Shown: positions 1 to 64,000 of the stretch, one piece after another
How positions within the stretch are numbered: the first letter of the stretch is position 1
How the letters are laid out: every line of letters begins with the position of its first letter
Source of the DNA: an uncultured delta proteobacterium
GTDB taxonomy: Bacteria; Desulfobacterota; Syntrophorhabdia; Syntrophorhabdales; WCHB1-27
NCBI GenBank assembly: GCA_963810935.1
Contig: CAWEPK010000010.1
Location: 160,001 to 224,000 of the forward strand
Length of the DNA: 64,000 bases
Direction: 5' to 3'
The notes under the pieces: generated by a model
The model's database searches: none
What the model was told of the DNA's origin: nothing
What the model saw: the letters and a program-made list of their open reading frames with translations, nothing else
Program-made: the position numbers and the translations under genes

Positions 1-256
1 TTGCCTTCGCAAAGTCCCTTACCTGCCTGGGGTTTACCACCACTACGGGGAGTTTGCGTAAGGCCAGGGTTTCTACTACAGGTATCTGGTACCCTCCGGT
101 GGCCTCCAGCACCACCAGCCCAGGGCGCGCATCTGAGAGGAACCGGCTGAGTTCCTTTCGTCCCTCATCATTGTTGAGGAAGCTCTTTTGCGTACCGGGC
201 GTAATGAAGACTTCCAACGTATCCTTTGCCACATCGATGCCTGCGAACTTTTCCAC
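1..256 (-). CDS. IS110-family DEDD recombinase/transposase, N-terminal part (runs off window start; not in ORF track)
   Basis: Manual translation from GTG at 256 (RBS AAGGAGG at 270-264): MEKFAGIDVAKDTLEVFITPGTQKSFLNNDEGRKELSRFLSDARPGLVVLEATGGYQIPVVETLALRKLPVVVVNPRQVRDFAKA. GIDVAK, LEATGGY and VNPRQVRDFAKA are IS110 RuvC-like domain motifs. Confidence 0.95.
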   Translation of the reverse strand, partial: MEKFAGIDVAKDTLEVFITPGTQKSFLNNDEGRKELSRFLSDARPGLVVLEATGGYQIPVVETLALRKLPVVVVNPRQVRDFAKA

Positions 257-260
257 TATC

Positions 261-440
261 GCTCCTCCTTGCGAAATGCGGGCTCATGAGGCCCAAGCAA
301 CTGTCCGAGCTTGTAGGGAATGGGGTGTGACGACCCGCGCTCGGCGCCGGGATCATATGTCCCAAGGGGGAATCGGCCTGTCACACCCTGATGCTTCCTG
401 GGATAAGTATAGTCAGATGACAGCAGGTAAGAAAACATGC
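261..440 (-). ncRNA. Putative bridge RNA (target-binding loop plus donor-binding loop)
   Basis: Target loop is closed by perfect stem GGGTGTGAC (388-380) / GTCACACCC (331-323), with internal hairpin GGGA..TCCC flanked by ATTCCCCCT and GCGCCGAG. Donor loop is closed by GCTC/GAGC, with internal hairpin GGGC..GCCC flanked by ACAGTTGCT and CGCAAG. 5' boundary is approximate. Confidence 0.85.
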
Positions 441-453
441 ATATAAGATACAA

Positions 454-500
454 GGGGGGAGGCTCCGCGGGCTTTGCCCGTGGAGGGGGCGCTGAGCCCC
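454..500. repeat. REP-like GC-rich hairpin at the IS110 insertion site, just downstream of glgX
   Basis: GGGGGGAGG-CTCCGCGGGC-TTT-GCCCGTGGAG-GGGGCGCTGAGCCCC: 10-bp stem with one wobble. Only one copy is seen in this window, so repeat status is inferred. Confidence 0.45.
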
Positions 501-510
501 AATAATTGTT

Positions 511-2622
511 CTATTCCCGCCTGCGCAGCACGATGAGCGACCGGCTTTCGGTCTCAATGCTCTGGCCGGCGTTGAACGTATCGGGCTCTTCTGCAAACTT
601 CCCTTCGTGGGTGGAGAAATTTTTTTCCCAGACCTTGCCCCATTTCCCCTCAGGAAGGGTGAATACCAGCTTTTCGTAGTGGGCATTAAGTATAAGATAG
701 AAGCTGTCGTCAACGATGCGCTGCCCGAATTCGTCCTGGTCGGGTATGGCCTGGCCTTCCAGGAAGACGGCCATCGATTTGGCGAAGCCTTCCTGCCACT
801 CGCCCTGCGTCATCTTCGTGCCGTTGGGGTTGAACCAGGCGATGTCCTCTATCTCGGAGCCTTCGACGGCCCCCTTGAACCACCTTGGACGCTGGAATAT
901 CTGGTGGTTGAGGCGGAAATGTATAAGACGGCTGGTAAAATAGATGAGGTCCCTGTCTGCCGCATCCCAGTCGTACCAGGAGATCTCGTTGTCCTGGCAG
1001 TAAGTGTTGTTGTTCCCTCTCTGGGTGCGGCCCATCTCGTCCCCGCCGGAGATCATGGGGATACCCTGGGAAAGGAGCAGGGTCGCGAGAAAATTCCTCT
1101 TCTGCTTCGCACGAAGCGCCAGCACGCCTGTGTCGTCCGTAGCCCCTTCGGCGCCGCAGTTCCAGGAACGGTTGTTGCTCTCCCCGTCCCTGTTGTCCTC
1201 ACCGTTCGCCTCGTTGTGCTTCTCATTATAGGAGACGAGGTCGGATAGCGTAAAACCGTCATGGCACGTATTAAAGTTGATGCTCGCGAACGGACGCCGG
1301 CCGGTACTCTCGTAGAGGTCTGAGCTTCCCATGATGCGGCCGGCCATTTCTGCCAGGGTGCACCCTTGGCCCCGCCAGAAGTCACGCACGCAGTCCCTGT
1401 ATTTTCCGTTCCACTCGGACCACAGGGGCGGGAAGTTGCCTACCTGGTACCCGCCTTCCCCGATATCCCATGGCTCGGCAATCAGCTTCACCTGCCCCAC
1501 TACAGGGTCCTGCTGGATGATATCGAAGAAAGCGGAAAGGCGGTCCACCTCATGCAGTTCCCTGGCCAGGGCGGCGGCTAAGTCGAACCGGAAGCCGTCC
1601 ACGTGCATCTCCAGCACCCAGTACCGCAGCGAATCCATGATAAGCTGCAGCACGTGCGGGTGGCGCATGTTAAGGCTGTTGCCGGTCCCCGTATAGTCCA
1701 TGTAGTGGCGCAGGTCGTCCGGGTTGAGCCGGTAATAGGCGGAGTTGTCGATGCCTTTGAAGCAGAGCATCGGCCCCAGGTGGTTCCCTTCGGCTGTATG
1801 GTTATAGACGACGTCGAGGATCACCTCGATGTCCTGCCCGTGCAGGTTCTTTACCATCTGCTTGAAATCCTGCACCTGCTGGCCCGCCTGCCCCCTGCTC
1901 GAATATTCGTTGTGGGGGGCGAAGAACCCTATCGAGTCATATCCCCAGTAATTGCGAAGTCCCCTCTCGATGAGGTGCTTCTGGTGGATAAACTGGTGCA
2001 CGGGCAGCAGTTCCACGGCCGTGACTCCCAGCCTTTTCAGGTATCCGACCACGGCCGGGTGCGCCAGGCCCGCGTAGGTGCCGCGTATTTCTTCGGGCAC
2101 TTCCGGGTTCCTGGCGGTCAATCCTTTCACGTGCGTCTCGTAGACTATCGTCTGCTGCCAGGGCACCCGCAGGGGCTCGTCATGGTCCCAGTCGAAGAAA
2201 GGGTTTACGACGATGCACTTTGGGACGAATCGGCCGCTGTCGTCCTCGTTCTTGCTTCCTTCCGGTTTGTCGAAATAGTAGGGAAAGACGGCCTGGTTCC
2301 AATCTATCTGGCCATCAATCGCCTTGGCGTACGGGTCGAGGAGCAGTTTTGCCGGGTTGCAGAAAAGGCCTTTCTCGGGCGCCCACGGGCCGTGAACCCG
2401 GAACCCGTACCTTTGGCCCGGCTCGATGTTCGGCAGGTAGCCGTGCCAGCAGAAGGCCGTTTTTTCCGGGAGGTCTACACGCCTTTCCCCGTGCGCCTCG
2501 TCGAAGAGGCAAAGCTCGACCCTCTCCGCTGTTTCAGAGAAGATCGAAAAGTTAGTTCCCGTCCCGTTATAGGTCGCGCCCAGGGGATATGGCCGCCCCG
2601 GCCAGACCTTGAAGAAACCCAA
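511..2622 (-). CDS. glgX: Glycogen debranching enzyme (isoamylase, GH13)
   Basis: 703 aa; PYPLGAT, NYWGY, DVVYNHTAEG, DGFRFDLA, AEPWD, CHDGFTL and NNNTYCQDNE motifs; TTG start with GGAGG RBS. Confidence 0.97.
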   Translation of the reverse strand: MGFFKVWPGRPYPLGATYNGTGTNFSIFSETAERVELCLFDEAHGERRVDLPEKTAFCWHGYLPNIEPGQRYGFRVHGPWAPEKGLFCNPAKLLLDPYAKAIDGQIDWNQAVFPYYFDKPEGSKNEDDSGRFVPKCIVVNPFFDWDHDEPLRVPWQQTIVYETHVKGLTARNPEVPEEIRGTYAGLAHPAVVGYLKRLGVTAVELLPVHQFIHQKHLIERGLRNYWGYDSIGFFAPHNEYSSRGQAGQQVQDFKQMVKNLHGQDIEVILDVVYNHTAEGNHLGPMLCFKGIDNSAYYRLNPDDLRHYMDYTGTGNSLNMRHPHVLQLIMDSLRYWVLEMHVDGFRFDLAAALARELHEVDRLSAFFDIIQQDPVVGQVKLIAEPWDIGEGGYQVGNFPPLWSEWNGKYRDCVRDFWRGQGCTLAEMAGRIMGSSDLYESTGRRPFASINFNTCHDGFTLSDLVSYNEKHNEANGEDNRDGESNNRSWNCGAEGATDDTGVLALRAKQKRNFLATLLLSQGIPMISGGDEMGRTQRGNNNTYCQDNEISWYDWDAADRDLIYFTSRLIHFRLNHQIFQRPRWFKGAVEGSEIEDIAWFNPNGTKMTQGEWQEGFAKSMAVFLEGQAIPDQDEFGQRIVDDSFYLILNAHYEKLVFTLPEGKWGKVWEKNFSTHEGKFAEEPDTFNAGQSIETESRSLIVLRRRE

Positions 2623-2831
2623 AGACGCCTCCGCTTGAGGGCTATCCGGTATAAAAAAACATAGGGCTCGCCGGATGCCGTTTCAACAGCTTCACTCCGC
2701 CCACCCCCTCCGTGACCGTTGCCTTTGCCTTCTTCCTTGACAGTTATTGGGCCGGTATTAGCTTTACCATAACAAATAGTTGAGGGCTCGAACGTCTGAT
2801 GCAATCCCCATCATTGCAAAGGAGAATATGA

Positions 2832-3230
2832 ATGGACAGAGGCCGGAAAGGCTTGTTTTCGGAAGCGGCGGTTGCGGTGTTCCTTGTCGGTATGCTCCTC
2901 ATCGCCGGGTGCGCCGGTGAAAAGCCCGTATCGAGTCTTAATAACGCCCAATATGCCATTCAAAGGGCGCATGACGCAAAGGCAGACCAGTATGCCTCCA
3001 CGGAAATGGGCATGGCGGAGGAAAAAATGGGCCAGGCAAGGACTGCTTCCGGCCATGAAGACTACGTCAGGGCGCGCCGACTGGCGGACGAGGCAAGGGC
3101 GGACGCAGAGGCAGCCGAGGCAAAGGCCAGGTCTCAGACTGCACAGCAGGAAGCCCGGGAGATGCAGAAGAGCGTGAACGACCTTCAGGCCAATATTTCC
3201 CCGCCCCCTGCGACCATGGGGGGAGAATAA
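2832..3230 (+). CDS. DUF4398-type lipoprotein
   Basis: Lipobox IAGC; Ala-rich helix (ARRLADEARADAEAAEAKAR); typical partner upstream of an OmpA gene. Confidence 0.8.
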   Translation: MDRGRKGLFSEAAVAVFLVGMLLIAGCAGEKPVSSLNNAQYAIQRAHDAKADQYASTEMGMAEEKMGQARTASGHEDYVRARRLADEARADAEAAEAKARSQTAQQEAREMQKSVNDLQANISPPPATMGGE

Positions 3231-3339
3231 CGCCCGAGCGCGAGTGCCCGGACCGATGGGCGCTGGGGAAGCGGTCCGTCAGGCCCGTAAACGTACGGGG
3301 CAGCATTCGGCCCCCGCAACAGCATAAATGAAGGAGACG

Positions 3340-4233
3340 ATGATGAAAAATAGAAGAGGAGCCTTTTACGTAGCCGGGCTGATGTGCATAATGGCCGTCA
3401 TTTTGGCGGCCGCCGGGTGCAGCACGCATACGGCTGCCCTGGATAACGCCCGCGCTTCGTACCAGCAGGCGTCGGCGAACCCGACCGTTACTTCGAACGC
3501 CCCCGGAACGCTGCATGAGGCGCAGGAATCGCTGCAAAAAGCCGAGAAGGCAGGCAACGACAAGGAGCAGGAACATTGGGCCTACATCTCTCAGAGACAG
3601 ACCGAGCAGGCCATCTCCCAGGCCAACCAGAAGGCGGCTGAGCAGCAGATGGCACAGGCTGCGAGAAAGAGAGACCAGATACTGCTCCAGTCGCGGGAAC
3701 AGCAAGCGACAGCGGCCTCAGCAGAGGCGCAGTCGAAGACACGTGAGGCGCAGACGGCAAAAGAAGAAGCAGCCAGGTCACAGGGAGAAGGCCGGATGGC
3801 CGCAGCACAGGCAAGCCTCGCACAGAGCCAGGTTGAGCAGCTTCAGGCCCAGATGGCGGACATGTGGGCGATGCAGACCCAACAGGGCGGCGTCTCGCTC
3901 ACGATGGGCGACATCATGTTCGAGCCGCGTCATGCCGCGCTGACGCCCGCGGCTATGGCAGACGTGAACAGGCTGGCCGACATACTCCTGCAGAACCCGA
4001 ACGAGCAGGTTAAGATCGAGGGCCACACGGACAACGTCGGTAATACCATAGAAAACCAGGTGTTGTCGGACGAAAGGGCGAACGCCGTCCGCGACGCGCT
4101 GATAGCGAGAGGGGTGAGCCCCGACCGGATAACCGCGCAGGGTCTAGGCGCGAGGTATCCTATAGCCGCCAATGATACGGAAATGGGCAGGCAGGAGAAC
4201 CGGCGCGTGGAGATCTCGATAATGGGAATGTGA
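3340..4233 (+). CDS. DUF4398 + coiled-coil + OmpA-family lipoprotein
   Basis: Lipobox AAGC; C-terminal IEGHTDNVG..NQVLSDERA..V..AL..RG..G.GARYPIAAN..GRQENRRVEI; start chosen after AAGGAG. Confidence 0.9.
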   Translation: MMKNRRGAFYVAGLMCIMAVILAAAGCSTHTAALDNARASYQQASANPTVTSNAPGTLHEAQESLQKAEKAGNDKEQEHWAYISQRQTEQAISQANQKAAEQQMAQAARKRDQILLQSREQQATAASAEAQSKTREAQTAKEEAARSQGEGRMAAAQASLAQSQVEQLQAQMADMWAMQTQQGGVSLTMGDIMFEPRHAALTPAAMADVNRLADILLQNPNEQVKIEGHTDNVGNTIENQVLSDERANAVRDALIARGVSPDRITAQGLGARYPIAANDTEMGRQENRRVEISIMGM

Positions 4234-4404
4234 TAGATACCCGGTATCTCCTTAAAAGCGGTAGCACACGGCTGTCGTAGGCCAAATATAACTCGGACTT
4301 CCGCGTTTGCAACGTGCGTCCCGACGGCTTGCCCCCACGGCCTCCCGGCCTTATGTTCTTTTGGGCGGAAAAAAAAGGAACATATTGGGCATTCAGGAGG
4401 CGCC

Positions 4405-5736
4405 GTGAGGGCATCCGCGATTTCACATTTCTTTTCGGCCGGTATATTCGAGATACACCTCGGCGATTACTCTCCCATCCGGGCCTTTTTCCTGCGCTGG
4501 CTGCGCGTCGTTATCTTCGCGTTCCACGGGTTTATCAAAGACGGCTGCGCGTCGCGGGCCTCGCTGCTGACATATTACTCCCTCTTTGCCATAGTGCCCG
4601 TCCTGGCGATGGCCTTCGGCATAGCGAGGGGGTTCGGCCTGGAAAGGCTGGCCGAGGCGCGCACGGCCCAGATGGCGCAGGGGATGAATTGGCCGCCGGA
4701 AGTCATCGGCCAGGTTATCTCCTTCTCCAGGACGATGCTGGCGAAGACCAGCGGGGGCCTCATCGCAGGGATCGGGTTCGTAGCGCTTTTCTGGTCCGTC
4801 CTCTCCATATTACGCAGCATCGAACAGACGCTGAACGACATCTGGCAGGTCCGTGAGTCGAGGACAATGGTAAGGAGGGTAACGGACTATCTCGCGGTGG
4901 TCGTCTTCACGCCGATCCTTATCGTCATATCGGGCAGTGCGACCATCTTCCTGGAGAGCGAGGTGGCTATAATAAGCCGCCGGTCCCCCCTTTTGGGCGA
5001 CTTCGGGCCGGTCATTTACGTCGCCCTCGGGGCATTGCCCTACCTGTCCATCTGCGGCATGCTGATACTTACCTACCTAGTCATACCCAACACGCGCGTT
5101 CGGGTCCGCTCCGCAGTCGCCGCCGCCCTATTCACCGCAGTCATTTACCAGAGCGTTCAGTTCATCTATATCAAGTTCCAGTTGGGGGTCGCGAGCTACG
5201 GTGCGATCTACGGCGGCTTCGCCGCGGTGCCCCTCTTCATCGTCTGGCTCCGGCTGAGCTGGATGATCGTCCTGTACGGCGCGGAGATCGCGGTGGCTGA
5301 CGAGAACAGGGAGACCTACGGTTTTCACCCGCACGTATCGGATATGAGCGTCTGGTCCAAAAAAGTGCTTTTTTTGCAGGCCTTCAATCTCATATCGAAA
5401 AGGTTCACGGAAGGCGCACCACCGTTGTCGCCTTATGCAATCTCGCAAGCCCTGAAGCTGCCGATGCGCCTTACCAGGCACATCCTGTACGAGCTTGTGG
5501 GCGCCGGGCTTATTATCAAGACCGCCCTATACGTGGACGGAGAACAAGCCTATCAGCCGGCCAGATCGACGGAGGGCATGCGCATCCAGGCCCCCATCGA
5601 GGCGTACGAACACATCGGTGACGACCCCGATGCGCCTCAAGGACGGGACGGGGGCGACAGGATGGCTGCCCTTCTGGAAAGGCTGGAGGCTGCTGCGGCA
5701 AGGCTGCCCGAAAACGTGCTGCTCAAAGAGGTATGA
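4405..5736 (+). CDS. YihY/BrkB-family membrane protein with C-terminal winged-HTH-like extension
   Basis: ASLLTYYSLFAIVP, IEQTLNDIW, YGAIYGGFAAVPLFIVWL..SW.IVLYGAE motifs; AGGAGG before GTG. Confidence 0.9.
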   Translation: MRASAISHFFSAGIFEIHLGDYSPIRAFFLRWLRVVIFAFHGFIKDGCASRASLLTYYSLFAIVPVLAMAFGIARGFGLERLAEARTAQMAQGMNWPPEVIGQVISFSRTMLAKTSGGLIAGIGFVALFWSVLSILRSIEQTLNDIWQVRESRTMVRRVTDYLAVVVFTPILIVISGSATIFLESEVAIISRRSPLLGDFGPVIYVALGALPYLSICGMLILTYLVIPNTRVRVRSAVAAALFTAVIYQSVQFIYIKFQLGVASYGAIYGGFAAVPLFIVWLRLSWMIVLYGAEIAVADENRETYGFHPHVSDMSVWSKKVLFLQAFNLISKRFTEGAPPLSPYAISQALKLPMRLTRHILYELVGAGLIIKTALYVDGEQAYQPARSTEGMRIQAPIEAYEHIGDDPDAPQGRDGGDRMAALLERLEAAAARLPENVLLKEV

Positions 5737-5746
5737 GGCCCCAGGG

Positions 5747-7384
5747 TCAGTCGATTTCCTTCAAAAGCACGAGCCGGCCGATTGAATCACGATAGACGAC
5801 GGCGAACTTTCCCGCAGAGAGAAGCTCCCCCTCGAGCCGGCCGCGTGTATCCCTGATCACGACGAATGCACCCTCGTCATTGTTAATCGACTGCATCAGG
5901 CTGGGCAGGTCCGGCTCCTCTTGCAGGAAGCGACCTGTGTAAAAAGGGATCGCTCCACGCAGCGTCTCGTCGGGCTTGTAGGCGTAGAGGGATGCGCCCG
6001 GCGGCACTGAAGCCGAGACTACATTGCAGAATGGGACGAAGCTCTTGTACCGGTCAAGGATCGGAAAAACGCAGGTCAGAAAAAAAAGCAGAAGCGCGAA
6101 GACCGAGACGCAGGAGAAGGCCCAGAAGCGCCCGATCTCTTTAGCACGGACGGTGAGCGCCCGCCAGGAAAAGAACACAGCGGCAGCGGAGAAGAGAAGG
6201 AGCGCGCCGATGAGCGAGATGGATACATCGAATCCGTATTTTTTCGAAGCGTAAAGGGTAAACGGGGTTATCGCCACGCCCACGGCGAGAAGAAAGACGC
6301 CGAAAAGATATATAAAGAAACGCTCGAAGCCGCTCAAGGCCCTCTTCGTGAGTGTTTCTTCGATGAAAATAGCGGTAAGGAGCGATGCAGGGGCAAAGAG
6401 CGGCATCATATAGAGTACCCGCTTGGTCGACGCCGCGCTCAGTAAGATAAAACCCGCTATGAACCAGCATTTGGCAAGGAGCACCCCTTTTTTCGCATCT
6501 CCCTCCTTGCGGGAGCGGAAAGCCCACACGAGCGCAGGCAGTATCAAAATGCACCACGGCGCAAAACCCGCCGGGAACCCGGTGAGATAATAGTAAAAAG
6601 GCTGGTTGTGTCCCGTCTGGCCGCCCAGTATCCTTTCCAGGTGGTTGTGGACCAGGAATATCCGCAGGTAGTCCCAGCCACCTTCCCGGAAGAGCATCGC
6701 AAACCAGGGGAGCACGGCGGCCAGCAGGATAAGCGCCCCTAGCCAGAGACGCATGCGGAAAAGCTCTTTCAGGTTCCTGTCCATGGTGAGAAAAACGAGG
6801 ACGACGAGGGCAGGCAGGACGATGCCTATAAAGCCTTTTGTGAGGAAAGCCAGCGTAAAGAACAGATACGCAAAGGTATAGAAGAGCCGACGTTTCCACC
6901 CGTCCAGCCTCAGGTATGCGGCTGCAAAGAAAACCACGGCCCAGGTAATGAAGCACGCGAGGCCGCTGTCTACAACGACCCAGTGGGCTACGCGCAGGTA
7001 TTCGCCGCTCGTCGCCAAAATAAAAGCGGAGATGAAGGCCGTCCTCGGACTGAAAAAGAAGCGGCCGAGGAAAAAGAGGGCAAGCACGCCGCCGAGCCCG
7101 AAGACTGCGGAAGGCAGCCTGGCCGTCTTGTCGGAAACGCCCCGTGCCTTAAAGACCGCCGCGAGGGCGCCATAGTAAAGGGGCGGTTCTTCGAGGAAAG
7201 GTCTGCGGTCGAGCGTCGGCACAGCGATTCGGCCGGATACTGCCATCTCCCTTCCTATCTCGGCCACCCTCGGCTCGTCCGGGGTCATAAGGCCGTGGTT
7301 AAAAAGACCGAAGGAAAAAAGCGGAACGACCGCGACGACGAGCAGAACCAAATAGAAGACGGCGCCTTTTTCTTTCCCGGCCAT
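5747..7384 (-). CDS. ArnT/PMT-like glycosyltransferase (GT39/GT83)
   Basis: PDEPRVAEIGREM, FLEEPPLYY, ARLPSA, LTKG, H.QPFYYY, KR..Y motifs; many TM helices. Confidence 0.9.
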   Translation of the reverse strand: MAGKEKGAVFYLVLLVVAVVPLFSFGLFNHGLMTPDEPRVAEIGREMAVSGRIAVPTLDRRPFLEEPPLYYGALAAVFKARGVSDKTARLPSAVFGLGGVLALFFLGRFFFSPRTAFISAFILATSGEYLRVAHWVVVDSGLACFITWAVVFFAAAYLRLDGWKRRLFYTFAYLFFTLAFLTKGFIGIVLPALVVLVFLTMDRNLKELFRMRLWLGALILLAAVLPWFAMLFREGGWDYLRIFLVHNHLERILGGQTGHNQPFYYYLTGFPAGFAPWCILILPALVWAFRSRKEGDAKKGVLLAKCWFIAGFILLSAASTKRVLYMMPLFAPASLLTAIFIEETLTKRALSGFERFFIYLFGVFLLAVGVAITPFTLYASKKYGFDVSISLIGALLLFSAAAVFFSWRALTVRAKEIGRFWAFSCVSVFALLLFFLTCVFPILDRYKSFVPFCNVVSASVPPGASLYAYKPDETLRGAIPFYTGRFLQEEPDLPSLMQSINNDEGAFVVIRDTRGRLEGELLSAGKFAVVYRDSIGRLVLLKEID

Positions 7385-7408
7385 GCTTCTTTCCCGTTCC
7401 TTAAAGCG

Positions 7409-8267
7409 CTACCCTCGCGGGTGGTGTTTCTTGTGCACCTCTTTCAGTCTTTTCCGGTCCACGTGCGTATATATCTGCGTAGTCGAGATATCTTCGTGCC
7501 CCAAAAGGAGCCTGCACCGAGCGCAGGTCCGCGCCGCCTTCGAGCAGGTGCGTTGCGAAGGTGTGGCGCAGCATGTGGGGATAGAGCGGCCCTTGCGACA
7601 GCTTGACACCGTACTTCCTGAGAAGCTTCCAGACTGCCTGCCGCGTCATGGCCGTGCCGCTGCGGTTCGGGAAGAGGCAGTGCCCTTTCGGCTTCATCTC
7701 GGACAGGTACATCTTAATGACTTCCCGTGCGTAGCTCCCGATGGGGACGATCCGCTCTTTCGAGCGCTTGCCGAGGGCGATAATGTAGCCTGCGTCGAGG
7801 TTTACGTCGCTCTTCTTCAGTGAGACCAGCTCCGAGACGCGAAGCCCGGTTGCGTAAAGCAGCTCCAGGACGGCCGCGTCGCGCAGGGCCGCCTTCTGGT
7901 CTTCGGGCAGCTTCAAAAGGCGTGACATCTCTTCTGTGCTCAGGGTCCTGGGGATAGGCGGCTTGAACTTCGGCGTCTCGACTTCCGCCAGGGGGTTGAC
8001 CGTAATCTTGCGGTCCGTCAGGAGGAACCTGTAAAATCCCCTTATCGCCGAGACGGCCCTCGTGATGGAGCGGGGCGACCTGCCGTCTGTGCGCATGCGG
8101 CCGAGGTAGGCGTCGAAGGAGACAGTCTCCAGGTCGCTCTTCGATTCTTCGAGGTAGATTATATAATTGAGGATGTCGCGGTTATACGCTTCGACCGTAT
8201 GGACGGACGCCCCGGCCTCCGTTTTTAGGTGGGTCATGAAGGCGTCGAGCTCCAGGTAGTGGTTCAT
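7409..8267 (-). CDS. xerD: Site-specific tyrosine recombinase XerD (apparent +1 frameshift at ~7511, probably a sequencing error)
   Basis: ATG at 8267 overlaps dut stop; [49 protein letters not shown] motifs. Removing one G joins VQ to [22 protein letters not shown]. Confidence 0.88.
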
Positions 8268-8707
8268 CGCCTCCCCGTCGAGCCGAAGCCCCCTTCCCCC
8301 CTTCCGCTCTCGGGCAGCCGCTCCGTCTCCTGCCATGAAACTCTGACCGTACTTTTGAAGACCATCTGGGCGATCCTGTCCCCGCCTTTGACCTCGAAGG
8401 GGGCATCGCCGAGGTTAATGAGTATCACCTTGATTTCGCCCCTGTAGTCGGCGTCTATGGTCCCGGGCGTATTGAGGACGGTAACCCCGAATTGGACGGC
8501 AAGGCCGCTCCTTGGCCTTATCTCGGCTTCAAAGCCTTCGGGGATGGCGACCGACAGGCCCGTCGGCACCAGGGCACGGCCGAGGGGGGCGAGAGTAACC
8601 GGCGCTTCGATATTTGCAACGAGGTCCATTCCGGATGAAGCGTGCGTAGCATAGCCGGGGAGCACCGACCCCGCCTTTCGGGTAACAAAGACCTTCAGCT
8701 CTTCCAT
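8264..8707 (-). CDS. dut: dUTP diphosphatase
   Basis: [42 protein letters not shown]. Confidence 0.97.
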
Positions 8708-9954
8708 AGCCGCTCGATGGCGCTCCGGTCCACTTTGCCGAGCACCGCCAGCGCCATGCTTCCCGGCTCGCCAAAGATGAGGTTGCTTATCTCGTCGATC
8801 TGCGTCGCGTGCACGCCGTCTATCTTCCTCATCGTCTCCTTCAGGGGAATGTAGCGGTCGAAATAAATCTCGTTCCTGGCCAGTCGCTCCATGCGCGCCT
8901 CGGAACCTTCAAGGGAGATGAAGAAGGTGCCTTTGATGTGCTCCTTCGAGAAGGCGAGGTCCGCGGGAGTAACACCCTGCCGCTTAAGGCTTGCCGCCTC
9001 GTCCCTGATAATGGCGATCACCTCTTCGAGCGAGTCGGCCGGACTGGACGTCGATATGCCGAAATTACCCGCGTTCTGATAACAGTTGACGAAGGAGAAT
9101 ATGTTGTAGACGAGGCCGCGCTTCTCCCTGACTTCCTGAAAAAGGTGCGAGCTCATGCTGCCGCCGACTATGGCGTTGAGCGCGTAAAGGGCGTACCGCC
9201 GCGTGTCGGTCTGGCTGACTGCGTCCGTGCCGAGGCAAAGATAAATATGCTCCAGGTCTTTCTCGTACACGTAGACGTCCGGATAGCTCCGGGGCGGACT
9301 GACCGCTATCGGCAGCGCCTCTCCGCCGGGCATACCGGAAAAGAGCTTCTCGACCTTCCGGACGAGCGCGTCGTGGTCTATCCTGCCGACGCAGGTGATT
9401 ATCATGTTCGGCCCCGAATGGTGCGTCGCGTAGTGGCCGAGCAGCCGGTCCCTGTCGATGCGCTCGACCGTCTCCTCGTTCCCGAGGACGGGCAGCCCTA
9501 TGGGGTCGCCTTTATAGTAATCGGCCGCAAAAAGATCGAAGACCCACTCTTCGGGGTTGTCTTCGATCATCTTGATCTCCTGGATAATTACGTGTTTTTC
9601 CCTCTGGATGTCTTCTTCTTCGAAGGTAGAGTGGTTGCACATGTCGGCAAGAAGGTCGAGGGCAAGGTCCATGTCCTGCCGCAGCACGCGCGCGTAAAGA
9701 CACGTATATTCCTTGCCCGTGAAGGCGTTGAGGACGCCCCCTACGGCGTCGATCTCTCTCGCTATGTCGCGGGCAGTCCGCGTCCGTGTCCCTTTGAAGA
9801 GCATATGCTCGATGAAATGGGAGATGCCGTTATTCTCCCTGTTCTCGTGCCTGCTCCCTGTCTTCCACCAGACGCCGAAGGAGACCGTCGGGAAATAAGG
9901 AAGGCTCTCGGTAACTACACGGATGCCGTTGTCGAGCACCGTTTTCCGGTACAT
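8695..9954 (-). CDS. M16-family zinc peptidase
   Basis: [11 protein letters not shown] (HxxEH), [22 protein letters not shown]; conserved position after pnp. Confidence 0.95.
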
Positions 9955-12038
9955 TTATTCGGTCTTTCCCGGCGTCTCTTTCATGGCTGCCTTCCTGGAA
10001 AGCCTTATCCTTCCATTCTGCTCGACCTCGATCACCTTGACCGTCAGTCTCATCGCCCTCCTTCACTATGTCGGAGACCTTCTTCACGTACGTATCGGAA
10101 AGCTGGCTGACATGGACGAGGCCGTCAACGCCGGGCAATATCTCGACTATCGCCCCGAAATCGACTACCCTCCTCACGATGCCCGTGTAGACGGTGCCTA
10201 CCTCGACTTCCCTCGTGATGCCTTTTACGATCTCGATCGCCTTCGCGGCCGAAGCCTCGTCGGAGGAGACGATCCTCACGATCCCGGAGTCCTCTATGTC
10301 GATCTTGACCCCTGTTTGCTCGACGATGCCTTTTATGACCTTTCCGCCCGGGCCTATGACTTCACGTATCTTCTCGGGCCTGATCTTCAGCGTCCAGATG
10401 CGCGGTGCATAGGGCGACATTATTTCTCTCGGTTTCTCCAGCGTCTGCGCCATGGTATCGAGGATGCGGCCGATGCCGTTCTGCGCGAGCCGGACTGCCC
10501 TGCTCATTATTTCCTTTGTGATCCCCTTTACCTTTATGTCCATCTGGACCGCGGTGATGCCGCGCCTGCTGCCTGCGACCTTGAAGTCCATGTCGCCGAG
10601 GGCGTCCTCGTCGCCTAAGATATCGGTAAGGATCACATCATTGCCGTCCTTCAAAAGAAGCCCCATCGCGATGCCCGCGACCGGCTCCTTGACCGGGACG
10701 CCTGCGTCCATCAGAGACAGGCACCCGGCGCAGACCGAGGCCATCGAGGACGAGCCGTTCGATTCGAGTATCTCCGACACTATGCGTATCGTGTACGGGA
10801 AATCGTCCTTGGACGGAAGTATCTGCGAAAGCGCCCGCTCGGCCAGATGGCCGTGGCCTATCTCACGTCTCGACGGCGCCCTCAGGAAACTGACCTCCCC
10901 TACGCTGAAAGGCGGGAAGTTGTAATGGAGCATGAAGGATTTGTAGCTCTCTCCTACGTGGATCGATTCAACCTTCTGCTCGTCGTCCGACGTACCGAAA
11001 GTCGTGACCGCCAGGGCCTGTGTCTCGCCTCTGGTGAATATGGCGGAGCCGTGGGTCCTCGGAAGGGCCGAGACCTCGCACGAAATCGGCCTGATGTCGT
11101 CGGGCGTCCGCCCGTCGATCCTCTTGCCTGTAGCCACGAGCTGGTTCCTCATCGTCTCCTTGACTATCTCGTCGATGGCCTTGCGCACGATCTTCTCGTC
11201 TACGTTCGGGTAGGCCTGAAGGCGGGCGTCCGTAACTTCCTTCACTTTCAGACCCCGCTCCAGCTTAGGCTTTATGGCAAAGGCGGCGAGCAGGTCCTGC
11301 TCCATGGCCGCGCGGATCTCGCTTTTAAGCTCCTCGGGGATCTCCGGCGGCTTAACGGCCCATTTGGCCTTGCCTACCTTCGCTGCGAGCCTGCTCCTGC
11401 ATCTCGATGACGGGCATCATCGTCTTGTGCGCGAGGTCGATCGCCTCGATGAGCGCCTCGCCCTCTATGAAGCCCGCTTCGCCCTCGACCATCATGATCG
11501 CGTCTTTCGAGCCTGCGACAACGATGTTGAGATCGCTATCCTCGGTGTTCGTCGGGTTGATGACGAACTGACCGTCCTTCCTTCCCACCACCACAGCGGC
11601 CAGCGGGCCGAGAAAGGGTATCGGGGAAAGCGTAAGGGCGGCGGAAGCGCCGATCATGCCGAGCACGGCCGGGTCGTTCTCCTGGTCCGCAGAGAGCACC
11701 GTCGCAATGATCTGGGTCTCACGGTGGTAACCCTTCGCGAACGAGGGGCGGAGCGGCCTGTCGATGAGCCGGGAGGTGAGCACTTCCCTTTCGGAGGGAC
11801 GCCCTTCGCGCTTGAAAAAGCCGCCCGGGAACTTGCCCGCCGCATATGACATCTCCTGGTAGTTGACTGTCAGCGGCATAAAGTCGGTAGTCGCCTCTTC
11901 CTTTTCCCCCACCGCCGTTACCAGAACCACGGTATCGCCGTACTGGATTAATACGCTCCCGTCCGCCTGTTTCGCGAGTGACCCCGTGCTGATTGTGAGC
12001 GGTCTGCCGCAGAAATCAATAGTAATCGATTCTCCCAT
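9955..12038 (-). CDS. pnp: Polyribonucleotide nucleotidyltransferase (two apparent +1 frameshifts at ~11391 and ~10048)
   Basis: FFKREGRP, SRLIDRPLRP, RREIGHG, ESNGSSSMA, DMDFKVAG, KH (IGPGGK) and S1 domains. Removing one base at each site gives a continuous frame ending LSRKAAMKETPGKTE* at 9955. Confidence 0.95.
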
Positions 12039-12062
12039 TTTATCTTCCTTCTCTTTTTCCTT

Positions 12063-12332
12063 TTATTTTCTCAAGCCCAGTCTTTCTATGAGCTTCTTGT
12101 ACCTTTCGACGTTCTTTTCTTTCAGGTAGCCGAGGAGCCTTCTCCTGGCGCCGACAAGTATCAGGAGTCCCCTCCGCGAGTTGTGGTCCTTCGAGAACTT
12201 TTTGAAATGCTCCGTGAGCATTTTTATGCGCTCGGTCAAAAGGGCCACCTGAACTTCCGGCGAGCCGGTATCACCTTCGTGAACCTTGAATGCCTCAATG
12301 ATGCCTTGCTTCTGTGACGTGTCTAACGCCAT
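12063..12332 (-). CDS. rpsO: 30S ribosomal protein S15
   Basis: [16 protein letters not shown]....KDHNSRRGL. Confidence 0.99.
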
Positions 12333-12345
12333 TGCTCCTGCCTCC

Positions 12346-13233
12346 TTAACTATTTATTAATCGTTTCATCCTTATGCTTTTGGAATCCGTATCGACACAG
12401 CCGATGCCCAGGAGCGCCCCATCCCTGTTCATTATCCTTGCCAGCTCTCCCTGCTTCCAATCCCTGGAGCCGCTCAAAAGCGGCACGGGCATGCCGTTTT
12501 TCAGGAACTTTTCAAGCACCGGCTCGATAGCGACCCCCTTGACCGCCTGCATGACTTCCTCCAGCGGGATCATGTATTTTACTATATCCTGCTTCGCCTT
12601 CAAAGAGTCGAGGGATACGCAGCGGCTGATGTCGAACTCACCGTGTCGCGTCCGCTTCAGCGTGTGGAGTGCTGCGCCGCACCCCAAGGACGCACCCAGG
12701 TCCTGGGCGATCACCCTGATATACGTACCCTTCGAACAGCTTATCTCCGCGTCCACGTAAGGATGGACGTAATCGAGGAAGGTTATGCCATATACCTCGA
12801 CTTCCTTGTTCGGGGGGTCGATCGAGAGGCCCTGCCGGACCCATTTGTAAAGCGGCTTTCCCTCCACCTTCTTTGAGGAATAGACCGGGATTTTCTGGGT
12901 GATCTTACCTTTGAAGCGCGCGAGCGCTTCCTCGACCACTTCGCGCTCGAATGCGGGCGGCTGCGTGTCGGAAAGGACGGTCCCTTCCATGTCGAACGTG
13001 TCCGTCGTTATGCCGAGGACGAACTTGGCGACATACCGTTTCTCGCCGTTCTCCAGAAAAGGGATCAGCTTCACCCCTTCGTCCATCGCGACCGGGAGTA
13101 TGCCGGTGGCGTTCCTGTCGAGGGTGCCGATATAGCCTATCTTCTTGAATGCATGGAGCCGCTTCAGCCTCTTTATAGCGTCGTAGGAGGTCATCCCCGG
13201 ACTCTTGTCTAAAATCAGAAAGCCGTTAATCAT
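12346..13233 (-). CDS. truB: tRNA pseudouridine(55) synthase
   Basis: [24 protein letters not shown]; synteny. Confidence 0.95.
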
Positions 13234-14174
13234 AAAGTAAATGCCCCTACCAAACGGTTCTTTATCGAATCTATCCGTCCTTCTATAACGCAGCCCGCCG
13301 CGTTGCGATGGCCGCCTCCTCCGAAGGAGCGCGCCACGGATGCCACATCGACTGCGCCTTTCGACCTTATGCTTACCTTGTATCTGTCCTCTTCCAGCTC
13401 GCGGATGAGACAGGCGACCTCTACGCTCCCGATTTCCTTGAGGAACTCGACAAACCCCTCCGAGTGCTCGCGGTTTGTGGCCGTCTGCGAGAACATCTCC
13501 TGGCTGACATACGCGGTTGCCACCCTGTCGTCCCGGTGCGTCTCCAGCGTCGCAAGGACCAGGCAGAGCAGGTTGTAGCGCTCCTTAGGATGGCTCTCAT
13601 ATACCGCAGAGGCAACGGAGGCGGGCCTTACGCCCAGGTCCGCCATCTCCTCGCAGATGGAAAAGGCGCGTTTTGTGGTGCTTTCGTAACAGAAGGAGCC
13701 GGTGTCGGTCAGAATGGCCGTGTAGATGTTCGCCGCGATCTCATACGTCAATGGGACGCCGATGGACTTAAATATCAAATAGAGTATCTCCGCAGCCGAA
13801 GAGGCGCGCTCGTCTACGATATTTATCTGCCCGAACGCCTCGTTGGCTTCGTGATGGTCTATGTTGATCAAAATGCCCTTGTGCGCGATAACCTCCCGGC
13901 CGTCGCCCACCCTGTCGAGGTTCCCGCAATCGACGACAAAAACTGCGTCGTAATCCTTCTCCGGCATCTTGTGGAGGACCGTCGGCGGTCTCGGAAGGAA
14001 TGCGTAGCGGTAAGGGACGGGGTCCTTAAGGTACACGGCCGCCTCCTTGCCCATCCCGGTGAGCGCAAAGCAAACGGCGAAAGCCGAGCCTATCGCGTCA
14101 CCGTCCGGGTCGGCGTGCGTCGTCACAAGGAACGTGGCCCCCTTGTCGATCGTCTCCTTAATCCTCCCGAACAC
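13230..14174 (-). CDS. nrnA: DHH/DHHA1 nano-RNase / pAp phosphatase
   Basis: H..PDGDAIGS, NIDHH, TDTGSF, SIRS, GGGHRNAAG. Confidence 0.92.
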   Translation of the reverse strand: MFGRIKETIDKGATFLVTTHADPDGDAIGSAFAVCFALTGMGKEAAVYLKDPVPYRYAFLPRPPTVLHKMPEKDYDAVFVVDCGNLDRVGDGREVIAHKGILINIDHHEANEAFGQINIVDERASSAAEILYLIFKSIGVPLTYEIAANIYTAILTDTGSFCYESTTKRAFSICEEMADLGVRPASVASAVYESHPKERYNLLCLVLATLETHRDDRVATAYVSQEMFSQTATNREHSEGFVEFLKEIGSVEVACLIRELEEDRYKVSIRSKGAVDVASVARSFGGGGHRNAAGCVIEGRIDSIKNRLVGAFTL

Positions 14175-14526
14175 CTTCCACCTTCCCTGATTCCTCCACC
14201 TTCTTCAGAAGCTCATCGATACGGTCCGCCCGGTCCTGCCCCGTGTCCAGCACGAAGGTAAGGTCCGGCGTGATCCTGAGCTTGATCCTGTCGCCCAGAA
14301 TGTGCTTGATGTAGCCCCTTGCGCGTTTGAGCGCCTCGACCGTCTTCGTCTTCTCCTCTTCGCTGCCGTAAACGGAGTAGTGCACCTTAGCGTATTTCAG
14401 GTCTTCGGTCATCCGCACTTCCAGAATCGTGATGAAGCCGATGCCGGGGTCCTTGATCTCCTGCTGGATGATCGTCGAGATTTCTTCGCGGATCTGGTCC
14501 TGCAGGCGGAAGCGTCTATACTTCAT
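14158..14526 (-). CDS. rbfA: Ribosome-binding factor A
   Basis: IKDP, V..T.DL.YAKV, RITPDLTF..D; synteny. Confidence 0.96.
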   Translation of the reverse strand: MKYRRFRLQDQIREEISTIIQQEIKDPGIGFITILEVRMTEDLKYAKVHYSVYGSEEEKTKTVEALKRARGYIKHILGDRIKLRITPDLTFVLDTGQDRADRIDELLKKVEESGKVEGVRED

Positions 14527-14815
14527 CTCCTATCACCATGATCTCCGTCTTCGATCCGATCACCTTACCTATATACATCGATTCGATATAACGCGAGATG
14601 CTCTCTATAGTCAAGGCGACGTGGTCCTGCTTTACGCCGACAACGGCGAAGCCGACCGTCGCTTTCTGCCACAGGTTCGTCTGGTCCGCCTCCATGATCG
14701 ATATATTGAACTTCGCCCTGGTCCTCTCGACGATCCTTTTTATGGCCTGCCTCTTTTCCTTTAACGAGTGGTTCTCCGGCAGGAAAATCTCAAGCCTGGA
14801 GATGCCTACCACCAT
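14516..14815 (-). CDS. DUF503/YlxP-family protein
   Basis: MVVG...L......SLKEKR....FNIS..E....LWQ; located between infB and rbfA. Confidence 0.9.
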   Translation of the reverse strand: MVVGISRLEIFLPENHSLKEKRQAIKRIVERTRAKFNISIMEADQTNLWQKATVGFAVVGVKQDHVALTIESISRYIESMYIGKVIGSKTEIMVIGDEV

Positions 14816-14821
14816 TTTGCA

Positions 14822-17449
14822 CTAAAGCGTCCGCTTCTGCTCTTCCTCGACATAGAATTCAATCCTGTCGCCTTCCTGTATGTCGTTGAAGCCCTCGACC
14901 GAGACGCCGCACTCATAGCCGGCCGTCACCTCCCTGACGTCGTCCTTGAAACGCTTCAGGGATGCTATCTTGCCGGAGAAAAGCGTCTGTTCGCCCCTTA
15001 CAACCTTGGCCGTCGAAGTCCTCGTGACCTTGCCTTCCGTAACGTAGCAGCCGGCGATCGTACCTATCTTCGAGACGGAAAAAGTCTTTCTCACCTCGAC
15101 CGCTCCTATCTTTACCTCCACGATGCGCGGGGCAAGGAGGCCTTCCATGGCCTTCCTGACGTCGTCGATCATGTCATAAATTACAGAATAAGTCCTGATG
15201 TCGACTTTTTCCTGGTCCGCCAGTGTCTGGGTCTTGGCCATAGGCTTGACGTTGAACCCGATAATAACCGCTCCCGACGCCATGGCAAGGTTGACGTCCG
15301 TCTCCGTGATGGTGCCTACGCCGCTGTGGATAACGTTTATCTCCACGGCGTCGGTGGAGAGCTTCTTGAGCGCCTCTCCTATGGCGTCGAGGGTACCCCT
15401 CGCGTCGCCCTTCAGGACTACGTTGAGCGTCAGCTTGGCGGTCTCGCCCATCTTCGAGTAAAGCTCATCCAGGGTGATGCGGGCATTCTTGACCTGCTCC
15501 TGCTCCCTCATCTTCTCCTGCCTGAAACGCGAGACCTCCCTGGCGTATCGTTCCTCCGTGGTAGCGATGAACGGGTCGCCCGCCTTCGGCACGTCGGAGA
15601 AGCCGACAACCATTACGGGGGTTGCCGGGGGCGCTTTCTGTATCCTCTTGCCCTTGTCGTCGATCAGGGCCCTGACCCTGCCGAACGCGGTCCCGGCGAC
15701 GAACGGGTCCTGTATCTTCAGCGTGCCTTCCTGGATAATGACCGTCCCGAACGGGCCGTGCCCCTTATCGAGGCCCGACTCAATTATGATGCCCTTGGCC
15801 GACTTATCCGGGTTCGCTTTAAGCTCGAGCATGTCCGACTGCAGGAGTATAAGCTCCAATAACTCCTCTATGCCCGTCTTCTTTTTTGCCGATATCTTGG
15901 CTGCGAGCGTTGTTCCGCCCCATTCTTCCGGCTGTAGGCCGAGCTCCGTCAGCTCTTTCATGACCTTGTCCGGGTTCGCGTTCGCCTTGTCGATCTTATT
16001 GACTGCGACGATGATCGGGACGCCCGCCGCCTTGGCGTGGTCTATGGCCTCCCTCGTCTGCGGCATGACGCCGTCATCGGCAGCCACGACCAGCACTACG
16101 ATATCGGTGACCAGCGCACCTCTCGCCCTCATGGCGGTGAACGCCTCATGGCCGGGCGTATCGACAAAGGTGATCTCTTTCTTGTTAACCTTGGCTACGT
16201 AGGCGCCGATGTGCTGGGTGATGCCGCCCGCTTCATGCTCCGCGACGCTCGTATTTCTTATAGTATCGAGAAGCAGCGTCTTTCCGTGGTCGACGTGGCC
16301 CATGATCGTGACTACCGGGGACCTGGGCTTCAGGTCTTTTACGTCTTCCGCCCTCTGCTGCTCGTCCTCCCGCGTCATGAACTCTTCTTCGACCGACATG
16401 ATACGCTCTACGTCGAAGCCCGCGTCGATGGCCACCAACTGTGCCGTTTCGTATTCTATCGTCTGGTTGACATTGCTGATGGTGCCTAGACGGAGGAGCT
16501 TGGCTATTACTTCGGAAGCCTTGAGGGAAAGCCTTTTCGCCAGCTCGCCCACCTGGATCCGCTCGGCGATCTTGACGACCTTCCGAGCCGGCCTCGATTC
16601 GCCCTTTTTCTCGTCGTCGGTCCTGTCGTCCCTTCTGCCGGACCTGTCCTTCCTGAAGGGGAGCATCTTGCCCTTCTGCCTGCGGAACGCGTAAAGGTCT
16701 TCCTCTTTTATGACGACCTTCCGCTTTCCCGGGGCCTTGCCCTTCAGCTTCGCTTCTTCGATCTCTTCTTCTTCTATCTTCTTCGCGAGGCGCTCGGCCT
16801 TCTTCTTTTTCCGCTCCTCCTCTGTCTCCTGGTCTTCGACGAGGACAAACTCCTTGTTGAGGTCCTGCTTGTAAACCTCCTCAAGCGCCCGTGTGATCTC
16901 CTGTTTCTTCTCTTCGGCTATGCCTTCGCCGTCGGTCTTCGCCGCCTCTTCGACCGCCCGGACGCCTTCAGCCTGCGGGCCCGCTGCCTCCCCGGCTGCT
17001 TCCGCATTCTCCTCTTCGGCTTCCGCCTTGTGCGCCTCATCGACGCGCTCTATCATCTCTATCTTCGGGCGGCTTGCGGCTTTCTTCGGCTTCTCCTGCT
17101 TGACCAGCTCGACGACCGGCTCTTCGGCGCCCTTACGCTCCGGCGCTGCCTTAGCGGACACCTGCCCTTCCTTCTCGGCCTGCGCAGCTTCCTCGACTTC
17201 GGGCTCGGGTTCTTTTACAGCTTCTTTCACCTCGGCGGGTGGAGTCTGGACCCTTCTTCTTATAACAGTGGAGGCTACCCTTTTTTCTATGACAGTCTCT
17301 CCGGAGGCGGTAGACGTCTTCTTCTCGGCCGCCTGCTCCTCCTGTTCTTTTTCCTTATCCTTTATCTTTACCCCTATGCCTTTCAGCCTCGATAAGATCT
17401 CTTCGTCCTTGATCTTATCGGTCAGGGTCGTTATCTTGATTTTCGCCAT
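14822..17449 (-). CDS. infB: Translation initiation factor IF-2
   Basis: GHVDHGKT, EAGGITQHIGAY, DTPGHEAF, NKID; C-terminal SLKRFKDDV.EV..G.ECG. Confidence 0.99.
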   Translation of the reverse strand: MAKIKITTLTDKIKDEEILSRLKGIGVKIKDKEKEQEEQAAEKKTSTASGETVIEKRVASTVIRRRVQTPPAEVKEAVKEPEPEVEEAAQAEKEGQVSAKAAPERKGAEEPVVELVKQEKPKKAASRPKIEMIERVDEAHKAEAEEENAEAAGEAAGPQAEGVRAVEEAAKTDGEGIAEEKKQEITRALEEVYKQDLNKEFVLVEDQETEEERKKKKAERLAKKIEEEEIEEAKLKGKAPGKRKVVIKEEDLYAFRRQKGKMLPFRKDRSGRRDDRTDDEKKGESRPARKVVKIAERIQVGELAKRLSLKASEVIAKLLRLGTISNVNQTIEYETAQLVAIDAGFDVERIMSVEEEFMTREDEQQRAEDVKDLKPRSPVVTIMGHVDHGKTLLLDTIRNTSVAEHEAGGITQHIGAYVAKVNKKEITFVDTPGHEAFTAMRARGALVTDIVVLVVAADDGVMPQTREAIDHAKAAGVPIIVAVNKIDKANANPDKVMKELTELGLQPEEWGGTTLAAKISAKKKTGIEELLELILLQSDMLELKANPDKSAKGIIIESGLDKGHGPFGTVIIQEGTLKIQDPFVAGTAFGRVRALIDDKGKRIQKAPPATPVMVVGFSDVPKAGDPFIATTEERYAREVSRFRQEKMREQEQVKNARITLDELYSKMGETAKLTLNVVLKGDARGTLDAIGEALKKLSTDAVEINVIHSGVGTITETDVNLAMASGAVIIGFNVKPMAKTQTLADQEKVDIRTYSVIYDMIDDVRKAMEGLLAPRIVEVKIGAVEVRKTFSVSKIGTIAGCYVTEGKVTRTSTAKVVRGEQTLFSGKIASLKRFKDDVREVTAGYECGVSVEGFNDIQEGDRIEFYVEEEQKRTL

Positions 17450-17544
17450 TCTTCAGCCTCCCTTGTTCTACCGCCGCATAAGGCCCCAAAACATTCCCGA
17501 ACGCACCTTCCATGCGGCCTGCCGGTCCATCTCCCCTGCGTCTG

Positions 17545-18915
17545 CTACTGGCGCTCCTCGGCCGCCTTCTCCTCCGGCTGCGGCGTTTCAGCCGCCCCCT
17601 CGCTGGCCTCCGGTTTTTGCGCCTCTGCGCTCTCTTCTACGGCACTTGGCGCCTCTGCGGCACGTGTCTTTTCCGCCTCTATGTCGATGATGGCCTTTTT
17701 GGCATTTTCGATTATCCTGGCGCAATCCTCAATCGAGATGCTGGTGATCTTGTTCAGCTCTTCAGGCGAAAGCCGCACTATATCGCTCATGTCTCTCAGG
17801 TACTCGTCGAAGAGTATGCGGGCTAGTATATCGTTGACCTGCAGCCTGCTGGTCAACTCTTCGATGACCTTGCGCGACGTCTTTTCGACCTCCGTTTCGC
17901 TCTTTATATCCGTCTTCCATCCCGTGAGCCGGGAAGCGAGCCGCACGTTCTGGCCTTTCTTGCCTATTGCCAGCGAAAGCTGATCGTCGTGGACGATGAT
18001 CTCCATCGAGTGCTCGTCCTCGTTGATATAAACCTTCGAAACCCTCGCCGGAGCAAGGGCGTTGCAAACGAACTTGGCCGCGTCCTTGCTCCAGGGGATG
18101 ATGTCTATCTTCTCGCCTTTTAGTTCCTGCACGACCGCCTGGACCCTCGACCCCTTCACGCCCACGCAGGCGCCGATGGGGTCTATGCTCGCGTCCTGGC
18201 TGTAGACTGCGATTTTCGCCCTCTCGCCCGGCTCGCGTGCAGCACCCACCACTTTTATGATGCCCTGCTGTATCTCCGGCACCTCTATCTCGAAAAGCTT
18301 GACGAGGAAACCGGGGTGGCTCCTGGACAACAATATCGTGCAGCCCCTCTGCGTCTTTTCAACGTCGAGGATATACCCTTTAACCCTGTCCCGCCGCTTG
18401 AATACTTCGGTAGGTATTACCTCTTTGAACGAAAGTATGGCTTCCGTCTTACCGAGGTTTACTACGTAGTGGCTTTTTTCGACTCTCTGGATCACGCCGG
18501 TGACGATTTCGCTCTTCTTGTCCTTGTACTCGTTATAGATGACGTCGCTCTCGGCGTTCCGCACCTTCTGCATAATGACCTGTTTGGCCGTCTGCGCCGC
18601 GATCCGGCCGAGCGTCGAGGTGTCCATCTTTATACCGATGCTGTCTCCCAGGATGCACTCGGGGTCATGCTCTTTCGCGTCCTCGGCAGATATCTCCATA
18701 TCGTCGTCTTCCACGTCCTCGACGACCGTCTTGAACCGAAAGATCTCTATCTCTCCTGCCTCAGGGTTATACTTGGCCTCGAGGTCAAGGTGGTTTCCGA
18801 ATTTCTTCTTGGATGCCGAAAGGACAGCTTCTTCGAGCGTCTCTATTATGATCTCCTTCGGGATCCCTTTTTCTTTCCCCACCTGTTCTATGACGTAATT
18901 CAAGTCAAAATACAT
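17545..18915 (-). CDS. nusA: Transcription factor NusA
   Basis: GRIAAQTAKQV, AREPGERAKIAV, GACVGVKGSR, LAIGKKGQNVRLA. Confidence 0.99.
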   Translation of the reverse strand: MYFDLNYVIEQVGKEKGIPKEIIIETLEEAVLSASKKKFGNHLDLEAKYNPEAGEIEIFRFKTVVEDVEDDDMEISAEDAKEHDPECILGDSIGIKMDTSTLGRIAAQTAKQVIMQKVRNAESDVIYNEYKDKKSEIVTGVIQRVEKSHYVVNLGKTEAILSFKEVIPTEVFKRRDRVKGYILDVEKTQRGCTILLSRSHPGFLVKLFEIEVPEIQQGIIKVVGAAREPGERAKIAVYSQDASIDPIGACVGVKGSRVQAVVQELKGEKIDIIPWSKDAAKFVCNALAPARVSKVYINEDEHSMEIIVHDDQLSLAIGKKGQNVRLASRLTGWKTDIKSETEVEKTSRKVIEELTSRLQVNDILARILFDEYLRDMSDIVRLSPEELNKITSISIEDCARIIENAKKAIIDIEAEKTRAAEAPSAVEESAEAQKPEASEGAAETPQPEEKAAEERQ

Positions 18916-18924
18916 ATCGCTCCC

Positions 18925-19392
18925 CTATAGCTCAAATTCGAGATTTGCCTTCTTTATGACTTCGAGAGGGATCGTGTACGTCTCCCCCCCTTCCTGCACT
19001 TCGACCTCGTCCTCTCCCACCCGCGCGATCTCGCCCGTGAACTCGTTCCTTCCGGCGATGGACGATCTCGTTACGATCCGGCACCTCTTGCCCGCATACC
19101 TCTCGAAGTCGGCCCTTTTCTTCAATTGCCTCGTAAGGCCGGGCGAAGAAACTTCCAGGACGTACGGGTGGTCGATAACGTTCTCTACATCGAGGAGCTT
19201 GTCGAGCTCCCTGCTGACATGCACACAGTCCGCTATTGCAACCCCGCCTTCCTTGTCGATAAAGATTCTCAAAAGCCACCGTTTGCCGGATGGCTGAAAG
19301 TCAATATCGACAAGCTCGAGCGCTGATTCCCGAAGGATCGGCTCTACGGCGCGGCTTACCCTCTCGATGATCTCCTGCGGGGTGCCTTCCAT
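18925..19392 (-). CDS. rimP: Ribosome maturation factor RimP
   Basis: LRIFIDK.GG...DC..VSR, Y.LEVSSPG..R.L. Confidence 0.96.
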   Translation of the reverse strand: MEGTPQEIIERVSRAVEPILRESALELVDIDFQPSGKRWLLRIFIDKEGGVAIADCVHVSRELDKLLDVENVIDHPYVLEVSSPGLTRQLKKRADFERYAGKRCRIVTRSSIAGRNEFTGEIARVGEDEVEVQEGGETYTIPLEVIKKANLEFEL

Positions 19393-19403
19393 GTCCCAAA
19401 ATT

Positions 19404-19428
19404 AAAAAAGCGGGGTAAACCCACTTTT
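19404..19428 (-). promoter_or_regulatory. rimP-leader terminator/attenuator-like hairpin
   Basis: AAAAGTGGG-TTTAC-CCCGCTTTTTT between the promoter and the rimP start. Confidence 0.65.
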
Positions 19429-19437
19429 CAACGTAAA

Positions 19438-19466
19438 ATAATAACATGTTACTTCAATTATTTCAA
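19438..19466 (-). promoter_or_regulatory. Sigma70-type promoter of the rimP-nusA-infB operon
   Basis: TTGAAA-17 nt-(TGn)TATTAT in an AT-rich intergenic stretch. Confidence 0.7.
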
Positions 19467-19525
19467 TAAACTAATAATGGGACCTGTTGGCCGGCCGGCC
19501 GGATAAGCGCAACCCTGGCGCGGTC

Positions 19526-19855
19526 TTATCGCCAGCCGCCTGTAAGATGAAGATGGAGGTGGAAAATGATCTGGCCGGCCCCCCTCTCCACGTTGACGGC
19601 AAGCCTGTATCCCGACCTTGCAACGCCCATTTCTTCAGCGATCTCTGGCGCTTTCATGAACATCGCCGCTATGATGTCCCGGTCCGCGGGCGTAAGGTCG
19701 TTGACGCTCCGTATATGCTTTTTCGGGACAATCAGCACGTGCACGGGGGCATGGGGATGTATGTCCCTGAACGCCAGAAGGGTCTCGTCCGCGTAGATGA
19801 TGTCCGCCTCTTTTTTTCCGGCGGCTATCAGGCAAAACGGGCAATTCTCTTCCAA
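19526..19855 (-). CDS. Histidine triad (HIT/HinT) nucleotide-binding protein
   Basis: CPFC, AFRDIHP.APVH.LIVPK.H, GQIIFHLHLHL.GG. Confidence 0.95.
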   Translation of the reverse strand: MEENCPFCLIAAGKKEADIIYADETLLAFRDIHPHAPVHVLIVPKKHIRSVNDLTPADRDIIAAMFMKAPEIAEEMGVARSGYRLAVNVERGAGQIIFHLHLHLTGGWR

Positions 19856-19884
19856 GCCGCCCCCTTTTTGCAGTTATTCGTTCG

Positions 19885-20091
19885 CTAGACCGCCTTTGAG
19901 GCCTTACTTATAAGCTCAATGAAATCGTCGATCCGGTCGGTCTGGACGGTGACCCCTTTTTTGGTCGGCTTCCACTCGCCGGCGTCGTCCTCAAAATAGA
20001 TCCTTATGTCGAGATATTTCCGCCCCTTGTACTCCTCCATGCTGACGCGGAGCACCTCCGTCTCTCCCCTTTCAATCTCACCTATGACCAT
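19885..20091 (-). CDS. PC4/YdbC-family ssDNA-binding protein
   Basis: EYKGRKYLDIRIYF....GEWKPTKKGV; AAGGAGG RBS. Confidence 0.9.
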   Translation of the reverse strand: MVIGEIERGETEVLRVSMEEYKGRKYLDIRIYFEDDAGEWKPTKKGVTVQTDRIDDFIELISKASKAV

Positions 20092-20210
20092 TATGAGCCT
20101 CCTTCAGGATATGACTGCGTCGTTCCTAAAGATATGACGGCGCCCGGATGGCTGCAACGATTAAAGCGGCCGGCCGGCCTTTCACGGACGAAACTCCTCC
20201 ACCGCCCCGG

Positions 20211-20741
20211 TTATCCATCGGGAGGCCGCCGGTCCTCCCGCTTCTTTACGATCTCGACAATCCTCCAGCGGCCTTCCTTCGTCCTCGCCATCCTGAAAGT
20301 GATGTCGGATTTACCCTTCGGCTTCACCATTGCCGTGTCCCCCGTCACCTCTATATTGAGGTACCAGACGCTCGCCCGCTTGATGTCATGAAAATAGCCC
20401 GATTCACCGGAAGAGGCGATTGCCTCCTTCAGTTCCCTCCTTAGGGCTTCCTTGATGGCCGGCATGACGATGGCCGCTGCCTGCCTTCCCAGTGCGATCC
20501 CCGCCAGGGCCATAGGATTGTCCGCCTTCTTCTCGTACCTGTCGAACGTGTCCCTCGCCATGCAATCGACCACGCTGTCCACGTCGATATACTGCATCGC
20601 CCCCTCCGCGTCATGCGCAAGCAACGCACTCCTCAGCTCGTCGAGCGACCGGCGCGGCGACCCGGCTGTAGTACATCCGAAAAGTAATAGGGTGAGCAGG
20701 AATAAAGCAAGAGGTAACGTCGAGTGCTTCCGCATCATCAT
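20211..20741 (-). CDS. Hypothetical lipoprotein (DUF2939-like)
   Basis: Lipobox LFGC; SP..SL..L..AL..HD....YID and W.IVEI pattern. Confidence 0.65.
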   Translation of the reverse strand: MMMRKHSTLPLALFLLTLLLFGCTTAGSPRRSLDELRSALLAHDAEGAMQYIDVDSVVDCMARDTFDRYEKKADNPMALAGIALGRQAAAIVMPAIKEALRRELKEAIASSGESGYFHDIKRASVWYLNIEVTGDTAMVKPKGKSDITFRMARTKEGRWRIVEIVKKREDRRPPDG

Positions 20742-20843
20742 TGTTTCTATATACCACAGACCGGAGAGCGCTTAAAGGGCCCCTTAAAAAGCGCTTCCCG
20801 TCGGCCGGCAGGTGGTCTATACTAGTGTAGCTTAGGAGGCGCC

Positions 20844-21353
20844 GTGACAAAGAAGAAAATGTTCTGTAACTTCTGCGCGGGCGAGCTGGAAGAGAGGCAG
20901 GTAGAAGGCATGGTGCGGCAGGTGTGCCCTGGCTGCGGCCATATCTACTACGAGAACCCCCTGCCTGTCGTTTCCGTGATAGTCGCGAACGAAAAGGGCG
21001 AGCTGCTTATGGTAAAGAGGGCCATGGAGCCGGCAAAGGACACGTGGTGCTTCCCTATAGGTTTTTTAGAATGCGGCGAGACGGTTGAAGAGGCGGCCTT
21101 GAGGGAGCTTAAGGAAGAGGCAGGCATAGAAGGGAAGATCATCCGCCTTTTCGACGTAAGCTCCGACGCCACAGGGACCTACGGGGAAGTCATTGTTGCC
21201 ACGTATCTTGCCGAAAAAACAGGGGGAATGGAGGCAGCGGGCGACGATGCCTGCGATACAGGCTATTTTTCTCCGGACAGCCCGCCGGAGCTTGCCTTCC
21301 CGTCGCAGAGGCGGGCCCTTGCCCTCTATATGTCTGAAAAGGACAGCGCGTAG
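20844..21353 (+). CDS. NUDIX hydrolase with N-terminal zinc ribbon
   Basis: FCNFC..CPGC..YENP; Nudix box GFLECGETVEEAALRELKEEAG. Confidence 0.92.
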   Translation: MTKKKMFCNFCAGELEERQVEGMVRQVCPGCGHIYYENPLPVVSVIVANEKGELLMVKRAMEPAKDTWCFPIGFLECGETVEEAALRELKEEAGIEGKIIRLFDVSSDATGTYGEVIVATYLAEKTGGMEAAGDDACDTGYFSPDSPPELAFPSQRRALALYMSEKDSA

Positions 21354-21485
21354 GCGGGGATAGGGCGCGCGCCTCATGACGGGGTCGGGCCGGGCAATCG
21401 ACTCCCCCCCCGGACGTATATTTTCCGGCCGTTTGGCCCGTAGTGCTTTCGCATACAATCGGACTTTTATTCGGGGAGAATTAGC

Positions 21486-21514
21486 TTGACATCAAAAATT
21501 CCGTTTGCTAAGAT
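21486..21514 (+). promoter_or_regulatory. Sigma70-type promoter for the acyl-CoA dehydrogenase
   Basis: TTGACA-17 nt-(TGn)TAAGAT. Confidence 0.7.
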
Positions 21515-21561
21515 ACGTTTTGCTCTTTATTTCACATTCATCCCAAAGGAGAGGGAAATCT

Positions 21562-22719
21562 ATGGATTTCAAATGGTCCGATGAACTGGAATCAATGCGC
21601 AAAATGGCTTACGATTTTGCGGTCAAAAATGTCAAGCCTACCATGGAAGAAGATGAGAAGGAGCACAAATACCGCCCCGAGCTGCTGAAGAAAATGGGTT
21701 CACAGGGAATGTTCGCCTGCCTGGCGCCCGAGAAGTTCGGAGGGCTCGGACTGGAGCAGGGCCACCTGGCTGCCAGCCTTATGGCTACTGAATTTGCCAG
21801 GGTCAGCCCGTCCTGGGGTCTTCCCTTCAACCTTCAGATGAACGGTCCCCAGAACGTATTGCTCAAGTTCGCGAATGAGGAGCAGAAAGAGCAGTTCCTG
21901 CCGGGCCTCATCGCCGGGACGAGCGGCGGCTGCTTCGCCATCACCGAGCCCAACTCCGGGTCGGACGTGGCAAGCATGAGGACGACCGCGACGGAAGTGG
22001 ACGGCGGCTGGGTCCTGAACGGCTCGAAGACGTGGATATCGGGTGTTCCTTACTGCGGCTGCGGCGTTGTTTACGCCATGACGGACAAGGCCGCCAAGCA
22101 CAAGGGCATGTCCGCCTTCTTCATCGACTTCAATACTCCCGGCATCACGCAGCGGGCGATCACCACGAAGCTTGGCCTCCACTGCGCCCCCACCGGGGAG
22201 ATATTCTTCGAAGAGGCCAAAATCCCCAAGACGGCCCTAGTCGGCAAGCTCGGCCAGGGATTCCAGATATGCATGACCATGCTCAATTTCACGCGGCTCA
22301 GCTCGGCTGCGCGCGCCCTGGGCGTCGCCCAGAGCTGCATCGAGGAAGCATGCAAGTACGCTAACGAAAGGGAGCAGTTCGGCCAGCCCATCGGCCAGTT
22401 CCAGATGGTCCAGGAGCAGATCGCCAGGATGTACGTCGAGCATGAGGCTGCGAAGCTCCTCGTCTATAAGGCGGCATGGCAGAAGGACCTTGGCATGAAC
22501 AACACGCTCGAGACGTCGATGGCCAAGTACTACGCGGCCGAATCGGCCAACTTCTGCGCATCGGAAGCGGTCAAGATTTTCGGCTCCTACGGGTTCTCCT
22601 CCGAGTACCCTGTCGAAAGATTTCTGAGGGACGCCAAGTCCTACCAGATAGTCGAAGGAACGTCAAACGTACAGAAGATGATCATCGCCCAATTCGCTTT
22701 GGGATACAGAAAAAGCTAA
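21562..22719 (+). CDS. Acyl-CoA dehydrogenase, probably non-decarboxylating glutaryl-CoA dehydrogenase
   Basis: FAITEPNSGSDV, LNGSKTWIS, KLGLHCAPTGE, LNFTRLS, REQFGQPIGQFQM, EYPVERFLRDA..YQIVEGT; MDF start after AGGAG/GAGGG; next gene is a biotin carrier. Confidence 0.85.
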   Translation: MDFKWSDELESMRKMAYDFAVKNVKPTMEEDEKEHKYRPELLKKMGSQGMFACLAPEKFGGLGLEQGHLAASLMATEFARVSPSWGLPFNLQMNGPQNVLLKFANEEQKEQFLPGLIAGTSGGCFAITEPNSGSDVASMRTTATEVDGGWVLNGSKTWISGVPYCGCGVVYAMTDKAAKHKGMSAFFIDFNTPGITQRAITTKLGLHCAPTGEIFFEEAKIPKTALVGKLGQGFQICMTMLNFTRLSSAARALGVAQSCIEEACKYANEREQFGQPIGQFQMVQEQIARMYVEHEAAKLLVYKAAWQKDLGMNNTLETSMAKYYAAESANFCASEAVKIFGSYGFSSEYPVERFLRDAKSYQIVEGTSNVQKMIIAQFALGYRKS

Positions 22720-22729
22720 GGAGGGAAAG

Positions 22730-22945
22730 ATGGCTACGGAAGTAACTGTCCCGATGGTAGGAAAAATAGTAAGCTTGCAGGTTAAAGTGGGCGACAAGGT
22801 AGCCGAAGACGATCAGATCGCCAGCCTGGAGGCCATGAAGATGGAGATGCCGATCGTGGCCCCGACTGGCGGCGTGATAAAAGAGATACTCGTGTCGCCC
22901 GGCCAGGAAGTCGACGCCGATACGGTCCTCGCCATAATCGAGTAA
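22730..22945 (+). CDS. Stand-alone biotin carboxyl carrier protein (GcdC-like)
   Basis: 71 aa with EAMKME biotinylation motif; AAGGAGG RBS. Confidence 0.92.
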   Translation: MATEVTVPMVGKIVSLQVKVGDKVAEDDQIASLEAMKMEMPIVAPTGGVIKEILVSPGQEVDADTVLAIIE

Positions 22946-23009
22946 CCGCGGGCGGCCTCTTCGAGGCACAAACTGCAGACAAGAGGGCTGTGCTGGGATA
23001 GAAGACCCC

Positions 23010-23045
23010 AAAAGCCCCTCTCATCCAGTGAGAGGGGCTTTTTTT
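23010..23045. terminator. Intrinsic, probably bidirectional terminator
   Basis: AAAAGCCCCTCTCA-TCCAG-TGAGAGGGGCTTTTTTT between convergent genes. Confidence 0.85.
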
Positions 23046-23059
23046 ACTTCCCGGCTGTG

Positions 23060-23359
23060 CTACACTTCGTGCGGCGTCCCTGCGGGGTGGCCCGGCGTCT
23101 TCTCCTCAATGGGCCTCCGGCTGCTCTCGACCTCGCTCCTGGCCTCGGCGACGAGGTCCGAAAGCGACTCCTCCGCCCCTGCCACGCCCTTTTTCCCCGC
23201 ATCGTACAGTAGGATCCCGCCCTTGACTGCGGCCTTTACGACCGGCTTGACGATCCCGCCTATGACCGGGACGATTACGGGGCCAAGGATGACTGTTCCG
23301 AGGCCTATGGCCAGGCTCGTCCCCAGGTTGCCCTTAAAAATATCCTCTATGAAGCTCAT
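23060..23359 (-). CDS. DUF5132-like small membrane-associated protein
   Basis: GLG..IL.PV..P.....KP..KAAVKGG...Y......AE...DLVAEAR.E; AGGAGG RBS. Confidence 0.75.
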   Translation of the reverse strand: MSFIEDIFKGNLGTSLAIGLGTVILGPVIVPVIGGIVKPVVKAAVKGGILLYDAGKKGVAGAEESLSDLVAEARSEVESSRRPIEEKTPGHPAGTPHEV

Positions 23360-23426
23360 GACGGTACCTCCTGAATCATAATCGACACGATGGCCCGGGA
23401 TGTCAACCGGTCGGGGAGCGGGCCGG

Positions 23427-24008
23427 TCAGGGGCCCTCTATGACTGCGAGGGGGTCAAGGAGCGTGAAGCATCCGGGGTCGACCAGGTCCGGCCAGGTAA
23501 GCCCTTCGTACGAGACACCCTTTTGCGGGCAGGCGAGGGAGACGTGCAGGTGCGGGCGAACCTTTGCTTTTGTGTTTGGTCCGGCAATAAGACCGATGAC
23601 CTCCCCCTCTTTCACGACGGCCCCATGCCGAAGGGCTTTTCCCTGGGCTATATGCCCGTAAACGGTGACGAACGGGTCGTCCGCATACGGGCGGCAGTGC
23701 TCGAGGACGGCCGTCTTCCCCAGGAAATCATCGATGAGCGCAACCACTCTTCCGCCGTACATGGCGGGAACGACCATCCCTGCTTCAACCTGGAAAAGCC
23801 CTTCCCCCTTGCCTGCGAACAGGCAGAAATCGGTCCCTTCGTGGGGGGTGGTGCGTGCTCCGGGGCCGTCCCACCACTTATCCGTTTCTTCGAATAACAT
23901 GCCCGGAAGAAAAACCCATGCCCGAAAGCCACGTTTGTCGAGGCCGTTTTCCCTCACTATGAATTCAGTAAATCTGCTGCGCGGTATGTCGCGCACCCGG
24001 CTATCCAT
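23427..24008 (-). CDS. M23 peptidase-like protein
   Basis: HEGTD (HxxxD), TVYGH, V.EGEVIG, PHLH. Confidence 0.7.
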   Translation of the reverse strand: MDSRVRDIPRSRFTEFIVRENGLDKRGFRAWVFLPGMLFEETDKWWDGPGARTTPHEGTDFCLFAGKGEGLFQVEAGMVVPAMYGGRVVALIDDFLGKTAVLEHCRPYADDPFVTVYGHIAQGKALRHGAVVKEGEVIGLIAGPNTKAKVRPHLHVSLACPQKGVSYEGLTWPDLVDPGCFTLLDPLAVIEGP

Positions 24009-24567
24009 GCAGCCGTTTAACGATCCAGGCCATCCTCCGGCCGAGGACGGCTGCCAACTCCATGCCCTCCTCGTCTGCCGCGACCTCGCCTTTCTCCTTC
24101 CCCAGGCCGAGGACCCGTCCGGCTATGACCAAATCATTACTGAAGAAAAGATGGTTCATCGTCTCGATGGTATGCATGGCGCCCGAGCGCCGGAAACAGG
24201 CGAGCGAAGCACCTACCTTGTTCTTGTACATCTTGCCGTTCGCCAGGCCGACAAAGCCGACGCGGTCGATAAATGCCTTCATCTCGGCGGTCACGTCCTG
24301 AAAATAGGAGGGAGAGCCGAGGACCAGCCCTTGTGCCCCCATGATCTTTTCGATGTACTCGTTGGCCGCATCGTTTTTTACCGCGCACCGCCCGTCCAGG
24401 TTCTCGAAGCACTTGTAACAGGCGATGCATCCGCGTATCGGTTTCTCGGAAAGCTGCACCAGCTCCGTCTCGATCCCCTCCTGCCCGACCGCTTCAAGGA
24501 GTCGGCCGATCAGCATGGTCGTGTTTCCGTCCTTCCTCGGGCTCCCGTTGAACGCTACTATTTTCAT
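24001..24567 (-). CDS. Flavodoxin-fold iron-sulfur flavoprotein (Isf / NADPH-FMN reductase family)
   Basis: NGSPRKDGNT, CIACYKC...C, GSPSYF..V.AEMKAFIDR; start chosen after GGAGGAG. Confidence 0.9.
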   Translation of the reverse strand: MKIVAFNGSPRKDGNTTMLIGRLLEAVGQEGIETELVQLSEKPIRGCIACYKCFENLDGRCAVKNDAANEYIEKIMGAQGLVLGSPSYFQDVTAEMKAFIDRVGFVGLANGKMYKNKVGASLACFRRSGAMHTIETMNHLFFSNDLVIAGRVLGLGKEKGEVAADEEGMELAAVLGRRMAWIVKRLHG

Positions 24568-24668
24568 AAACACTCCTCCATTATCGCTGTCATTAGGATC
24601 TGTCTTCATTCTATCACCCCGGCCCCCGCCTGTAAAAGAGACCGGTTTACGAAGGTCCGCTTTTTTCC

Positions 24669-24697
24669 TTGACGGGGCCTCCGCAATCCGATATAAA
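24669..24697 (+). promoter_or_regulatory. Sigma70-type promoter of iclR
   Basis: TTGACG-17 nt-TATAAA, ending 7 nt before ATG 24705. Confidence 0.65.
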
Positions 24698-24704
24698 GTT
24701 CTGT

Positions 24705-25536
24705 ATGGCGGACCTCGGTTCTAAGTCGTCGAAAAAACCAAAGAACGGCAAGGACGTAAAAGACCTTAAAGAGAAACCTATGTCCCCGGCCGTAGAGCAG
24801 GCATCGCGCGTGCTCTTCTGTCTGGCCGATGCCAGGTCTACCTACATGAGCCTTACCGACATCCACACGAAGGTAGGCATACACAAGAGCAAGGCCTTCT
24901 CCATTCTGGAGACATTGCGGGAATCCGGGCTCGTGCGTAAGAACAGCGACGGGAAGGGCTATATGCTCGGCCCAAGCCTGGTCTTCCTGTCACGCAGGGT
25001 CATGGACCTCCTCAGCCCTGCCCGGCTCGCGGAGCCGGTTCTGCGGGACCTCTCACGGAAGACGCGTTCCACGGCCGTGCTTTGGCTTATCGACGGGTCG
25101 AACGTATTCGTAGCAGCCAAGCACGAGGCAGAGGATGATTTCAGCATCGCGATGCGCATCGGGCAGCGTCTTCCTGCTACGTACGGCGCACACGGCAAGA
25201 TGATGGCCGCTCTAATGCCGGAGGCCGAACTGGCCGGGCTCCTGAAAGAAAAACACCTTTATTTCCAGAGCAGGACCGGCAAGGTGCGGGTGGAGCAGAC
25301 TCCGCAGAGAGCTTGAAGATTGCCGCCGGGACGGCGTCGCGATAGACCCGGGTGAAGTAGCCCCCGGCATGCATGTGATCGCGTCCCCGGTGTTCGGTCC
25401 GAGGGGCGCACCCGTCGGCTTTATAGAGATATTCGTCCTGTTCTCACCGGGACGTGTCCACAAGCTGGCCCCGTCGGTGGCGGAGGCGGGCAAGGCGCTC
25501 TCGCGGGAGCTGGGCGCACATATGGAAGGCCGCTGA
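24705..25536 (+). CDS. IclR-family regulator (apparent +1 frameshift at ~25299)
   Basis: HTH SLTDI...GIHKSKAFSILETL..SGLV, Y.LG, G.RLP....AHGK. Removing one A continues EQLRRELEDCRRDG.AID..E..PG...IASPVF..SRELG to TGA 25536. Confidence 0.88.
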
Positions 25537-25579
25537 GGCAGGCGTCCTTCATTCATTAACGGATAAGGAGAGGCGAGGC

Positions 25580-26119
25580 ATGGCAACGAAACCGCAAAAA
25601 CGAAAAGGCGACAGCGGTACTGCAAAGACGGGCCGTATAAACCTCACGGTGAATGGACGAACGCACGTCCTCACGGTAGGGGATGGGCCGGGCCTGGTGA
25701 GCCCCGGCCACACCCTCGCCCATACGCTCCGGGAGGACCTGGGCCTGACCGGGACCAAGGTCTCCTGCGATAACGGCGCCTGCGGCTGTTGCACGGTCCT
25801 CATTGAAGGGAAAGCGGTGCTTTCCTGCATGATGCTGACCGTTGAGTGCGACGGCAAGCACGTCAGAACAATCGAGGGGCTGGGTGACGCTAAGGAAGGC
25901 AAACTGGACGTGCTCCAGGAAGCGTTTATAGAGCACCAGGCTTTTCAGTGCGGGTTCTGCACTCCGGGCATTATCATGAACGCCAGGGCCCTCCTCGACG
26001 AGAACCCGGCGCCGACCGAAGTGGAAGTGCAAGAGGCGCTTTCGGGTAACTTCTGCCGCTGCATAAGCCATTATCACGTTGTCAGGGCTGTCATGGCGGC
26101 ATCGGAAAAGGCAAGGTGA
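25580..26119 (+). CDS. Xanthine-oxidase-family [2Fe-2S] subunit (CoxS/PaoA-like)
   Basis: GTKVSCDNGACGCCTV, QCGFCTPG, GNFCRC. Confidence 0.95.
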   Translation: MATKPQKRKGDSGTAKTGRINLTVNGRTHVLTVGDGPGLVSPGHTLAHTLREDLGLTGTKVSCDNGACGCCTVLIEGKAVLSCMMLTVECDGKHVRTIEGLGDAKEGKLDVLQEAFIEHQAFQCGFCTPGIIMNARALLDENPAPTEVEVQEALSGNFCRCISHYHVVRAVMAASEKAR

Positions 26120-26123
26120 GGCG

Positions 26124-28412
26124 ATGGGAGACAAATACCGCTTTATAGGCAAAGCGACACGCCGCAAGGACGCGACCGAGATCGTAACGGGGGGCGGCCG
26201 GTATCTGAACGATATCAAAATGCCGGGGGTGATCTACGGGAAAGTGCTGAGAAGCCCCCACGCCCACGCCATCGTGAAGAACGTAGATAAAAGAAAGGCG
26301 GAGGCCCTGCCCGGCGTCGAGGCAGTGCTGTGGTGGAAGGACGTACCCGACTGGAAGGGCGGCACTCCCCGCCACACCCGCATACTCGACAGCAGGGTGC
26401 GCTACGTCGGAGACGCCGTCGCCCTCGTTGCCGCGGTGACGGAAGAGAAAGCGACGGAGGCCCTGCACCTTATAGACGTGGAGTATGAGGTACTGCCGGC
26501 TGTCCTCGACCCCGAAGAGGCGCTCAAACCGGGAGCGCCCCAGTTGTACGAGGAATACCCCGGCAACGTGGTCACGCCGGGCATGCCCTTTTTCGGTCCC
26601 AAGGCCCTCAAAGAGGTGGTGATGGGAGACGTGGATAAAGGGTTCGCCGAGGCCGACGTCATCACGGAAGGGACTTTCGCCTACGAGAACCTCCCCAACC
26701 CGCTGCCGCCGGAGTCGCCCGGCGCGATCGCCCTGTGGGAAGAGCCCGACAAAGTGACCCTCTGGGTCACCAACCAGGCGTCCTATATGGATAAGATCAC
26801 CCTCCACCACGTGATGGACAGGAAGGTCGAGGTAAGGACCATAGCAGGGCCGTGCGGGGCCAGCTTCGGATCGAAGTTCATGTCCTGGCAGGTACAGACT
26901 TACGCCATTCTTTTGAGCAGGGCGACGCGCAAGCCGGTGAAAGTGATGTTCACCAAGGAAGAGCACCTCGCGGCCTTCGTTCTGCGTCCCGCGTCGCGGA
27001 TGACGGCCAGGGTCGGCATGAAGAAGGACGGCACCGTCACTGCGATACAGGGCAACTGGATCATCGACACGGGCTACTATTCGCAGACCACCCAGTCGCA
27101 GGTGGCGGTGGGGTGCGGCGAGACCCAGATCATGCTGCAATGCCCCAACTGGGACCTTAAGAACGTCATAGTCTGCACGAACCGCAACGCCTCCGGCATT
27201 GTCCGGGGCTTCGGCGGGCAGGAATTGAAGTGCATCCTGATACCCGTTTTGAGCCTGGCTATGCAAAAGCTCGACATAGACCCGTTCGAGTTCCTGCAAA
27301 AAAGCTACGTCAAGCCCGGGGGCGGCTACTACTGGCGCGACGGCATCTGGTACACGTACCGTGGGGTCGATTACACCGCCATGATGAATAAAGGCGCGCA
27401 GGCCTTCGGTTGGAAAGAGAAGTGGAAGGGTTGGCTGAAGCCGACGGCCGTAAACGGCGCCAAAAGAAGGGGCATAGGCGTGGGCGTCCACGGCAACGCA
27501 GACATCGGAGAGGACGCCTCTGAGGCATACGTGCGGCTCGGCCCCTATGGGACTGCGCTGGTCGTCTCCTGCGTCACCGAGCACGGGACGGGCCAGAGGA
27601 GCAACCTCGCAAAGATGGTCGCCGAAGTGCTCCAGATACCCCTGGAGAAGGTATCGATGTCGCCGGCAGACTCCCTTTTCACCCCATATGAGTTCGGACC
27701 TGCCGGGTCGCGCGGGACTTACGCCATCGGCAGCGCCGTCATAAACGCGGCCGAGGACGCGAGGAAAAAACTCCTGGAGATATTTGCCCCCATCTTCAAT
27801 GAAGACCCGGAGGGTCTGGACACGGTTGACGGGATGGTCTTCAGGAAGAAAAACCCGGACAAGAAGATACCGTGGCGCGCGATGAGCGTGGACCGCACGA
27901 TAACCGGCTTCGGGCGCTTCGAGCCGGATTACACGCTGACAACGTGCATCATGAGCTTCGTCGAAGTCGAGGTAGATACGGAGACAGGCAAAGTGACCCT
28001 CGTTAAGGTAGTCAACGCGACGGACATCGGGCAAATTATCGACCCGCTCGGCCTGGAGAACCAACTGAACGGCTGCCTTGGCACTGCGGGCATCGACAGC
28101 GCGATCTTCGAGGAGACGGTTATCGACCAGCGGACCGGGCACACGCTCAACGCGAACATGATCGACTACAAGTGGCGCACCTTCAGGGAGCTTCCGCCGA
28201 TCGAGAACGTAGTTCTGGAAACGCCGTTCCCAAGCCACCGCTTCCACGCTATCGGCATAGGCGAGAACGCGACTTCCCCCGGCCCGTCGGCCGTTCTCAT
28301 GGCCGTCTCGAACGCGTGCGGGACGTGGCTGCACGATTACCCAGTCACGCCCGATAAGGTACTGAGGGCGCTCGGAAAAATAGAAGACGCCCGTAAAGGA
28401 GGTGCACAATGA
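26124..28412 (+). CDS. Xanthine-oxidase-family molybdopterin-binding subunit
   Basis: LRSPHAHA, VRYVGDAVA, GASFGSK, RGFGGQ, EHGTG, EVEVDTETG, GIGE. Confidence 0.95.
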   Translation: MGDKYRFIGKATRRKDATEIVTGGGRYLNDIKMPGVIYGKVLRSPHAHAIVKNVDKRKAEALPGVEAVLWWKDVPDWKGGTPRHTRILDSRVRYVGDAVALVAAVTEEKATEALHLIDVEYEVLPAVLDPEEALKPGAPQLYEEYPGNVVTPGMPFFGPKALKEVVMGDVDKGFAEADVITEGTFAYENLPNPLPPESPGAIALWEEPDKVTLWVTNQASYMDKITLHHVMDRKVEVRTIAGPCGASFGSKFMSWQVQTYAILLSRATRKPVKVMFTKEEHLAAFVLRPASRMTARVGMKKDGTVTAIQGNWIIDTGYYSQTTQSQVAVGCGETQIMLQCPNWDLKNVIVCTNRNASGIVRGFGGQELKCILIPVLSLAMQKLDIDPFEFLQKSYVKPGGGYYWRDGIWYTYRGVDYTAMMNKGAQAFGWKEKWKGWLKPTAVNGAKRRGIGVGVHGNADIGEDASEAYVRLGPYGTALVVSCVTEHGTGQRSNLAKMVAEVLQIPLEKVSMSPADSLFTPYEFGPAGSRGTYAIGSAVINAAEDARKKLLEIFAPIFNEDPEGLDTVDGMVFRKKNPDKKIPWRAMSVDRTITGFGRFEPDYTLTTCIMSFVEVEVDTETGKVTLVKVVNATDIGQIIDPLGLENQLNGCLGTAGIDSAIFEETVIDQRTGHTLNANMIDYKWRTFRELPPIENVVLETPFPSHRFHAIGIGENATSPGPSAVLMAVSNACGTWLHDYPVTPDKVLRALGKIEDARKGGAQ

Positions 28413-30760
28413 AATCTTTCGTGCACCGCAATGCAAGGTCGATCGACGAGGCTGCCCGGCTCCTGAAAAAGAATAAAGGTAAGGCGAAGGTTAACGCGGG
28501 CGGCACTGACCTTCTGAATGCGCTCAAGGACGAGTTCCTGCCCGATTACCCGGAGACCATCATCAACATTAAGGGCATCGAGGGGCTGAGTTATATAAGA
28601 CAGGACAAGGGGGGCTTGAAGATAGGCGCGGCAACGCCTTTATCGGAGATAGCCGCCTCGCCCGCAGTTAAGGAAGGCTATGGGCTGCTCGCGGAATGCG
28701 CCAGGTCTGTGGCCACGCCCGCCATAAGGAACATGGCGACCATCGGCGGCAACATGGCCCAGGACGTGCGGTGCTGGTACTATAGGTATCCGTTCCACCT
28801 GGGAGGCCCCATCGTCTGTCTGAGAAAGGGCGGCAAGACCTGCGACGCCCTCAACGGGGACCACAGATATCACTCGGTATTCGGGGCTGCCCCTATGGAG
28901 AAGACCCCCTGCTCGGCAGGCTGCCCTTCGGGGATCGACATCCCGGCATATATGGAAAACGTAAGGGAAGGCAAGTTGGCCGAAGCCGCCCGCATCCTGA
29001 TCGATTATAACCCGATGCCCGCTGTCACGGGCCGGGTATGCCCTACCTTCTGCGAGCCGGAATGCAACCGGGCCGCAATCGACGCGCCCGTCGCCGTAAG
29101 GTGCGTAGAGCGCTCCGTAGGCGATTACATGCTTGAGAACGCCGATCTTATATTCAGGCCGCCTGCGTCAGAGTCCGGGAAGAGCGTTGCGGTTGTCGGC
29201 TCCGGGCCGGCGGGCCTTGCGGCAGCTTTTTACCTGCGGAGATTGGGCCATAAGGTCACGGTCTTCGAAAGACTATCGGAGGCGGGGGGTATGCTTATCT
29301 ATGCGATACCGCCCTACCGTCTGCCGAAGGACATAGTCGGAAAACAGATCGAAGCACTCAAAAAGACGGGCATCGAGATCCGTACAGGCGTTGCGGCAGG
29401 CAAGAAAGAGTCCGTCCCAGGCATGATTCGCCGGTTCGACGCAGTCTTCATCGCGGCCGGCGCGTGGAAGGAGCGGCCGATGGGCATCAAGGGGGAGGCG
29501 CTCACCTCTTCCGGCCTTGCGTTCCTGGGCCGCATGAATGTGGGCCGGAGGGAGATACCGGGCAAGAACGTCGCCGTTATCGGCGGCGGCAACGTCGCCC
29601 TCGACGTGGCGCGGACGCTGCTCAGGCTAGGCGCCAAGCCGTTAGTCGTCTACCGGCGGACCAGGGCACAGATGCCCGCGCTCGCCGACGAGGTAGAAAA
29701 GGCACTCGAAGAAGGCGTCCGTTTCCGCTTCCTGACGCTGCCGAAACAAGCGTCGAAGGAGGGGCGTGCTACAAAGCTCACGTGCACGCGCGCAAAATTA
29801 GGGGCGCCTGACGCCTCCGGGCGGCGCAGTCCCGTGGAGATACCGGGCTCGGAGTTCACCCTGAAGTTCGATGCGGTAATAAAAGCAATCGGGGAAACGC
29901 CCGACGTTGCTTTCCTTCCTGCCGCCATGCAGATAAAGGCGCGCCAAAAAGGTGAGCACGCGCGCCTGCTCGGCGGAAAAGTCTTCGCAGGCGGCGACTT
30001 CCTGACAGGGCCTTCGACCGTTATCGAGGCATTGGCCGCAGGGAAAGAGGCGGCCGGCCTCATAGACGCGTCGCTTAAAGCGAAAAACGCATCAACGGGG
30101 ACGAGGTCCGCAGTCCGTCAAACAAAGCCGTATTTCGAGGCGGCGCCTCGCCTGTCCGTCCGGGAGGCGGCCGCAGCGGACCGGATCAAAAACATTGACG
30201 CAGAGGAGACGCAGGGTGTCGCCGCGAAGGCAATCCGGCAAGAGGCGGGCAGGTGCCTCGATTGCGGCTGCCTGGCGGTAAACCCTTCCGATATAGGGAT
30301 TGCGCTCATTGCGCTCAACGCAAAAGTCGTGACTACGAAAGGGACGATAGGCGCGCAGGATTTTTTTGCGGCAACCGCCACGTCCTCGACCGTCCTTGAG
30401 TCCGACGAGCTGATAACCGAAATCGTGGTCCCCAGACCGCCCGCAGGCGCTCGCCAGGACTACAGTAAATTTACACTCAGGGCGCCTGTCGATTTTGCCA
30501 TGGTGAGTGTCGGCACCCTCATTGACGCACCCAACGGCTCGTGCAAAGAGGCCCGCATCGTCCTCGGCGCGCTCGGCCCGACACCCGTGCGGGCAACCGC
30601 AGCGGAAAAACTGCTCAAGGGGCGGAAGATCGACGACGAGATCGCGGGGCGGGCTGCGGAGGCCGCCCTTGCAGGCGCCTATCCTCTTGGGATGAACGGA
30701 TACAAGGTAGAGATAGCGAAATCGCTTATAAGGGAGGCGATACTGAAAAACGGAAAGTAG
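28409..30760 (+). CDS. FAD-binding subunit (PaoB/HcrB-like) with an inserted GltD-like Fe-S/FAD/NAD(P)H oxidoreductase module
   Basis: AGGTDL, IRNMATIGGN, RCWYYR..C.RKGG..C..HSVFG; then PC...CP, GRVCP..CE..C.R, GSGPAG, GGGNVA, EAGRCLDCG; then CLAVNPSD and a CoxM C-terminal domain. Confidence 0.9.
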   Translation: MKSFVHRNARSIDEAARLLKKNKGKAKVNAGGTDLLNALKDEFLPDYPETIINIKGIEGLSYIRQDKGGLKIGAATPLSEIAASPAVKEGYGLLAECARSVATPAIRNMATIGGNMAQDVRCWYYRYPFHLGGPIVCLRKGGKTCDALNGDHRYHSVFGAAPMEKTPCSAGCPSGIDIPAYMENVREGKLAEAARILIDYNPMPAVTGRVCPTFCEPECNRAAIDAPVAVRCVERSVGDYMLENADLIFRPPASESGKSVAVVGSGPAGLAAAFYLRRLGHKVTVFERLSEAGGMLIYAIPPYRLPKDIVGKQIEALKKTGIEIRTGVAAGKKESVPGMIRRFDAVFIAAGAWKERPMGIKGEALTSSGLAFLGRMNVGRREIPGKNVAVIGGGNVALDVARTLLRLGAKPLVVYRRTRAQMPALADEVEKALEEGVRFRFLTLPKQASKEGRATKLTCTRAKLGAPDASGRRSPVEIPGSEFTLKFDAVIKAIGETPDVAFLPAAMQIKARQKGEHARLLGGKVFAGGDFLTGPSTVIEALAAGKEAAGLIDASLKAKNASTGTRSAVRQTKPYFEAAPRLSVREAAAADRIKNIDAEETQGVAAKAIRQEAGRCLDCGCLAVNPSDIGIALIALNAKVVTTKGTIGAQDFFAATATSSTVLESDELITEIVVPRPPAGARQDYSKFTLRAPVDFAMVSVGTLIDAPNGSCKEARIVLGALGPTPVRATAAEKLLKGRKIDDEIAGRAAEAALAGAYPLGMNGYKVEIAKSLIREAILKNGK

Positions 30761-30790
30761 CCCGCCTTTTGGGGCAAAGGAGGGGCGCTC

Positions 30791-32434
30791 ATGCCTATAG
30801 AAGGGTTCAATCCATACAGGCCGGAGGATGCGGCGAGGTACAACAAATACCGGTGGTGGCTGGGCATCACCTGGGGGGACATGTTCGATAAGGCGACGGA
30901 CCTCTACCCGGACAAGGAGGGCCTGGTCGACGATACAAACCGCTTCACTTATCGGCAGCTTCGCCGGATGGTGGACAGCCTTGCGGTGGGGTTCATGGAC
31001 CTCGGGATCGGGCAGCGCGATTTCGTGCTCGTCCAGATCCCCAACTGGCACGAATACATCATCACTTTTTACGCATTACAGAAGATAGGCGCCATACCGG
31101 TCCTTTTGATCGCCAGGCACGGCCTCGCGGAAATCCTTCATATCGCTTCGCTGACCAACCCTGTCGCGTGGATAGGACCGGACCGCTACAGGAACACCGA
31201 GTTCCTGCCCATGCTGAAGCAGGTCACGGAAAAGAACCCGCGCCTGCGCCACTTGATATCGGTACGGGGACAGAGCGCGGAATTCAGACCCCTGGAGTCG
31301 TTGATGAGGCCGCGCGAGCTTTCTACCACAGACCTGGAGGCGATAGCCGCCCGGCGTCCCGACCCGATGGAGGTATCGATGATACTCCTGACGGGAGGCA
31401 CTACCGGGCTGCCCAAGGCCGTGCCCAGGACCCACAACGACTATATCGCCAGCGTGGAGTACCATTCGAGGCCGTGGGAGATCACGAGCAGCGACGTGCT
31501 CCTTACAGTGGCCCCCGTGAGCCACGCCCAGGGCATGCACAACGGAGTGGGCGGGGCTTTTTTCAACTTCGCGAAGTACGTGGTCACCGATTCCACGGAG
31601 GCGGAGGACATTTGCAGGGTTATCGAGCGTGAAAAGGTCACGGCCTTCCCTACCGTGCCCGCTCTCGTCCAAAGGATCGTCACCCTCCCGAACCTCGGGG
31701 ATTTCGACCTAAGCTCGCTAAAGAAGATTTACGCGGGCGGCGCGCCGAGCACACCCGAGCTGGTAAGGAGCGTTTACGAAAAAATAGGCTGTAAATTCGT
31801 GAACACCCTGGGGGCTGCCGAAGGCCTCGGCGCGATGACGCGCCTCGACGCCGACGTCGAGACCGTTTGCACCACCGTCGGCCAAAAGGACTGTCCCTAT
31901 TCTTATTACAAGGTGATCGACCAGTACGGGCAGGCGTTGCCGGCCAACCGCGAAGGGGAGCTGGTCGCAAAAGGCCCGAACATTTTCTCCGGCTATTTTA
32001 AATCCGAAGAGGACAACAAAACAATCTTCACGGCGGACGGGTTTTTCAAGACGGGCGATCTGGCCAGGATCGACGAATCGGGGACGATGACGATAACGGG
32101 CAGGATCAAGGAGACGATCCTTCGCGGCGGGGAGACGATTAGCGCGGTCGCCATCGAGCATATGATCTGTGCCCATCCGGACGTCGAGGACGCGGCGGTC
32201 ATAGGCATGCCTGACCCCACGTTCGGCGAGCGCATCTGCGCATACGTAAGTCTGAAGGAAGGGAAAAGCCTCACCCTTACCGAGCTCGTATCTTTTCTGC
32301 GGCGCAACGGCGCTTCAGTCCTCCAACTACCGGAGCGCCTGGAGACGGTGGATACCATCCCGCTCACAAAGGTGGGAAAGGCAGACAAGCTGGCCCTCAA
32401 GGGGGACATCAAGAAGAAGCTCGGCCTTACATAG
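30791..32434 (+). CDS. Aryl-acid adenylating enzyme / CoA ligase (DhbE-like)
   Basis: TGGTTGLPKAVPRTHNDY, GAAEG, FKTGDL, GRIKETILRGGETIS, TKVGK. Confidence 0.9.
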   Translation: MPIEGFNPYRPEDAARYNKYRWWLGITWGDMFDKATDLYPDKEGLVDDTNRFTYRQLRRMVDSLAVGFMDLGIGQRDFVLVQIPNWHEYIITFYALQKIGAIPVLLIARHGLAEILHIASLTNPVAWIGPDRYRNTEFLPMLKQVTEKNPRLRHLISVRGQSAEFRPLESLMRPRELSTTDLEAIAARRPDPMEVSMILLTGGTTGLPKAVPRTHNDYIASVEYHSRPWEITSSDVLLTVAPVSHAQGMHNGVGGAFFNFAKYVVTDSTEAEDICRVIEREKVTAFPTVPALVQRIVTLPNLGDFDLSSLKKIYAGGAPSTPELVRSVYEKIGCKFVNTLGAAEGLGAMTRLDADVETVCTTVGQKDCPYSYYKVIDQYGQALPANREGELVAKGPNIFSGYFKSEEDNKTIFTADGFFKTGDLARIDESGTMTITGRIKETILRGGETISAVAIEHMICAHPDVEDAAVIGMPDPTFGERICAYVSLKEGKSLTLTELVSFLRRNGASVLQLPERLETVDTIPLTKVGKADKLALKGDIKKKLGLT

Positions 32435-32467
32435 ACCGCGGGAACCAGAAACTGAAGGAGGCGGTAC

Positions 32468-34075
32468 ATGGACAGGAGCATGATACTCAAGGAGCTTTGC
32501 CGGTACAGGATCGACACCTATGCCGATGTGATATACAGAAACGCCCTGCTGCGGCCGGATGACCTGGCGTTTGCGTGCGGAGAAAAGAGGGTCAGCTTCG
32601 CGGACTTCAACGGGCGGGTAAACAGCATTGTCTGGGGCTTGCGCTCGCTGGGGCTGAAGAAAGGCGACGGCATCGGCGTCCTTGCCTGGAACTGTCTCGA
32701 ATGTACCGATGTTAACGGCGCGGCAATGAAGGGCGGCTTCATCGTATCGCCGTTCAGCCCGAGGCTGCAAGGCCAGGAGCTGGAGTACCTCATCAATTAT
32801 TCCGAGGTCAAGGCGCTCTTCGTCGGCCCGGACTTCATCGAAGAGGCGGAGCGGCTGCGGCCGCGCCTCCCCAACGTGCGCCACTATATCTGCCTGGAAG
32901 GCGAAGCGGCCGGCATGATTCCGCACAGCCGCCTTCTTGCGGACTTCACGACGGACGAGCCGGATGAAGACGTAAAGGAAGACGACCCGTTCATCATATT
33001 TTTCACTAGCGGGACGACCGGCATCCCCCGGGGGGCCGTCTATTCGCACATCCGCAAGCTTTCGGAGGCCCGGACAAAGGCCCTGCAGGTGGGCTTGAGG
33101 CCCGGATTGAAGCACATTATGATCCTGCCCCTCTTCCATATAGGCGGCTGGTCGCACTTCTGGTCGTTCTTTTATGTCGGGGCAAGCAACGTCATCGTCG
33201 AAAAAGGGGCCTTCGACCCGGCCGGGACGCTTCAGATCGTTCAGGACGAGAAGGCGACGGACATTCATATAGTACCGACGCACCTCGTCTCCTTTCTTCG
33301 CGTCCCCGATGTGGGCCGCTACGACCTGAGTAAATTATTGAGGATGTGGTATGCGTCCTCGCCGATGCCTACCGAATTGCTCCGCAGGGGCATCGATGCT
33401 TTCGGAGAGATTTTCGCGCAGGGCTACGGCCAGTCGGAATCGGGGCCCGACATCTCCATACTGTCGAAAGAATCACACGAGGTCCTCGGAAAAGGTCCCG
33501 AAGAACAGAAAGTGCTGGCGTCCGCCGGGCAGCCCTGCATCGGCGTGCACGCGAGGATCGTTGACGACGACGGCAAGGACGCCCGGCCGGGGGCAGTCGG
33601 AGAGATAGTGCTGCAGAGCAAGGCGATCATGGTCGGCTACTGGAAGAAGCCCGAGGAGACGCAAAGCGCGATGGCGGGCGGCTGGCTGCACACGGGCGAC
33701 ATGGGATATTACGACGACAAGGGCTTTATCTACATCGTCGACCGCAAGAAAGACATGATAATAACGGGCGGGGAAAACGTCTACCCGAGAGAGATCGAAG
33801 AGGTCCTTTACGCCCATCCGGCCGTGCTGGAGGCGTCTGTTTTCGGGGTGCCGGACGAAAGATGGGTCGAGCGGGTCCACGCAGTCATCGTGCTGAAAGA
33901 CGGGCAAACCGAGACCGCGGAAGGGATAATCGCCTTCTGCAAAGAACGGCTCGCACGATACAAGGCGCCGGGTTCGGTAGAGTTCGTCAAGTCCCTGCCG
34001 AAAAATCCGCAGGGGAAGATCCTGAAACGGGACATCCGGCAAAAGTACTGGGAAGGAAAAGACCGGAAGATATAG
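32468..34075 (+). CDS. Acyl-CoA synthetase (FadD-like)
   Basis: FTSGTTGIPRG, GYGQSE, WLHTGDMG, DRKKDMIITGGENVYP, PKNPQGKI. Confidence 0.92.
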   Translation: MDRSMILKELCRYRIDTYADVIYRNALLRPDDLAFACGEKRVSFADFNGRVNSIVWGLRSLGLKKGDGIGVLAWNCLECTDVNGAAMKGGFIVSPFSPRLQGQELEYLINYSEVKALFVGPDFIEEAERLRPRLPNVRHYICLEGEAAGMIPHSRLLADFTTDEPDEDVKEDDPFIIFFTSGTTGIPRGAVYSHIRKLSEARTKALQVGLRPGLKHIMILPLFHIGGWSHFWSFFYVGASNVIVEKGAFDPAGTLQIVQDEKATDIHIVPTHLVSFLRVPDVGRYDLSKLLRMWYASSPMPTELLRRGIDAFGEIFAQGYGQSESGPDISILSKESHEVLGKGPEEQKVLASAGQPCIGVHARIVDDDGKDARPGAVGEIVLQSKAIMVGYWKKPEETQSAMAGGWLHTGDMGYYDDKGFIYIVDRKKDMIITGGENVYPREIEEVLYAHPAVLEASVFGVPDERWVERVHAVIVLKDGQTETAEGIIAFCKERLARYKAPGSVEFVKSLPKNPQGKILKRDIRQKYWEGKDRKI

Positions 34076-34102
34076 GGCTTACCGGCTGTCCCCATATATA
34101 GC

Positions 34103-34690
34103 CTAGTGGAAGAACGGAAGGTGGAAGAGCATCGTATATCCGTTGAGCGAGAGCACGGCGCCGAGCACCGCAAAAACCACCGAGAAAATGAAGGCAGGCA
34201 TGGATGCCGATAGGATGGCTATCGAAGCCATGACTACCGATATCTGGAGAAGCGCCTCGGCGAAGTCGAAGTAAGGGTCGCGCTTCTTGTAGATGTCCCG
34301 CTCGTGCTCGGCCTTTTTCGCCTCGCGCTCGATCTCTTTCTTCTCTGACGCGTACCGGGCCTCTTCTTCCGCCATTTTGTTGATCCGGGCCTGGAAATGC
34401 TCGCGCACCTCCGCACGCATGGTCCCCTGCCTCTCGATAAAATTGGCTTCCATGCTCAGCCGCTGCACGCGGTACATGTTTTCCCGCATCGCCTTCGCCT
34501 GGTAATACGCCCATTGGTTAGATGCCTCCTGCTGGAAGAGCAGCATTTCTTTCATGGCGTTGTTGCCGCCGAGCGCCGTTATCGCCAGGGCCACAGCATA
34601 GCATGCCGTAGCAAGGGCCACACGTTTCGTAAACGTCTTGGAACCCGCTTCTTCAAGCTCGTGGACGTTCGGCAGCTCGGTTTCCGCCAT
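34103..34690 (-). CDS. DUF4337-family membrane protein
   Basis: ASNQWAYYQAK motif, coiled coil, LLQISVVMAS TM end; GAGGAGG RBS. Confidence 0.85.
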   Translation of the reverse strand: MAETELPNVHELEEAGSKTFTKRVALATACYAVALAITALGGNNAMKEMLLFQQEASNQWAYYQAKAMRENMYRVQRLSMEANFIERQGTMRAEVREHFQARINKMAEEEARYASEKKEIEREAKKAEHERDIYKKRDPYFDFAEALLQISVVMASIAILSASMPAFIFSVVFAVLGAVLSLNGYTMLFHLPFFH

Positions 34691-34855
34691 GATGACCTCC
34701 TCGCATTTTTTCCCCCCGGCCGCTTTCAAAAGCAGCGGAGACGGGCGTGGGGTCAATTATACTATGGGCGCCATCCGGGGAGCAAGGTCGTCCCCGGAGT
34801 ACCCGCCGGCGGCCTGCACGGGGTACACTTTTTTCCACAAACCCCCATCCGCTGG

Positions 34856-34884
34856 TTGACAAAAGATAGGGGCGTTACCAGATT
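34856..34884 (+). promoter_or_regulatory. Possible sigma70 promoter of the glycan locus
   Basis: TTGACA-17 nt-CAGATT (weak -10). Confidence 0.4.
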
Positions 34885-35048
34885 TCTCATAGGGGTTAAG
34901 GGGCGCCCCGTAAAAAGTCGCATTCGCCTGCTTCCATTACGGCGCTCCTTTAATTTAACGTACGTCCTGCCAATCTGTGACATTCCCCATAACCATCCGT
35001 GATCGAATCGTGGCCTGTCCATTTCATTCGCCGGCGTCCAGGGCTAAC

Positions 35049-35060
35049 GGCGGTAGCGCA
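35049..35060 (+). promoter_or_regulatory. ops-like element (RfaH/NusG-paralog loading site)
   Basis: GGCGGTAGCGCA, ~90 nt upstream of the first gene of a long polysaccharide operon. Confidence 0.6.
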
Positions 35061-35145
35061 CCCGGCTTAAGGCCTCGGGCCGCACCGGCCTGGGTCAAAA
35101 TCATGAGGAGCACGTTTCCACGACGTTCCACCCACGGGAGTGTTC

Positions 35146-37054
35146 ATGTCTACAATAGCGCATCAGCAATTCTTCCCGAGCATCTTCAACGATTTCAGGC
35201 GCGTGGCAGTGATCGGCTCCGACATCGGATTGATATGCCTTTCGTATATCTCTGCCTTTGCCGTCCGGTTCGAGATGGGCATCCCCCCGGACATCGCCAG
35301 GGTAATGCTCCACACACTGCCGCTCGTCATCCTGGTCCGGTTCGCGACTTTCTGGTATTGCGGGATGTACAGGGGGCTGTGGAGGTTCGCCAGCGTCATC
35401 GACACTTTTCAGATCGTCAAGTCGGTCCTCATAAGCTCCGTGCTCCTGATAGTTACCTTCTATTTGATCAACAAATTTGACGGCTATCCGAGGAGCATAT
35501 TCCTCATAGACGGCCTTTGCCTGTTCGTCCTCGTCGGCGGGTCTCGGTTCATCACCCCCTTCATCAGCGAGATTAAGCGCGTTAAGGACCCCGGCGGGAA
35601 GAGGATATTGATCGTCGGCGCGGGCTCGGCCGGTGAATCGGTCCTCCGCCAGATCATCAAGACGCCTTCTCTCCACTATAAGCCCGTGGGGCTCATCGAC
35701 GACGACCCGAAAAAAGCGGGCCTGTCGATCCACGGCACAAAAGTGCTCGGGGGCGCTTCGAAAATACCGGAGATAGTGAGACAGACTCCGTGCGGAAGAG
35801 ATCATATTCGCCGTCCCGTCGGCAACCGGCAGCCAGATGCGGCGCATAGTCGATATATGCAAAGAGTGCGGAGTGGCCTACAAGACCTTACCCAGCATTG
35901 CGGACATCATGGACGGAAAGGCGAACGTCGGCGCGCTCCGGCAGGTCGATTTCGCGGACCTGATCGGCCGCCCTCCGGTAAGGCTCGATACGAAAGGCAT
36001 CAGGGAGTACCTGGACGGAAGGACGGTACTGGTCACCGGATGCGGGGGCTCGATAGGGTCCGAGCTGTGCCGGCAGATCGTCCGGTTCGGGCCGGGACAG
36101 ATCGTCCTTATGGATTCGTCCGAAGAAAACCTGTTCAAGATCCAGATGCAGTTAAAGCACGAGATGCACTTCCCTGCCATCCTCCCCGTCCTAGGCCGTG
36201 TGCAGAACCGCCCTCTCACCGAGAGTGTCTTCCAAAGATATTCTCCCGAGGTCGTCTTCCACGCGGCAGCGTGCAAGCACGTGCCTATGGCTGAAATCAA
36301 TCCCTGGGAAGCGGTATTCAATAACGTCATGGCGAGCCGGGTGCTTACCGATCTGGCAGTCGACCACGGGGTGCATCGGTGCGTCTTCGTCTCTACCGAC
36401 AAGGCGGTGCAGCCGTCGAACGTGATGGGCGCCACCAAGCGCATTACGGAGCTGCTGATCCATAGCGCCGAAGGCCCCGGATCGCGCTTCATGGCTGTCA
36501 GGTTCGGCAACGTAGTGGGGTCCTCGGGATCGGTCGTCCCCCTGTTCAGGCGGCAGATTGAGTACGGCGGGCCGGTGACCGTGACTGCGCCGGAGGCGAC
36601 CCGCTACTTCATGACCATCCCGGAGGCCGTCCAGTTGATCCTCCAGGCAGCCGCCCTCGGGAGGGGCGGCGAAATCTTCGTCCTCGATATGGGCACCCCC
36701 ATCAAGATAGTCGACCTCGCCCTGGACCTCATCCGGCTTTCCGGAAAGGAGCCGGAGAGGGACATCGAGATCGTGTTCACGGGCTTAAGGGAAGGAGAGA
36801 AGCTTCACGAAAAGCTGGCAACGCCGGACGAATCTTTGCTGCCGACAAGCCACGAAAAGATACTCGTCCTCAAGAACGGCGTACCTCGTAACGGGTTCGC
36901 CTCTAAGACCGACTTCAAGGTTTGGCTCTACGGTAAGCTGGAGGAGCTGAACCGGGCGGCCCTCGCCTTTGACTCGGAGGGGATCAAACAGAAGATGCAG
37001 GAGATCGTGCCCGAATATACGCCCAACGACACGAAAAGCGTATTGAGGAACTGA
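35146..37054 (+). CDS. Membrane-bound nucleotide-sugar 4,6-dehydratase (CapD/WbpM/PglF-like; apparent +1 frameshift at ~35785)
   Basis: N-terminal TMs, GMYRGLWRF, GAGSAG, TGCGGSIGSELCRQ, FHAAACKHVP, STDKAV, MGATKR, RFGNVVGSSGSV, TRYFMTIPEA. Removing one A fuses the two ORFs (VRQLRAEEIIFAVPS). Confidence 0.92.
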
Positions 37055-37980
37055 TGGCGGAGGAGGCCGGTCTGTTGAACCTTGTCCCTATTGCTGCGGC
37101 TTTTCTGTCGGCCCTCATTCTGACCCCGGTCGGCATTCTCCTGTCCAGGAGGACGCCCCTCGTTGATACGCCCGACGGCACTACCCTTAAGATACACGGC
37201 CGCCCCGTGCCGAACCCCGGAGGGTTGATACTGGCCGCCTCCCTGCTCCCTGTTGTAGTCCTCTTTGCGTGGCACGGCAGGGAGATGCGTGTAATTATAA
37301 TAGGTGCGATGGCCTCTCTTGGCCTGGGACTGATCGATGACCTTAAAGGTTTGAAGCCGTTGACCAGGCTCCTTGCCGAGACGGCCCTTGCCTGCGGCGT
37401 GGCATGGGGAGGACTGACGGCTGCCCTTTTCCACTCGCCCGTCCTTGATTGTGCGCTTGCCGCGCTGATCGTAGTCAGCGCCATAAATGCCGTTAACCTT
37501 CTGGACGGCATGGACGGCCTTGCCTCCGGCGTAGTCGCCATCTGTTGCGCCGCCTTTGCAGTCTTCTCGTACTTTAAGGGCGACCAGCCGGCCTTTCTAC
37601 TTACGTCTGTCGCCCTTGCTGCCTTCGTCGGTTTCCTGCCGTACAATTTTCATCCGGCGTCGATCTTCCTCGGCAACTCGGGCAGCTCGCTATCCGGCTT
37701 TCTCCTTGCCGGATTGATGATCCTCTCATTGCGCGCCGCGCCGACGCCCGCAGGGTTCGCAGGGTCCCTGCTCATCGTCGGCCTTCCGGCCGCAGACACG
37801 GCCTTTGCGATTTTAAGGCGAATAAGGTCCGGAAGACGCATTACGGTGGGCGACCGCGACCATTTCTACGACAAGCTGCTAAGGAAAGGTTTTTCGCAGA
37901 AGCAATCGGCAGTCATCGGATACACCGCCGCCGCGTCATTTGCGGCTTTGGGTCTCGCCCTCCTTCTTGCAGGAGCCTGA
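37054..37980 (+). CDS. MraY/WecA-family undecaprenyl-phosphate sugar-1-phosphate transferase
   Basis: GLIDD, NAVNLLDGMDGL, NFHPASIFLG, DRDH. Confidence 0.92.
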   Translation: MAEEAGLLNLVPIAAAFLSALILTPVGILLSRRTPLVDTPDGTTLKIHGRPVPNPGGLILAASLLPVVVLFAWHGREMRVIIIGAMASLGLGLIDDLKGLKPLTRLLAETALACGVAWGGLTAALFHSPVLDCALAALIVVSAINAVNLLDGMDGLASGVVAICCAAFAVFSYFKGDQPAFLLTSVALAAFVGFLPYNFHPASIFLGNSGSSLSGFLLAGLMILSLRAAPTPAGFAGSLLIVGLPAADTAFAILRRIRSGRRITVGDRDHFYDKLLRKGFSQKQSAVIGYTAAASFAALGLALLLAGA

Positions 37981-37981
37981 T

Positions 37982-39196
37982 ATGTGCGCAAAAACTACCG
38001 AGATACCGCTTTCCGCGCCCGACATCACGCAAGCGGAGATCGCCCTCGTCTGCTCGGTCCTGAAGACGTCTCACCTGAGTCTCGGACCGAAGCTGCCGGA
38101 GTTCGAAGAGGCATTCGCCCGCTACATCGGGACCAAGTTTGCAGTGGCGGTGAATAGCGGGACTTCCGGCCTGCACCTGTGCGTCAGGAGCCTGGGCATA
38201 GGTCCCGGCGACGCGGTGATCACGACGCCTTTCAGCTTCATCGCATCGGCCAACTGCCTCATCTTCGAGCGCGCCGTCCCCGTCTTTATAGACATAGACG
38301 AACGGACGCTCAATATCGACCCTGCGAGGATCGCCGCATACCTCAGGAAAGAATGCCGTAAAGGCCGGACGGGTTTTCCGGTAGATAAGAAATCGGGAAA
38401 GACGGTCCGCGCCATATTGCCCGTGCATGTCTACGGGAACCCCTGCGATATGGACGCCATAAAGGAGATCGCAACGGAGCACCGCCTCGCAGTCATAGAA
38501 GATGCATGTGAGGCCATAGGGGCCGAATTGAACGGCGTCAGAGCGGGCGCCCTCGGAAACGCCGGGGTCTTCGGCTTCTATCCGAACAAGCAGATGACAA
38601 CGGGGGAAGGCGGCATGATAGTCACCGACGATGAGAAGACGGCCCGGCTTTGCAGACAGCTTCGGAACCAGGGACGCGCAACCGGCAACGGATGGCTGGA
38701 ACACGACATGGTCGGTTATAACTACCGGCTGAGCGAGCTGTCGTGCGCCCTGGGGCTTGCACAGCTCGAAAGGATCGATGAGATACTCGCGAAACGGGCG
38801 CGCGTCGCGGCGCTTTATACGGGCCTGCTGGATGCATCGGTCGCTATCCCGTCATTACAGACCGGCGCAAAGAGGAGCTGGTTCGTCTACGTGGTCCTCC
38901 TTTCCGGAGACTATTCCGGCAGCCACAGGGACTCGCTGCTGGCGCAATTGGCCGAGAAGCGGATCGGGTGCAGCAATTATTTCCCGCCCATCCACCTGCA
39001 GCCCTTCTACAAAAAGAGTTTCGGGTACAGGGAGGGCGATTTCCCCATCACGGAAAGCGTCTCGCGCAGGACCGTTGCCCTGCCTTTTCACAACAACCTG
39101 AGCAAGGAGGAGGTGTCCCGCGTCGTTGCAACGTTCGAGGGGCTCCTATCTTGTATGGCCCCCGGCAATGCCGCATCGACGGCAGGCATCGCTTAA
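37982..39196 (+). CDS. DegT/DnrJ/EryC1/StrS sugar aminotransferase
   Basis: NSGTSGLH, FSFIASAN, EDACEA, FGFYPNKQMTTGEGG, GYNYR. Confidence 0.95.
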   Translation: MCAKTTEIPLSAPDITQAEIALVCSVLKTSHLSLGPKLPEFEEAFARYIGTKFAVAVNSGTSGLHLCVRSLGIGPGDAVITTPFSFIASANCLIFERAVPVFIDIDERTLNIDPARIAAYLRKECRKGRTGFPVDKKSGKTVRAILPVHVYGNPCDMDAIKEIATEHRLAVIEDACEAIGAELNGVRAGALGNAGVFGFYPNKQMTTGEGGMIVTDDEKTARLCRQLRNQGRATGNGWLEHDMVGYNYRLSELSCALGLAQLERIDEILAKRARVAALYTGLLDASVAIPSLQTGAKRSWFVYVVLLSGDYSGSHRDSLLAQLAEKRIGCSNYFPPIHLQPFYKKSFGYREGDFPITESVSRRTVALPFHNNLSKEEVSRVVATFEGLLSCMAPGNAASTAGIA

Positions 39197-39199
39197 CCC

Positions 39200-40426
39200 A
39201 TGCGCACGTTCCATCCCGGAAAATCTATCGTCGCACTGACGCTCTTCCTTGTTGCGGCTGCGCCGGTCTTTGCGTCCCGGGCGCTCCCCGCTTCTTCAGA
39301 GGTGAGAGAACAGGTAATTTTCGATGTCCGCGATGCGAAAACCGAACATCCGATTTCGTATATCGCCTTCCTCGGGGACTATGGCCTGACCAGGAGGCAG
39401 TACGATGCCATGGACGGACAAAGCAGGCATGATCTCAACACCATGCTCGCTTACCTCGGCCGCAAGGGCGATATCATAGTGAACTTCGAGTTCCTGCCGC
39501 CAACGTCCGACATTTTTTCCATCGATTTTCTCCGCGACAACCACGTGACAGGGGCAATCGTATCGAATAATCACGCCTGTGACGGCGGCGCGCCGGCACT
39601 GCAAGACAGCGCAAGGCAATTATCACAGAAGAGGGTCGAGCCTTTCGGCACGCTCGATATGCCCTCCTTAAGCCTTACGCGGAACGGGTCGAAGTACGCC
39701 GTCTATGCGCTCACGGAGGCGCTCGATATCTCCTGCAAGGGCGTCAATACGGCAAAGGCGCGGGACCACAGGTCGGAGATAGGCAGCCTCGCCCGCTCCC
39801 GCACGGTGATAGTCTATGCCCACGACCCCGGCCCGTCTTTTTACGTGACCGACTATGAGGAGAAGACGGCGCGGCGCTACCTGGACATGGGGGCAAGCGT
39901 CGTCGTAATCGACGGCAGCCACAACATGAAGGGCGCCAGGCGGTACGGCAGCGCCATCGGCCTGTTCGGCCTTGGCAATTTCCTTCTGACGTACAGGGAC
40001 CCGGACGATTACCTGAGCGTGGCCGCCATCGTCGGCTTCGACGGGGGAAAGCCCGTCTACCTGGGCATAATCCCGTTCTACGACAAGCGGGGGGCCGTCT
40101 TCCGCCTGCTCCACGGCAAGCAGCTCGATGCGGCCACAAGCCTCTACCGGGAGCGCGGGTTGCCGGCGGGCGGGCGGGCCTACAGCGACACCTCCACGAT
40201 CAAGCTCGTGCGCAGCTCGGTCGTCAGCCTGCTGCACGGCAGGAACATCGAGCGGATCAAGTGGAAGCACATCTCAATCTTCTTGAACTTCCTCTACCAC
40301 AACTACTTCTGGTCCTGTTGCTTACTCGCGGCCTTTCTCACCCTCTCTCTGGTCCAGGGCGGAAGGGTCGTCAGAAAGACGGTTCGAAGACGTTGCGCCG
40401 CCGCATCGACAAAAATTCACCTGTAA
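39200..40426 (+). CDS. CapA/PGA_cap-like metallophosphoesterase-fold protein, signal peptide and C-terminal TM
   Basis: Degenerate CapA motifs FLGD, VNFE, SNNH, GA..V..GSH, FGLGNF. Confidence 0.6.
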   Translation: MRTFHPGKSIVALTLFLVAAAPVFASRALPASSEVREQVIFDVRDAKTEHPISYIAFLGDYGLTRRQYDAMDGQSRHDLNTMLAYLGRKGDIIVNFEFLPPTSDIFSIDFLRDNHVTGAIVSNNHACDGGAPALQDSARQLSQKRVEPFGTLDMPSLSLTRNGSKYAVYALTEALDISCKGVNTAKARDHRSEIGSLARSRTVIVYAHDPGPSFYVTDYEEKTARRYLDMGASVVVIDGSHNMKGARRYGSAIGLFGLGNFLLTYRDPDDYLSVAAIVGFDGGKPVYLGIIPFYDKRGAVFRLLHGKQLDAATSLYRERGLPAGGRAYSDTSTIKLVRSSVVSLLHGRNIERIKWKHISIFLNFLYHNYFWSCCLLAAFLTLSLVQGGRVVRKTVRRRCAAASTKIHL

Positions 40427-40444
40427 CCTGTTCCGGGCAACCCG

Positions 40445-42106
40445 ATGAACTATACCTCGATTAACTTCTGGGTCCTTTTTCTGGGCGTGATCTGCGTCTA
40501 CTGGCGACTCTCGCACAGGCAGCAGAACAGGCTGCTTCTGGTCGTCAGCTACGTTTTTTACGGCCTCTGGGACTATCGCTTTCTTTTCCTCATACTTACA
40601 TCTACGCTGATCGACTACATAGGCGGCCTGGGGCTTTTTGGCACAAGGCTGCCCCGGAGAAAACTGCTGGGCCTCGGAGCGCTTTTCATCGGCAGCGCCT
40701 TCCTCCTCTGCAGTCATATAGATTACGGCCTGCTCCGCTCGCTCGTTCTGAAAGGCAATCTACTGACCGGACTGTCGATGTCCCTGCCCCATACTCTCGG
40801 AGACTTCAAGGTCCCTATCGCCGCCGGCTTATCGTGCCTCGGCTATGTCATTGCGCTGCCCAGGCTCTACAGCCTTGGCCCGAAGGCACGCCGCATCGCG
40901 TTTTTGACGATAAGCATGGTGGGCAACCTGGGCATCCTCTGCTTCTTTAAATACCATGATTTCTTCATGGGCAGCCTGAAAGACCTCTTCGTCTCCCTAG
41001 GTCTCGGCGACCCGGGCTTCGTCGTGCTCCGCCTCATCCTCCCTGCGGGGATCAGCTTCTACACGTTCCAGGCGATGAGTTATACCATCGACATCTACAG
41101 GGGTCGCGTCGAGCCGACTAACAACTTTTCCGACTTCGCACTGTTCGTCTGCTTCTTCCCCCACCTGATCGCCGGCCCTATCATGCGCGCCCATACGCTC
41201 CTGCCGCAGGTCACCGGGAAGCGCTCCCCCGCCCCTGGCGCCTTCGTGGAAGGCCTTCAGCTCGTCCTCCTGGGGCTCTTCAAAAAACTCGTCATAGCGG
41301 ACAACATGGCGCCACTCGTGAACGCGGTTTTCCTCCCCTTCCAGGACGGGACGGCGGCGACCGCGAACGGCCTGGAGATCATGATGGGCGTCTACGCCTT
41401 CGCGTTCCAGATATACGGGGACTTTGCAGGGTACTCGGCCGTCGCAAGGGGCATATCGAAATGGCTCGGCTTCGAGTTGGTCGTCAATTTCGACCATCCC
41501 TATCTTTCGACGAGCCCTCGCGAGCTGTGGCGGCGCTGGCATATCAGCCTTTCGAGCTGGCTCCGGGACTACCTCTATATCCCCCTCGGCGGCAACAGGG
41601 GAAGCAGCGCAAGGACGCTCGGGAACCAGATGCTGACGATGGGTCTCGGCGGTTTGTGGCACGGGGCCAATTGGACCTTTATCCTCTGGGGCCTTTACCA
41701 CGGGGCTATCCTGGCGGTCGCGCGCTTCTTCAAGGTGCGGGACCTCAACTTCTCCGGACCGATAAAGGAAAGGCTCGCTTTCATTCTCCGCGTCTTTGTC
41801 ATGTTCAATCTGACCTGCCTGGGATGGCTCTTCTTCAGGGCGGACAGCCTCGCTACGATAGGCAGGATGCTGCGCGCCGCGACGAGCCTCCATGCGAGTG
41901 TCCTGGCCGTGGCAGCGGGCGCAACCATCCTTTTTTACTGCGGCCCGTTGTTCCTTATAGAGGTTTGGACCGGGGGTGAGAAGCGGCTCGGGAGAATATC
42001 AGGGTCCCACTGGGCGTTCCAGAGCGCCCTTTATTGCTACCTTTTATTCATGCTCGTCATCTTCAGGGCGGACCAGATCCACGAGTTCATTTACTTCCAA
42101 TTCTGA
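40445..42106 (+). CDS. MBOAT O-acyltransferase (AlgI/PatA-like)
   Basis: LPAGISFYTFQ.MSY.IDIYRG, FFPHLIAGPI, GLFKK.VIAD, FQIYGDF.GY, WRRWHISLSSWLRDYLYIPLGG, GLWHGA. Confidence 0.95.
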   Translation: MNYTSINFWVLFLGVICVYWRLSHRQQNRLLLVVSYVFYGLWDYRFLFLILTSTLIDYIGGLGLFGTRLPRRKLLGLGALFIGSAFLLCSHIDYGLLRSLVLKGNLLTGLSMSLPHTLGDFKVPIAAGLSCLGYVIALPRLYSLGPKARRIAFLTISMVGNLGILCFFKYHDFFMGSLKDLFVSLGLGDPGFVVLRLILPAGISFYTFQAMSYTIDIYRGRVEPTNNFSDFALFVCFFPHLIAGPIMRAHTLLPQVTGKRSPAPGAFVEGLQLVLLGLFKKLVIADNMAPLVNAVFLPFQDGTAATANGLEIMMGVYAFAFQIYGDFAGYSAVARGISKWLGFELVVNFDHPYLSTSPRELWRRWHISLSSWLRDYLYIPLGGNRGSSARTLGNQMLTMGLGGLWHGANWTFILWGLYHGAILAVARFFKVRDLNFSGPIKERLAFILRVFVMFNLTCLGWLFFRADSLATIGRMLRAATSLHASVLAVAAGATILFYCGPLFLIEVWTGGEKRLGRISGSHWAFQSALYCYLLFMLVIFRADQIHEFIYFQF

Positions 42107-43089
42107 TGCGACCGATCAAACGCAATCTTTTGGTGATTGCCGGCGTATGCGTCTTCTTCGCTATGCTGGAGATTGTCGTCAATTTCGTGCTCATCAGGGC
42201 CTCCAAGGACCTCGGACGTTTCGACGGTTATCCGAAAGAGGTCAGCGCATTTTATGCACGGGGCGGCACAGGCGTCCTTTGCATCGGCAACTCCACTACC
42301 TGGTGCGCCGTAGATCCGAAGCAAATGGAGGACTCGCTGCGCGCACGCGGGGTGCGGGACGCCAGCGTAGCCGTCTTCACCATCGACGCATCGGGCATCA
42401 CAACCTGGTACTACTTCCTTAAGAACTTCCTGGTCGGTAATGGCCGGTCGCCCCGCCTGATCGTCCTTAACTACAATTACACGAACCTAGAAAGCGACAT
42501 AAACCTCCAGGTCGGCCGGCTTGCCCAATACTTCGCCGCCAGGTCTGACTGGCGAGGCGTCTTCGCTGACGAGCTGTCGTCGGGCGGAGACAGGTTCGAG
42601 TTCGCGCTCTCGCTTTTCTGGAAGACCTTCGCCTTCAGATCGAGACTCCGGGGCAGGCTGCTCGACCTTATGGTCTACCATTACCGCGACCTGGAAGAGC
42701 ACCTCTACAGGACGGCCGTCGCCCACGCCGGCCTAAAAGGTACGCCCGCTCAGGCCAACTACTGGCGCCTTGAGCGCTTCCTGAAGCTGGTCAAGCGGTC
42801 AGGCGCGTCCCTGATGGTCGTCGCGTTTCCCATAAGGCCCATAGACGGTAAACCCGGCTTCGATATAGACCCGGACGCGGCCAGGTTAATCGAGTCTTAC
42901 GGCTTCATCTTCAAAGACATGCGGCTTGTGGACGGCCTGCAGCCGGCCATGTACCGCGACGAGCTGCACATGACCGACGACGGCAAGAAAATTTATACGA
43001 AGGTCCTTTCGGACATGGTGCTCAAGGAGATGAAGCATCCGGGCCGGCTCATGTATGCATCGTCGCATCAGAAAAAACTGGAGCAGTGA
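42106..43089 (+). CDS. SGNH-like O-acyltransferase partner (AlgJ/DltD-like)
   Basis: N-terminal TM anchor, IGNS nucleophile motif, D.LH..DDG; ATG overlaps the MBOAT stop. Confidence 0.7.
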   Translation: MRPIKRNLLVIAGVCVFFAMLEIVVNFVLIRASKDLGRFDGYPKEVSAFYARGGTGVLCIGNSTTWCAVDPKQMEDSLRARGVRDASVAVFTIDASGITTWYYFLKNFLVGNGRSPRLIVLNYNYTNLESDINLQVGRLAQYFAARSDWRGVFADELSSGGDRFEFALSLFWKTFAFRSRLRGRLLDLMVYHYRDLEEHLYRTAVAHAGLKGTPAQANYWRLERFLKLVKRSGASLMVVAFPIRPIDGKPGFDIDPDAARLIESYGFIFKDMRLVDGLQPAMYRDELHMTDDGKKIYTKVLSDMVLKEMKHPGRLMYASSHQKKLEQ

Positions 43090-43090
43090 T

Positions 43091-44563
43091 ATGTCGATTA
43101 CGCGCTTGGAGGGCTGGATACGGCAAAGGCTTCCGGGCTTGCAGCCGCTTTATGACATCGCCCCGTATCCGGTCAAGAACGTGCTCACCTCGGCAAGGGG
43201 ATGCGTGCTGGCCCGCATGCGATACAGCAGGCCGTTCTGGCAATGCCTGGATGATCTGCTCGAAAGGGAGACATGGCCGGCAGCGGATATAGAAGAGTAC
43301 AGGGACGCCGCCCTGTGCCGCCTCGTCTCTTACGCTTACGACCACGTGCCTTACTACAGGCGCTCCTTTGCCGCAAGCCGCCTCCACCCGTCAGACATAA
43401 AGACGGCAGCGGACCTGCCCCTTCTGCCCGTCCTCGACCGGGAGATCGTCCGTGACTCATGGCGCGACTTCGTCTCCGACACAGCCGGACGGGGCCTTAT
43501 CAGGGTGTTCACGAGCGGTACAACGGGCGCGGGCCTCCCCGTCGTGTACGACCGCGACGCCTACATCAAGAACTGGGCGTTCCGGGCAAGGCAAAAGACA
43601 TGGGCTGGCATAGGCGTGCGCGAATGGCGGATAAGCCTATTCGGCAGCAGGGTCGCGCCCCTCGGCCGGACCTGCCCTCCTTTCTGGGCTTACAACTACC
43701 TCGAAAAACAGATACTCCTGAGCATCTATCACATATCGGCGGGCAGCAGGGAGCACTATGTCGATTTCTTCGCCTCTCACCGGGGCCTTATTCTGGAGGG
43801 CTTTCCGAGCGTCCTTTCGATCCTCGCCGGCTTCATAGAGGAGGACAAGGGTCAAACAGATATGAGGGCGGTCTTCACCGACGGAGAGCCCCTCGAGCAA
43901 GCCGCACGCCGCAGGCTGACATCCGCCTTCTCCTGCCCGGTTTACGATTCTTACGGCATGACGGAGTGGGTGGGATTGATCCAGGAATGCGAAAAAGGCG
44001 GATACCATATGATCTCCGACTACGGCGTCCTTGAAGTCCTCGACGAAGCCGGGAACTCGTTGCCGCCGGGCGTGGAGGGCTACCTCGTCTGGACGGGCTT
44101 CACGAACAGGGCGATGCCGCTGATACGGTACCGCATAGGGGACAAGGGCATGTGGGACAAAGAAGAGCGCTGCGCATGCGGAAGACCCTTCCCCCTCGTG
44201 CATCCGACGATCACGCGGGAGAGCGATTACCTCACGGCGCCTGACGGCAGGATCCTCTCGCCCCGCATCATAAGCCCGCTCGCGAGAGACAAGACATCGT
44301 TCGGGTCGTGCCAGTTTGTGCAGCAGGCGAAAGACAGCGTCGAGATACTCGTAGTGCCGAAAGACGGCCAAGCGGCCGGACAGGCGGAAGACGTGAAATC
44401 AAAGCTCCAGAAGATCATGGGCAGGGAGGCATCGGTCAGCGTCCGGTTCGCGGACAGGCCTGCCCAGCGCGCAAACGGCAAGATACCCCTGATTTTCTCC
44501 TGCCCGCAGTCGGGCGACGCCGGCCGCTGTGCAGGGACTAAAAGCACCGGAGGGTTTCCATGA
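43091..44563 (+). CDS. CapK/phenylacetate-CoA-ligase-like adenylate-forming enzyme
   Basis: HVPYY, TSGTTG, YGMTE, AMPLIRYRIGD, C.CGR.FP, NGK. Confidence 0.88.
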   Translation: MSITRLEGWIRQRLPGLQPLYDIAPYPVKNVLTSARGCVLARMRYSRPFWQCLDDLLERETWPAADIEEYRDAALCRLVSYAYDHVPYYRRSFAASRLHPSDIKTAADLPLLPVLDREIVRDSWRDFVSDTAGRGLIRVFTSGTTGAGLPVVYDRDAYIKNWAFRARQKTWAGIGVREWRISLFGSRVAPLGRTCPPFWAYNYLEKQILLSIYHISAGSREHYVDFFASHRGLILEGFPSVLSILAGFIEEDKGQTDMRAVFTDGEPLEQAARRRLTSAFSCPVYDSYGMTEWVGLIQECEKGGYHMISDYGVLEVLDEAGNSLPPGVEGYLVWTGFTNRAMPLIRYRIGDKGMWDKEERCACGRPFPLVHPTITRESDYLTAPDGRILSPRIISPLARDKTSFGSCQFVQQAKDSVEILVVPKDGQAAGQAEDVKSKLQKIMGREASVSVRFADRPAQRANGKIPLIFSCPQSGDAGRCAGTKSTGGFP

Positions 44564-45378
44564 ACCTTGAAGAATATTGCCTCTTCCTGACTAACCTCGA
44601 AAAAAGGCTCAAGTGGGTGGGAGATGTTCCCTTCGGCGCTTTCCGCCCCTTCTTTTACGCCTCGCTCCCACGCTTCGCCACTTATGAAGACATAGACCTG
44701 AAAAGGGCGGCGCGCATGTTATGGGAGGGTGCGCTGGGGGTTGCTTACCCGTGCAGGGAAGGCAACCGGGTAGTGACGTTCCTCAAAGCGTACAAGGGCG
44801 AATACGACCTGAAAGACCTTCATTCCAGCAAACGGAACCAGACCCGGCGCGGCATCGAGAACTGCGAGGTAAAAAGGATCGATTGGGAGCAAATGAGGAC
44901 GTGCGGCCTCGATATCAACAGGTCAGCCCTCAAGCGGCAGGGCAGGAAAAGCAGCGGTCTGAACAGCGCAAAATGGTGGGACAGGCAGTGCCGCGTCTCG
45001 TCGAAGTTCCAGGACGTGCTCGCCTGGGGCTGTTTCGTCGAGAATGATCTGACGGGTTATGTCCACGTGATGCTCCACGACGGCATCCCCGAGGACGGCC
45101 AGACCGCAAGGGTCGCCAGCGTCGCACACTTCATGACCGATTCCCGCCACCTGCGAAGCTATCCGAACGAGGCGTTGATCTTTACCGTAACGAAGTCGCT
45201 CCTTGAAGAGCACGGCTGCTCCTGGGTGCTTCTCGGGACGTCGTCGGACGACCCCCAGCTTTCCATGTGGAAGCGACACATGGGGTTCAAGGAGGACAAA
45301 GTGCCTTTCATAATCATGATAAACCCGCTTCTTCGCATGGCGAGGCCATTCTCGTCGAAGCTCCGCGCCTATGTCTGA
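44560..45378 (+). CDS. Hypothetical protein, GNAT/FemAB-like fold
   Basis: KRNQTRRG, YPNEAL.F, L..WK..MGF pattern; translational coupling. Confidence 0.6.
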   Translation: MNLEEYCLFLTNLEKRLKWVGDVPFGAFRPFFYASLPRFATYEDIDLKRAARMLWEGALGVAYPCREGNRVVTFLKAYKGEYDLKDLHSSKRNQTRRGIENCEVKRIDWEQMRTCGLDINRSALKRQGRKSSGLNSAKWWDRQCRVSSKFQDVLAWGCFVENDLTGYVHVMLHDGIPEDGQTARVASVAHFMTDSRHLRSYPNEALIFTVTKSLLEEHGCSWVLLGTSSDDPQLSMWKRHMGFKEDKVPFIIMINPLLRMARPFSSKLRAYV

Positions 45379-46264
45379 AACACCAAAAGAGACCGCCTGC
45401 CCGGAGCCGCCCAGGCTGATTATCAACGCCGATGGGTTCGGCTTTGCGCCGGGGATCAACCGGGCAATCCGCCTCGTGGCCGGGGCAGGCTCGATTTCGA
45501 GCATAAGCGTGACGCCGAATTTTCCCGCATTCACGGAGCTTATCGATTTTTGCCGCCAGTTCCCCAAGATATCGGTCGGCGTCCATCTCAACCCGGTCGT
45601 CGGACGACCGATGTCCGCCTGCGCCTCCGTGCCGACTCTGGTCAACCGGGACGGTTTCTTCTGGTATAGGGATTTTCCCCGGAGGCTGGTCTGCGGCCTT
45701 ATCGACGAAAAGGAGCTTTTCAACGAGCTGCTCGCGCAGATCGAGGCGGTGCTGGCGATGGGTATCACGGTTACGCACCTCGACAGCCATCAGAACCTGC
45801 ACCTGCTGCCCCGTTTCTTCTCTGTCTTTCTCCGTCTCGCGAAGGAAGTGGGCATCAGGCGCATGAGGTGCCACCGCCACTATATCTGCGTGCAGCGCCC
45901 GCGGACCGGGGCGACCGCCCTCGGCTTTTACACCGCCAGGCCGCGGACCGGCGTCGTCCACCTCTACTCCCGGTTCCTCATGAGCATGGCGGAAAAGAAA
46001 GGCATGAAGATGGCGGACAGGCTTCTCTCGCCAATGCCCGGGAACGGCAAAGACCGTCTCGAGTTCTGGCACGCGGCGTTTTCCAGCCTGCCCGGCGGGA
46101 CGAGCGAAGTATACTGCCACCCCGCCTTCCCCGACGACACGCTGAGACAATGGGCAAAGTATGTCGATCCGCGCCAGACGGAGACGTATCTGCTTTTGTC
46201 GAGCGAGTTCGCCGCCCTCCGGACGCAAAGCAACGCCCTTCTCATAGGCTTCAATGACCTCTAA
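45371..46264 (+). CDS. ChbG/YdjC/HpnK carbohydrate deacetylase
   Basis: LIINADGFG, GVHLN, THLDSHQ.LH, E.YCHP. Confidence 0.9.
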   Translation: MSETPKETACPEPPRLIINADGFGFAPGINRAIRLVAGAGSISSISVTPNFPAFTELIDFCRQFPKISVGVHLNPVVGRPMSACASVPTLVNRDGFFWYRDFPRRLVCGLIDEKELFNELLAQIEAVLAMGITVTHLDSHQNLHLLPRFFSVFLRLAKEVGIRRMRCHRHYICVQRPRTGATALGFYTARPRTGVVHLYSRFLMSMAEKKGMKMADRLLSPMPGNGKDRLEFWHAAFSSLPGGTSEVYCHPAFPDDTLRQWAKYVDPRQTETYLLLSSEFAALRTQSNALLIGFNDL

Positions 46265-47420
46265 TCTCTTATCAGGCATCAAGGTGCTTATCGTGACGAG
46301 CAGCCACGAGGCCACCGACCACAGGATACGCGACAAAGAGGCCGCAAGCCTCGCCGCCGCGGGCGCCTCCGTCACGATAATCGGCGCCCATTCGTACGGC
46401 GGGGAGGCAGGCGACGGGATAAAGATCGTCAGAGCGCCGAAGGCGACCGCGCGCCTGGAACGTTTTCTCAGGCAGCCATGGAGATGCGGTGCACTGGCGT
46501 CGACGCTTCCGGCGGACATAATCCACCTGCACGACCCGGAGCTGCTGCAGATCGTCCCCTGGCTTCGGCTGAGGCACCGGGGCGCGCGGATCATTTACGA
46601 CGTCCACGAGGATTTTCCCGAATTGGTCCGCATACGCGATTACCTGCCAGGCTTTTGCCGCGTGTTGATGCCGCGGGCGGTCGACCTGGTCGAAAAGAAC
46701 CTCGCCAGGTCCGTCGACGCAGTAATCGCCGTCACGCCCCATCTTGCGGTCCGCTTCAAGAACCGCTGTCGGGAGGCCCTTTACAATTTTCCGTCCCGCC
46801 GCTTTTACGAACGCGCCTTCAAGTTCGCCGGTCCGCCCTCGGGAAGGCAGTACGATCTGGTCCACCTCGGCACGCTGTCTGCCGCCCGCGCCCGCTTCCT
46901 TGCACAGACGCTCGCCATAGTCCATGCCGAAAGGCCGTCTTTCAAGGCGCTCGTCACCGGCGCTCACGCGCATACCGTAGAACAGTTGAAAGCGCTCGAC
47001 ATCCCGGGCTGCACCATCGAAGGCGTCATACCTTACGACCTTGTGCCCCTGCGGCTCGGGAGCGCGCGGATCGGCCTCGACGTCCATCCGTTCCCGACTG
47101 CCAACCTCCAGGCCGCGCTGCCCGTGAAGGTCTTCGAATACATGGCGTCCGGCTGCGCGGTGGTCACATCGGCAATGCCCGTCCTTTCAGACCTTATGGC
47201 CGGGGACGGCAGGCTCAGCAGAGACGTGGGCGTAATATGCGGCGGCGAGCCGCGTGACTACGCTGCTTCGATACTCGGCCTGATAGAAAGGATCGACCGT
47301 GGAGAGAAAGTAGGCGAGCGGACAAGGGCCGCCGCGAGCGGCGCCTACGTCTGGGAAAACGAGGCGGAAAAGATGATCGGTCTTTACCTGAGGCTACTTT
47401 CATGCAGAAACCCCAACTGA
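46254..47420 (+). CDS. Glycosyltransferase family 4
   Basis: D.RI..KE, HLHDPEL, IYDVHE, PVKVFEYMASG, Y.W. Confidence 0.9.
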   Translation: MTSNLLSGIKVLIVTSSHEATDHRIRDKEAASLAAAGASVTIIGAHSYGGEAGDGIKIVRAPKATARLERFLRQPWRCGALASTLPADIIHLHDPELLQIVPWLRLRHRGARIIYDVHEDFPELVRIRDYLPGFCRVLMPRAVDLVEKNLARSVDAVIAVTPHLAVRFKNRCREALYNFPSRRFYERAFKFAGPPSGRQYDLVHLGTLSAARARFLAQTLAIVHAERPSFKALVTGAHAHTVEQLKALDIPGCTIEGVIPYDLVPLRLGSARIGLDVHPFPTANLQAALPVKVFEYMASGCAVVTSAMPVLSDLMAGDGRLSRDVGVICGGEPRDYAASILGLIERIDRGEKVGERTRAAASGAYVWENEAEKMIGLYLRLLSCRNPN

Positions 47421-48298
47421 TTATAAACGGCGACGGTTACGGCCTCACGGCCGGGACCAACAGGGGGATAGAGGAGTGCGTCCGCTTCGGCACCATCAAA
47501 AGCGTGAGCGTCAACGTCAACTTCCCCCGCGCGGAAGAGCTGGCGGGACTTAAAGAGAAATACCCGTGGCTCGGCATAGGGTGCCACCTCAACCCCGTAG
47601 TGGGACGCCCCGTACTCGCCCCGGAGAAAGTGCGCACGTTGATAAACAAGGACGGCGAATTCTGGTACAGAGAGTTCGACTGGAAGCTCGCTTCCGGCAG
47701 CATCGACCCCGGGGAGTTAAAGGCGGAGCTTTTCGCCCAGATCGACCGCTGCAGGGAGCTTGCGGGTGCAGCCTTCACGCACATTGATTGCCATATGGCG
47801 AAGCACAGGCTGCCCCGTTTCTATCCCGTCTTCCTCGAGGCATGTATGTACAGCGGGGTCGGGCGGGCGCGGGTCCACAGGTACCATTTGATCGACACGC
47901 GCCACGGCCGCCTCATTACCGGCCTGCGCTATTACATGCGCCATCCCCATCGCCTGGGCGTCCGCGCCTGGAACTTCCGGCTTCGAAAGCAGGCACGGAA
48001 GGCGGGCCTGGCACTTGCGGACTGGAGCGTGGCCCTGGCAGGCGCAAACGGAGACAGCATCTCCCCGGCCGTCTGGACGAGCCTGGTTGCCCGGCTGCGG
48101 CCGGGCTTCACCGAGTTCGTCGTTCACCCCGGCTATGGGGATGAAGAATTGTCTCGCATTTCGAGGTACGTGAGCGAGCGCGACGCCGAGCGGAAGATAC
48201 TGACGTCGGAAAGCTTCAAGCGGGCGCTTCTTTCACACGTCCGCCTCGCTTCTTATAACGACATGCCGCGACAGGCAGCAAAAGGGGGAGGAACGTGA
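47402..48298 (+). CDS. ChbG/YdjC/HpnK carbohydrate deacetylase (paralog of 45371)
   Basis: LIINGDGYG, GCHLNPVVGRP, THIDCH, EFVVHPGY. Confidence 0.9.
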   Translation: MQKPQLIINGDGYGLTAGTNRGIEECVRFGTIKSVSVNVNFPRAEELAGLKEKYPWLGIGCHLNPVVGRPVLAPEKVRTLINKDGEFWYREFDWKLASGSIDPGELKAELFAQIDRCRELAGAAFTHIDCHMAKHRLPRFYPVFLEACMYSGVGRARVHRYHLIDTRHGRLITGLRYYMRHPHRLGVRAWNFRLRKQARKAGLALADWSVALAGANGDSISPAVWTSLVARLRPGFTEFVVHPGYGDEELSRISRYVSERDAERKILTSESFKRALLSHVRLASYNDMPRQAAKGGGT

Positions 48299-49638
48299 GA
48301 ACAATAAAGCACGTCTCATTCGGAGAAACCGCAAAGAATGTAATTGCCGCGCCGCTTCATCACCCTGTCTGGCTTCCCGCCATGGCTTTTTCCGTTCTCC
48401 TCCTATTAATGCAGAGCCTCCTCGGCTCGGGCCTCGACCTCTACGTGCTGATCCTTTTTCCGATAGGCCTGGCGTGTGCCTATCTTCTCCTGAAATATCC
48501 GGAGGTCACCCTCGCCCTCTTTCCCATCGTAGGCGGCATAAAGGCGCACCCGTTCCTCGTTTCCCTCGGGATCCCCGACATGACGCTCGTATTCGCCGGC
48601 CTCGTTGCGCTCTCCTGTCTGCTCGACATGATCGTAAGGAAGGAGCGCTTCTCGTTGCCTGCGGCCTTTGCGCTTTATCTCCCGTTCGTCATAATGATCC
48701 CGATCAGCCTTACCTATACGATCGATTTCGCAGGCGGACTGGATAAGGCGGGCCGCTTCTTCATCTTAGGCGGCCTGGTCATCGTCGCGCCCTTCGTCGC
48801 CCTCAATACGCCGGTAAGGTTTCGCAGGTTCTTTTATGTTTTATTGATAACGGGGTTGCTTGAAGTCGTCAGTGCTATCTTCGACCCCCAGACTGCTGAA
48901 AGGCTCAGCTCGCCGGGCGGTCTTGCCGTCCACCTCGGCTACTACGCCGCAATCGGCATCGCTGTCGTGATCTTCCTCGGCCTGGCTAAGTCATCGCTCA
49001 AGCATCGGCTGCCCTTCTATCTGCTCTTCCCTATCCTGTTTTACGGGCTTATAGGCTCGGGCGTCCGCAGGTCGCTCGTCGGCGTGCTTATCATCGGCGT
49101 GCTCGCCGTTTTCTTTTACCGGCAGCTCGCGTTCGATTTCCTGCTGCTCGGCCTCGGTTCCTTTATCGTCCTGAGCCTGCTGCCTATTCCCGATTTTTCC
49201 CTCGATTACCTGGGCACGCTCATTAACATGTCCCCCAGCATGCTGTACGAGGGCAGGCAGCACCTGCTCAACCTGGGGCTGAACGCAGCCGCGCTCAGCC
49301 CGTTTACCGGCGTGGGCATCGGCGCGTTCCGCTTCTTTACGCCGAATCCGGTCATCTACGACTACCCGCACGTCCTGCTCGTGGAGATATTTTGCGAGCT
49401 TGGTATTTTCGCGGCCGTCTCTGTTATGCTCCTGCAACTTTACACCTTGTACAAGATCCTCCACAGCGCAGTCTACACGCAGACATTAGTGAGGAAAGAA
49501 ATGCTGATGGCGATGGCGTTCCTCGTGCTCGGTCTGGTCGACTCCTCCGTCTCCGGCGATATTAACAACGTACGGCTCATGTGGCTGGCCATGAGCCTGC
49601 CCTTCGTCGTCAGCAGGATGAAAGGGAGCGAGGCGTAG
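48295..49638 (+). CDS. O-antigen ligase / Wzy-like polymerase
   Basis: Many TMs; SG.RR, PFTGVG.GAF, YPH...VEI.CELG motifs. Confidence 0.85.
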   Translation: MRTIKHVSFGETAKNVIAAPLHHPVWLPAMAFSVLLLLMQSLLGSGLDLYVLILFPIGLACAYLLLKYPEVTLALFPIVGGIKAHPFLVSLGIPDMTLVFAGLVALSCLLDMIVRKERFSLPAAFALYLPFVIMIPISLTYTIDFAGGLDKAGRFFILGGLVIVAPFVALNTPVRFRRFFYVLLITGLLEVVSAIFDPQTAERLSSPGGLAVHLGYYAAIGIAVVIFLGLAKSSLKHRLPFYLLFPILFYGLIGSGVRRSLVGVLIIGVLAVFFYRQLAFDFLLLGLGSFIVLSLLPIPDFSLDYLGTLINMSPSMLYEGRQHLLNLGLNAAALSPFTGVGIGAFRFFTPNPVIYDYPHVLLVEIFCELGIFAAVSVMLLQLYTLYKILHSAVYTQTLVRKEMLMAMAFLVLGLVDSSVSGDINNVRLMWLAMSLPFVVSRMKGSEA

Positions 49639-49640
49639 AA

Positions 49641-51494
49641 ATGTGCGGCATCTGCGGGTTTGCAGGCAACCCGGAAAACGTTGACCGCCTCTCGATGCTC
49701 GCCGCCTTGTCCCACCGGGGACCGGACGATACGGGAGAGCACTGCGAAGAGATACAGTGGGGGAAGCTCTGGCTCGGCCACAAACGCCTTTCTATCCTCG
49801 ACCTCTCACCCGCCGGGCACCAGCCGATGGCTTACGCAGATGGAAGGCTATGGATAACGTTCAACGGCGAAATTTACAATTTCCATGACATAAGACGGGA
49901 GCTGGAAGGGCACGGTTACGCCTTCTCGACCCGTGCAGACACGGAGGTCGTGCTCGCCGCCTGGCACAAATGGGGGCCTGAGTCCGTCGGCCGGTTCGTC
50001 GGGATGTTCGCCTTTGCTATCTGGGACAGAAACGATGCGTGCCTCTGGCTGGCCCGGGACAGGCTCGGGGAAAAGCCGCTTTATTATACTGCGCAGCCGG
50101 GCAGGTTCCTCTTCGCCTCCGAGGTCCGGTCGCTCCTTGCCTCCGGCGTAGTGGAGCGCAGGATCGACGGCGACGGCCTCGATTCGTACCTCTGCTTCGG
50201 GAGCCTTTGCCAGCCTTACACGATGGTCCGCAACGTACGCTCTTTGGAGGCGGGCCGCGTCATGAAGGTGCAAAAAGACCTAAGCGACGTACGGACATAC
50301 TGGTCCCTCGGCGCAATCACGGAAGAACAGGGTAAACCGGAGGAGCGCATCGAAAAGATGCTGGGGCTTCTGAACGATTCGGTGCGGCTCTGTATGGTAT
50401 CCGATGCGCCCGTGGGCCTGCTCCTTTCTGGCGGCGTGGATTCGACGACTACCCTGGCCCTCCTGCGCAGCCAGGGCTTCGACGATCTTTCCACCTTCAC
50501 CGTTGTCTTCGACGAGAACCCGGCTTTCAGTGAAGACCGATGGGCGAAAAAAGCGGCGGAGCATTTCGGCACGAAGCACACGAGGATACCCGTGAGCATG
50601 AAGGACGCCATGGAGCTTCTGCCGGACGCGGTCGAATCGATGGACCAACCCTCGATCGACGGCACGCAGACGTACATCGTATCGAGGGTGATAGCGCGAA
50701 GCGGCCTTAAAGTCGCCCTCTCCGGCCTCGGTTCCGACGAGCTTTTCTTCGGTTACCGTTTTTATCACCACTTCGAACATCTCCTGACGCTGTCGAAGAT
50801 AAGGCCGCTCCATTTGGGCCTCTCCCTCTTTGCAGGCATGATGCGCCTGCCGCCTTTGAAGAACCGCCTCACGTCCGCTGCCGCGAGGGCGCGGAAGCTC
50901 CTCGACCTTTATGCTGCGGGCAGCAGGGAGGCGGCCGCCTACCTGACCTGGCAGTCGGTCTTCAATTACGACGAGATAAACCGGCTGCGCGGCGGCAAGA
51001 CGCTATCCCCTTCGAGGTTCGTGAAGTGCGCGCCCGCGCAGAGCGCCCTGGCCACCCTGTCCAGGCTAGACCTCGATAACTACATGAGAAATACGCTCTT
51101 GTGCGATGCCGACCAGATGAGCATGGCCAACTCCCTGGAATTGCGGGTGCCTTTCCTCGACTACCGTCTGGTCGAGCTTGTCAGCGGGCTTCCGACGTCC
51201 GTCAGGCTCGGCGACGGCAGGTACAAACAGCTCCTGGTTGACGCGGTCAACCACCCGTTGGTCTACGAGACGGCGGCCAGGCCGAAGTCCGGGTTCGAGC
51301 TGCCCCTCGGCGCCTGGCTGCGCAACGGTTTTCGGATGGGTGAGGTCAGACCCGACGTACTCGGGCTTGACGGCAAAGAGGTCGCGGGTGTCGTGGGACG
51401 TTTCCGGTCCGGAGAAAAGTACACGCGGTACTGGTCACTGCTGGTCCTTTCGAACTGGCTGGACAGGATGGGCATGTCCCCCTGCACCGGCTGA
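49641..51494 (+). CDS. asnB: Asparagine synthase-like amidotransferase (glycan amidation)
   Basis: MCGI start, HRGPD, RLSILDL, FNGEIYN, RDRLGEKPL, LSGGVDS, ELRVPFLD. Confidence 0.93.
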   Translation: MCGICGFAGNPENVDRLSMLAALSHRGPDDTGEHCEEIQWGKLWLGHKRLSILDLSPAGHQPMAYADGRLWITFNGEIYNFHDIRRELEGHGYAFSTRADTEVVLAAWHKWGPESVGRFVGMFAFAIWDRNDACLWLARDRLGEKPLYYTAQPGRFLFASEVRSLLASGVVERRIDGDGLDSYLCFGSLCQPYTMVRNVRSLEAGRVMKVQKDLSDVRTYWSLGAITEEQGKPEERIEKMLGLLNDSVRLCMVSDAPVGLLLSGGVDSTTTLALLRSQGFDDLSTFTVVFDENPAFSEDRWAKKAAEHFGTKHTRIPVSMKDAMELLPDAVESMDQPSIDGTQTYIVSRVIARSGLKVALSGLGSDELFFGYRFYHHFEHLLTLSKIRPLHLGLSLFAGMMRLPPLKNRLTSAAARARKLLDLYAAGSREAAAYLTWQSVFNYDEINRLRGGKTLSPSRFVKCAPAQSALATLSRLDLDNYMRNTLLCDADQMSMANSLELRVPFLDYRLVELVSGLPTSVRLGDGRYKQLLVDAVNHPLVYETAARPKSGFELPLGAWLRNGFRMGEVRPDVLGLDGKEVAGVVGRFRSGEKYTRYWSLLVLSNWLDRMGMSPCTG

Positions 51495-51520
51495 TTTAGC
51501 AACTTCATCACAAAACAACC

Positions 51521-53027
51521 ATGGGGCAGGTCGAGACGAAACGGAAATCGGCAGCGCGGAAGACCATCGCGGACTTGCGGTTTTATTTTCCCGTTATCGC
51601 AGCCCAGGGGGTTATGGGCCTGGTCTGCGCGGCGCTGGCCACAAAGCTCTTTCCTCCCGAGGACTACGGTAGGTACGTACTGGCCTTCGCCGTTTATTCG
51701 CAGCTTACCCTGATCACGTCACTATGGCTACAGTTCTCGATCATCCGTTTCGCTCCTTATTACCGGGCGAAAGGCCTGTTCGACGAGTTCGCTTCGACCG
51801 TCTTCTTCACCGAGGTCCTTTTCATATGTTTCCTTGGGCTTGTCCTCCCCTTCGCGGTGCCGGTTGTCTCCGGAAGCTCGGACGGCCGCCTGACTTTCCT
51901 TTTGACCGTCGCGGCCATAGCGGCGCTTATCATCCCCTTCGTCGCGGCAGTGGAACAGTTTTACAGGATCGACGACCGCCCGAAGGCATACTCGTTCATG
52001 GTCCTTTTCAGGATCCTCTGCGGCCCGGCGCTAGGCATTTTTCTTGCCAGGCCCATGCGCCTCGGCATGGCAGGCTTCTTTTCAGGCATCGTCGCGCCCC
52101 AACTTGTGCTCTGCCTGGTCCTGCTTATCGCGAAAAGACGGAGGGTAAAATCACTTTTCGCGCGCCACTCTATCTCGCCGGCCATCCTGAAGGAGCTGCT
52201 CCTCTACAGCGCGCCGGGCGTCGCCCTCGCCACCCTTGCCTCCTCCCTTGTGCTCTCCGACCGCTACCTGCTCGCCTGGTACACGGGCGCGTACGCCCTC
52301 GCAGTTTACAGCATCGCTTACACGATAGGCAATCAAGGGGTGGAGCTCGATCACCACGGTGCTGATAGGGGCGGCCGATCCCATTGCAATGAGGCTGTGG
52401 GAGGAACAGGGGGCGGCAAAAGCGCACCCGTACATAGGCCAGATACTTCGGTATTACTCCATCCTTGCGATACCCGCGGTAGTGGCCCTTGCCGTGCTCG
52501 GCCGGCAGTTGATCCCGATACTTGCGACAGGGGCCTACAAAGAGGGCTGGCCCGTCATAGGATACGTCGCCCTGGGCGTGCTGTTTTGCGGCTACGCCCA
52601 GATACTGAGTAGGCTCTTCTTTTTCGAAAAGCGGACGACGACGCCGCTTTTGCTTTTCGGCATAGCGGCGGCCGCCAATATCCTGATAAACGTCCTTCTT
52701 CTGCCGCACTTCGGCTACATCGCGGCCGCCTGGTCGAAGGTGGCCGGATACCTGCTGCTCCTCGTCATGGTGTCGCTCGCTGCGAGGGCATCGGCTTCCG
52801 TCGGCTTCGGCTTCCGCCCCTACCTGCGCATGGCGGGCAGCGCGCTGTTCATGGGCATACTTATTTACACGATAAGGGACGCCTTCGCCTTCGCCTGGCT
52901 CAACCTGGCGCTCTGCCTGCCGGTCGGCGCCGCATCTTATTTTTCGGGTCTGGTTTTGACGGGCGAGATAAAAATCAAACACGCGGGCGGGACGCTCCAA
53001 AACCTGACATCACTGCTCAAGACTTAA
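51521..53027 (+). CDS. Wzx/MATE-type flippase (apparent +1 frameshift at ~52348)
   Basis: PEDYG.Y, SDRYLL..Y....AVYSIAY, NIL.N.LL.P.FG.IAAAW. Removing one base joins ORFs 51521 and 52359 (VELITTVLIGAAD). Confidence 0.88.
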
Positions 53028-53056
53028 CGGCCTAAAGCCACAAGGGGGTGTGCATC

Positions 53057-54037
53057 ATGAAGATAGAGATAGCCTCAATCGGCGAGGCGGATTACGCGTC
53101 CTGGGATAATTTCGTCGCGACGTCGGCAAACGGAACGCTCTTCCACAAGTCGTACTGGCTGAAGGCTTCCGGCAGGCCGTTCGATCTCTGGGGCGCGTAC
53201 AAATCGGGGAACCTGGTGGCCGGTTACGTCGCTTCCCGCAAGAGCCTGCTCGGCCGGCCCATGGTCGCGGCCCCGTACCTTTCGGCCTATGCCGGGCTTA
53301 TCATGAAGAATCCCGAAGGCAGTACCGTGCATCGGATCTCTTTCCAACAGGAGACCGCCTCGGCATTCGCACGGTTTCTGCCGGAGAAATATGCCTGGGG
53401 CATATCCCTCTTTTCACCGGGCATAGATTATATGCTCCCCTTCATCTGGGACAATTTTACCGTCAGGCCCTGGTACACGTACGTCCTCGATATCTCGGAC
53501 CCTGAGAAAGTCTGGGCGGGGATCGACGGCGAATGGCGGCGCGAGATAAAAAAGGCGAAGGCCGCGGGCGTCCACGTGGTTGCCGACGTCCCCTTCGAGA
53601 AAATAGTAGAAGTGGTCAACAAGAGCTACGAAAGGCAGGGCCTGCGCTTCAGGAGCGAAGCCGCCGAGCCTTACTTCAGGGAGCTTATCATGAGGAAGCA
53701 GTGCAAGTCTTTTTTATGCGTCGACGGAAACGGCCACGATCTGTCTGGCGCGTACGCGGTCTGGGACGATAAAAGGGTCTATTCCATCCTCCAGGGTTTT
53801 ACCGACGAGCGCACCTACACGGGCGCTTCGCCTCTTTGCAAATGGGAGATGATGCAGTTCGCATCGGCGGCAGGCATAAAAGAGATGGACCTGGAAGGGA
53901 CGATGCTGCCGAGGCTGGAGGCGTTTCACAGGCGCTTCGGCGGCAAGCTGACCAACCATTACGAGATCAGATGGGGTAAGGCCATAGAAGCGCTGGTCTC
54001 TGTCAACCGCTTTCTCGCCCGCGTGCGCAAATCATGA
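53057..54037 (+). CDS. FemAB-like GNAT acyl/aminoacyl-transferase
   Basis: WDNFV....GT.FH...WL, YTYVLD, RREIKKA, DLEG....LE.F...FGG. Confidence 0.8.
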   Translation: MKIEIASIGEADYASWDNFVATSANGTLFHKSYWLKASGRPFDLWGAYKSGNLVAGYVASRKSLLGRPMVAAPYLSAYAGLIMKNPEGSTVHRISFQQETASAFARFLPEKYAWGISLFSPGIDYMLPFIWDNFTVRPWYTYVLDISDPEKVWAGIDGEWRREIKKAKAAGVHVVADVPFEKIVEVVNKSYERQGLRFRSEAAEPYFRELIMRKQCKSFLCVDGNGHDLSGAYAVWDDKRVYSILQGFTDERTYTGASPLCKWEMMQFASAAGIKEMDLEGTMLPRLEAFHRRFGGKLTNHYEIRWGKAIEALVSVNRFLARVRKS

Positions 54038-55572
54038 CCATGCGCCTCCTTATACATATCGACTCCGACATGTCCGGCCGGGAAATCGCGAGGAGCGCCT
54101 ATAGCTGGTCCCTCATTGCAAGGTCGCTGGGGATAGCCGCGGTTATTACGGACAGGACGGGCGGGCGGGGAGACCGCAGCGGCACGTGGTTTACGGTATG
54201 GTACGCGAGGCAGGCCCCGGCGGGGCGGCAGTACGACCTGTTCATTCCCCGCGTGCCCGTGCGGGGGACTGCTGCATTCAAGCGCCTGGGCGGCATGCAC
54301 CTTTTGTGCGGCATTGACGAGCCTGAGTTCGCAGCAAACGGCAACGAGCTTGGATTCGATATCATCTCGGCCATCTTTCACCTCGCTTCCGGCAGCGAGG
54401 AACACCGGGGGTCCGTCCGCGACGCGCTGGGCAGGCTCGATGAAAAACATTCTTTTCTTTGCTCGCACGGCGTCGCCGGGCTTCCATTGGTCGATCTCTA
54501 TATCCGGCTGCTCAAAGAACGGATAGCCGCGAAAGAGGGCGCGCCCCCGTTGGAGGCAAGCTGGCCGGGCGGGAAGAAGTTCGCCCTGGCCCTCTCCCAC
54601 GATATTGACAGCGTGACCGGTAACAGCTTAACGGCGGTCCGGAACAGCTTTGCGAGGGCCGCAGCAGAGAAATCTGCGGCAGGGAAGATACGCATGTCTG
54701 CCGCAGCGCTCCGAAGGGCGGCTGCGCTGCCCCTTAGGTATGCCCTCGGCCTTCCGCCCTGGCTGACCAGGATGGAACGCGGGCTCGAGGCCGCCTGCCG
54801 CATCGAGGAGCGCTATTCCGTGCGCTCGACGTTTTTCGTCTTCTCCCCGCGCCTGCGGCCGGCCCACCCTCTTGACGACCCATATTCCCCAAAGGATAAG
54901 ATCCGTTACGCGGGGATTTGGACGAACTTCCTCGATGTGCTGAGCACAATCGGCCGCTTCGGGTGGGAGGTCGGCCTCCACGGCAGCTTCAGGAGCCATT
55001 CCGACCCCGTTATGCTCGGCCGCCAGAAGCAGGCGCTGGAATCGGCCGTCGGCCTTCCTGTGCGCTCCGTCCGGCAGCACTACCTTTGCTTCGAGAACGA
55101 CTCGACGTGGATCGCCCAGGAGGCAGCCGGCTTCTACTGCGACTCCACGCACGGGTACAACAGGCTCTCCGGCTTCAGGGGTTCGTGCTGCCTGCCTTTC
55201 CGGCCGTACAGCCTTTCGCAGGGCCGCGAGCTGGGCATGTGGGAGGCCCCGCTCAACGTTCAGGATTGCGCTATCGATATGCATCAAATCGGCGAGGAGA
55301 ACGCATGCATGCGCGCGCTCGACCTGCTGTCAATTGTGGCGGGGGTGGGCGGAGCGGCTACGATCTCGTGGCACCTCGACCGGTTCTCCGACCCTCGTTA
55401 TCGCGGTCTCGGAAGCATGTACGAGCGCATCATCTCATGGGCAGAGGAGAAGGACGCCTTCATCGGCTCGGTGAGACAGGTAATGGATGCATGGGAAAAG
55501 AGATCCGCGGGCGCAAGTGTCGAGCTCGACCTCGAAGGAGGCCGGATGGAGGCAGCCAAGCATGGACATTGA
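54034..55572 (+). CDS. Polysaccharide deacetylase family protein with N-terminal extension
   Basis: DIISAIF..SG.EE....D..GR, LSHDID, STFF, EVGLHGS, RQHYL, DSTHG, GFRG.C.PF. Confidence 0.85.
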   Translation: MTMRLLIHIDSDMSGREIARSAYSWSLIARSLGIAAVITDRTGGRGDRSGTWFTVWYARQAPAGRQYDLFIPRVPVRGTAAFKRLGGMHLLCGIDEPEFAANGNELGFDIISAIFHLASGSEEHRGSVRDALGRLDEKHSFLCSHGVAGLPLVDLYIRLLKERIAAKEGAPPLEASWPGGKKFALALSHDIDSVTGNSLTAVRNSFARAAAEKSAAGKIRMSAAALRRAAALPLRYALGLPPWLTRMERGLEAACRIEERYSVRSTFFVFSPRLRPAHPLDDPYSPKDKIRYAGIWTNFLDVLSTIGRFGWEVGLHGSFRSHSDPVMLGRQKQALESAVGLPVRSVRQHYLCFENDSTWIAQEAAGFYCDSTHGYNRLSGFRGSCCLPFRPYSLSQGRELGMWEAPLNVQDCAIDMHQIGEENACMRALDLLSIVAGVGGAATISWHLDRFSDPRYRGLGSMYERIISWAEEKDAFIGSVRQVMDAWEKRSAGASVELDLEGGRMEAAKHGH

Positions 55573-56701
55573 TATCTGCAGAAGCGCGCAGGACCTCGAA
55601 CGGATGCGGACAGAGTGGGACAGCCTGCTCGATAGGAGCGAAAACCGTGACGTGCTCCATTCGCATCTCTGGTACGCCTCCTGGGGCGAGGCTTTCACCC
55701 GGCCCGGCGATATGCTGGTCCTCTCCGCAAGAGAAGGGGGAAGGCTGAAGGCGGTGCTGCCATTGATGAAACGGCGCTACCGGAGGGGCGGGCTCGCCAT
55801 AAACGGCCTTGCATCGATGACGAACCGCTGCTCGGCTCTTTTCGACCTCCTCTCGGACGACCCCTCGCCCGGACTGCTGGGCGCCCTTTTCCGCAAGGCC
55901 TTCAAATCGACACACCGAGCCATAATAACCCTCGAAAAGATCAGCGGAGATTCGCTCGTTATGAGACATATAGAGGCAGCGGCTGAGGCAGGCCGTTTTC
56001 TGTACCTCGCCCGGCCGGTCACGGAAAGCTGGACGGTGCACATCGACTCGGCCTTCGAGCCGTTCTTCAACGGCCGGGAGTCGAAGTTCAAAAAGAACAT
56101 GCGTGCGGCAGAGAGAAAGTCGGCAGTCAACGGCCCGCTCAAGCTGTTTCAACCCACCGGGCCTGAGGAGCTCGGCGCCTATCTCGACCGGGGTTTCTTG
56201 CTCCAGTCGAACGGATGGAAGGGCCGCGAGGGCACGGCGATCATGCAGAACGAGCAGGCGCAGAAGTTCTATAAAAGCATTGCTGCGAAAGGCTTCGAGG
56301 CAGGATGGCTCCGCTACATGCTGCTGGCGAGCAACGGCGACGATATGTCTTTCATGTACTGCCTGGGGGCATTCGGCACCATCCACGCGCTTGAGATAGG
56401 CATGGACGAGCGCTTCAGGAACCTGGGAGCGGGGATGGTCGTCACAAAGAAGATGCTGGAGCAGGTCTTCGCCGAAAAGCAGTTCGACGCATGGGACTTC
56501 GGCGAGGGGCGCGACAGGTGGAAAAGGGACTGGTCCAACGGCAGGGAATTGAAGTACAACCTCTTCGTCTTCCCGAAGAACCCCCTGGGTATCTTCCTCC
56601 ACACCTGCGCCCGGTATTACGATAACCGCCACCCATACCACCCGTTCGGCGAGGAAGAGACCGGCGAGGGTGCTAAAGACCCCAAGGAGGAGAGGCAATG
56701 A
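55562..56701 (+). CDS. CelD/BcsL-like GNAT acetyltransferase
   Basis: EWDSL, W...W, VLPL, GWKG..GTA, DFGEG.D.WK.DW. Confidence 0.82.
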   Translation: MDIDICRSAQDLERMRTEWDSLLDRSENRDVLHSHLWYASWGEAFTRPGDMLVLSAREGGRLKAVLPLMKRRYRRGGLAINGLASMTNRCSALFDLLSDDPSPGLLGALFRKAFKSTHRAIITLEKISGDSLVMRHIEAAAEAGRFLYLARPVTESWTVHIDSAFEPFFNGRESKFKKNMRAAERKSAVNGPLKLFQPTGPEELGAYLDRGFLLQSNGWKGREGTAIMQNEQAQKFYKSIAAKGFEAGWLRYMLLASNGDDMSFMYCLGAFGTIHALEIGMDERFRNLGAGMVVTKKMLEQVFAEKQFDAWDFGEGRDRWKRDWSNGRELKYNLFVFPKNPLGIFLHTCARYYDNRHPYHPFGEEETGEGAKDPKEERQ

Positions 56702-57885
56702 CGCGCCCGGCAGCGCAAGCCTATTGCGAGTGGCGGCCCTCCCGTATGCAGGAGTTGCATGGGAGCGTCCGAAGGGCCGGTTGGGCCGGCTCGTGGTTCC
56801 CCGAAAGCGAGGTCCATTTTACGTACAGAGGCAGGACGGCGCTCCGCCGCCTTTGCGACATCATGGGGCTCGCAGGGTCGGAGGTCCTTGTGCCCGCTTA
56901 CAATTGCGGCGCAGAGACGGAGCCTTACATCGACGGTGGCGCAAAGATAGTCCCCTACCGCGTGGACTACGGGGCGCAGGTAGACATCGAAGACATACGC
57001 AGATGCATATCCGAAAGGACGAAGGCGCTCCACGTGACCTATTATTTCGGCTTCCCCCAGCCGATCGACGAGATCAGGGGCTTGTGCCTCAAGAACGACA
57101 TCTTTCTTATCGAAGACTGCGCGCTTGCCCTTTTCAGCGGCTTCAAGGGAAAGAAACTGGGGAGCTGGGGGGACGCTGCAATCTTCAGCCTGCCGAAAAG
57201 CCTTCCTCTGACGGACGGCGGCGCGCTTGTCATAAACAACCCGCGCCTGCGCACTTCATGGCAGAAGAGGCACGTCCCGCTGATGCGGACTGCGAGGGGA
57301 GCGATCTCACTATCCGCCGCAGCGCTCTTAAGGAGGCTTTCGGTGAGCGACGTCCTGCACGCCATTTTTCTATCGCTCCATAGCCGGCGTGTAGCCAAAG
57401 AGCTGGCATCGATGCCGTCAGTGCCGGAGACGGACGTCCTGCCCGATGTCGCACGGTGGATGCACTATTCCGAGGATTTTAGGGACAGGGCGCTGTCGGG
57501 CCTGTCCGGGCGCCTGCTGAAAGCAGTCGATGAGAAGGAGGTCGTCCGTCTTCGCCGCCGCAATTATACGCTCCTGGCCTCTCTTCTTCCCGACCGGCCG
57601 GACCTCAAGCCTCTCTATGCAGACCTTCCTCCGGATGTATGCCCCCTTGGCCTGCCCGTCCTGTGTAACGACCGGGAACGGCTCTACAAGTCCTTGCTCG
57701 CATCGGGCATATGGAGCGCCATATGGTGGCCCGGCTTCCCGAGGAACATGGACTGGGGCCCCTTTTCAGCAGCGCGCTTCCTGAAAAACCATGTGCTGTT
57801 GCTGCCAGTCCACCAGGGCTTGCGCGGGAAGGATATAGAACAGATTGCCCGCGCCCTGGCGGCAGGGATAGAAGACCTTACGTAG
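56698..57885 (+). CDS. DegT-like PLP-dependent aminotransferase (divergent)
   Basis: GRTAL, VPAYNC, YFGFPQ, IEDCA, FSLPKSLP..DGG, RR.NY, LPVHQ. Confidence 0.82.
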   Translation: MTRPAAQAYCEWRPSRMQELHGSVRRAGWAGSWFPESEVHFTYRGRTALRRLCDIMGLAGSEVLVPAYNCGAETEPYIDGGAKIVPYRVDYGAQVDIEDIRRCISERTKALHVTYYFGFPQPIDEIRGLCLKNDIFLIEDCALALFSGFKGKKLGSWGDAAIFSLPKSLPLTDGGALVINNPRLRTSWQKRHVPLMRTARGAISLSAAALLRRLSVSDVLHAIFLSLHSRRVAKELASMPSVPETDVLPDVARWMHYSEDFRDRALSGLSGRLLKAVDEKEVVRLRRRNYTLLASLLPDRPDLKPLYADLPPDVCPLGLPVLCNDRERLYKSLLASGIWSAIWWPGFPRNMDWGPFSAARFLKNHVLLLPVHQGLRGKDIEQIARALAAGIEDLT

Positions 57886-57889
57886 GAAG

Positions 57890-57930
57890 GGGCAGGCACT
57901 GCTCCGGGCAGTCCGAAGCAGTGCCTGCCC
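57890..57930. terminator. Strong hairpin between convergent genes (probable terminator)
   Basis: Perfect 14-bp inverted repeat GGGCAGGCACTGCT (57890-57903) / AGCAGTGCCTGCCC (57917-57930); no strong U tract. Confidence 0.6.
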
Positions 57931-57948
57931 GCAAACCATCTACACCTC

Positions 57949-59094
57949 TCATTGAAGCGAGAAGTAGAATTCCATATCGTAGCTGTTTCCCACGGCATAC
58001 TCCGGGCTGCCCGCCGAGGCGAGATAACCGTCTATAAATGACGGGATCATGTACTGCGAAGCAACCGAGCCCTTTTGCAAGGCGCGGTTGAGAGTGCCGT
58101 TGACGGTCAGTGTGTAGCTTACGCCGTTCGTCAATGTGATCGGGGAAGGGAAGACATAAGTCCCCCAATTTGCAAGCGGACCTGCACCCATCAAGGCCGA
58201 TGCAATTACCGTGCTGCCTTGCGCAAGGCTAAAGCTGAGTCCCGAACCGCCTACGTTTAAGGCGGTCACGATCTTATCGCCGCCTGACACCGTAAAGGTT
58301 TCTACAGCCGGGGCGGAGATGCCATTGGTATCGCAATACCCAGTGCCCTGTACGTAGCCATCGGCGTACCACACGTTATAGTCAGGAACACCCTGATCCC
58401 CCGGAAGTGACCACGAACCATTCCCACCGTACATCGCAGTCAGGATGTACGAAGGGTCAAAGGGCTGCGCAAAAGTCGTAGAGCTGTGTGCCTCCGTATC
58501 AAGACTCACGTAGTTCACAGTTGGGCTTGGATCGATATTTATAAGAACAATGTGGTAGATCGTTCCGGCAGTCAGCGAAATGGAGGGAAGCGTGAAGGTT
58601 GATATAATGCTGCCCTTAGCCGAATACGCCGCTGTAGTATCCGTACCCGTCCAAACAACACTGTTCATGTTCGGATAATGGTTTGCGCTGCCGTCGTCGT
58701 TACAGAGCTGCCACTGAATTGTGCCACCCGTTCCGCCCATATAACCGGGAGTCACGTTCTCGTACTGGAGCGAAAGACGCACCACGGCTCCGGTGTGTTC
58801 GCACAGGAAACGGGCGTCGACCTGTCCGTTTGGACCAATTTGGAGGTTCTCAAGGAAGCCCATGTAGACCCCGCTGCCGTAATAGGGGTTCCCGGACTGT
58901 GTTATGGCGGTGCCGCCGCCCGATCCGCTGCCTGATGAGCCTCCACTCGTGCTTCCAGTGTCGCCCCTTGAGCCTGAAGCGCCGGTAACCGAAGGCCCCG
59001 TAGCTGTCCCTGTGCCGGGCGACGAGCTGCTGCCCCCGCCGGAACACGCGAAAGAGACTACGAGACAGCAAAGTAGAACTACAAATAGCTTCAT
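57949..59094 (-). CDS. Hypothetical surface lipoprotein: Gly/Ser/Thr linker plus beta-rich domains
   Basis: Signal peptide with lipobox SFAC; GGGSSSSPGTG..GGSSGSGSGGG linker; GGAGG RBS; more AT-rich codon usage than neighbours. Confidence 0.75.
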   Translation of the reverse strand: MKLFVVLLCCLVVSFACSGGGSSSSPGTGTATGPSVTGASGSRGDTGSTSGGSSGSGSGGGTAITQSGNPYYGSGVYMGFLENLQIGPNGQVDARFLCEHTGAVVRLSLQYENVTPGYMGGTGGTIQWQLCNDDGSANHYPNMNSVVWTGTDTTAAYSAKGSIISTFTLPSISLTAGTIYHIVLINIDPSPTVNYVSLDTEAHSSTTFAQPFDPSYILTAMYGGNGSWSLPGDQGVPDYNVWYADGYVQGTGYCDTNGISAPAVETFTVSGGDKIVTALNVGGSGLSFSLAQGSTVIASALMGAGPLANWGTYVFPSPITLTNGVSYTLTVNGTLNRALQKGSVASQYMIPSFIDGYLASAGSPEYAVGNSYDMEFYFSLQ

Positions 59095-59335
59095 TACTTC
59101 TTCCTCCTATCTACTCGCTTATCTGTTTGGTGGGTAGTAGAGCCGTCCAATTTAACGGGCTCTCCCTCTTTGGAGTCTTCCGAAACCTCCTTTCCTTTTT
59201 TAGCGCCGTTTTCGGACCTTACCACCAGGCGCGAAAGGAGTATAGCCGATTTATAAATCGAAAGTCTACATTAATTTGTACTAAACCTAATATCCACGTA
59301 GGTATGCTTTAGAACGACAACCTTTCCGACGGAGG

Positions 59336-60487
59336 ATGCAATTGATATTACTCGTCGCATTCTGGCTCCTGGCCGGCGTTGTACTATACGTTTACGCAGG
59401 TTATCCCCTCATCGTTCAGTACCTGGGACGGCGCAATACAGGCAGGCGCTTACCGGGCGGAGCCGATTTCTTCCCATTCGTTTCTCTCATCATCACCGCG
59501 TACAACGAAGAGGACAGCATCCGGGAAAAAATCATCAACTCCCTCAGTCTGGCCTACCCGCATGACCGGCTGGAGATCATCGTGGCCTCCGACGGGTCGA
59601 CCGACCGTACCGACGAGATAGTGCGGGAGTTTGCGCACAGAGGCATCCGGCTGGTCAGACTGCCGTCGAACAAGGGAAAGAGCGCGGCCCAGAACGCGGG
59701 CGTCGCACATGCGAGCGGCGAGGTCGTGGTCTTCTGCGACGCGGATGTAGAGCTGGACGAAGACACGCTGGCAGCTATAATAAGGCCCTTTGCCGACAGG
59801 CGGGTGGGCTGCGTCACCGGCAAGATACGCTACGTAAAAAGCGCGGAAACGGGAGTGACGAGGGGCGAGAACCTGTACTGGAGGTATGAGTTCAACCTCA
59901 GGAAACAGGAGAGCGACTTCGGCAACCTGGCGATGGGCAGCGGCCTGCTCGCTATCCGAAAAAAACTATTCAAGCCGCTCGATTCCGACGTCGGCGACGA
60001 TTTCGTCCTTCCCATGAAGACGGCCGTCCAGGGGTACCGGGTCGTCTTCGAGCCGGACGCGCGGGGACGCACAATGCTCTACCAGAGCCACGCGGAAGAC
60101 ATGTTCGCGACGAAGCTCCGGATAATAACAAAGGACCTCCGCGGCCTGTTCTTTTGCAAGGAGATACTCAATCCGTTCGCTCACCCCTTTTATGCGTGGG
60201 GTCTGCTCTCCCACAAGCTCCTGAGATGGCTCGTGCCATACTTTTTGATCGGCCTTTTCGCCGTAAGCCTGGCGCTGCGCCATCTCCCCTTCTACGGCGT
60301 GGCGGTCGTAGCCCAGGCTGTTTTCTATACCCTCGCGCTCGTCAACCTCGCTATGGGGGCACGCGGCAGGGAGCTACGCCTTCTTTACATCCCATCCTGC
60401 TTCTTCCTTATAAACTCGGCTGCATTTCTGGGGGTGATAAGGTTCGTGACGGGCGGCAAGTCGGGCCGCTGGCAGCCGGTGAGGTGA
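59336..60487 (+). CDS. Glycosyltransferase family 2 (membrane-bound)
   Basis: YAGYP, AYNEE, SDGSTDRT, GK..A.N, FCDAD, YWRYE, DDF, SHKLLRW. Confidence 0.93.
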   Translation: MQLILLVAFWLLAGVVLYVYAGYPLIVQYLGRRNTGRRLPGGADFFPFVSLIITAYNEEDSIREKIINSLSLAYPHDRLEIIVASDGSTDRTDEIVREFAHRGIRLVRLPSNKGKSAAQNAGVAHASGEVVVFCDADVELDEDTLAAIIRPFADRRVGCVTGKIRYVKSAETGVTRGENLYWRYEFNLRKQESDFGNLAMGSGLLAIRKKLFKPLDSDVGDDFVLPMKTAVQGYRVVFEPDARGRTMLYQSHAEDMFATKLRIITKDLRGLFFCKEILNPFAHPFYAWGLLSHKLLRWLVPYFLIGLFAVSLALRHLPFYGVAVVAQAVFYTLALVNLAMGARGRELRLLYIPSCFFLINSAAFLGVIRFVTGGKSGRWQPVR

Positions 60488-60489
60488 TA

Positions 60490-61356
60490 ATGAAGAATAT
60501 TCTGACCATTGACGTCGAAGACTGGTACCAATCCTCGATAGACGTGCTGCGGGCGAAGGGTTACGCAGCACAGGGCCGCCCTGTGCCGACAGCGAGCGTC
60601 GTCGCCAACACCCTGCACCTGCTCGATATACTATCGGAGTTCGGCGCAAAGGCAACCTGCTTCGTTCTGGGCTCGGTGGCAGAGACGTATCCCTTCCTCG
60701 TCCGCCGCATAGCGGACGCAGGACACGAGGTGGCCACCCATGGGTACGGCCACGAGCTCGTCTACGCACTCGACAGGGAAAGGTTCCGCTCGGACGTCGC
60801 CCTCTCCAAGAAATTGCTCGAAGATATTACCGGGCGAGCGGTGGAGGGTTACCGGGCGCCCTACTTCTCGATCACTCCCCGCTCGGCCTGGGCGCTAGAT
60901 GTGCTCGCCGAATCGGGGATCAAGTATGATTCGAGCATTTTCCCCATCCGCAGGGGACTTTACGGCTTCCCCGGCGGCAAGCGCTTCCCACATACGATGG
61001 ACCTGGCGGAAGGCCGGGCGCTCCTCGAGCTGCCCGTCTCTACATTGCGGGTGCTCGGCCAGAACCTTCCCTTCGGCGGCGGGGGCTATTTCCGCCTCGC
61101 GCCGTACTCATTCGTCAAAAACAGCCTCCTGTCCGTAAACAGGGCACGGCAGGTCGGGGTCTTCTATGTGCACCCTTACGAGCTCGATACCGAAGAGCTG
61201 AAATCACCACTGCCTGCCGAGAACCGGCGCACGCGCGTCTTCCGATGGAGCCAGCGGCTTAACCGCGAGAAGACGGAGCCCAAGATAGGCAGGCTGCTCA
61301 CCGACTTCGCATGGACATCGATCCGCGAGTGGGCCAATGGCGAAAACGGCCGTTAA
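60490..61356 (+). CDS. XrtA/PEP-CTERM-system-type polysaccharide deacetylase (DUF3473)
   Basis: TIDVEDWY, ATCFVLG, GHEVATHGYGH, GYRAPYFS, YDSSIFP, GGGYFRL, FYVHPYE. Confidence 0.9.
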   Translation: MKNILTIDVEDWYQSSIDVLRAKGYAAQGRPVPTASVVANTLHLLDILSEFGAKATCFVLGSVAETYPFLVRRIADAGHEVATHGYGHELVYALDRERFRSDVALSKKLLEDITGRAVEGYRAPYFSITPRSAWALDVLAESGIKYDSSIFPIRRGLYGFPGGKRFPHTMDLAEGRALLELPVSTLRVLGQNLPFGGGGYFRLAPYSFVKNSLLSVNRARQVGVFYVHPYELDTEELKSPLPAENRRTRVFRWSQRLNREKTEPKIGRLLTDFAWTSIREWANGENGR

Positions 61357-62407
61357 GACCAGCGCGTCAGAGTACGGCAGCGAAAGGGACCTCCCTTGCT
61401 CCGAGCTACGATGGGACAGCCAGGCGGATGCACTGAAGGGGCTTTTTGCAGCCGTCTGGGGCGGCCACCGTATAAACGGCATGGAGTACTTCGCGTGGCA
61501 GTTCCTCGAAGGCCCCAAGGGGAGGCCCATCGCTCACTGCGCCCGGCCTGATGACGCTGCGGCCGGCGCGCTCGCCGGGGTCTACCTGGTGACTCCCGGA
61601 ACATTGCTCGCAGGCACGCACAGGCTGGAGTTCAGCACGTCCGTTTACACGGCCACCCATCCGGATTACCAGAGACGGGGCATCTTCGGCCGCCTGGCGG
61701 AGCTGACGTACGATAAATGCAGCAGGGAAGGCATTGCCGGGACAGTCGGGGTCCCGAACAACAACTCCCTGCCCGGCTTCAGGCGCCTCGGCTTCCAGGT
61801 GCTGGGCAGCATGGAAGTGCTCGTGCGGACCGCCTCACCGTTCGACGCACGCAAAACCGACCCGAGGGTGCGGGAATTTGAGTCCCTGCGCGACTTCGAG
61901 CGTATCGACTGCCGGATCGACAGGACCAGGGCGCTTTCCGGCACGGTCCTCTTCGAGCGGCAGCCGGAGTTCCTCGCCTGGCGATATCTTCGCTGTCCCG
62001 GCGTTCGCTATCGTATTTTCGGCTTCATGGGCGAACCCGGCAGGCTGACGGGCCTGATAGTGGTGAGACGTGCAAGACGCAAAGGCGTGCCTATTACCGT
62101 TATTGCAGACTTTCTCGTGGACTGGACGGTCGCTGACGCCGACGCTGCTGCCTGCGCCCTGCTGTCCAGGGCGCACCTTTTCGCAGTAAAGAACCTCACT
62201 CCGGGCGTCATCACCCTGGTCAACCCTTTTTCACGCGAAGCACAGACGTTGGAAAAGAACGGCTTCAGGCGGGTGAGCAAACGGCTTCTGCCCCACGACT
62301 GCAACCTGATCCTGAAGCTGCACATCGACCAGCCTGCGCCGTTGGCTTCCCGTCTCGCCGACTTCAGGAACTGGCATTTCTCTTTCGGAGACTACGATAT
62401 CTTCTGA
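61337..62407 (+). CDS. GNAT-family acetyltransferase
   Basis: YFAWQF...P, THPDYQRRGIF, G.PN.NS.PGF..LG, FL.WRY, GDYD. Confidence 0.82.
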   Translation: MAKTAVKTSASEYGSERDLPCSELRWDSQADALKGLFAAVWGGHRINGMEYFAWQFLEGPKGRPIAHCARPDDAAAGALAGVYLVTPGTLLAGTHRLEFSTSVYTATHPDYQRRGIFGRLAELTYDKCSREGIAGTVGVPNNNSLPGFRRLGFQVLGSMEVLVRTASPFDARKTDPRVREFESLRDFERIDCRIDRTRALSGTVLFERQPEFLAWRYLRCPGVRYRIFGFMGEPGRLTGLIVVRRARRKGVPITVIADFLVDWTVADADAAACALLSRAHLFAVKNLTPGVITLVNPFSREAQTLEKNGFRRVSKRLLPHDCNLILKLHIDQPAPLASRLADFRNWHFSFGDYDIF

Positions 62408-62480
62408 AGACCCCGCCCTTATCGCCCCGGTAAACCCCTCTTTTCCAAAGGCCTGACCTGCGCCGCTCTTCCCGCGTCGC

Positions 62481-63353
62481 TTACACCAGGCTTTCGTCCA
62501 TCCAACCGACTTTGACGATCTGGATCCGGCTCAAGTCGCTCACGCCGAGGTGGTATTTCCGGTCGGCATCTGCGATATGAATGGGCTCAACGTCCAGGGG
62601 CCTGTCTTCGCCGAAGTGGGCAATTCTCTTCAGGCGCAGCAGCTCTGCTCCTACGGCGTCTATTGCGACCGGGTCGGTCCCGACGATGATGCCTTTGTAA
62701 GGCCAGACGAAGCGCTTATCGAAAAAACTGGCGCCCCGGCCGTAGAACTGGGGCGTGAGGGCCACAAGCACGTTTAGTCTCGTCTTGCCTTTCACGACGG
62801 GCAGCGTCCAGATGCGGCCAAGGTCTGCGCAGCCGTTGGGATGATAGTCCGACGGGCTCGGCACAAACTGGATGTAGTTCTTGAGAAGGGTGCCGACGCC
62901 GGACCAATGGTGGCTTCTCACGGGGCGGGTATTTACCAGGGCAGTGGCCTTTAAGAATAACGGGTTTTGAAGGACGCCTCTGTCCCCGACGGCGATGTCA
63001 TCGCTGCGGATGCCGACGTCGAGAAGCCTCTTCCGGATGGCCTCTTCCATTTCCGGGGGCGTAGGCAGGTGGCGCCAGTCGTTGCTCTTGATGCCGACAA
63101 CATCCGATTTCCTGAACAAAGTTTGCCACGCCGCGATGGGCTCTTTCTTTTCCAGGAGCGTGCAAAGGCCCTCGTCGAGCATCTTCTGGAGCACTGCCGC
63201 GCGTATCTCTCCGTTCGGGCCGAGGACGTCCCGGTCCCGTACGAGGACCACCTTTGCGGCTGCTGCGGCCCCGGCTTTTCCGGGCAGGCCCAGGCTCGCG
63301 GCTGCGGCGAGACCTGCCGTCGTTTTAAGGAAATCCCGGCGCGTTATCTTCAT
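62481..63353 (-). CDS. DUF362-domain protein with Tat signal
   Basis: TRRDFLK twin-arginine signal; VGIKSN, H.WSG....KN, DPVAID. Confidence 0.85.
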   Translation of the reverse strand: MKITRRDFLKTTAGLAAAASLGLPGKAGAAAAAKVVLVRDRDVLGPNGEIRAAVLQKMLDEGLCTLLEKKEPIAAWQTLFRKSDVVGIKSNDWRHLPTPPEMEEAIRKRLLDVGIRSDDIAVGDRGVLQNPLFLKATALVNTRPVRSHHWSGVGTLLKNYIQFVPSPSDYHPNGCADLGRIWTLPVVKGKTRLNVLVALTPQFYGRGASFFDKRFVWPYKGIIVGTDPVAIDAVGAELLRLKRIAHFGEDRPLDVEPIHIADADRKYHLGVSDLSRIQIVKVGWMDESLV

Positions 63354-64000
63354 GGCACCTCCTTCAGTCTTGTACTTGCCGCGTCTATCAGGCGCACGGC
63401 CTCGCCTTCGTCCGGGACATGGAGCGCGATTATGATGCGCCGGCCTTCAAGCCGGGCGCTGTTCCACGCACCCTCGATCTGGGCCATGCCCGCCCTATTG
63501 AGCTTGTATTCCCTGCCGAACGTGGAATACGCAAATTCCGCATCGCTCTGCGTAGGATAAGCAGCCAGCAGCAGGAATGTCCTTTCTTTGCCGAAATCGT
63601 ACCGGGCAAAAACGACCTCCGTTTCCGATGTCAGGCGGAGTATGTTCTCGCCCGATATGAAGCAGCGTTGATTGAGCAGCACATGGCTGCGCACGAATTT
63701 TGCGGTATCCGGCACCCGGCGGGCCTCCGGCAGCGCCTGCATTATGAGGGGAGGGCCTCCCGCCTCAGCTACCGATGAAGCGAGTTTTTTCCCGATCTCC
63801 AGGACGGCATCCTCCTGCTCCTTCCCCTCGCCTTCCCCGAAAATACTGAAGAAATAGCTGCCCTTCCAGAACCTGAGCATCCCGCCGCCGAATTCCGACT
63901 CCTGGCCTATGTCTGCTTCCGGGTCATGTTTGTCCCATGTGAATACGCCGAAGGCGTCCTGCGGCGACCCCATCTCGTAGGCTTCCGCTACAATTGCCGG
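63350..64000 (-). CDS. DUF6599-like hypothetical protein (5' end outside window)
   Basis: Frame open to the window edge (PAIVAEAYEMGSPQDAFGVFT..G..S....G..RFWKG.YF); stop overlaps the DUF362 start. Confidence 0.7.
   Translation of the reverse strand, partial: PAIVAEAYEMGSPQDAFGVFTWDKHDPEADIGQESEFGGGMLRFWKGSYFFSIFGEGEGKEQEDAVLEIGKKLASSVAEAGGPPLIMQALPEARRVPDTAKFVRSHVLLNQRCFISGENILRLTSETEVVFARYDFGKERTFLLLAAYPTQSDAEFAYSTFGREYKLNRAGMAQIEGAWNSARLEGRRIIIALHVPDEGEAVRLIDAASTRLKEVP

What the first reader, a model, noticed from the sequence alone, without database searches (positions are those of the whole stretch)
257..454. IS110 non-coding end encodes a bispecific bridge RNA with four readable guide segments
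Seen in sequence: upstream of an IS110 DEDD recombinase that the ORF track missed, the minus strand has two large internal loops. Loop 1 is closed by a perfect 9-bp stem (GGGTGTGAC/GTCACACCC) and holds ATTCCCCCT (373-365), a GGGA/TCCC hairpin, then GCGCCGAG (347-340). Loop 2 is closed by GCTC/GAGC and holds ACAGTTGCT (304-296), a GGGC/GCCC hairpin, then CGCAAG (273-268). Both left segments end in CT and both right segments end in AG, the complement of the CT core. Established knowledge: this is the layout of the IS621 bridge RNA (left/right target and left/right donor guides), which programs IS110 recombination by pairing with target and donor DNA. Inference: this is a naturally reprogrammed RNA-guided recombinase. 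Predicted target is about (N)TYCCCC-CT-CG(GC) and predicted donor junction is ACAGTTG-CT-TG(TAT). The right donor guide pairs with the element's own left end CTTGT (4 Watson-Crick pairs plus a G-T wobble).
Basis: partly seen in the sequence, partly recalled or inferred. Interest (0 to 1): 0.92.

Follow-up and report, generated by a model that had tools for sequence, protein, structure and literature searches.

The report
Bridge-RNA-guided IS110 insertion sequence
This is a small jumping gene of the IS110 family whose left end encodes a two-loop guide RNA that matches both its own ends and the repeat it inserts into; it is a clear example of an already described system, not a new one.

Summary
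The window's left edge cuts a 1147-bp IS110-family element on the minus strand, flanked by a duplicated CT. Its 307-aa DEDD/Ser recombinase starts at window 256 and continues outside the window. The neighbouring DNA shows a right end of ...ACAGTTG-CT followed by CGGCGC, as predicted. All four 100%-identical copies in the genome (three full, one cut by a contig end) sit in one repeat at GCCTCCCCC-CT-CGGCGC. The right target guide pairs with CT plus six flank bases without mismatch. The left target guide pairs with 8 of 9, one a G·U.

A sibling element (81% aa) sits 6 nt upstream in the same repeat family. Only its target loop has changed, and it matches the new site.

A covariance model found the same RNA in 25 of 48 homologous loci searched. 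Stems covary: 94.6% of cells are paired and 20 of 25 pairs show double changes. Guides track their flanks in 0 of 10,000 permutations. Handshake positions, the split right donor guide and a circle-junction promoter also follow IS621.

Verdict: a new member of a known kind (Durrant 2024; Hiraizumi 2024). RNA expression and recombination were not tested. Interest is low to moderate.

The parts
455..508 (-). Left half of the REP-like target repeat, ...GGGGCTCAGCGCCCC / CTCCACGGGCAAAGCCCGCGGAG hairpin / CCTCCCCC. It ends in the left target CTCCCCC.
   Evidence: About 50 other places in the genome match it. 86 matches to its left-half motif are listed. It is shared by the flanks of all the element's copies.
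453..454 (-). CT core dinucleotide at the left junction, duplicated at the right junction outside the window.
   Evidence: The identical copies are bounded by CT on both sides, and homology to uninterrupted repeats stops here.
445..452 (-). Left end (right donor, TGTATCTT) holding the -10-like hexamer TATCTT at 450-445.
   Evidence: Joining right end to left end in a script gives TTGACA-17 nt-TATCTT, 10 of 12. No sigma-70-like site is found in the integrated copy.
391..438 (-). Predicted 5' stem-loop of the bridge RNA. The pairing register is uncertain.
   Evidence: The centroid fold pairs 438-430 with 399-391. An alternative register was seen by eye. Covariation was not tested.
323..388 (-). 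Target-binding loop.
- Stem 388-380 with 331-323.
- Bulged A379.
- Stem 378-375 with 335-332.
- G374.
- Left target guide 373-365.
- Hairpin 363-349.
- G348.
- Right target guide 347-340.
- Handshake guide 339-338.
   Evidence: Helices 1 and 2 covary. The guides match the flanks of the four identical copies. Across homologues guides match cognate flanks better than non-cognate ones. The handshake base pairs with donor position 7 in 17 of 19 loci.
261..310 (-). Donor-binding loop.
- Stem 310-307 with 264-261.
- Left donor guide 304-297, plus T296.
- Hairpin 294-280.
- Split right donor guide 277-276 and 272-268.
- Handshake guide 267-266.
- The 3' strand overlaps the ribosome-binding site AGGAGG.
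   Evidence: Helices 3 and 4 covary. The left donor guide equals the right end ACAGTTGC. The split guide pairs with left-end bases 6-7 in 18 of 21 loci. The handshake base pairs with target position 7 in 19 of 21 loci.
1..256 (-). First 85 codons of the 307-aa IS110 recombinase (GTG start at 256-254). The rest of the gene and the right end lie outside the window at G000:C10:159306-160000.
   Evidence: Pfam gives DEDD_Tnp_IS110 at 3e-24 and Transposase_20 at 3e-18. PDB matches are ISCro4 at 5e-42 and IS621 at 8e-40, with the five catalytic residues aligned.

Best explanation
Window 257-454 (minus strand) is the non-coding left end of an intact, recently active IS110-family insertion sequence. 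The element is 1147 bp plus a duplicated CT. The left end encodes an IS621-type bridge RNA.

Shown here:
- The element's ends and its four insertion sites.
- The covarying two-loop RNA architecture.
- Complementarity of all four guide segments to the target flanks and to the element's own ends.
- Conservation of the DEDD and Ser catalytic residues.

Inferred from the IS621 work:
- The element excises as a circle, and the RE-LE junction assembles a promoter (TTGACA-17-TATCTT).
- That promoter transcribes the roughly 180-nt RNA and probably the recombinase message behind it.
- The recombinase tetramer holds the RNA.
- Loop 1 pairs with the repeat target CTCCCCC-CT-CGGCGC: the left guide with the bottom strand and the right guide with the top strand.
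- Loop 2 pairs with the circle junction ACAGTTG-CT-TGTAT.
- The serine cuts next to CT. The two handshake bases after each right guide (C339 to donor G7, G267 to target C7) help strand exchange.
- The element is thereby inserted into a REP-like repeat.
For: Copies and ends:
- Three full copies and one copy cut by a contig end are 100% identical. All are bounded by GCCTCCCCC|CT...ACAGTTGCT|CGGCGCGGCGC.
- The right target guide GCGCCGAG is the exact reverse complement of CT+CGGCGC.
- The left donor guide equals the right end, and the right donor guide pairs with CTTGTAT.

Sibling element:
- The C8 sibling (81% aa, intact ORF) is inserted at GCGGAGC-CT-CCCCGC.
- Its loop 1 reads GATGAGCCT / GCGGGGAG, while loop 2 and both ends are unchanged.

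Homologues:
- A model built from 13 left ends hits 27 of 50 sources given at E<=0.01.
- 94.6% of cells are paired and 20 of 25 pairs covary.
- Left guide against cognate flank averages 3.86 of 7, against 1.62 non-cognate (21 loci).
- Right guide averages 4.89 of 6, against 1.69 non-cognate (18 loci).
- No permutation of 10,000 reached either observed sum.
- Handshake positions pair in 19 of 21 and 17 of 19 loci.
- The junction promoter pattern is split across RE and LE in 16 of 17 loci.

Protein:
- D8, E51, D93, D96 and S231 align with IS621 D11, E60, D102, D105 and S241 (residue roles from PMC11208158, passages read).
Against: - No RNA data: no listed run is RNA, so transcription, RNA ends and recombinase binding are unshown.
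- The fold is not more stable than shuffles (z = +0.45).
- No Rfam family matched.
- The left target guide has two non-Watson-Crick positions against the real flank.
- No circle junction or clear empty allele appeared in the laid contigs.
- The permutation tests ignore relatedness among the loci. In the homologues the right ends were located with the left donor guide itself, so that match is circular there. It is not circular for this element.
- Two homologues (L018, L016) match their right flank at only 2 and 3 of 6 positions.
Confidence: 0.9

Rival explanations
1. The structured left end is only a leader that controls recombinase expression. For example it could hide the ribosome-binding site in the loop-2 stem, or give a small regulatory RNA as once proposed for ISPpu9. 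On this view target choice is made by the protein.
For: The 3' strand of the loop-2 stem overlaps the AGGAGG ribosome-binding site just before the GTG start. PMC11208160 (passages read) mentions the earlier idea for ISPpu9.
Against: A leader role does not explain why loop sequences change together with the flanking target. This is seen in the sibling and across 18-21 homologues. It also does not explain why handshake bases track the other DNA partner. A regulatory side role is not excluded and could coexist with guiding.
Confidence: 0.05
2. The element is a decayed or immobile relic. The guide-like matches are then leftovers of an ancestor and no recombination occurs now.
For: There is no direct evidence of movement. 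No circle junction or convincing empty site was seen in the laid contigs.
Against: There are three full and one partial copies at 100% identity in different flanks. The 307-aa ORF is intact with all five catalytic residues, and the guides and ends are intact.
Confidence: 0.04
3. The complementarities are chance matches in GC-rich repeat DNA.
For: The target is C/G-rich and low in complexity. Minimum free energy is no better than shuffles.
Against: There are exact matches of 8, 8 and 9 bases at the exact junctions. None of 10,000 permutations reached the observed guide-flank agreement, and the slid-partner controls collapse.
Confidence: 0.01

Closest known systems
IS621 of Escherichia coli with its bridge RNA (Durrant et al. 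2024, PMC11208160; Hiraizumi et al. 2024, PMC11208158; PDB 8wt6)
   Same: - Recombinase fold family, phmmer E = 8e-40, with all five catalytic residues aligned.
- RNA encoded in the left end, with a 5' stem-loop plus two internal-loop modules.
- 9-nt left target guide and CT core.
- 8-nt left donor guide.
- Split right donor guide with a G·T pair.
- The donor reads ...-CT-TGTAT.
- Two-base handshake guides.
- Promoter split across the circle junction.
- A REP-type target.
   Different: - No DNA similarity to E. coli genomes.
- The recombinase is 307 aa, while the 8wt6 chain is 328 residues.
- The right target guide is 8 nt here and 4 nt in IS621. The paper notes that some orthologues have longer ones.
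- Three bases, not two, are looped out of the right donor guide.
- Different target sequence and host: the closest genome hit is titled as an uncultured delta proteobacterium MAG.
ISCro4 transposase (PDB 9t56)
   Same: It is the best solved-structure match, E = 5e-42 over residues 4-306.
   Different: Only the protein was compared. Its RNA and ends were not examined here.
ISMno7 of Methylobacterium nodulans (named IS110-like element on plasmid NC_011887.1)
   Same: It is the closest named element found in the plasmid collection, at 50.8% aa over 98% of the protein. Its left end is hit by the model built here at 72.6 bits, E = 5e-20.
   Different: At about 51% identity it is a different IS, with different guides.
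ISPpu10 of Pseudomonas putida (bioRxiv 10.64898/2026.03.19.712850, abstract read)
   Same: It is an IS110 element whose insertions all lie in copies of one intergenic repeat with a GC-rich stem-loop 5' of the target. Here a covarying hairpin (CTCCACGGGC-AAA-GCCCGCGGAG) ends one base before the left target.
   Different: Whether the hairpin matters here is untested. The sibling's target overlaps the hairpin's 3' strand.
IS1111-group elements with seekRNA (named in the abstract listing of PMC13604230; the location of their RNA is recalled, not checked)
   Same: Same recombinase superfamily and RNA-guided logic.
   Different: As recalled, their guide RNA lies downstream of the recombinase gene. 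Here it lies upstream, as in the IS110 group.

Membership tests
IS110-group insertion sequence with bridge RNA (IS621 type) | Recombinase with a DEDD RuvC-like domain plus a Tnp domain carrying the catalytic serine | tested here: met
   PF01548 at 3e-24 and PF02371 at 3e-18. D8, E51, D93, D96 and S231 align with IS621 D11, E60, D102, D105 and S241 (chain numbering is +2).
IS110-group insertion sequence with bridge RNA (IS621 type) | Long non-coding left end upstream of the recombinase gene, with no inverted terminal repeats needed, and a CT core at both junctions | tested here: met
   There are 198 nt between the left CT and the start codon. CT is present at both ends of all copies.
IS110-group insertion sequence with bridge RNA (IS621 type) | Two stem-loops with large internal loops whose stems covary | tested here: met
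   There are 25 pairs in 4 helices. 94.6% of cells are paired, 20 pairs have double changes, and slid controls give 34-47%. The alignment was fitted to the model, which favours the structure.
IS110-group insertion sequence with bridge RNA (IS621 type) | Loop 1: the left guide equals the top strand of the left target plus core, and the right guide is complementary to the core plus right target | tested here: met
   For this element the left guide agrees at 7 of 9 identical bases plus one G·U, and the right guide at 8 of 8. The sibling covaries. Across homologues 0 of 10,000 permutations reach the observed agreement.
IS110-group insertion sequence with bridge RNA (IS621 type) | Loop 2: the left guide equals the right end, and a split right guide is complementary to the left end | tested here: met
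   ACAGTTGC equals the right end. CAAG pairs with CTTG, G272 with T, and AT 277-276 with AT. The distal pair covaries in 18 of 21 loci, for example AC with GT, TT with AA and TG with CA.
IS110-group insertion sequence with bridge RNA (IS621 type) | Handshake guides: the base after each right guide pairs with position 7 of the non-cognate DNA and not with the cognate one | tested here: met
   The loop-2 handshake base pairs with target position 7 in 19 of 21 loci (G with C, A with T). The loop-1 base pairs with donor position 7 in 17 of 19 loci. No loop-1 base pairs with its cognate target in the 17 loci where that could be scored.
IS110-group insertion sequence with bridge RNA (IS621 type) | Conserved unpaired A and G bases that flank the guides (flipped-out A, syn G in IS621) | tested here: met
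   Among 13 left ends the invariant or near-invariant columns are A14 (A379), G19 (G374), A40 (A353), G45 (G348), G87 (G306), A109 (A284) and G114 (G279). Their conformations cannot be tested here.
IS110-group insertion sequence with bridge RNA (IS621 type) | Sigma-70-type promoter assembled across the RE-LE junction of the circle | tested here: met
   TTGACA-17-TATCTT, with the -35 in the right end and the -10 in the left end. 16 of 17 loci show the same split. None is found in the integrated copy. This is in silico only.
IS110-group insertion sequence with bridge RNA (IS621 type) | The RNA is made, binds the recombinase and directs recombination | not testable with these tools
   No RNA run is listed. 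This needs bench work.

The most novel reading that the evidence does not exclude
Two sibling IS110 elements in one genome have divided one REP-like repeat family between them. Only the target loop was reprogrammed, which shifts the insertion point by 6 nt.

The multi-copy element is confined to a minority repeat variant that has C instead of G just before the CT core. Only about three good unoccupied sites of that variant remain, so target supply may cap its copy number.

The covarying hairpin that ends one base before the target may be a second, structural recognition determinant, as reported for ISPpu10.
Probability: 0.3. Interest if true: 0.4.

Novelty: new member of a known kind. Interest (0 to 1): 0.25.

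Why it matters
It shows that the bridge-RNA rules worked out on IS621 can be read directly from raw sequence of an uncultured soil anaerobe.

It offers a compact orthologue: a 307-aa recombinase with a 17-bp target specification and an 8-nt right target guide.

With the sibling element it gives a natural, matched pair in which only the target loop differs. That pair is a ready-made retargeting control for anyone mining new bridge recombinases.

For genome annotation, it explains a set of identical 1.15-kb insertions in REP-like repeats.

Tried and rejected
- **Rfam:** an E<=10 search of window 1-800 gave no relevant family.
- **Thermodynamics:** minimum free energy against shuffles gave no signal.
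- **E. coli DNA:** a blastn 'distant' search of the whole element against E. coli genomes gave no match, so IS621 could not be fetched for a direct RNA alignment.
- **Sequencing runs:** no RNA holder is listed.
- **Laid contigs:** four DNA contig runs showed joints at the repeat. One skips exactly 1147 bases (805 to 1953, one contig, side 21). With 21 letters on the shorter side in a repeat present many times, it is most likely another, uninterrupted repeat copy and not an empty allele. No RE-LE circle joint was listed.
- **Earlier notes of this scan:** nothing near this place, and nothing on this element elsewhere in the genome.
- **Right ends not found with the left donor guide:** L040, L029, L031, L035, L036 and L043. 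L030 has no downstream DNA.
- **Left ends not found by the motif rule:** L047, L022, L048 and L036.
- **Flawed scores kept in the mean:** in the left-guide score, L023, L024 and L027 scored -1 because their loop has no CT at the expected place. L034 scored 0 because I first took the wrong left-end candidate (repaired).
- **Handshake rule misses:** the automatic rule mis-picked the guide in L026 and L031.
- **Model misses:** model R1 did not reach E<=0.01 in 23 of the 48 homologous loci given. These include L038, L041 and L050, which by eye share the layout, and all the loci at 24-32% protein identity.
- **Loci not given to the model:** ten of the 58 loci. L013-15, L020, L025, L032, L044 and L045 are further copies in one MAG. 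L037 and L042 are partial.

Full report
**What is in the sequence**

- A 9-bp stem, 388-380 with 331-323, encloses a large loop.
- That loop carries ATTCCCCCT (373-365), a GGGA/TCCC hairpin (363-349) and GCGCCGAG (347-340).
- A 4-bp stem, 310-307 with 264-261, encloses a second loop.
- The second loop carries ACAGTTGCT (304-296), a GGGC/GCCC hairpin (294-280) and CGCAAG (273-268).

Directly downstream, a GTG at 256 opens an ORF that runs off the window after 85 codons.

The window is G000:C10:160001-224000. In the contig the ORF is 307 aa. It matches Pfam DEDD_Tnp_IS110 (3e-24) and Transposase_20 (3e-18). It also matches the solved ISCro4 (9t56, 5e-42) and IS621 (8wt6, 8e-40) recombinases. In the IS621 alignment D8, E51, D93, D96 and S231 stand opposite the published catalytic D11, E60, D102, D105 and S241 (roles from PMC11208158, passages read).

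**Ends, copies and target**

The element is 1149 bp counting both CT dinucleotides.

The genome holds three full copies (C10, C18, C7) and one copy cut by a contig end (C20), all 100% identical. It also holds one 79%-identical relative on C8.

All four identical copies have the same junctions, GCCTCCCCC|CT ... ACAGTTGCT|CGGCGCGGCGC. The flanks are the two halves of a REP-like repeat.
- The 56 bases left of the element recur at about 50 other places.
- A motif for the repeat's left half is found 86 times.

Uninterrupted copies read ...GGAGCCTCCCC(G/C)CTCGGCGCGGCGC.... The G form is the majority. The element uses the minority C form. Exact unoccupied sites are few: TCCCCCCTCGGCGC occurs twice and TTCCCCCTCGGCGC once.

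**Guides against DNA for this element**

I use the pairing scheme of IS621 (PMC11208160 and PMC11208158, passages read).
- The right target guide GCGCCGAG is the perfect reverse complement of CT+CGGCGC.
- The left target guide ATTCCCCCT equals the flank CTCCCCCCT at 7 of 9 positions. One of the two differences would be a U·G pair with the bottom strand.
- The left donor guide equals the right end.
- CAAG (271-268) pairs with the left end's CTTG. G272 lies opposite T, and AT (277-276) can pair with bases 6-7 of CTTGTAT.

The last point is the split right donor guide seen in the IS621 structure (A157-U158 / C162-G165, with G161·T). Here three bases are looped out instead of two.

The two bases after each right guide behave as handshake guides.
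- C339 can pair with donor G7 but not with target C7.
- G267 can pair with target C7 but not with donor G7.

**A natural guide swap**

The C8 relative has an intact 307-aa recombinase, 81% identical. It has the same ends and the same loop 2. It sits 6 nt upstream in the same repeat family, at GCGGAGC-CT-CCCCGC.

Its loop 1 reads GATGAGCCT and GCGGGGAG. These match that site: 6 contiguous bases plus one more on the left, and 8 of 8 on the right.

**Homologues**

A scan of one genome per species returned 58 loci encoding relatives.

I aligned 13 left ends and wrote the four helices onto the alignment. From that I built a covariance model of 137 positions and 25 pairs. I searched 50 sources: the two own-genome loci and 48 of the 58 homologous loci. 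Ten were left out as further copies in one MAG or as partial. 27 sources matched at E<=0.01.

On the resulting alignment:
- 94.6% of 649 cells form standard pairs.
- 20 of 25 pairs show changes on both sides.
- The covariation score is 0.666, against 0.07-0.14 when partners are slid by 1-3 columns.
- No shuffle of 500 reached the observed percentage paired or the score.

The alignment is fitted to the model, which favours the structure. Even so, 14 of the 27 rows were not in the seed.

I located left ends by a conserved end motif. I located right ends by the left donor guide together with a conserved TTGAC box.
- Left guides match their own left flank at a mean of 3.86 of 7 positions, against 1.62 for non-cognate pairs (21 loci). 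Four flawed scores are kept in that mean.
- Right guides match at 4.89 of 6, against 1.69 (18 loci).
- No permutation of 10,000 reached either observed sum.

Relatedness inflates such tests. However, close pairs differ in a compensating way. Examples are L021/L028, L027/L024, L034/L039 and L018/L030, besides the window's element and its sibling.

Two loci fit poorly on the right: L018 at 2 of 6 and L016 at 3 of 6.

Other features also follow IS621.
- The loop-2 handshake base pairs with target position 7 in 19 of 21 loci. It is G where the target has C and A where it has T.
- The loop-1 handshake base pairs with donor position 7 in 17 of 19 loci.
- The distal part of the right donor guide pairs with left-end bases 6-7 in 18 of 21 loci, with AC/GT, TT/AA and TG/CA variants.
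- The ninth base of the left donor segment varies (T, C, G, A) while the end stays CT. Only eight bases are conserved pairs, as in IS621.

**Promoter**

No sigma-70-like site is found in the integrated copy. Joining right end to left end in a script gives TTGACA-17 nt-TATCTT (10 of 12), with the -35 in the right end and the -10 in the left end. The same split appears in 16 of 17 loci. This matches the published reconstitution of a promoter in the circle (PMC11208160, passages read).

**What is not shown**

- There is no RNA evidence.
- Contig data gave no circle junction and no convincing empty allele.
- The fold is not unusually stable.
- Rfam has no matching family.

Transcription, binding and recombination are inferred by homology.

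**Comparison and verdict**

The element meets every defining feature of IS621-type bridge-RNA elements that can be tested from sequence.

It is not a described IS. The closest named element found in the plasmid collection is ISMno7, at 51% protein identity. The model built here also hits the left end of ISMno7, at 72.6 bits.

The differences from IS621 are of degree: a longer right target guide, one more looped-out base, a smaller protein, and another host and target. IS110 elements in REP-type repeats are known, for example ISPpu9 (abstract seen in the listing) and ISPpu10 (abstract).

It is therefore a new member of a known kind.

Noticed in passing
window 455-508; genome-wide, listed: A REP-like repeat family of roughly 85 nt gives 86 matches to its left-half motif. 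Its central hairpin shows compensating variants: CACGAGC/GCTCGTG, GCCGGGC/GCCCGGC and CATGAGC/GCTCATG. It often occurs in tandem arrays. Several copies carry a nested insert of about 36 nt (CGACCCTTCCCTCCTTACGTCGGGCGGGTGCCCCGG).
   Followed up: partly
G000:C8:756069-757216 (locus L005 about 806-1953, minus strand): A single-copy sibling IS (79% DNA identity, 81% aa, intact ORF) is inserted 6 nt upstream in the same repeat family. Only its target loop has changed.
   Followed up: yes
window 511-2622, minus strand: The gene just upstream of the repeat is a 703-aa isoamylase/GlgX-type debranching enzyme, with CBM_48, the alpha-amylase catalytic domain and a weak Isoamylase_C match. The repeat and the IS lie in the intergenic space after its stop codon.
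   Followed up: partly
loci L022, L023, L024, L027 (Gemmatimonas-type MAGs): Position 7 of the left donor guide is mismatched with the right end in all four. This fits the published mismatch tolerance at that position in IS621. Their left target guide also lacks the CT at the usual place.
   Followed up: no
locus L028 490-664: The hairpin of the donor-binding loop carries an insertion of about 60 nt compared with its relative L021.
   Followed up: no
window 22374-22424, plus strand: There is a weak partial hit of the bridge-RNA model here (10.9 bits, E = 0.06, model positions 12-63). It is probably chance.
   Followed up: no
L001 318-656, plus strand (outside the window, right of the element): A 112-aa ORF with no Pfam match lies beyond the right flank repeat.
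   Followed up: no

Follow-up and report, generated by a model that had tools for sequence, protein, structure and literature searches.

We uncovered in the genome of an uncultured delta proteobacterium what is very probably (roughly 0.85 for the account as a whole) an IS621-type bridge recombinase element, IS-A, whose target guides are written for the C allele of a repeat of its host, and a paralog of which, IS-B, has been re-guided to a site 7 bp upstream in that repeat. Guide–target complementarity, insertion at CT with duplication of the core, a multi-copy and mostly intergenic target and retargeting among relatives can be read directly from the genomes. The window, i.e., the whole 64,000-nucleotide stretch that was analyzed, corresponds to C10:160001–224000, where C-numbers denote contigs of the genome under study (G000) and G001, G002 and G003 denote its congeners; the assembly is rated 93% complete and 7% contaminated. 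Positions 1–454 of the window are the left part of IS-A, an IS621-like IS110 element of 1,149 bp in full that spans C10:159306–160454 from CT core to CT core. Its recombinase gene, core and neighboring host gene are placed as follows:

1–256, minus strand: 5′ portion of the gene for the IS110 recombinase of IS-A; the gene continues to C10:159333 and codes for a product of 307 aa
453–454, minus strand: CT core, found at both ends of the element
511–2622, minus strand: glgX, glycogen debranching enzyme (TIGR02100 over its cut-off)

The recombinase matches PF01548, scores 232 bits against NF033542 (cut-off 140) and has as its nearest solved relatives the chains of ISCro4 (E 5e-42) and IS621 (E 8e-40). 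It displays the DEDD RuvC domain and the C-terminal domain with a catalytic serine that are seen in IS110/IS621-like elements: its motifs D8/E51/D93/D96 (DEDD) and S231 (Ser motif) align with D11/E60/D102/D105/S241, the counterpart residues given for IS621 (PMC11208158). Likewise in keeping with this group, CT flanks both ends of IS-A, and an intact empty site is present in the congener G002 as the ortholog of the site occupied by the C7 copy. Upstream of the recombinase gene, the left end and the adjoining target are organized as follows:

257–452, minus strand: left end (LE), encoding the predicted bridge RNA; identical in the three full IS-A copies and covered by a two-loop consensus fold of nine relatives
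251–320, minus strand: donor-binding loop, its closing stem formed by 320–307 with 264–251 in the consensus fold
266–267, minus strand: donor-loop handshake dinucleotide, pairing with target position 7 in 27 of 28 guide types, two compensatory changes among them
268–273, minus strand: right donor guide (RDG), by guide assignment in the IS-A left end
296–304, minus strand: left donor guide (LDG), which repeats exactly the element's right end together with the core and varies with the donor in relatives
323–388, minus strand: stem-loop of the target-binding loop, from the fold
340–348, minus strand: right target guide (RTG), complementary to core and right flank at 8 of 9 bases
365–373, minus strand: left target guide (LTG) ATTCCCCCT, with 5/7 non-core matches (6/7 counting wobble) and covarying with the flanks across relatives
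406–411, minus strand: internal −10-like hexamer upstream of the target loop, invariant at 5 of 6 positions in nine relatives while its surroundings vary
445–450, minus strand: −10-like hexamer, 17 bp from the right-end TTGACA upon circularization (computed spacing)
453–461, minus strand: left target (LT) together with the core; this is host repeat DNA whose position 7 (window 455) bears the C allele

The consensus fold thus gives the left end, ahead of the coding sequence, the shape of a two-loop bridge RNA, and the donor guides fit the junction of the element's ends together with their handshake bases, both being traits of IS110/IS621-like elements. The fold, derived from nine close left ends, comprises 35 pairs, just two of them with two-sided changes, and the single IS-A left-end sequence folds no better than its shuffles (z 0.06). 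Rfam returned no match in window 1–3000 at E up to 1 and, over five loci, two chance-level matches far under the gathering scores. An upstream TACAAG was considered as a donor guide and discarded, as it sits in a stem and is unconserved. The closing stem of the donor loop overlies the ribosome-binding site and start codon of the recombinase gene in the nine-sequence consensus; it could couple translation of the recombinase to folding or binding of the bridge RNA, a regulatory role that we propose from this overlap. The joined ends of IS-A would read TTGACA, 17 bp and TATCTT, which is the junction-promoter trait as a sequence pattern, and such a promoter across the circle is known for IS621 (PMC11208160). 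No circle junction was seen among contigs from four DNA runs of one study, contigs being a form of data that drops rare molecules; the skipping joints in those contigs have short sides and are explained by other copies of the repeat. The hexamer at 406–411 is, by its sequence, a possible second promoter for the integrated state; a promoter scan called no full promoter there.

The central line of evidence is the agreement between the guides and the DNA that flanks the element. As originally predicted, the left guide fits its flank: on the minus strand, CTCCCCCCT at 461–453 is identical at 7 of 9 positions to ATTCCCCCT at 373–365. One of the two differences is a wobble (position 3, guide U over a bottom-strand G) and the other, at position 1, is a mismatch; position 1 agrees in just 5 of the 28 guide types and is thus probably hardly read. 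The original prediction gave this left guide correctly and missed the right guide at 348–340, which matches 5/5 at positions 10–14 in 3/3 IS-A loci, the C20 copy sharing the same right flank. The left match is weak by itself, with at least 5/7 non-core bases being matched by 1.5% of sampled genomic CT sites; combined with a 5/5 right-guide match, this falls to 4.9e-5 of 243,362 forward-strand CT sites. The suggestion that the G6 run in the flank had been over-called by one base did not survive scrutiny: the run is real at all three filled sites with an assembled left flank, and in G002 the site orthologous to that of the C7 copy is empty, with all six C present and its CT intact. Furthermore, two contigs from the four runs of one study cross the run gapless with no indel listed, these runs being possibly the source of the assembly and hence not independent evidence. 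A-type copies of the repeat normally have six bases separating the upstream CCT from the core; five is the B-type spelling.

The same relationship extends to relatives of IS-A, whose target guides covary with the insertion site in the manner of IS110/IS621-like elements. We collected 114 loci at ≥44% aa identity, in 47 of which both junctions were callable; removal of one mis-call and two duplicates left 44 loci with 28 distinct target loops. Over these 28 guide types, which are related by descent such that the shuffle counts are not probabilities, left guides match their own flanks at 127/196 non-core bases, against a mean of 76 and a maximum of 104 in 20,000 shuffles, and right guides do so at 107/140 (shuffle mean 41, maximum 65). 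Several rows of the automatic guide alignment, IS-B included, are one base out of register and were kept as they are. Two relatives, L104 and L017, fit their left flanks poorly. In L017 the last five bases of the left flank are the element's own donor end, and the left guide fits at just 1/7; this junction may be a half-match or tandem insertion product. Half-match insertion has been reported (bioRxiv 10.64898/2026.08.31.748434), and by analogy it is a possible reason for the left misfit of both L017 and L104.

The DNA recognized by these guides belongs to a modular repeat of the host, the window copy of which comprises:

455–507, no strand assigned: an A-type copy of the ~80-bp modular palindromic repeat, left half; its right half lies past the other end of IS-A, from C10:159305 downward
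463–485, plus strand: hairpin 2 of the repeat, the hairpin of the original prediction, with the better fold on the plus strand
486–500, no strand assigned: hairpin 1 of the repeat, from repeat alignment and fold

Hairpin 2 lies 3′ of glgX just as had been proposed, with three bases separating the end of the gene at its stop codon from the repeat. Rather than being single-copy, it recurs throughout the genome (150 blastn hits; 149 nhmmer hits), and by head and tail the repeat copies divide into 77 A/A, 46 B/B, 4 filled and 23 mixed or unresolved. The midpoints of 120/150 copies fall outside ORFs of at least 150 codons, such ORFs covering 81.6% of the genome. Because the 85 parsed copies of hairpin 2 present, on the element's strand, 55 A·C vs 8 G·T oppositions, its fold is kept on the strand opposite to that of the element. 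A survey with an exact degenerate pattern of the repeat confirmed its restriction to the lineage: it was found in 19/21 other genomes of the family, in 6/14, 1/2 and 0/3 genomes of the order's other families, and, outside the order in the same phylum, in 2/386 genomes with one match each.

The original description of the repeat as REP-like stands for its high copy number, palindromic structure, extragenic location and lineage restriction, all of which are REP/BIME traits, and falls for the terminal tag and the RAYT features. The consensus of 45 A-type copies, 79 bases long, has neither a terminal GTAG nor a terminal CGTC tag, B-type copies carry CGTC within hairpin 1 and never at an end, and no RAYT gene was found in this 93% complete assembly. 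A RAYT as the mobilizer of the repeat was rejected, since the nine PF01797 matches are seven copies of one IS200-type element, scoring 133 bits as IS200 (cut-off 55) vs 24 bits as RAYT (cut-off 80). The repeat hence behaves like a REP/BIME yet lacks two of the membership features. We found no description of it in the literature covered here, though supplementary target tables may still list the element or its target, and the single match from a plasmid collection, to an empty copy of the repeat, was weak and partial. The repeat is modular, with extra hairpin modules inserted in or trailing the unit and joined at A/T-rich ends; its hairpin loops on one strand are mostly AAA or GAA, and the genome's repeat arrays disclosed no mobilizer. 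Its presence varies between congeners. Neither repeat nor element follows glgX in G002, which is 92–94% identical on both sides; there, ~270 bases of unrelated DNA (L186) stand in place of the G000 repeat cluster and element, such that the cluster replaced, or was replaced by, other DNA. As for an empty glgX allele, G001 and G003 gave just weaker, probably paralogous matches, and none is listed among the contigs from the four DNA runs. The IS200-type element mentioned above is ~650 bp long with subterminal hairpins; its seven copies (L006–L014; two frameshifted), on contigs C3, C5, C7, C8 (two), C12 and C16 of G000, each follow TAATT, and 4/7 abut the AATTA end of the repeat vs 72/2,366 such sites (binomial 3e-5).

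Empty copies of the repeat had been expected to have C beside the core, but most of them have G: position 7 of the 63 empty A-type sites is G in 42, C in 16, A in 3 and T in 2. Because most empty copies carry G at this position, IS-A fits only a minority of the repeat copies. Filled IS-A sites have C there in 3/3 cases vs 16/63 for empty ones (p = 0.016, or 0.064 if two are independent), and in a three-copy array of G002 position 7 is C in the copy whose G000 counterpart is filled and G in both of its neighbors. The left guide of IS-A and its donor-loop handshake base both call for this C. Among the relatives, L018 and L127 supply the two compensatory changes at the handshake, as U:A and A:T pairs, and pairing between donor position 7 and the handshake base of the target loop holds in 28/28; the same pairing logic is described for IS621 (PMC11208158; PMC13626964). 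The few sites at hand suggest that C at position 7 is required and that IS-A would be limited to the C-allele minority of A-type copies.

Other copies of the element sit at the same CT, as anticipated: IS-A occurs in four copies with identical ORFs, the three complete ones being identical over 1,149 bp; all four share the right flank, and 3/3 with an assembled left end share the left target, the left end of the C20 copy falling in an assembly gap. The C7 site has a syntenic empty ortholog in G002 with the exact target, and another module is inserted ahead of that target; the C10 site is syntenic with G002 on both sides. The C18 site is probably not an independent insertion site: of the three genomic occurrences of a rare hairpin arm, it and C10 account for two; on its left lies a segment that the assembly contains in triplicate; the array in G002 that is the ortholog of its right flank carries G at position 7; and synteny with G001 and G002 breaks at the element. 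The triplicated segment, ~5 kb at 98–100% identity (C18:4158–9571, the end of C2 and the end of C5), ends at the repeat in two of its three occurrences; it could reflect a repeat- or IS-mediated rearrangement, a strain mixture or a mis-assembly. Higher read depth on IS-A than on its flanks was not used, since depth is no copy number.

The paralog IS-B (L002; G000 C8:756069–757216) is a fifth copy, 81% identical to IS-A in aa sequence, in which the donor guides are as in IS-A and both target guides are rewritten. It sits at another CT of the same repeat, 7 bp upstream of the IS-A register, and an IS-B-type copy in the congener G002 shares its left junction. The repeat base that counts as position 7 for IS-A becomes position 14 for IS-B, and the right guide of IS-B reads G there; 22 empty copies carry the IS-B core context. 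The left target of IS-B lies in the right arm of hairpin 2, whereas that of IS-A (455–461) is outside the hairpin (463–485). IS-B fits its own left site poorly, with two mismatches, and a search for an empty ortholog of its site gave no match in 3/3 congeners. Cross-mobilization between IS-B and IS-A is plausible from their sequences. More broadly, 8 of the 10 guide types at ≥69% aa identity with both junctions lie in this repeat family, going by our reading of the flanks; these eight elements have seven different right guides, which track the tail variant of the repeat, and of the remaining two, one is inserted in a different palindromic repeat and the other in unrelated DNA. Among more distant relatives in the order, insertions are seen at a repeat that looks CGTC-tagged. 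The relatives L202, L206, L209, L212, L219, L226 and L230, and L045 and L114, have switched to other palindromic repeats: one, in G442/G443, looks CGTC-tagged, and another is rich in the word CCCTC.

Taking these observations together with the IS621 precedent, we propose the following route. IS-A would be excised or copied out as a circle, in which its two ends meet at the CT core and create a sigma-70 promoter; going by the sequence and by IS621, this promoter would drive transcription of the bridge RNA from the left end. The target loop would pair with both halves of a 14-bp site in the host repeat and the donor loop with the circle junction; the handshake G of the donor loop would then pair with the C at target position 7 after strand exchange, following the mechanism described in PMC11208158. 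A recombinase tetramer would exchange strands at CT, splitting the repeat and duplicating CT, by a chemistry modeled on IS621. The circle, the junction promoter, the tetramer and the strand exchange are all taken over from IS621 by analogy. Insertions would presumably be tolerated, since the ~150 repeat copies are mostly intergenic. The C beside the core would be needed for both the left guide and the handshake G, confining IS-A to C-allele copies, and IS-B, with the same donor guides, would use target guides for the second CT 7 bp upstream, where the neighboring base is C and the majority G is read by its right guide. The original prediction had gone further in viewing the repeat as a multi-copy “safe harbor”: the multi-copy, lineage-specific and intergenic nature of the target bears this out in part, and the “safe harbor” itself is a conceivable interpretation, because guide choice, an effect of the hairpin and survival of intergenic insertions are inseparable from genomes alone.

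Could the preference for the repeat be mostly survival bias, wherein any good guide match is hit and the intergenic insertions persist? Such filtering would be consistent with the 28 strict sites that have at most one mismatch to the IS-A guide, 24 of which are outside the repeat, 23 of those 24 in long ORFs. Against this, 6/8 perfect IS-A sites genome-wide, with wobble allowed and position 1 ignored, are within the repeat, and because the repeat makes up just 0.47% of the genome the IS-A guide is sufficient to explain the preference. Moreover, the presence of 8 of the 10 closest guide types in one repeat family, with differing right guides that track its tail variant, indicates guides shaped by the repeat; we consider survival bias unlikely as the main cause. 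That guide pairing is needed but insufficient, and that the repeat hairpin acts as a structural gate in an added layer, most likely for IS-B, is a tentative but real possibility. It is favored by the location of the IS-B left target in the right arm of hairpin 2, akin to the target stem of ISPpu10 as described in bioRxiv 10.64898/2026.03.19.712850, by the strand-biased wobble pairs of that hairpin, and by the 12 best strict guide matches of IS-B, 0/12 of which are in the repeat, yet both known left junctions are there. On the other hand, the IS-A left target is outside hairpin 2, the C7 site has the extra module before its target, and the IS-A guide by itself already favors the repeat; further, the better matches outside the repeat are mostly in long ORFs (IS-B 11/12, IS-A 23/24), which loss of harmful insertions fits equally. 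The IS-B guide alone does not explain the repeat preference, and for this element a hairpin gate and survival bias are indistinguishable from genomes.

It is also conceivable that some sites were filled by homologous recombination or gene conversion, or reflect assembly error, with their flanks being copied rather than chosen by the guides. The C18 site invites this reading, with its chimeric-looking hairpin shared with C10, its triplicated left flank, its synteny break relative to G001 and G002 and the G allele in the G002 array, as does the contamination rating of the assembly. However, the syntenic empty ortholog of C7 has the exact target, C10 is syntenic on both sides in G002, and independent relatives obey the same guide–flank rule; we judge copied flanks to be very unlikely. 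Guide-directed insertion by an IS621-type recombinase stands as the preferred reading.

A more far-reaching, speculative and on balance improbable extension is that the bridge-RNA clade and the repeat family are co-evolving at single-base resolution, with the C/G position gating IS-A twice, IS-B having escaped by its 7-bp register shift and relatives having retuned their right guides to the tail variants. Were this true, the repeat would be a contested landing pad, used too by the IS200-type element, and the set would be a natural system for following the evolution of guide reprogramming. The findings leave the known bridge-RNA mechanism unchanged. They confirm the IS621-type route to intergenic DNA via host-repeat guides in an uncultured lineage remote from E. 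coli and Pseudomonas, and add a natural pair of paralogs that share their donor guides yet address one repeat in different target registers, two compensatory handshake changes that arose in nature, and close recombinases with many different right guides. As such, they offer good test material for natural bridge RNA reprogramming and for whether hairpins gate targets.

Insertion of IS110 elements into REP sequences has long been known (IS621, ISPa11, ISPpu9 and ISPpu10; PMC1525189), and natural guide–target covariation was the founding evidence for bridge RNAs (PMC11208160). The targeting of a REP-like repeat by IS-A is thus a further instance of established IS110 behavior. The parts of the literature covered here contain neither the repeat family itself nor two paralogs that use different registers and opposite alleles of one repeat; the evidence for this register and allele twist consists of two solid IS-A sites and two junctions of IS-B. 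The best solved relative of the IS-A recombinase, that of ISCro4 (PDB 9t56), has aligning catalytic motifs and is distant in sequence. With IS621, as presented in PMC11208160 and PMC11208158, IS-A shares the recombinase with its DEDD RuvC and serine Tnp parts, the CT core, a predicted left-end bridge RNA with LTG, RTG, LDG and RDG, handshake bases, the junction-promoter pattern, an intergenic palindromic repeat as target and tolerance of wobble in the left target. Unlike IS621 as described there, it has other guides and another donor, an unrelated ~80-bp modular repeat of another lineage as its target, and a left end with a conserved internal −10-like hexamer and without a clear 5′ stem-loop in the nine-sequence consensus.

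The nearest parallel in terms of natural history is provided by ISPpu9 and ISPpu10 of Pseudomonas putida KT2440. There too, one genome carries two IS110 elements with every copy in the same REP-like repeat (PMC1525189), with a 2-bp duplication and a target stem-loop adjoining or overlapping the left target (PMC1525189; bioRxiv 10.64898/2026.03.19.712850). By these accounts, ISPpu9 and ISPpu10 use one position of one repeat in one genome, whereas IS-A and IS-B are 7 bp apart and read opposite alleles of one repeat position; in contrast to ISPpu10, the left target of IS-A is outside the hairpin, while that of IS-B forms a hairpin arm. The repeat, for its part, resembles the GTAG- and CGTC-tagged REP/BIME sequences described in PMC3733652 and PMC6006769 in having >100 extragenic, palindromic and lineage-restricted copies, in forming arrays with other hairpin modules and in varying between congeners. 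The classical REP of these papers is 21–65 bases long, consists of a single short stem whose foot bears a terminal GTAG or CGTC tag, and is associated with a RAYT (TnpA-REP) gene flanked by the repeats; the repeat targeted by IS-A and IS-B differs in being longer, with two to three hairpins per unit, no terminal tag and no RAYT found in the assembly.
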